22,659 nt of DNA from Albugo candida. Its lineage: Eukaryota. The stretch lies in NCBI GenBank assembly GCA_040437565.1, contig JBDOQK010000070.1, forward strand, positions 124,001-146,659, read 5' to 3'. Under the pieces are notes generated by a model. The model had not been told where the DNA came from, did no database searches, and saw nothing but the letters and a program-made list of their open reading frames with translations. Of this stretch, positions 1 through 22,659 are shown piece after piece. Made by a program: the position numbers and the translations under genes. How positions within the stretch are numbered: the stretch's first letter is position 1; each line of letters opens with the position of its first letter.

Positions 1-452
1 AAATCGGCTCGGTGAGCTCGGAACGAAGGTTAATTACGTTTTTGTATCAACGTCAAGAGTGTTAAACCCTTACAGTCGTCACACGCATGTGAGCTTTTAA
101 ATGTTTAATACCCATTTAGCTTCCGTCGTTCTGCTAAAAAGACGATTGTAGCCCACCTTCCTGCGCCAAAAGGATTATGTAATCAAGTTCAGTTTCGCAC
201 ATGAATCAACGCAACAGACTTGGCTGAGTTCGAGTTGCGTCAAAACACCATTTGGTGTCTCTGAAAGCAATCTCGAATTGTCCGCAATGATAATCCAGTT
301 GCGACAGTCGTGCCATTAATCCAAATGCCATGTTCTTCATGTTGACGAAGTAAATTTCCCAAAGGTTCGATCGTCATCAGAAAAAGTAATGCTGAGAGAG
401 GATCACCTTGTTTCACTCCACGTTGTGGTGTAATGGACGGTGTGATATTTCC
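1..452 (-). mobile_element. Non-LTR retrotransposon (L1/Tx1-like LINE) reverse transcriptase fragment, degenerate; cut by a gap on the right
   Basis: Minus strand reads ITPQRGVKQGDPLSALLFLMTIEPLGNLLRQ (the RT QGxPLS motif). After a frameshift it reads a decayed (F)ADD-type motif, ADNSRLL, then AKLN. Stops and frameshifts follow. Confidence 0.85.
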
Positions 453-552
453 NNNNNNNNNNNNNNNNNNNNNNNNNNNNNNNNNNNNNNNNNNNNNNNN
501 NNNNNNNNNNNNNNNNNNNNNNNNNNNNNNNNNNNNNNNNNNNNNNNNNNNN
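453..552. other. Assembly gap (100 N)
   Basis: Run of exactly 100 N. True length is unknown, so sequence on either side may not be contiguous. Confidence 0.99.
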
Positions 553-859
553 CAACGCCACTGCAATTTTGAGTTTGTTAGAGAAAAGCACAGTTGTGGT
601 CAGTGACAAACATTTTGTGCTACATTTTTGAATGTAATGTAAACGGATATTATATTAGTTGGCTGTGATCGTGAAACTTGGTTTCTTGAAAGAAAACAGC
701 GATAGGACGTGGTCGATAAATAGATTACCATATTGATGAATTCTATCAACATCCACCTTGAGTGGTGAGATTTGTTCCACGCTGATATCGTCAGGAGTCC
801 TTGTGAATCCGAATGTGAATGGTCACGCTGAAATGAACCAGCAGTATATCTTGTTGCAC

Positions 860-2090
860 CATCGTCAGGTCATAGATGTATAGTCGAAAAATCCTCCGGG
901 TTTTACAGGTAGTGATCGAAAGCTCCTCAATATTATAGAAGAGTAGTTATGCCGCCAGCCTTCAAACCACTGTGACCAACAGTTTGCTCGCACCTCGGAG
1001 CGAAACAGTGAAATGTATACATTCGCTGGTATAATCGGCAGTAACGGGGGGGGAATCCAAATCACTGACGCATGGATGATATACTGAGCCAAATGATCGT
1101 CTGTGTATATAGTAGCTCCCGTAGTTCGGGTCAAATCAGCCAAGTCTGGTGGGGTGGTTCTCCACCATAAAATTAGTGTCTCAAAAGTCGTTTGGTAGAG
1201 ATCTTTTCACCCACGTGACGTATCCATCGAGTTCCAAATCCTACGTCTTCACCAATCGTGAACAGCAAATACCCGATATATCATCTAGTGCAGGGGTCAC
1301 TTCCTTCCATGCAGTCCGGTAGCATTCCAGTCATAGTTGTGGGATGTGCTTCGTCTGCTTCAATGCTTCTGTAGGGCCTGGTACAAAACTGAATAATTTT
1401 TCGCGCATGTGTTTCATATACGTCTGAAACTGGATCAGTTTCTCAGGGTGACGTTGTTAAAGCCAGTTTTCGGGGTCGACTTCCATAAGCTCACCAACTT
1501 CACTAGCCCTTGTCAGATGCTCAAGTTGAGTACCGAATTGTTTTCGTTCGTGCTGCATGATACAGTACGACGCACCTATGACGAGGCAGTAGTAGCAGCA
1601 AAGGAACCATCTGTACCGCCTGTGCCATTCTGGAGCATCACACACGCGGTGAGAAACTTTCCATGTCATCACAGATGTGATGGCTCATTCACAATCATGC
1701 ATTTAACCAATTCTGGTGAATTTTCAGGGATTCCACGTAATCACAACCGGCCGCTGACACCCTGAGTTGTGTCGGGATTTCGACTTGAACCATTGTTTTC
1801 GAGAGGAGAGAGTTGAAAAAAGTTGTTTCTGACTTGTATGTATTAAATTGGTGGGTTATGCAGTAGCCGGAAAATCGAGAGGTCGGGCCCTTATAGCTCA
1901 GTTGAACGTGACTATGATACTAGAATTAGGCTTCTCTAATGCCTAAGCTACAATACTATTCTAAAATACATGCAAGTTTGATATATAAAAATCTACACCT
2001 AAGTTCAGAGGACTGAATAAAAGTACTACTGAGTAGAAACGCCACTCATAACCGACTTGGAATCTTTTACGTCGTCAAACTTGAATTATC
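860..2090 (-). mobile_element. Probable LTR retrotransposon 5' remnant: LTR end, PBS-like tRNA-complementary site, degenerate gag-like region
   Basis: Minus strand: AT-rich segment ending ...CACGTTCA (1903), immediately followed by ACTGAGCTATAAGGGC (1902-1887, antisense to a tRNA 5' end). An ATG at 1793 then opens a broken reading frame with gag-like stretches (DAPEWHRRYRW; QRHPEKLIQFQTYMKHMREKL). Boundaries are approximate and the gag similarity is weak. Confidence 0.4.
1887..1901 (+). repeat. Exact 15-nt copy of tRNA-Thr nucleotides 1-15 (GCCCTTATAGCTCAG)
   Basis: Identical to 7392-7406. It continues TTG (D-loop-like), but no anticodon arm or T arm follows. Confidence 0.85.
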
Positions 2091-3704
2091 CTGGGCTGAG
2101 TAGACAATTATCTCCGTGCTGAATCAGTATGTTGATATGAATCTAACACTTTTTCCAATTGCTCGAGCTGCTCCATAGCACTGGCGTTGGAATTATCAGA
2201 AAGGGGCACTCAGTGTGCTACAAATTACTGAAAGAGCAGGGGCAGTAGGTGTTAGAGTGCCTGTGTCGAACAGTCTGCATCTACAATCCGTCCAAATAAG
2301 ATGAATCGCACCGGCGACTAATGTATACCAAAGATCCTCCAGCACCACCCGAAAAGATTTCCACGCACCATGAACTGTAGGAACCCGTGCACATGCGATA
2401 TGCGACCATCGTAGTCCAACGGAAAAGAAGGTTTTTCAAGACGTAAAGAGCTCTTCACAAATTGGACTTGCCTGCTGCACGTGAGACTTTTCACATCACC
2501 ACATTGCTTCTAAGTACACAGTGTGATTTCTGGATGTTATGGTTGTGAAAACCAAAATCGTGCACGACTGCTAAGATACAAAATGATAGTCCAAACTGGA
2601 TGTAAAAATAAATTGGTAGCAAATGTCTGCGAAGACGATTAAATAAGCATGCTGGATGTTCTCATATGGTTTCATATCGACCCTCAGCCCCAGTTGAGCA
2701 AAAGCAACGCTCAACAAGTATCTTTATTCATCGTCGATGTCTGGGAATGGTGGCCGAACCAGCGCGTAGTTTTCGGATGAAATCCGCCCAAGTGTTTCGA
2801 ATACGGTCTTTGTTAAGAAATATTTTTTGCTGTGATAAATCACGGCTGGTAAGATCCCAATGACTTTGTTGAAATCAAACACATGTCTGATCCTACCATG
2901 GTGACAGTACATTCCAATTCACCATAATCATGTACCGACGTGGCAATGCCGTGAGGATATCAAGTGATAGCCAAAAATCGGACAAAATGCATCGTGTGAT
3001 CTCCATTTCATGAAGTGTCCAGGTGTTGGGTGAAGCCGTACTGGGATCAAGTATAAATTGTTGTAAAAGCTGAAATCGTTGTTTCGTCATTTGTGCTGCG
3101 ATAGTGGGAGCCTGTAATCCACCTTTTGAATGAGCTAGGTATACAAATTTCGACTTGATCAGTTGAGCGTGTGTTGAATCTCTATAATACTTCCGACTCA
3201 ACAAATCGATTGCGCATCGACTACCGGCATCGAAATAAATGTTGAGGAATGTTCAAATGAGGGTTAATATGTCAGAAATGATCAAACCATTGTTGTGCCA
3301 CCAATAATCTTTCACGAGCAGTTTTGGCTAGACAAAACCACTCCCGGAATCTACCATAAAAACAATCCTTTAATTCAATTATCAGATCACCAACGGGTGA
3401 TTGGCTGAAAGAAATTCTCAAGTATTTCACCGACTCGCTCGGTAAGAGTAATATCACTTTTGCAAACGGTTGCCATACTTGATGTCCATTTAGTGATGGC
3501 AAAGCTGACTTGGACACTTTGCACCTGAGCCATCGCGATACTCCTGGATGACCTCGAACTGTGCCTCCACTCCAATGAGCGAAGACGGTAATAATGCCGA
3601 GTCGTCCGCGAAAAACAAACTCGTTGATTTATCCGTTGGCGCGATGCGTATTTCTGGTCCTTGGTTCCCCCGCAAGAAATTTCCCAAAGTTTTATTGTCA
3701 TGAG

Positions 3705-3827
3705 GCAAACATCAGCTATAAATGCTTCTGACAACGCGATGAGGACATTGGGCGACTTTACTAGAAATCGTAGACATACGTTCGAAGGCACTGAGTTCGT
3801 TGATTTGTCTCATTGAGCAATTGCTGA
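3705..3827. other. 123-bp insertion interrupting the LINE RT, flanked by a duplicated GAG
   Basis: The other copy (1-452) reads PLSALLFLMTIE. This copy reads PLSAFFFL-[insert]-MTIK, with GAG at both 3702-3704 and 3828-3830. Confidence 0.65.
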
Positions 3828-4253
3828 GAGAAAGAAAAATGCGGAGAGTGGATCACCCTGTTTCACATCACTCTCCTCGACGGAGTGATTTTCGGTGAAA
3901 GCGTTCCAATCAACAATAGCGATATATTCGAATTGGTGTACAGAAGCTTTGTCTACTAGACGAACGAATCCCCACAATTCACTTTCGACATAACCGCAAA
4001 CATGTACGACGAATCCACTCTATTATACGCTTTGTCAAAATGGATAATCGTTTCTTATGCTTCTTCACCACGATGAGAGACCAGATCCTATAGGTCACTC
4101 ATGTATCGAATGTGATGGTGGATCGAGCATTCTCGCAGAAATGATTTTTATTTCTCGTGGACCAATTCCGAAAGCACCTGCTGACGTCGGTGCGCGATGA
4201 CCATCGACACCCCTATCACATCCACGCATATCGATGCAACAGGACAATAGTTC

Positions 4254-4651
4254 CCAGGATCGACACGGGTTCCATTTCTATAAAGCAAGGTGATTGCTGA
4301 AGTACGTTGAGAATGCAGCAACGAGCTTCGGCGAAATTGATGTCGAAAACAGTTTGCAGATATTCGCGAAACACACTCGGAGCGAGTTGGTAAAATGCTG
4401 CTNNNNNNNNNNNNNNNNNNNNNNNNNNNNNNNNNNNNNNNNNNNNNNNNNNNNNNNNNNNNNNNNNNNNNNNNNNNNNNNNNNNNNNNNNNNNNNNNNN
4501 NNCCAGGATCGACACGGGTTCCATTTCTATAAAGCAAGGTGATTGCTGAAGTACGTTGAGAATGCAGCAACGAGCTTCGGCGAAATTGATGTCGAAAACA
4601 GTTTGCAGATATTCGCGAAACACACTCGGAGCGAGTTGGTAAAATGCTGCT
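4254..4651. repeat. 149-bp exact direct duplication flanking a 100-N gap (4254-4402 = 4503-4651); likely an unmerged contig overlap
   Basis: The two segments are identical and each abuts the N-run at 4403-4502. Confidence 0.9.
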
Positions 4652-6379
4652 AGCAATCCGTCCATTCCGGGTGATGAATGTCCACCCATATGTTTAATTG
4701 CTACTAACATCTTCAGTTTCGTTAATGGATCGGACAAAATGTATTCATCTAAGCTGGTTAATGTTTTTAACGTCGATTGAATTAATGTTTGTTACTGTGT
4801 CGCACATGGAGGCACAGGAATTCCAGCTGAAGTGTGTTGATTCCCATTATACTACCCCAGTGATATGTAAATTGAAGAGTGATATCAATAGGATTCTTTG
4901 ACACTAGTCCGTTAAGAAGTATAAATTCTTCCAAGTTCTAGATGACATGTTGAGACTACTGGTTCCAAGAAGTGGTGATATGATTGCTCCATATTATTCT
5001 CTGATAGTCGAACATGGAATCTTAGTTATATTTGAACGAGCTTCTCATTCGTTTGTGATAGGAGCAAAGAGCTTCCTGGTGCATCTTTTTTCTTGATCTT
5101 GATTCGATTGTCAGATTGCTGCCGCAGCTTCCTACAAGGAAGCTTGAGCTTGCCTAACGTCAGAGTCTTCTTGGCGACGGAGCTTCTTTTGAATTTGCTA
5201 TGATAAATTCTTTATTCACTTCTTCCAACTCTCCCAGTCTTTTCCAGGATGAGAAAAAACACGAAGCATTTCCAAGATACGATTTGAATCCTCCTAAACC
5301 GCTTCTTTGATTACTAGATAGTCGGATAATGATATGGGACATTTCCAGTAAACATGACCTTGGAGTTGAGCTAGATTGGCGAACTTTAAAATATGAGCCA
5401 GATGATCACCGTGTGAGTGAGGGAGACGTAACTGGAAATTGACCGGAAAAGAGGTTCCGACAGAAGGATCTAGTCCAGCCAGTTTTTTCTTTATTGAGGG
5501 CCGGTATAGAAGTGTGCTTCGAGATGATTTTGAGGCCAAGTCATCCAGAAAAATCAAGTTGAAGCCATTCCAAACATGAGCCGACTTGGCCAGTATCTAT
5601 ATACACCACTGAAACAGTACAAACTGAGACACAACGTTGTATTCAGATCTTCACAAACGAAGTGCGTTGAGTTGTTGCAAACGATCCCGTTAAAAGTTGA
5701 TAGGTATAGGGTTTCGCTCCGTCGGATGTTGTCTAGATGGACAAGAGCTCCAAGTATCTCCAAACGTACTACCAAAGATCGGGCTTATACGAAGACATTG
5801 ATAAGAGCTTGTACGATTTCATAATCACCGTTTATTCGTGCCCGAACGGGATGAGAAAGAAGACTTCTCGAATCACTGAAAAAAATATGATTGGGGAAGA
5901 TAAGTGAAAGTGAAAAGTCTCCAGGTATTGGCGGTCGCGAAAATATAATCCTTGTACGCAACAATAGCGTATTTCGGAAGTCCTAGATTTGTCGTCAAGC
6001 CTCAAACAGTTGCATAATAGCTCGCAAGTGCGCTTGAGCATTTCCAACTGGCACTTGGCCTTTTTTGGCCTTATCCTTGCGGATCCTTCTTGCCCCGATA
6101 TCTTGGCCGTGGTCGATCTTACTGACAGGTTTAACTGGTCGCGAGATGGTTGAATATTAATCAATTTACTGAAATTGTTTCAACGTTTAAAAAAAAGGAA
6201 TATCTTCACCAGTGAAAGATAATTAATAATGGGAACCGTTAAAATCTCTGGATTGCTTTCGGTAAAACCCCCTCAATTTGATATGATTGAGTAATTTTTA
6301 TGATTGCATACTGCTAACGTAAGCCTAGGTAAGAGACAATAAGATTGAGAAAAGCTTACAAGGTAACCATCTAATCACT

Positions 6380-6760
6380 AGCCAGGCCGATTCCCATCAG
6401 CATTCGTGGCTGCATCAACCAGCACGCATGGGCAGTCAGTACGTCAAAACGGCAACTATGTCCAGTGCGTTACAAGCGGTAGCGAATCGTATACAACTGA
6501 GTCTTCGTCGCACATGAAACGCCGTTTGCTATACATCATAATCGGCGCTCCGGCAGCTGCAAGTGCTCTCCTTGAACCAGTACCTGTGCATCCGTGGGAG
6601 ACCACCTGGATCGACCCGAAGGAATCAACCATCTGCATCATCGACGCAAAGAAATTCGTCGAAATTTGAGCTCTTTGCAGCAGCCTTGGATGCACCCATG
6701 CAAAGAAGATGCTTTCGTTGCATAAAGGTAGGATACGCCGCACGAAGATGTGGAAGTGCA
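6380..6760 (+). mobile_element. Degenerate retrotransposon gag C-terminal relic with decayed CCHC zinc knuckle
   Basis: RRCFRCIKVGYAARRC (Cys-to-Cys span 6710-6751) fits C-x2-C-x4-H-x4-C with His replaced by Tyr. In other frames it is preceded by EPVPV (like the PxPM motif of Ty3/gypsy Gag) and a TMSSALQAVANRI helix. Frameshifted, with no long ORF. Confidence 0.5.
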
Positions 6761-7391
6761 ACAACAGGACTCACAGGACTCAGTTTACAGAATAGAACAT
6801 TTCTGTGTTATGCACAATCCGCGTAGTGTGAAATAGTCTAACAAGAATGATCCAACACGAACAAACGCGAACGCGAACTTAACTGAATGATTGCAAATTG
6901 AGCGCAAAATAGGTGACGTTGAAAAATAGCTTGCCGTGCTATCGTATTGTCCCTTGCCTAGGCTCACGTTAGCAATATGCAATCATAAAAGTACTCAATC
7001 ATATTGAAACTGACGGGATTTTACCAAAAGCACTCAGAGGCTTTTAACGGTCCCCATTCATGATCGGTAATAGACAACCAGGTAAAAGGAGACGGGTGGT
7101 TCTATATATTTCGAGGAAGGGTTCGGTGGGTTCCTCGCAATATCAGCCGCGGCATGGGCCAACGGTAGAGGTGGATACTCGGACGCTATTTCCAGAAGCA
7201 ACGTGTCAAATCAGGCAGATTTTGTGGGCTATGGTCACTCAAATACGTTGATGTAACGACAGGTAGGATTGAAATGTGCATAGAAATCATTGTGTTCGAC
7301 ACAGAGCGGAATTCGGGGAAAATTGGTAGTTTGTATTTAGTATTTATTCTTGGTTTTTATACTTTAACAAATCTCTCATCTCACAGAAAAA

Positions 7392-7463
7392 GCCCTTATA
7401 GCTCAGGGGTAGAGCACTCGCTTCGTAAGCGAAAGGTCGGTGGTTCGATCCCGCCTGGGGGCT
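7392..7463 (+). tRNA. tRNA-Thr (anticodon CGT)
   Basis: Cloverleaf: acceptor GCCCTTA/TGGGGGC (two G-U pairs); D arm GCTC/GAGC; anticodon arm CTCGC-TTCGTAA-GCGAA with CGT at 7424-7426; T arm GGTGG-TTCGATC-CCGCC; discriminator T. 72 nt, no encoded CCA (eukaryotic type). Confidence 0.97.
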
Positions 7464-7686
7464 GAAAGTTTATTTGTTGACCTACATTGTATGGCATGTC
7501 GACAGTTCGTTGTCGTGCGTTGGCGCCTTTACCTTACCTCAAGTCTGTATGACCTTACTAATGTCGTCATGGCTAAAGTTGTTCAAAAAATAAACAAATT
7601 GTACTTCTCTTGTCCTTGTACTTACATTCCTCACCGCTTCGCTCTCGTAGTAGATGACCAGAGACATACTAAAGTACGAATGCTGT

Positions 7687-8334
7687 TCATTCCTGTCGAT
7701 CTAGCTGTACTTGGATCGCATCCAGTTGATCCAGAAAGTGGTAAATTGAGCTATGGCTCATTTCGAGTTCCAGCACATCATACTATAACAATCCAAGTGA
7801 GAAATTCTGTGAAAAGACAATTCAGCGCATACCTTCTGATTGTGGCTATTCTCGGACGTTATTTGCAAAAAAGCAACCGGTGTGATCTGGTTAGAGCACC
7901 ATTTATTGCCGACCTCGACGCGCGTTAACCACTCGCTGTTGCTGACAATATCCGTTCGTCTTAGAGTATCTTCGTTGCATAACAAATGCCTTCCATCTTT
8001 CCAAATTTGCTCCAGAATGTCGATTGTTGAAGAACTGAGCTGGAAAAGTTCTCGAATGGTTTCAAGAGAAGGCACATTGAATACGGTCAAAAACTTCAAA
8101 ACATCCAAACTCTCCGAGTATAACAGTTTGACGTGACCATCAGTCACATTGAGATCTCGATGTAGTTGTAGTGCTTCTACTTCTGTGATAACTTCGCTCT
8201 GCGTAATCACATGAGTTAGAAATGAATTCAAATCGCTCTCTTACACAAACATTCGCAGCCAATTTATTTAACGTAAACATTAGAATTCGATGCAGCTTAT
8301 CGTCCGCTATGCCATTTAATAAAGACATCGGCAT
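7687..8334 (-). CDS. COMMD10: COMM domain-containing protein, COMMD10-like (Commander/CCC complex); 3 exons, about 183 aa
   Basis: Exons 8334-8245, 8198-7833 and 7782-7687 are joined by phase-0 GT-AG introns of 46 nt (GTAAGA..CTAAC..CAG) and 50 nt (GTATGC..TAG). The spliced product runs MPMSLLNGIADDKLHRIL...SEWLTRVEVG...PVAFLQI...LELEMSHSSIYHFLDQLDAIQVQLD, matching the COMM-domain W..., P.A.LQ, E.SH..L..F..L..IQ.QLD pattern of COMMD10. Confidence 0.8.
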
Positions 8335-8373
8335 GATGTCACGCGAATGTGGGCGCAGCTAATATAAAAGTGT

Positions 8374-11220
8374 TCAGACCGTATTGATATTGCTGGTCGG
8401 GAACGCTGCAAAAATGCCTTCAAAAGAATCCCGACAGTTCTTAAATGTCTTGCTCCCCCACAAACGGGTGTAATACAATTCTTCACGCCAACAAGACTTT
8501 AAAAGCCCAAGAATTTGATGTATGTACTGCGAGACGAAAGCAACATTCCACTGGATTGGTGTGAATTTAGAGAGAAAGATATCTGCAAAAAATATGGTGA
8601 TCTGCTCGAAGAAACCATACATTTCAAATTCCATATTCACGTAGTCATCATCTGACACGTTCTTACCATCAGAATTTATCGAAATTCTGGCTGCAACGTC
8701 ATTCTCAAGTGCCGAAATGGAGTGAGGCAGTAGATCTTCAAGGACACGTAGGTAAAAGTCATCCACGAATAGTTTCCAGACTTTCGAAGTGCGGATAGAG
8801 TGAGCCACATCGGAAGAGCTTCGTTCAACCTCAGTTGTGGCATCATTTACAGATGTGGTATCCCCAGCAATGCCTGCTACTGCTTGCGTAATAATAAGCC
8901 GAAATTCGCACAAGAAGAACTTGTCATTGACAATTCCACGATCTTCAATTTGCAGCAAGTGCTTTAAAATTGTGGCGCCAACATCGTAATTAGATTTGTT
9001 TTGAATGAGATGCACAATGAATCGCTTCGAGATATCACGGATGGTCGGGCTAGATTGAAGCAATGGATACCATAGACTCGAATCCAAAAAATCATTGGAA
9101 GTTGATGTAATTGACTCAAATGTGCGATCGTTCCCTACACGGTCTTGGATTTTGATAACGCGAGCAATCATAGGCAAAAACACACGCATAACAATTAGGC
9201 TCGGGGCCCTAACTTGGTAATCATGTTTACGTTGCTTCCGACGTATTGTTGCGAAGTTGCCGAGCTGCAGTAGCTGAATGCAGCTCTTGCAAACAAGACT
9301 ATCTGTTGGGAGCTGTTTCTGTTGCCAACAACGATTGAGTTCACGGAAAATGGCTTCACATAAGGCATTCCTTACAAGTGGATCACACATAACCATTGCA
9401 ATGTCGAATAAGGATGGTTCACAAGTTTGCTCAGCAATCATCCCGATGTTGGAGCTGAGATCTTGATGAGGTACAGCACAACTTGATAAATATTCCAGTG
9501 TAGTTTCAATACCCATGACTTTTCTCCGTTTGGTAACTTCAAAACGCAATGGGACCCCTTTCATTATCTGAGTGCTGCGGTCTATCAATTCAGAGCCACG
9601 TTTACCGACACGCTTTCCCTCTTTATAGTAAATTGTGGTATCCGAATTGAAGAAGAGACAATTTTCAATCATCAGATCGAAATCTTTCCGAAGTGATTCT
9701 GCACTTTGATACTGACCATCCGCTGCTTTTCTTCGCATGGTGTATAGATCCATCGGATTTTGTACAGTTTTGTGATAATTGGGAACTGTGTCGGGAACCG
9801 GATCAGCAAATATGCGATGATGGTCAATTTTTGATATCTTTTCAACTAAAGAAGTCATTGAGCTGGGTGAAGGAGCGCTCCGTATGAGCTCGAAATAATC
9901 GTCTTCGTCGATATAGTCGGTGTTGTAAGTCCGAGTCTTTTGAGATGATGGTGATTCTTCCGACTTAAGCTCTTTGATAGCATTCTGGATATCAAGTAAT
10001 TGCTGGTCGTCGATTCTAGCTTCTTCAGTGTGGACCCGCAATAATCTGTCCAAATTCCAGGAGAATTTATGAATAGGTTCAGCCTTTGCCCCGAGTTTGT
10101 CTCGATTCAAGTTAGAAACATCGAATCGCATCGCGCCTAAAAACGGTAGATATTCCTTACTTGCTTTCGCGTGTAGATCTTTGCCAAGAGATTTTACGGT
10201 TTTAATACGTTCTTTCCAAATTTTCAAAGTATCAAGATACAGTTGCCTCGAATCAACAATCATATCCATGAGTTGTGATAATGCTTTACTCGATTTTCGG
10301 CGTTCTTCGAAAGAGAAGTGCGCTTTTCTGCTCACCAACCGACTTCCTCCGTTCGATTCAATTGCATGGATATGATCAACGCACAAGCTTTCCACGTATT
10401 GAGTCATGTCGAACAGTGTGTGTGTTTGATTTTGGTTTTGATTGCGTCGGGTCAGTAAAAGAGTGTTCCATTCACTGATATACTCATTTATGATTGCATT
10501 TACAAACTCCCTCCACTGATTCATGTCAACATGCATGATCTTACGACGAACAACTACTGGAAGTTCTGCCAGTAATTTCCGATTCTCTGTTAATTGATGC
10601 AGAAATATTGGTGGTGTGTACTCCTGACGTGACAATATTGCAATGACAAGAGACCGTAGCTCACGAAATTCAATGTAAGGAAATGTTTTGTCTAATAGTG
10701 ACTGCAGTTGTTGTTCGTCCAATTGATTTATGCGCAAGTGTAGCTCATTGAGTAATTTCTGCAACAAGTACGTGTAAGCTTCCGATTTGGAAACTTGTAA
10801 AAGGCTGAGGAGATGTATGGCTGGAAGAAGCGGTTGCCGATCAAATGCATCGACATTCGATTCGTTGTCTGTATTTCCTTCAGTATGTTCGTTTGCACGC
10901 TTGTAAGCTTCCTGCGTGTCATTTGTGCATACTTTCAGTTTTCGCGATGAATGAAGGGGAGGTATACCATAAGACTTTTGAAACTGCAATATTGCGTCGC
11001 CCGGATCTGGTGCGGTGCTCAGCAACTCTTTCAATTTGATGGCTCCTTGCGCACCTAGAAGAAGTTTGGAGATATCAATGCTGGCAGCAGCACCAGCCTT
11101 GGTTCTATACGAATTAGAGTGCCTTTTTCTATCCTTATTGGCATTGATAAATTGAGGTGAGGGAATGACGTCAATTGGTAGTTTGAGCTTTAGTTTGATG
11201 CCTTCGTTCTTAGCGGACAT
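8374..11220 (-). CDS. NELFB: Negative elongation factor B (COBRA1/NELF-B)-like protein with an internal bromodomain; 948 aa from the first ATG, no introns needed
   Basis: The ORF track starts at a TTG (11280); the first ATG is at 11220 (MSAKNEG). NELF-B-like blocks: DPGDAILQFQKSYGI, LLDKTFPYIEFRELRSLVIAIL, PVVVRRKIM, ERRKSSKALSQLMDMI..RQLY, EPIHKFSWNLD, and after the insert LFDIAMVMCDPL..LPTDS..IQLLQLG. Bromodomain at about 9858-9580: IFADPV..PNYHKTVQNPMDL..Y.S...LRKDFDLMIENCLFFN. Confidence 0.85.
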   Translation of the reverse strand: MSAKNEGIKLKLKLPIDVIPSPQFINANKDRKRHSNSYRTKAGAAASIDISKLLLGAQGAIKLKELLSTAPDPGDAILQFQKSYGIPPLHSSRKLKVCTNDTQEAYKRANEHTEGNTDNESNVDAFDRQPLLPAIHLLSLLQVSKSEAYTYLLQKLLNELHLRINQLDEQQLQSLLDKTFPYIEFRELRSLVIAILSRQEYTPPIFLHQLTENRKLLAELPVVVRRKIMHVDMNQWREFVNAIINEYISEWNTLLLTRRNQNQNQTHTLFDMTQYVESLCVDHIHAIESNGGSRLVSRKAHFSFEERRKSSKALSQLMDMIVDSRQLYLDTLKIWKERIKTVKSLGKDLHAKASKEYLPFLGAMRFDVSNLNRDKLGAKAEPIHKFSWNLDRLLRVHTEEARIDDQQLLDIQNAIKELKSEESPSSQKTRTYNTDYIDEDDYFELIRSAPSPSSMTSLVEKISKIDHHRIFADPVPDTVPNYHKTVQNPMDLYTMRRKAADGQYQSAESLRKDFDLMIENCLFFNSDTTIYYKEGKRVGKRGSELIDRSTQIMKGVPLRFEVTKRRKVMGIETTLEYLSSCAVPHQDLSSNIGMIAEQTCEPSLFDIAMVMCDPLVRNALCEAIFRELNRCWQQKQLPTDSLVCKSCIQLLQLGNFATIRRKQRKHDYQVRAPSLIVMRVFLPMIARVIKIQDRVGNDRTFESITSTSNDFLDSSLWYPLLQSSPTIRDISKRFIVHLIQNKSNYDVGATILKHLLQIEDRGIVNDKFFLCEFRLIITQAVAGIAGDTTSVNDATTEVERSSSDVAHSIRTSKVWKLFVDDFYLRVLEDLLPHSISALENDVAARISINSDGKNVSDDDYVNMEFEMYGFFEQITIFFADIFLSKFTPIQWNVAFVSQYIHQILGLLKSCWREELYYTRLWGSKTFKNCRDSFEGIFAAFPTSNINTV

Positions 11221-11617
11221 AGCGATATATCGCAATAATTTATATATAATATTATGGCGAATAGCCCGCAGCAATTTCAAATCCTATTTTCATTGATGCG
11301 GTTGCTGCTGCCGTGCTTACATCGCTGATGTATCGTTTGTTACGGTAGATTACCATCAGAAAAATACAAAATCTGGCACTGAATTATTCTGCACTCGATA
11401 GGCTGATCTATTACCTCACAGACAAGCAAAGATAATGTGCTTGTTCTTTTAACATAGTTTTACGCTTGTTGAACGATAGAATTAATCGAATGCTAAGTAT
11501 GGCCATCCGCTCTGCAACTAACACTATTTTTGAATGATATGTGCTCTAAAAGAGTAAGCCATTGTGATGTTTAACGTTGTCAGTCAATTGCCACAAAATC
11601 AATCAACGCAAATCATC

Positions 11618-11645
11618 TTTACGTAACTCTTTTACGTAACTCTTT
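11618..11645. repeat. 13-bp tandem duplication (TTTACGTAACTCT x2) containing the palindrome TTACGTAA
   Basis: Copies at 11618-11630 and 11631-11643, in the divergent intergenic region between the NELF-B-like and GLDH genes. Confidence 0.8.
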
Positions 11646-11770
11646 CAGTACCGGCACTTGTTATGCCACCTTCTATTGCTTTATTAATACACAGCGCATC
11701 AAATTCAGTGCTCAGATAAGATTGATTAGCACGACAATTGATTTCAAGTAACAAGGCTATGTAGATGCAA

Positions 11771-11943
11771 TGTCGAGCTCACCCATGCATATCATGTAGA
11801 GATAGTAGATATAATATATATATTATTGATGTCCTAGCGCAAGACCTCGTGGTCGCATGAGACGGTCGATATATAAGAGCATGCAGTAAATAAATAGATC
11901 TAGGACACCCAATAAAAACGGGTTTCCAACAGGCTGTGAGACT
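11771..11943 (+). mobile_element. Possible Copia-type LTR relic (161 bp) with decayed primer-binding site
   Basis: Starts TGTCG (11771) and ends CAACA (11931). Contains TATATAA (11870-11876) then AATAAA (11889, 11911). Directly followed by GGCTGTGAGACT, which matches 8 of 12 nt of GGTTATGAGCCC, the half-tRNA-iMet type PBS. No target-site duplication. Confidence 0.45.
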
Positions 11944-11968
11944 TTGCTCTTTTCGATCCGTGTAGAAC

Positions 11969-13666
11969 ATGTGGCGACGCATATGTACCCGCGCATCTCT
12001 CAAGTATACTCGCTTTCCACGCCTGGAAGTGTTCCGACTGACTTCCTCATCGATAAAATTACAGCAGAAGGCCGCATTATGTAAAAGTACTATGGCTATA
12101 CTTTGTGTTGGGTGTGTGATAGGCAATTGCATATGCCGCACTGAGGAACAAGAAGAAAAGGTAGAACACTTTTTGTCGAATTGGTCGTGTACACACGAAT
12201 GCCAGCCTAGAGCGTTGTATGAGCCAGAAAATGTTGCAGAACTCAAATCAATCCTACAGATTCATCACGCACAAGGGAAGAAGATTCGATGTGTAGGAGC
12301 GGGGATATCTCCAAACGGAATCGGTTTCTCATCAAAAGTGAAGTATCCAAAAGAGGATGTCACTTTGTATCACGAAGACATGGTCTCTGTGGCTTCTCTT
12401 GACAAAGTGCTAAATGTGGACACTTCGAATAACTGCGTTACTGTAGAAACAGGGATCAAGGTGGATTGTCTGCTGGAACATTTACGGTCGCACGGTCTGA
12501 CTCTTAAGAATGTTGCATCTATTCGTGACCAGCAAATTGGTGGATTGCTGCAATCTGGGTGCCACGGTACAGGAGCCAAAATCCCACCTATGGATGCACA
12601 AATAGAGGAAATGATTTTGTTGACACCTGGTGAAGGAGAAATCACTTTAAGCGCTTCAAAACAACCGGAAGTATTTGCTCTTGCGAAATGTGGTCTGGGA
12701 GCTTTGGGAATTTTGACAAAAGTTACTCTTCAGTGTGTCCCGGTGCATTATCTTATTGAGAAGACGATAGTCATCAATGTGGAACAGATACGACAGCATC
12801 ATACTGAATGGCTTACCGAGTTTCAACATCTAAGGTACATGTGGATTCCATACACAGATTGCGCCGTTGTTGTTCAATGCAAGCAAATATCACTCGAAGA
12901 AATGCTAGATTTGGAAAAGTTCAACGCTAAATTTCCATCATCAAGCATAGATATGTCCGAGCGTTTAGCCCCAGCACAAAAACTATATCGAAATTGTTGC
13001 GGTGACAGAGCGGATCCAACGTATACAAATTGGGATTTTTTTACTATGCGTGACCAACTGATCGCACTCGATCCTTTGAATAAGGAACATATCAAGCTTG
13101 TTAACGAAATTGAGATGAAATTCTGGAAGCTTGGAGAGGGCTATCGAATTGGCCTGTCGGACAATATTATTTCCTTTGACTGTGGTGGTCAACAACTAGT
13201 GCACGAAATAGCATTTCCTGTATACGACATGAATGACATTGATTGTGTCGCAGAAATCTTGCAGGAAGTTGATCGAGCCAACATACCCTGTCCTGCACCT
13301 ATTGAACAACGATGGTCTGCGCCAAGTACCTCTTCAATGAGCCCAGCTTCATCGTCGGATCCAAACCAGGTTTTTTGCTGGATCGGCACGATCATGTACT
13401 TACCAACAAGTGAAATAAATTCACGCAAAGCGATCACAAAGCAATTTGGAGAATATAATGAAATTGTGCGGAACGTAAAGGATCGCTATAATGGATTTGA
13501 GCATTGGGCGAAATTAGAGTGGCCAGAAGATGAGGAGAAACGAAGAAAATTACAGGAAAAGTTTCGAGCGCGATATCCATTAGATAGTTTCAGAAAAGCT
13601 CGCGATACTTTGGATCCCAAACATATATTATCGAACGAATTTGTCGATCGTCTGCTGGAGCTTTGA
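11969..13666 (+). CDS. GLDH: L-galactono-1,4-lactone dehydrogenase, mitochondrial (VAO-family flavoprotein), 565 aa
   Basis: Arg/Ser-rich N-terminal presequence. Motifs NWSCTHE..LYEPE, GAGISPNG (no FAD-linking His), NVASIRDQQIGG..GCHGTG, HLRYMWIPYTD, FDCGGQQ, APIEQRW, EHWAK and LDPKHILSN are all typical of plant-type GLDH. Confidence 0.93.
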   Translation: MWRRICTRASLKYTRFPRLEVFRLTSSSIKLQQKAALCKSTMAILCVGCVIGNCICRTEEQEEKVEHFLSNWSCTHECQPRALYEPENVAELKSILQIHHAQGKKIRCVGAGISPNGIGFSSKVKYPKEDVTLYHEDMVSVASLDKVLNVDTSNNCVTVETGIKVDCLLEHLRSHGLTLKNVASIRDQQIGGLLQSGCHGTGAKIPPMDAQIEEMILLTPGEGEITLSASKQPEVFALAKCGLGALGILTKVTLQCVPVHYLIEKTIVINVEQIRQHHTEWLTEFQHLRYMWIPYTDCAVVVQCKQISLEEMLDLEKFNAKFPSSSIDMSERLAPAQKLYRNCCGDRADPTYTNWDFFTMRDQLIALDPLNKEHIKLVNEIEMKFWKLGEGYRIGLSDNIISFDCGGQQLVHEIAFPVYDMNDIDCVAEILQEVDRANIPCPAPIEQRWSAPSTSSMSPASSSDPNQVFCWIGTIMYLPTSEINSRKAITKQFGEYNEIVRNVKDRYNGFEHWAKLEWPEDEEKRRKLQEKFRARYPLDSFRKARDTLDPKHILSNEFVDRLLEL

Positions 13667-13702
13667 TAACCCATTCTGTGATATTCAGTAGTGCTTTTAA
13701 CC

Positions 13703-14555
13703 ATGGATCCAGCTAAGGAATTCACATTTCCAGAATACTATGATTTTCCACCTTTCTTTACGTTGCTCATTAGTTATGCACAGTGAATAGATGGTATATT
13801 GACGTGTAGTTGTTGCAGGCTACAACCTGTTCGAGCCACTCGTGAGAAACAGCTTGGACTATGGAAGCAGCTTATTCTTGATTACCACCAAGCGCGACAT
13901 CTGTCAATCTTCAGCCCACAAACCTCTCCCTTGTTTGCAAATTGCAAAATATCGCGTGAGTGATGCAGAAATGTAAGATTTCGGTTTAATATACACTGAA
14001 TAATATTTTTGCATGGAAACTGGAATGCGAACAGGAAAAATGAAAGCAGAAGGTCAAACTGCCATCATAGAGTACTTGATTCAATGTGGAAATGCCATTT
14101 GGGAGGATGCCAGTGAAACGCGTTGTCGTCTGATATGGAAGAAACCTGCAGAATGGGCTGCCGAGCTTTATGATTTTGTAAGGAATTCGTTTGCTTGATA
14201 TATGTGAGAGTACTGAGTTATATACCAAGGTCAAAGATCGAGGGATGCTAGGAAAGATTTATACTGTTTACGAGCTGTACGCAGGGGAAGAAACATTAGG
14301 GTCACGTACGAGACAAAGCTTCTCGACTTGACTATTGCTAATCTTACCTTATTGTTTTTTATCATTCCAAACATCCCTGTAGAATTCCACGGAATGGAGC
14401 CATGGTCATTGCGTGACGCTCTCAAGATTCTGGAAGAGCATGGAAAGGTTCGCTTTATTCATGATTGTAAGACGTCTCAACTGGTGGTTCAGGTGGTGCT
14501 GATATCCGGGACGACATGTGAGGAAGATGGTGTCAAGTTTATAGCCGTGGACTAA
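13703..14555 (+). CDS. VPS25: ESCRT-II subunit VPS25; 6 exons, 180 aa
   Basis: Exons 13703-13761, 13819-13955, 14035-14177, 14230-14305, 14383-14447 and 14493-14555 (543 nt) with GT-AG introns of consistent phase. Product: MDPAKEFTFPEYYDFPPFFTLQPVRATREKQLGLWKQLILDY...PLFANCKISRKM...WKKPAEWA...YTVYEL..GEET..QFHGM...LKILEEHGK..GVKF, the Vps25 signature. Confidence 0.93.
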
Positions 14556-16017
14556 GTATACTAATAGCTCAGCCATGCTATATCGCATCTTGAGTGGAAG
14601 AGTGAACTTTAGCTTTCATTTCCGTGATTACATCGTCCTAGCAGAAGTTTTGATCATGGAATCTTATAAATATCAGGCCAGTTCTAAGAAATCAATACCG
14701 GGGTTTTTCTTCGTGGTAGTGTTCATCACCTTTTCCCCCAAAGAGTGCTGATATCGCTTATGTACTTGAATGCCCAAAGACAATGCGGTATTATGACCAC
14801 AATTGGTTGAATGCTCGTTAATCGATAATTTGGAAAGGTGTCATAGACGTGGCATGCTTTCAAATGTGCTTTCTCCTCAATTGACGCAGTTTTGCAAGTA
14901 TTATCGAAAGATCAGAAGTATACAGATTGGCAAGGAACTGAAGCTAAAAATCCTGCTTGGAGTAGTGACCAGAACCGTCAACAATGATAAAACTTTCATA
15001 TACTCCAAAGGTATGCACCGTTGTGTATCGCAAAACGCAAAGAGTTGTGCCTCAAATGGCTGATCATGAAAGAGAGCTGGCACGCGAGCTGATAATATTT
15101 GGAGGCCGTCGTACTATTGTTTGGAATGAATGCGTTTTTTCAACATCTGAAATTGGTATATGCTTATGGTATCGAAAAATGTATTGCGTTATATCACATA
15201 GACATTTTGATGCACTGAGAAAAAGGTTTGGTGGAGATCGATAAGTCCTGATGCGCTGTCTCTACTGATTATCGGATTCACTCAAACAGTGCGTCAGTGC
15301 TCTGTCTTTCAAACTGGAGGAAAACAGTTGTAGAGTCAATTCTAGCACGCTAAGAAGTGTAAAAGTATGCTTCGGTCGTGTATCAATTATTGCTTTAATG
15401 GGGAAAGGATCTGGCATCCAACTACCTACCTGTCGTATGATGGCTGCAGGAATAGTGACCAACGCGTGAGTCACGTACAATAAATATGTGTTTTGTAGCA
15501 TGTCGTTGGTCTCGTTATGTGATAAGCTGACTTCAACATAATAAGTGAGGTTGTCAATGAGCACATCCCATGGTACACCTGGAAATTCTTAGCCAGCAAT
15601 GCTGCGTGACAACAATTTGAATTGTCCGCAATCCCACTTCCTCATCGCTTCGTTATGCTTGTGAGTAGCAGATACCAAGTAGGTGAGAGGTAGTCAAGCA
15701 AGATTTTTGATGAGGATATTTCGTCTATCAAAGTAATAGATGGCACATAACTGCAAAAAATGTCAGTATCATGACAAATGTTCTGATCGCAAGTCATACG
15801 GATCTCGCATTGATAGATAACCAAAGCAAGCTTCAATTATTATTGCTCGCTACATGGTCAAAGAAAGGTCCCCAGACTTGAAGGGAAGACCGTTTATTTA
15901 TTCAGTACTCTATCAAAGTGTCACACGTCAGCACTGTAAAGATTCCATGTCACGACTGGTGCTATGATCCTGATGTACATTTTTAGCGTTTATCTAATTA
16001 TACTCTTTGCATGAGGC

Positions 16018-18081
16018 ATGGTTCGGGTGGGACCAGAACTGGATGAGTACACGACGTCTGATGGAGCTATTAACTCACCCAATCCAGATGAAACTTCTCC
16101 CGAGAGTCTTGGAAGCAGTGGAGTTTACAAAAAGGAACAATCAGATGTGACGTTGTCTAAAGCTAGCTCAGAGCAATCAGGAATGAAGAAGACTCTTCGT
16201 CGACGTATAAGAAAAAATACGCCGATTCAAAAAGAATATCGGATGAAAGAGATACAACTTCAAAAGCTTGAAGGTGAAGTTTCAACTTGTCGTGATGAAA
16301 CAGGGTCGTCCGCCGAAATCTCCGATGCGAAAACCAATGAAAAGGCATACGATTCACTTGGACCAAGAAGTCATAGTCCCACGTTGATACCACTTCTATC
16401 AACGAACACAAAAGAGGAATCGAATGCAGCTGACGAACGCGAGCAAGCCAATAGTGTGACGAATCGAGGAATCATCAAGAAAAGTTACAATAATGCTCGC
16501 AATAACCATAGAAAGATTGCCCCTACAATGGACATGCTTAGCTCCGAATCAACAACATACTTGCCCTTATTATCAGATACTCTAAACGACAAGGTCATCT
16601 TCAGCGTATGTTCTACTGAAGTGATCGAAAACACGCCAAACGATGCGTCCTCTTTACCGACCACTACACAAGTACTTGAAGAAGAATTAGACAATGACGA
16701 AACTAGTAATAAAAAACGTGAGGCATTGTGCATTCAGCGGTGGTACCGAGGTTTTCTTGGAAGACGAATCACAGAGGTTGCTCGCTTAGTAATGGATAAG
16801 GAACTAGAAGATGAGGCCTGGGCGGAAATTCAGTCAGAAGCGGTCATCACAATACAAGCGCTACTTCGTGCATACAATATACGAAAAAGACTCAGTGGTA
16901 GATTGCTTTCAATTTACAAAAAGACGAAACGATTAAACTTTCAAATAAAATGGCCGGATCCATTGAATCTAGAACCAAAGGACGGATGGGAGAGTATTGA
17001 TTTCAGCGCAAGATCAGAGATCAGAAAGTTGCAAATTCGTGTCTTCTGTGGAACATGGAATTTACATGCGAAATTACCCACGGCTAGTTTACAGCAATGG
17101 ATTACACGAAATCAATATCACATAATCGCCATCGGGAGCGAAGAATGTGGAGCAACTATTGCAAAAAGTGTAGTTTTTCCTTCCAAGAAATTGTGGCAAG
17201 ATCTTGTGCAAGCAACGCTGGGCGCAAGTTATACTTTAGTAGCGTCACATGCTTTGGCTGCGATTCACAACATGGTATTCGTGCATCATACTTTGCTTCC
17301 GTTGATCCGTGATGTCCAGTCCGATGCCATTGCCACTGGTATAGGAAATCAATTGGGCAACAAAGGCGGTGTCGGCATAGCGTTTAGCGCCGGCGGAACA
17401 AGTTTTGCTTTCGTTAATGCTCATTTTGAAGCGCATCAACACAACGTAGAGAAGCGAAATGCCAGCTTTCATAAAATCAACACAGAGCTGAGGCTCCAAC
17501 CTGTTCGATACATTCCGGGTGTTAATCACGTTACATCTCTTTCCAAGATGAGAACCAGTCGGGCCAGCGTTCACATGTATCGTGGAAACGTCGGTAAGAG
17601 GCTCCTATCAGAGCTGTTTGATCGTGTGTTTTGGTATGGAGATCTCAACTATCGAATCAACGGCACCCGTAAAATGGTGGATACTTTGATAAAGGATCAG
17701 AATCATGCAGTTTTATATTTCAACGATCAATTGCAGCGAGAAATGCGGGAAAATAACGTATTTCCGAACTTTCATGAAGGTCCGCTGAACTTCCTACCGA
17801 CTTACAAGTTTGACAAAAACTCAGATCAGTACGATTCATCATCGAAACAACGAATCCCATCGTGGACTGATCGTGTCTTATACTTATCAAATGAGAATCA
17901 CCAGGATATTGAGGTCATACGATATACAAGTGAGATGCAGTTGCAGTCTTCAGATCACCGCCCCGTAACGGCCGTCTTTCTTGTCAACATCACTCTTGTT
18001 GTTGAAGCATCTGGAAAGTCACGTTCGGACCCTATACGGAGTCAGAATGCCACTAAAAGTAGGATTTGTATCATACAGTGA
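16018..18081 (+). CDS. Inositol polyphosphate 5-phosphatase, INPP5E-like, with two IQ motifs and a C-terminal CaaX; 687 aa
   Basis: IPPc motifs: GTWNL, IAIGSEE, GNKGGV, FVNAHFEAH, WYGDLNYRI, PTYKFD, PSWTDRVLY, SDHRPV. IQ motifs IQRWYRGFLGRR and IQALLRAYNIRK. Ends CIIQ-stop. Disordered S/E/K-rich N-terminus. Confidence 0.92.
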   Translation: MVRVGPELDEYTTSDGAINSPNPDETSPESLGSSGVYKKEQSDVTLSKASSEQSGMKKTLRRRIRKNTPIQKEYRMKEIQLQKLEGEVSTCRDETGSSAEISDAKTNEKAYDSLGPRSHSPTLIPLLSTNTKEESNAADEREQANSVTNRGIIKKSYNNARNNHRKIAPTMDMLSSESTTYLPLLSDTLNDKVIFSVCSTEVIENTPNDASSLPTTTQVLEEELDNDETSNKKREALCIQRWYRGFLGRRITEVARLVMDKELEDEAWAEIQSEAVITIQALLRAYNIRKRLSGRLLSIYKKTKRLNFQIKWPDPLNLEPKDGWESIDFSARSEIRKLQIRVFCGTWNLHAKLPTASLQQWITRNQYHIIAIGSEECGATIAKSVVFPSKKLWQDLVQATLGASYTLVASHALAAIHNMVFVHHTLLPLIRDVQSDAIATGIGNQLGNKGGVGIAFSAGGTSFAFVNAHFEAHQHNVEKRNASFHKINTELRLQPVRYIPGVNHVTSLSKMRTSRASVHMYRGNVGKRLLSELFDRVFWYGDLNYRINGTRKMVDTLIKDQNHAVLYFNDQLQREMRENNVFPNFHEGPLNFLPTYKFDKNSDQYDSSSKQRIPSWTDRVLYLSNENHQDIEVIRYTSEMQLQSSDHRPVTAVFLVNITLVVEASGKSRSDPIRSQNATKSRICIIQ

Positions 18082-18263
18082 CGGAATAGCGAGTTACGGG
18101 AGGTTATGGCTTCAGATCAATATAAAGGTTAGACGCCTTGCAGGAAGCTCACACGGACACATGTACATATTTTGGCATCGCTTTATAAGATTTCAAGATC
18201 TTGACAGTAAACCAACATAGCCAGAAATGGGAAAGTTTTTGGATGGTCTAATTTGCCCAGGGA

Positions 18264-18363
18264 NNNNNNNNNNNNNNNNNNNNNNNNNNNNNNNNNNNNN
18301 NNNNNNNNNNNNNNNNNNNNNNNNNNNNNNNNNNNNNNNNNNNNNNNNNNNNNNNNNNNNNNN
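18264..18363. other. Assembly gap (100 N)
   Basis: Run of 100 N. Confidence 0.99.
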
Positions 18364-18981
18364 AGCAACTTCTGTCAACTGGTATCTTCTGGAAAGTAAA
18401 AAGTTACAAAAGTGCAGTACACCGCAATCGAAACAGACAATGGCTGCGAAATGTGACTAATAAGTGTATTTTGGGCTTCATTTCTTTATAAAGATAATCA
18501 TACAAACGTTGTTGCATAATGGATCATGGATCAAAGTATTCCGCAGTGTATAATCTACTTAGCAATATAACGGTGCTTTTTTTTGCTGCGCGTAACCAAA
18601 ATATGATGTAGCATGATAGCTTATGATCAATACAGATAATCGGATCTTTCAATGTCTTTTATTACGATAACCTCATAATGACAACAGGCTTTCCATCCCC
18701 AACCGCATTATAAGTTCGGTACTCTCAATTTCCAGATAGAAACGATGCTACACAAGCAAAGATAAATGTTATTGCGATTTATGTGTCGATTCCCATTAAA
18801 GCGTGGGTGTAACCCATACAAGCCTTGAATTATTACACGGAAGTGATCATCAGTGATTGCAAGCATTCAAATCTGCACTACCTTTTTCTGCGTAAGAACC
18901 GGTAGTGCTGGCTCGCCACGCGGTTTTGCTTCCAATAAAAGGCCGTATTTGCAGATTTCCCCCATTTCCGATCTGAAGACC

Positions 18982-21900
18982 ATGGTACTTTAAATGAATA
19001 GAATCTGAGCGATCTATCGATATTAATTGTGATGTGTACATGTCTATGTAGCCGCTCCGTCTGGAAATAAAAAAGAAGTTAACCTCGCGTTCCGAACGCG
19101 TTAAAAGCGTGGATTTTCATTCCACCGAACCTTGGGTTCTCTCAGCTTTGTACTCTGGGAGTGTGATGATTTGGAACTATGACACCCAAACGCTCGTAAA
19201 AAGCATTGAAGTTTCGTCGCTCCCTGTCCGAAATGCTAAATTTGTTGTTCGTAAACAATGGATTCTCACGAGTTCGGATGACATGATGATTCGAGTATTC
19301 AATTACAACACTATCGAAAAAATCACCAGTTTCGAAGCCCATACAGATTATATCCGTCACTTGGAAGTGCATCCAAGCTTACCTTGTGTGCTGAGTTGCG
19401 CGGACGATATGAGCATCAAGATGTGGGATTGGGAAAAGGGATGGGCATGCACTCAGGTATTTGACGGTCATGGTCACTACGTCATGATGGTCAAGTTTAA
19501 TCCGAAAGACACCAACACGTTTGCTAGTGCGTCATTAGACCGAACTGTGCGTGTTTGGGGTCTAGGTTCTTCACACGCACATTTCGCTCTGGACGGGCAT
19601 GAACGTGGTGTCAACTGTGTTGATTATTATCCTGGTGGCGATAAACCGTATTTATTGTCTGGATCGGATGATCGAACTGTGAAGATTTGGGATTATCAAA
19701 CGAAAGCTGTCTTGCACACATTTGATGGTCACGGCAATAATTTAACGGCAGTGTTATACCACCCTCGTCTACCGCTTATTATATCAGCATGTGAAGATGG
19801 TGCTGTTCGAATGTGGCACGCGACCACATACCGAGCAGAAACAACTCTGAATTACGGGATGGAACGAGCATGGACATTGGCCGCTCTCAAATCTGCTAAC
19901 AAGGTTGCAATAGGGTATGATGAAGGGACCATGGTAGTTCGGTTGGGTCATGATACACCGATAGCAAGTATGGATCAAAGTGGAAAGATAATCTGGGCTA
20001 ATAATCACGAGGTTCAGACAGCAAGTGTCAAAAGCATTGTCTCAGAAATGGGCTTGCAGGATGGTGAGAAACTTCCCTTACCTGCTAGGGAGCTGGGTAG
20101 CTGTGAAGTCTATCCACAAAAAATACGGCACAACAGTAATGGTCGCTTCGTAGCAGTATGTGGGGACAGTGAGTATATAATCTATACGTCTCAACAACTT
20201 CGCAACAAAGCGTATGGCTATGGTTTAGACTTTGCATGGTCACCACTGGGTACCGGTGATTACGTTGTACGGGAAAGCATCACCAAAATTACGCTTTTTC
20301 GTAACTTTAAGGAATACAAATCCGACAAACCTTGTGTTTGTTCTGCAGAGGGTCTGTTCGGTGGCGTAGGGGCAATCGGAATCAAGGGAAACGAATGTGT
20401 TGCCATGTACGATTGGGAAGAGATGCGATTGATTCGGAAAATTGATGTTATGGTGAAAAACGTTTACTGGTCAGAATCCGGAAACTTGGTTGTACTTGCA
20501 TGTGAGAAGCATTTTTTTGTTTTAGCATATAACAAAGAATTGGTCACGGAAGCCTTTGCAAATGGTACCAATCATCCAGAGCACGGAGTTGATGGATCTT
20601 TCGAACTGCTGCATGAGATATCGGAGAAAATCTGTACAGGTGTTTGGGTGGGCGATTGCTTTCTTTACACCAATAATACGAAGCGCCTTAATTACTATGT
20701 GGGTGGAGAAGTAATGTCATTAGCACATTTGGAGCAAAAATCGTACATTTTGGGCTATCTGCCGCGCGAAAATCTGATCTTTCTCATGGATAAAATGAAG
20801 AATGTCTACAGTTATACTGTTTCATTAGTGATGCTTGAATATCAAACAGCTGTTGTACGAAAAGATTTTGAAACCGCGAATTCTATTCTGCCAAATATTC
20901 CTCAAGACCAGATGGATTTGGTCGCCCGCTTTTTAGAATCACAAGGATACAAAGAGGAAGCTCTGGCACTCAGCACGGACCCAGATCAGAAATTTGACCT
21001 CGCTGTCCAGTTAGCAAAGCTAGACGTTGCGCGTGAAATCATGTTGAATGAGATTGAGACAGCCCAGCATCAAAAACCACAACTAGCAGGCTCACCGGCG
21101 GAACTTTCTATCGAAATGCAGCATAAGTGGAAGCAACTTGGAGATCTTGCATTAAATGACTTTCAATTCGATTTGGCAGAAGAGTGTGCACTGAGAGCAG
21201 ATGATTTTAGTATGTTGCTGATATTGTACACTAGTCGTGGAGATGGTGTCGGATTGGCAAAGCTTGCCAATCTAGCAACTGATAAGCGTCGATTCAATGT
21301 AGCATTTCTATGTCGACTATTATTGAATCAGACAAGTGAATGCGTGAAGGTGTTGAAAGAGACCAAGAGAGTTCCCGAAGCCGCGTTCTTTGCCAGAAGT
21401 TATTGTCCGTCTAAACTCAGTCTTGTGATGGATCAATGGCGTGAGGATCTGGCAAGTGTTAGTATTCGCGCTGCAAAGGCATTAGCCGATCCGATCCGGA
21501 ATTCTGAGCTTTTCGAAAACTTAGATTTTGCCCTGCAAGCAGAAAAAGAGATCTCGGCACGAGTGGTTGGCAATAAAAACGCCAAAAATTATCAGGAATG
21601 GCAAAGTCTACTTGATAACCAGACAGTATTGGAGATCGTACTCAGCGACAGTTTTAACAGCGGTTCAGATGAGAAAAAATCGTTGTCATCTTTGCAAGTG
21701 GAAATGGAGTCGAGATGTGCCAATGATGTCCCGGATAGCACTGAAGCTGCGCATGATGTTGTCGAAGATGTGCATGCTCACATAGAGCAAAATGCCGCAG
21801 AGTGTGCCGAGCTCGAGAATGGAGTCAAGATCGAACAAAATCGCGAGGGTGCCGAACTGGAAGCAAGAGTCAAGGCAGCAGAAGAACGAGAACGTGCGGA

Positions 21901-22659
21901 AATGGAAGCGAGAATAAAGGCAGATGAAGCTCGAGAGCGCGCCTTAATAGAGGCGAGAAGGAAGGCGGAACAAGATGCTCAAGAGCGTGCTGAACTGGAG
22001 GCAAGAGTCAAGGCAGAAGAAGAAGAACGAGATCGTGCCGAAAAGGAGTCCAGACTCAAGGCTGAAGAAATAGCTCGAGAGCGCGCCGTAATAGAGGCGA
22101 GAAGGAAGGCGGAACAAGAAGCTCAAGAGCGTGCCGAACTGGAGGCAAGAGTCAAGGCAGAAGAAGAAGAACGAGATCGTGCCGAAAAGGAGTCCAGACT
22201 CAAGGCTGAAGAAATAGCTCGAGAGCGCGCCGTAATAGAGGCGAGAAGGAAGGCGGAACAAGAAGCTCAAGAGCGTGCCGAACTGGAGGCAAGAGTCAAG
22301 GCAGAAGAAGAAGAACGAGATCGTGCCGAAAAGGAGTCCAGACTCAAGGCTGAAGAAATAGCTCGAGAGCGCGCCGTAATAGAGGCGAGAAGGAAGGCGG
22401 AACAAGAAGCTCAAGAGCGTGCCGAACTGGAGGCAAGAGTCAAGGCAGAAGAAGAAGAACGAGATCGTGCCGAAAAGGAGTCCAGACTCAAGGCTGAAGA
22501 AATAGCTCGAGAGCGCGCCGTAATAGAGGCGAGAAGGAAGGCGGAACAAGAAGCTCAAGAGCGTGCCGAACTGGAGGCAAGAGTCAAGGCAGAAGAAGAA
22601 GAACGAGATCGTGCCGAAAAGGAGTCCAGACTCAAGGCTGAAGAAATAGCTCGAGAGCG
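18982..22659 (+). CDS. COPB2: Coatomer subunit beta' (COPB2/SEC27), 3'-truncated by the window end
   Basis: ATG-only first coding exon (18982-18984), 67-nt intron GTACTT..TGTAG (18985-19051), then a frame from 19052 that has no stop in the parts I translated. It reads PLRLEIKKKLTSRSERVKSVDFHSTEPW..WD40 repeats (FEAHTDYIR, GHGHYVM, FASASLDRTV, GHERGVNCVDYY)..FLESQGYKEEAL..KWKQLGDLAL..PEAAFFARSY and runs to the window end, which would explain its absence from the ORF track. Confidence 0.96.
21929..22659 (+). repeat. Coding tandem repeat, 144-bp unit (48 aa = 3 x 16 aa); 5 full copies plus a partial one, reaching the window end
   Basis: Units start at 21929, 22073, 22217, 22361, 22505 and 22649 and encode ARERAVIEARRKAEQE-AQERAELEARVKAEEE-ERDRAEKESRLKAEEI. 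Unit 1 differs at 3 positions; units 2-5 appear identical. Confidence 0.97.

What the first reader, a model, noticed from the sequence alone, without database searches (positions are those of the whole stretch)
9420..9960. Bromodomain inserted into the middle of a NELF-B/COBRA1 homologue
Seen: NELF-B-like sequence runs to HKFSWNLD...IQNAIKEL, is interrupted by about 180 aa containing a complete bromodomain, then resumes with LFDIAMVMCDP. The bromodomain keeps the FADPV, PNY and PMDL motifs and the acetyl-lysine-binding Asn in FFN. Established (from recall): in metazoan NELF-B the HKFTWCLD and LGDLSMILCDP blocks are joined by only a short linker and there is no bromodomain, and NELF stabilises promoter-proximal Pol II pausing. 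Inference: this lineage may wire an acetyl-histone reader directly into the pausing factor, which would allow chromatin-directed recruitment (for example to the +1 nucleosome) in an organism where pausing is essentially uncharacterised. I do not know of a description of this architecture.
Basis: partly seen in the sequence, partly recalled or inferred. Interest (0 to 1): 0.85.

Follow-up and report, generated by a model that had tools for sequence, protein, structure and literature searches.

The report
NELF-B homologue with inserted bromodomain
This white-rust (Albugo) gene encodes a relative of the RNA polymerase II pausing factor NELF-B with an acetyl-lysine-reading bromodomain inserted in its middle; the same design occurs in all the water moulds found and in some other stramenopiles, but what it does has not been tested.

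Summary
Confirmed. Window 8374-11220 (minus strand) is one uninterrupted 948-codon gene, 90%-clustered with an Albugo candida protein. It matches Pfam COBRA1/NELF-B in two pieces (aa 187-265 = model 2-80; aa 601-745 = model 189-337). Each piece alone passes the curated cut-off. Between them lies a Pfam bromodomain (aa 458-535, E 1.6e-18). Human NELF-B joins the same two blocks by about 30 residues; Albugo has 212.

AlphaFold2 gives a confident bromodomain between two low-confidence linkers. The rest aligns to NELF-B of paused Pol II complexes (Z 18.9). The insert aligns to BRPF1 (Z 17.6, 1.6 A). The acetyl-lysine Asn and the ZA-loop Tyr are each kept in 42 of 43 oomycete copies. A spliced, transcript-like contig runs straight through the segment.

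All 45 homologues with both halves carry at least one bromodomain between them. Named cases span oomycetes from Albugo to Achlya. Cantina (Bigyra) has the N part plus one bromodomain, and Epipyxis (chrysophyte) a weaker N-part match plus three. Unnamed relatives carry 2-5 bromodomains, sometimes with PHD or zf-CW, at the same site.

An acetyl-chromatin-guided NELF core is inferred, not shown. NELF-C/D could not be checked. Databases auto-name both domains; no paper was found.

The parts
8374..11220 (-). Whole coding sequence (948 codons plus stop at 8374-8376) of the NELF-B-like protein with an inserted bromodomain. The start is taken as the first ATG, at 11220.
   Evidence: ORF list and translation. 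The transcript-like contig of run X1 covers 11227..8251 without a gap or joint. P0001 sits in one 90% cluster with Albugo candida CCI11056.1.
9970..10833 (-). N-terminal half of the NELF-B/COBRA1 fold (aa 130-417). It ends with the HKFSWNLD block (10048-10071) and the helix that holds IQNAIKEL.
   Evidence: Pfam COBRA1 model 2-80 at aa 187-265, 27 bits for the N piece alone. phmmer pairs aa 170-257 with human NELF-B 91-178. The model is helical here, with pLDDT 66-81 over aa 150-250.
9877..9969 (-). Linker 1 (aa 418-448), acidic and Ser/Pro-rich.
   Evidence: pLDDT below 50. Only 21.7% identity to 15 other oomycetes.
9559..9876 (-). Bromodomain fold (aa 449-554; Pfam core aa 458-535 = 9616-9849). 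It holds ZA-loop FADPV, Tyr482 in PNY, PMDL, and Asn525 in FFN (9646-9654).
   Evidence: Pfam 66.9 bits. 10-residue block means of pLDDT 73-91 over aa 451-550. VIA-align to BRPF1 5dy7: Z 17.6, rmsd 1.6 A, 111 residues. Foldseek TM 0.8-0.9 to BRD1/BRPF1/BRD7/BRD9. The BRD7 alignment places Asn525 and Tyr482 on the conserved Asn and Tyr. This is the best-conserved region: 50.3% identity to other oomycetes.
9421..9558 (-). Linker 2 (aa 555-600) with a conserved basic motif (KRRKV, aa 564-568 = 9517-9531).
   Evidence: pLDDT below 50 over aa 555-603. G555, P557, K564, R565 and K567 are invariant in 19 oomycete sequences.
8377..9420 (-). C-terminal half of the NELF-B/COBRA1 fold (aa 601-948). It starts with LFDIAMVMCDP (9379-9411) and LPTD (9301-9312).
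   Evidence: Pfam COBRA1 model 189-337 at aa 601-745, 31 bits for the C piece alone. phmmer pairs aa 601-686 with human NELF-B 295-378. VIA-align of the model's 146-944 to NELF-B chain residues 59-552: Z 18.9.

Best explanation
SHOWN:
- The gene encodes the oomycete counterpart of NELF-B (COBRA1), a helical-repeat protein.
- A BRPF/BRD7/BRD9-like bromodomain of about 106 residues sits between two flexible linkers (about 30 and 46 residues).
- The insert lies where human NELF-B has a short connection, at about residues 280-295. This is the junction of the N-terminal and middle modules that crosslinking defined.
- The insert is retained in a transcript-like contig. It is the best-conserved part of the protein among oomycetes and keeps the Asn and Tyr that hold acetyl-lysine in known bromodomains.
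- Homologues with one to five bromodomains at the same site occur in other stramenopiles.

INFERRED:
- The helical body still pairs with a NELF-C/D-like partner to form the ancient 'core NELF' and sits on early-elongating RNA polymerase II.
- The tethered bromodomain, perhaps helped by the adjacent conserved basic patch, binds acetylated histone tails of promoter-proximal nucleosomes.
- Occupancy or stability of the factor on Pol II is thereby coupled to promoter acetylation.
- In metazoa, DNA and RNA contacts of this lobe come from NELF-E, which is absent outside animals. The reader domain may supply the chromatin contact in stramenopiles.
For: Identity and architecture:
- Pfam gives a split COBRA1 match around a Bromodomain match.
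- Both halves hit only NELF-B chains below E 0.02 among PDB sequences.
- Foldseek ranks 1-5 are NELF-B chains (E 8e-7 to 1e-4), followed by BRD1/BRPF1/BRD7/BRD9.
- VIA-align: NELF-B Z 18.9 over 426 residues spanning chain 59-552; BRPF1 Z 17.6 at 1.6 A.
- In the AF2 model, block means of pLDDT are 73-91 over aa 451-550 and the linkers are below 50.

Not an artefact:
- It is a single ORF.
- The X1 contig carries GT..AG skips of 52 and 50 nt in the next gene, which the DNA-like run X11 lacks, and it is unbroken across 8251-11227.
- 10 of 18 differences between that contig and the window are synonymous, including the one in the Asn525 codon.

Conservation:
- 35 of 35 homologues carry both Pfam families.
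- 45 of 45 stored proteins with both halves have a bromodomain between them.
- Albugo versus 15 other oomycetes: bromodomain 50.3% identical, N half 41.7%, C half 33.9%.
- The Tyr and the Asn are each present in 42 of 43 oomycete-type copies.

Same site in distant forms:
- Tails that follow the last bromodomain of 9 non-oomycete proteins align to the start of the oomycete C half (hhalign probability 94.2%, E 1.1e-7).

Plausibility of the mechanism:
- Human NELF-B modules are N 85-291, middle 'hinge' 291-438 and C 438-519. NELF-C crosslinks to NELF-B K85-K146 (PMC4940160, passages). That region aligns with the module kept in all distant relatives.
- NELF-B and -C/D are reported as widely distributed and ancestral, and NELF-E as metazoan only (bioRxiv 10.1101/2023.02.19.529146, section 6).
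Against: - Similarity to metazoan NELF-B is weak. Whole-protein Pfam score is 49 bits, each half scores about 19-20 bits against human, and an oomycete profile did not bring NELF-B into the best 60 PDB rows, whose lowest score was 56 bits.
- The model as a whole is poor (mean pLDDT 61, pTM 0.43). The NELF-B superposition has rmsd of about 14 A, so only the local helical repeat agrees, not the overall arrangement.
- No partner (NELF-C/D, Spt5, Pol II), no acetyl-lysine binding and no pausing data were available. No genome is held for this window, so the presence of NELF-C/D is unknown.
- Relatives with 2-5 bromodomains plus PHD or zf-CW look like general chromatin readers. In those relatives only about 100 N-terminal residues and about 130 residues after the bromodomains are recognisably NELF-B-like.
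- Supplement tables of the NELF evolution preprint, which may list stramenopiles, were closed.
Confidence: 0.55

Rival explanations
1. Neo-functionalised reader scaffold. In stramenopiles the COBRA1-like helical repeat has left Pol II pausing. It serves only as a platform that carries reader domains (bromodomain, PHD, zf-CW) in some other chromatin complex, such as an acetyltransferase or remodeller assembly.
For: - Distant relatives carry 2-5 bromodomains with PHD (P0070) or zf-CW (P0157).
- The inserted bromodomains cluster with those of BRPF-like and multi-bromodomain proteins.
- Similarity to human NELF-B is low.
- NELF-A's Pol II-binding domain and NELF-E are reported only in or near animals (preprint section 6).
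Against: - The whole NELF-B fold is retained in oomycetes, corresponding to human 57-552.
- The module best kept in all relatives aligns with the human region that crosslinks to NELF-C.
- No second, bromodomain-free NELF-B-like protein appeared among the oomycete hits. This protein is therefore the only candidate for the 'core NELF' B subunit.
Confidence: 0.3
2. The protein is a NELF-B orthologue, but its bromodomain reads an acetylated non-histone partner or acts as an internal switch. The partner could be a transcription factor, an elongation factor, or a site in its own linkers. It would not be a histone-tail reader.
For: The domain hangs on long flexible linkers at a hinge-like junction. 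Linker 2 is lysine-rich and conserved. That bromodomains can bind acetylated non-histone proteins is general knowledge (recalled).
Against: The closest solved relatives (BRPF1, BRD1, BRD9, BRD7) include entries solved with histone peptides, as the PDB titles state: H4K5acK8ac, H3K14ac, H2AK5ac and H4K12ac. Nothing here points to a specific non-histone ligand.
Confidence: 0.1
3. Artefact. The bromodomain segment is a mis-assembled or mis-annotated fusion, or an intron that is spliced out of the mature mRNA.
For: None found. The look-up of sequencing runs lists no run on record as RNA, so the kind of run X1 is only a guess.
Against: - It is a single frame without stops.
- The same order of parts is seen in 45 of 45 homologues from many independent assemblies.
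- The bromodomain is the most conserved region.
- The X1 contig, which carries intron-like GT..AG skips elsewhere, crosses the segment unbroken, and the DNA-like run X11 is colinear too.
Confidence: 0.02

Closest known systems
Metazoan NELF-B / COBRA1 (human chains 8uhg_V, 7ycx_f, 6gml_V, 8jj6_A)
   Same: Same Pfam family (PF06209) over both halves. Shared blocks are HKF(S/T)W.LD and L.D(I/L)(A/S)M(V/I)(M/L)CDP ... LP.D. The helical-repeat fold aligns over human 57-552.
   Different: - About 185 extra residues (linker, bromodomain, linker) lie at the junction of the human N-terminal and middle modules.
- The N-terminal tail is about 50 residues longer.
- Sequence identity in the structural alignment is only 15-16%.
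- Partners and pausing activity are unknown.
Bromodomains of BRPF1/BRD1 and BRD7/BRD9 ('family IV'; the family label is recalled)
   Same: These are the best sequence and fold matches: phmmer 50-55 bits, 26-31% identity, rmsd 1.3-2 A. Shared features are the Asn in the (Y/F)N motif, the Tyr in P.Y, and TIYYK after the Asn.
   Different: Here the domain is an insert inside another fold. It is not part of a HAT-scaffold or SWI/SNF subunit. The residue before the Asn is Phe rather than Tyr.
BRD4 and P-TEFb control of pause release (recalled, not tested here)
   Same: It works alike in one respect: acetyl-lysine reading is coupled to the promoter-proximal step of Pol II transcription.
   Different: BRD4 is a separate protein that acts on the release side through a kinase. 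There is no homology beyond the bromodomain.
Multi-bromodomain NELF-B-like proteins of other stramenopiles (Cantina marsupialis P0170, Epipyxis sp. P0114; unnamed records P0070, P0084, P0094, P0134, P0136, P0146, P0157, P0173)
   Same: - They have the NELF-B N-terminal module. Against the oomycete N-half sub-profile, ten of the eleven (these plus P0172) score 37-61 bits and P0136 scores 16.
- Pfam COBRA1 is above its cut-off in Cantina, P0070, P0136 and P0173.
- Bromodomain(s) follow the N module, and the start of the C half follows them.
   Different: - They have 1-5 bromodomains, and some add PHD or zf-CW.
- The later C half is not recognisable.
- In three proteins the first bromodomain lacks the Asn.
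- In Epipyxis Pfam COBRA1 is not detected at E<=1, and the record ends inside the last bromodomain.

Membership tests
NELF-B / COBRA1 (Pfam PF06209) | Profile match above the curated gathering score | tested here: met
   48.9 bits against a cut-off of 22 for the whole protein. The N piece alone scores 27 bits and the C piece alone 31 bits.
NELF-B / COBRA1 (Pfam PF06209) | Both halves find NELF-B, and nothing else, among solved proteins | tested here: met
   In each search, 6 of the 8 rows listed at E<=10 are NELF-B chains (E 0.0026-0.017). The other 2 are unrelated, at E 0.34-1.3. The scores are weak, at 18-20 bits.
NELF-B / COBRA1 (Pfam PF06209) | Curved helical-repeat fold like NELF-B in paused Pol II complexes | tested here: met
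   Foldseek ranks 1-5 are NELF-B chains. VIA-align Z 17.4-18.9 over 418-430 residues spanning chain 57-552 (four entries; 8uha_V Z 16.9 over 476), but rmsd is about 14 A and the model's pTM is 0.43.
NELF-B / COBRA1 (Pfam PF06209) | Forms a complex with NELF-C/D (TH1) and associates with Pol II-DSIF, stabilising promoter-proximal pausing | not testable with these tools
The only indirect point is that the region aligned to the human NELF-C-crosslinking lysines K85-K146 is conserved.
Bromodomain (Pfam PF00439) | Profile match above the gathering score | tested here: met
   66.9 bits, E 1.6e-18, model 4-82 of 84. The insert alone scores 69.9 bits.
Bromodomain (Pfam PF00439) | Left-handed four-helix bundle with ZA and BC loops | tested here: met
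   AF2 helices 452-465, 492-500, 507-524 and 529-553, with block means of pLDDT 73-91 over aa 451-550. rmsd 1.3-2.0 A and TM 0.8-0.9 to BRPF1/BRD1/BRD9 crystal structures.
Bromodomain (Pfam PF00439) | Conserved BC-loop Asn and ZA-loop Tyr that hold acetyl-lysine (their roles are recalled) | tested here: met
   Asn525 and Tyr482 align with the (Y)N and (G)Y of BRD7. Each residue is present in 42 of 43 oomycete-type copies. The Asn is missing only in P0035, a gene model with a deletion there. The Tyr column is empty only in the N-terminally cut fragment P0039.
Bromodomain (Pfam PF00439) | Binds acetyl-lysine peptides | not testable with these tools
   This needs a binding assay.
BRPF/BRD1/BRD7/BRD9-type bromodomains | Groups with these bromodomains rather than with BET, GCN5 or TAF1 types | tested here: inconclusive
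   They are the top sequence and fold hits. In a weakly resolved tree, 35 of 38 NELF-B-associated bromodomains share one branch (SH-aLRT 98) with 10 of 55 others, one of which is a BRPF-like protein. No reference set of named families was in the tree.

The most novel reading that the evidence does not exclude
Stramenopiles as a whole possess a 'chromatin-reading core NELF'. In this reading, an ancient NELF-B took up a bromodomain at the hinge between its N-terminal and middle modules before oomycetes, ochrophytes and Bigyra diverged. The insert later expanded in some lineages into arrays of up to five bromodomains with PHD or zf-CW fingers. This reader module, rather than the animal-specific NELF-A/E subunits, would position and stabilise early-elongating Pol II against the acetylated +1 nucleosome. 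That would be an independent route to regulated promoter-proximal pausing outside animals.
Probability: 0.25. Interest if true: 0.85.

Novelty: new variant of a known kind. Interest (0 to 1): 0.6.

Why it matters
NELF is treated as the hallmark of animal-type promoter-proximal pausing. A recent survey reports its B and C/D subunits as ancient, but what they do outside animals is unknown. A NELF-B that carries its own acetyl-lysine reader would make a concrete, testable link between promoter acetylation and early elongation in a non-animal lineage. The insert is conserved more strongly than the rest of the protein, from Albugo to Achlya, and related forms occur in other stramenopile branches. 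A single Asn mutation offers a clean handle for the test. The protein would also be a natural example of a reader domain inserted at a hinge of a helical-repeat scaffold. If the protein turns out to be unrelated to pausing, the finding reduces to an unusual domain architecture that automatic annotation has already recorded.

Tried and rejected
- **Own genome:** The genome search on the window's genome found that no genome is held. NELF-C/D, -A and -E could therefore not be sought.
- **Word-limited homologue searches:** the search restricted to the C half found only the two Albugo proteins. The search with alignment A2 added no named non-oomycete relative; 29 of its 40 rows were oomycete proteins with both Pfam families and 11 were ordinary bromodomain proteins.
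- **Exhaustive profile search with A1:** it gave 13,809 hits at E<=0.001, and multi-bromodomain proteins swamped the 150 listed. Bromodomain-free NELF-B proteins of other eukaryotes scoring under about 131 bits could not appear. Whether any stramenopile has a plain NELF-B remains open.
- **A1 profile against PDB:** the best 60 rows are all bromodomain chains and NELF-B is not among them.
- **ESM Atlas:** no usable hit for P0001 or for the Cantina N part.
- **The look-up of sequencing runs:** no RNA holder is listed. Depth differences between genes and spacers were not used, because all runs laid are contigs.
- **C half in single distant proteins:** oomycete C-half profile hits were weak (P0084 12.8 bits, P0146 5.7 bits, others not significant). 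Only the pooled tail alignment gave a clear match.
- **Bromodomain tree:** it is too poorly resolved (96 columns, 49 of 90 forks open) to show a single origin of the inserted domains.
- **Considered and rejected:** a gene fusion by mis-assembly, a retained intron, and a degenerate bromodomain (see the rival explanations).
- **Supplements:** those of the NELF evolution preprint are closed. Its Supplemental Table 1 may list stramenopile NELF subunits.
Full report
**What is there**

The window has 36-46% G+C per kilobase. Its other large frames are ordinary eukaryotic housekeeping genes: an ALO/FAD-binding sugar-lactone oxidase, a 5-phosphatase with an IQ motif, and coatomer alpha.

On the minus strand a single frame runs 11280..8374. 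From its first ATG it gives a 948-residue protein, P0001 (window:8374-11220:-). This exact protein is on record at NCBI. It lies in one 90% cluster with 'unnamed protein product [Albugo candida]' CCI11056.1, which UniRef names 'Bromo domain-containing protein'. The Albugo laibachii orthologue is 73% identical. The window is therefore Albugo candida or something very close to it.

Pfam gives these matches:
- Bromodomain at aa 458-535: 66.9 bits, E 1.6e-18.
- COBRA1 in two stretches. Scanned separately, the piece before the insert scores 27 bits (aa 187-265 = model 2-80). The piece after it scores 31 bits (aa 601-745 = model 189-337 of 348). Both pass the cut-off of 22.

The recalled contrast with animals is borne out by computation. 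Against all PDB sequences, each half puts only NELF-B chains below E 0.02. The blocks that are about 30 residues apart in human NELF-B (HKFTWCLD near 260, LGDLSMILCDP near 298) are 212 residues apart in Albugo.

**Structure**

An AlphaFold2 model was built on 19 oomycete sequences. It is poor overall (mean pLDDT 61, pTM 0.43) but clear in its parts:
- aa 449-554 form a bromodomain with 10-residue block means of pLDDT 73-91 over aa 451-550.
- It is flanked by aa 418-448 and 555-603 at pLDDT below 50.
- The remainder is all-helical.

Fold comparison agrees with the sequence results:
- Foldseek puts five NELF-B chains from paused or arrested Pol II complexes first (E 8e-7 to 1e-4). BRD1, BRPF1, BRD7 and BRD9 bromodomains follow at TM 0.8-0.9.
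- VIA-align gives NELF-B Z 18.9 (426 residues, model 146-944 on chain 59-552, rmsd about 14 A). It gives BRPF1 Z 17.6 (111 residues, 1.6 A).

The HMMER alignment with BRD7 puts Asn525 (FFN) on the conserved Asn and Tyr482 (PNY) on the conserved ZA-loop Tyr. Their roles in holding acetyl-lysine are recalled knowledge.

**Where the insert sits**

Crosslinking of human NELF defined three NELF-B modules: N-terminal 85-291, middle 291-438 (proposed as a hinge) and C-terminal 438-519. NELF-C crosslinks mainly to K85-K146 (PMC4940160, passages). The Albugo insert maps between human ~280 and 295, which is the N/middle junction.

**Is it expressed as one piece?**

No run is on record as RNA. However, a 3,664-nt contig of run X1 lies on the minus strand and covers 11227..8251 without a gap or joint. 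It then skips 8250-8199 (52 nt) and 7832-7783 (50 nt), both GT..AG on the minus strand, inside the next gene. The DNA-like run X11 shows none of these skips and is colinear.

The simplest reading is a spliced transcript assembly that keeps the bromodomain segment. The run's kind remains a guess. Of the 18 differences between that contig and the window inside the coding sequence, 10 are synonymous, including the one in the Asn525 codon.

**Distribution among oomycetes**

- All 35 hits of the first homologue search carry both Pfam families. All named hits are oomycetes: Albugo, Globisporangium, Pythium, Lagenidium, Phytophthora, Peronospora, Hyaloperonospora, Peronosclerospora, Plasmopara and Bremia.
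- The exhaustive profile search added Achlya hypogyna.
- I cut alignment A1 into sub-profiles for the N half, the bromodomain and the C half. With these, 65 of 188 stored proteins carry an N or C half.
- All 45 proteins that have both halves have at least one bromodomain between them. Several of these are near-duplicates of one another.
- The proteins with one half only and no bromodomain are short fragments.
- No bromodomain-free paralogue appeared among the oomycete hits.
- Against 15 non-Albugo oomycetes, the bromodomain is the best-conserved region (50.3% identity). The N half is 41.7%, the C half 33.9% and linker 1 21.7%. P0025 and P0035 were left out for gene-model gaps.
- The Tyr and the Asn are each present in 42 of 43 oomycete-type copies.

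**Beyond oomycetes**

- Cantina marsupialis (Bigyra) has COBRA1 at 38.9 bits followed by one bromodomain.
- Epipyxis sp. (Chrysophyceae) matches the N-half sub-profile at 41 bits and has three bromodomains. Pfam COBRA1 is not detected there at E<=1, and the record ends in its last bromodomain.
- Nine unnamed records share the N module followed by 2-5 bromodomains: P0070, P0084, P0094, P0134, P0136, P0146, P0157, P0172 and P0173. P0070 also has PHD fingers and P0157 a zf-CW finger. Pfam COBRA1 is above its cut-off in P0070, P0136 and P0173.
- The regions that follow the last bromodomain in nine of these proteins, aligned together, match the first ~130 positions of the oomycete C half. The hhalign probability is 94.2% and E is 1.1e-7. 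The shared pattern is L..DP ... LP.DD ... QL.QLP (also visible).
- Single-protein matches to the C half were weak.

The insertion site is therefore shared, and the feature is probably older than the oomycetes. A bromodomain tree is too poorly resolved to prove one origin. Still, 35 of 38 NELF-B-associated bromodomains fall on one supported branch together with 10 of 55 other bromodomains.

**Mechanism (inferred)**

- A preprint reports NELF-B and -C/D as widespread and ancestral, and NELF-E as animal-specific. Species with only the B and C/D core show intermediate pausing indices (10.1101/2023.02.19.529146, section 6 and passages). Its main text mentions neither bromodomains nor stramenopiles.
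- In mammalian complexes the NELF-B/E lobe is the downstream edge of the elongation complex and lies close to the +1 nucleosome (PMC11881899, passages).
- A bromodomain on linkers of about 30 and 46 residues at the NELF-B hinge could therefore reach nucleosomal tails. A conserved basic motif (KRRKV, aa 564-568) follows it.

My best reading is a core-NELF subunit whose residence on early-elongating Pol II is tied to promoter acetylation. This rests on homology and geometry only.

**Novelty**

Automatic annotation already names both domains in several oomycetes. I found no paper that discusses the architecture:
- NELF-B/bromodomain/oomycete: 63 papers hold at least 2 of the 3 terms. None of the 20 listed is relevant.
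- COBRA1 with oomycete terms: COBRA1 occurs 0 times in each of the 15 listed papers.
- COBRA1 + oomycete: 0 papers.
- NELF + Phytophthora: 3 papers, none relevant.
- NELF + stramenopile: 2 papers, of which the 1 listed is irrelevant.
- Two oomycete chromatin papers mention bromodomains only in other proteins (passages).

I rate it a new variant of a known kind. It is of real but moderate interest until a partner or a ligand is shown.

Noticed in passing
window 7462-8334, minus strand: A second gene starts about 40 nt after the NELF-B stop (ATG near 8334). It has two very short introns, 8199-8250 (52 nt) and 7783-7832 (50 nt), both GT..AG on the minus strand. They appear as skips in one X1 contig that also spans the NELF-B gene. 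The 157-aa frame at 7761-8231 has no Pfam family.
   Followed up: partly
window 11969-13666 (+) and 13762-13818: A divergently placed gene encodes an ALO + FAD_binding_4 sugar-1,4-lactone oxidase/dehydrogenase-like protein. An X1 contig shows a 57-nt GT..AG skip at 13762-13818, downstream of that frame's stop. This is either a 3'-UTR intron or the start of another gene.
   Followed up: partly
window 16018-18081 (+) and 19109-22657 (+): The first is a 5-phosphatase-type Exo_endo_phos2 protein with an IQ motif. The second is coatomer alpha (COPA), which runs off the window's end.
   Followed up: no
window about 6480-7070: Many short contigs with loose ends and odd joints pile up here in three runs, and summed depth in X11 rises (up to 77 against about 14 elsewhere). 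This looks like a dispersed repeat.
   Followed up: no
window 9517-9531 (aa 564-568) within linker 2: A basic motif lies just after the bromodomain (KRRKV; oomycete consensus RIRAKKRRK). G555, P557, K564, R565 and K567 are invariant in 19 oomycete sequences. It could be a nuclear localisation signal or a DNA/nucleosome contact.
   Followed up: no
proteins P0084, P0094, P0134 (unnamed records): In these four-bromodomain NELF-B-like proteins the first bromodomain has Val or Cys where the acetyl-lysine Asn should be. Later bromodomains mostly keep the Asn; P0094's third has His. The first is possibly a degenerate reader.
   Followed up: no
protein P0018 (Phytophthora citrophthora): The orthologue is named 'Bromodomain and PHD finger-containing protein 3' at NCBI, although it has the COBRA1 + bromodomain layout. 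This is a misleading automatic name.
   Followed up: no
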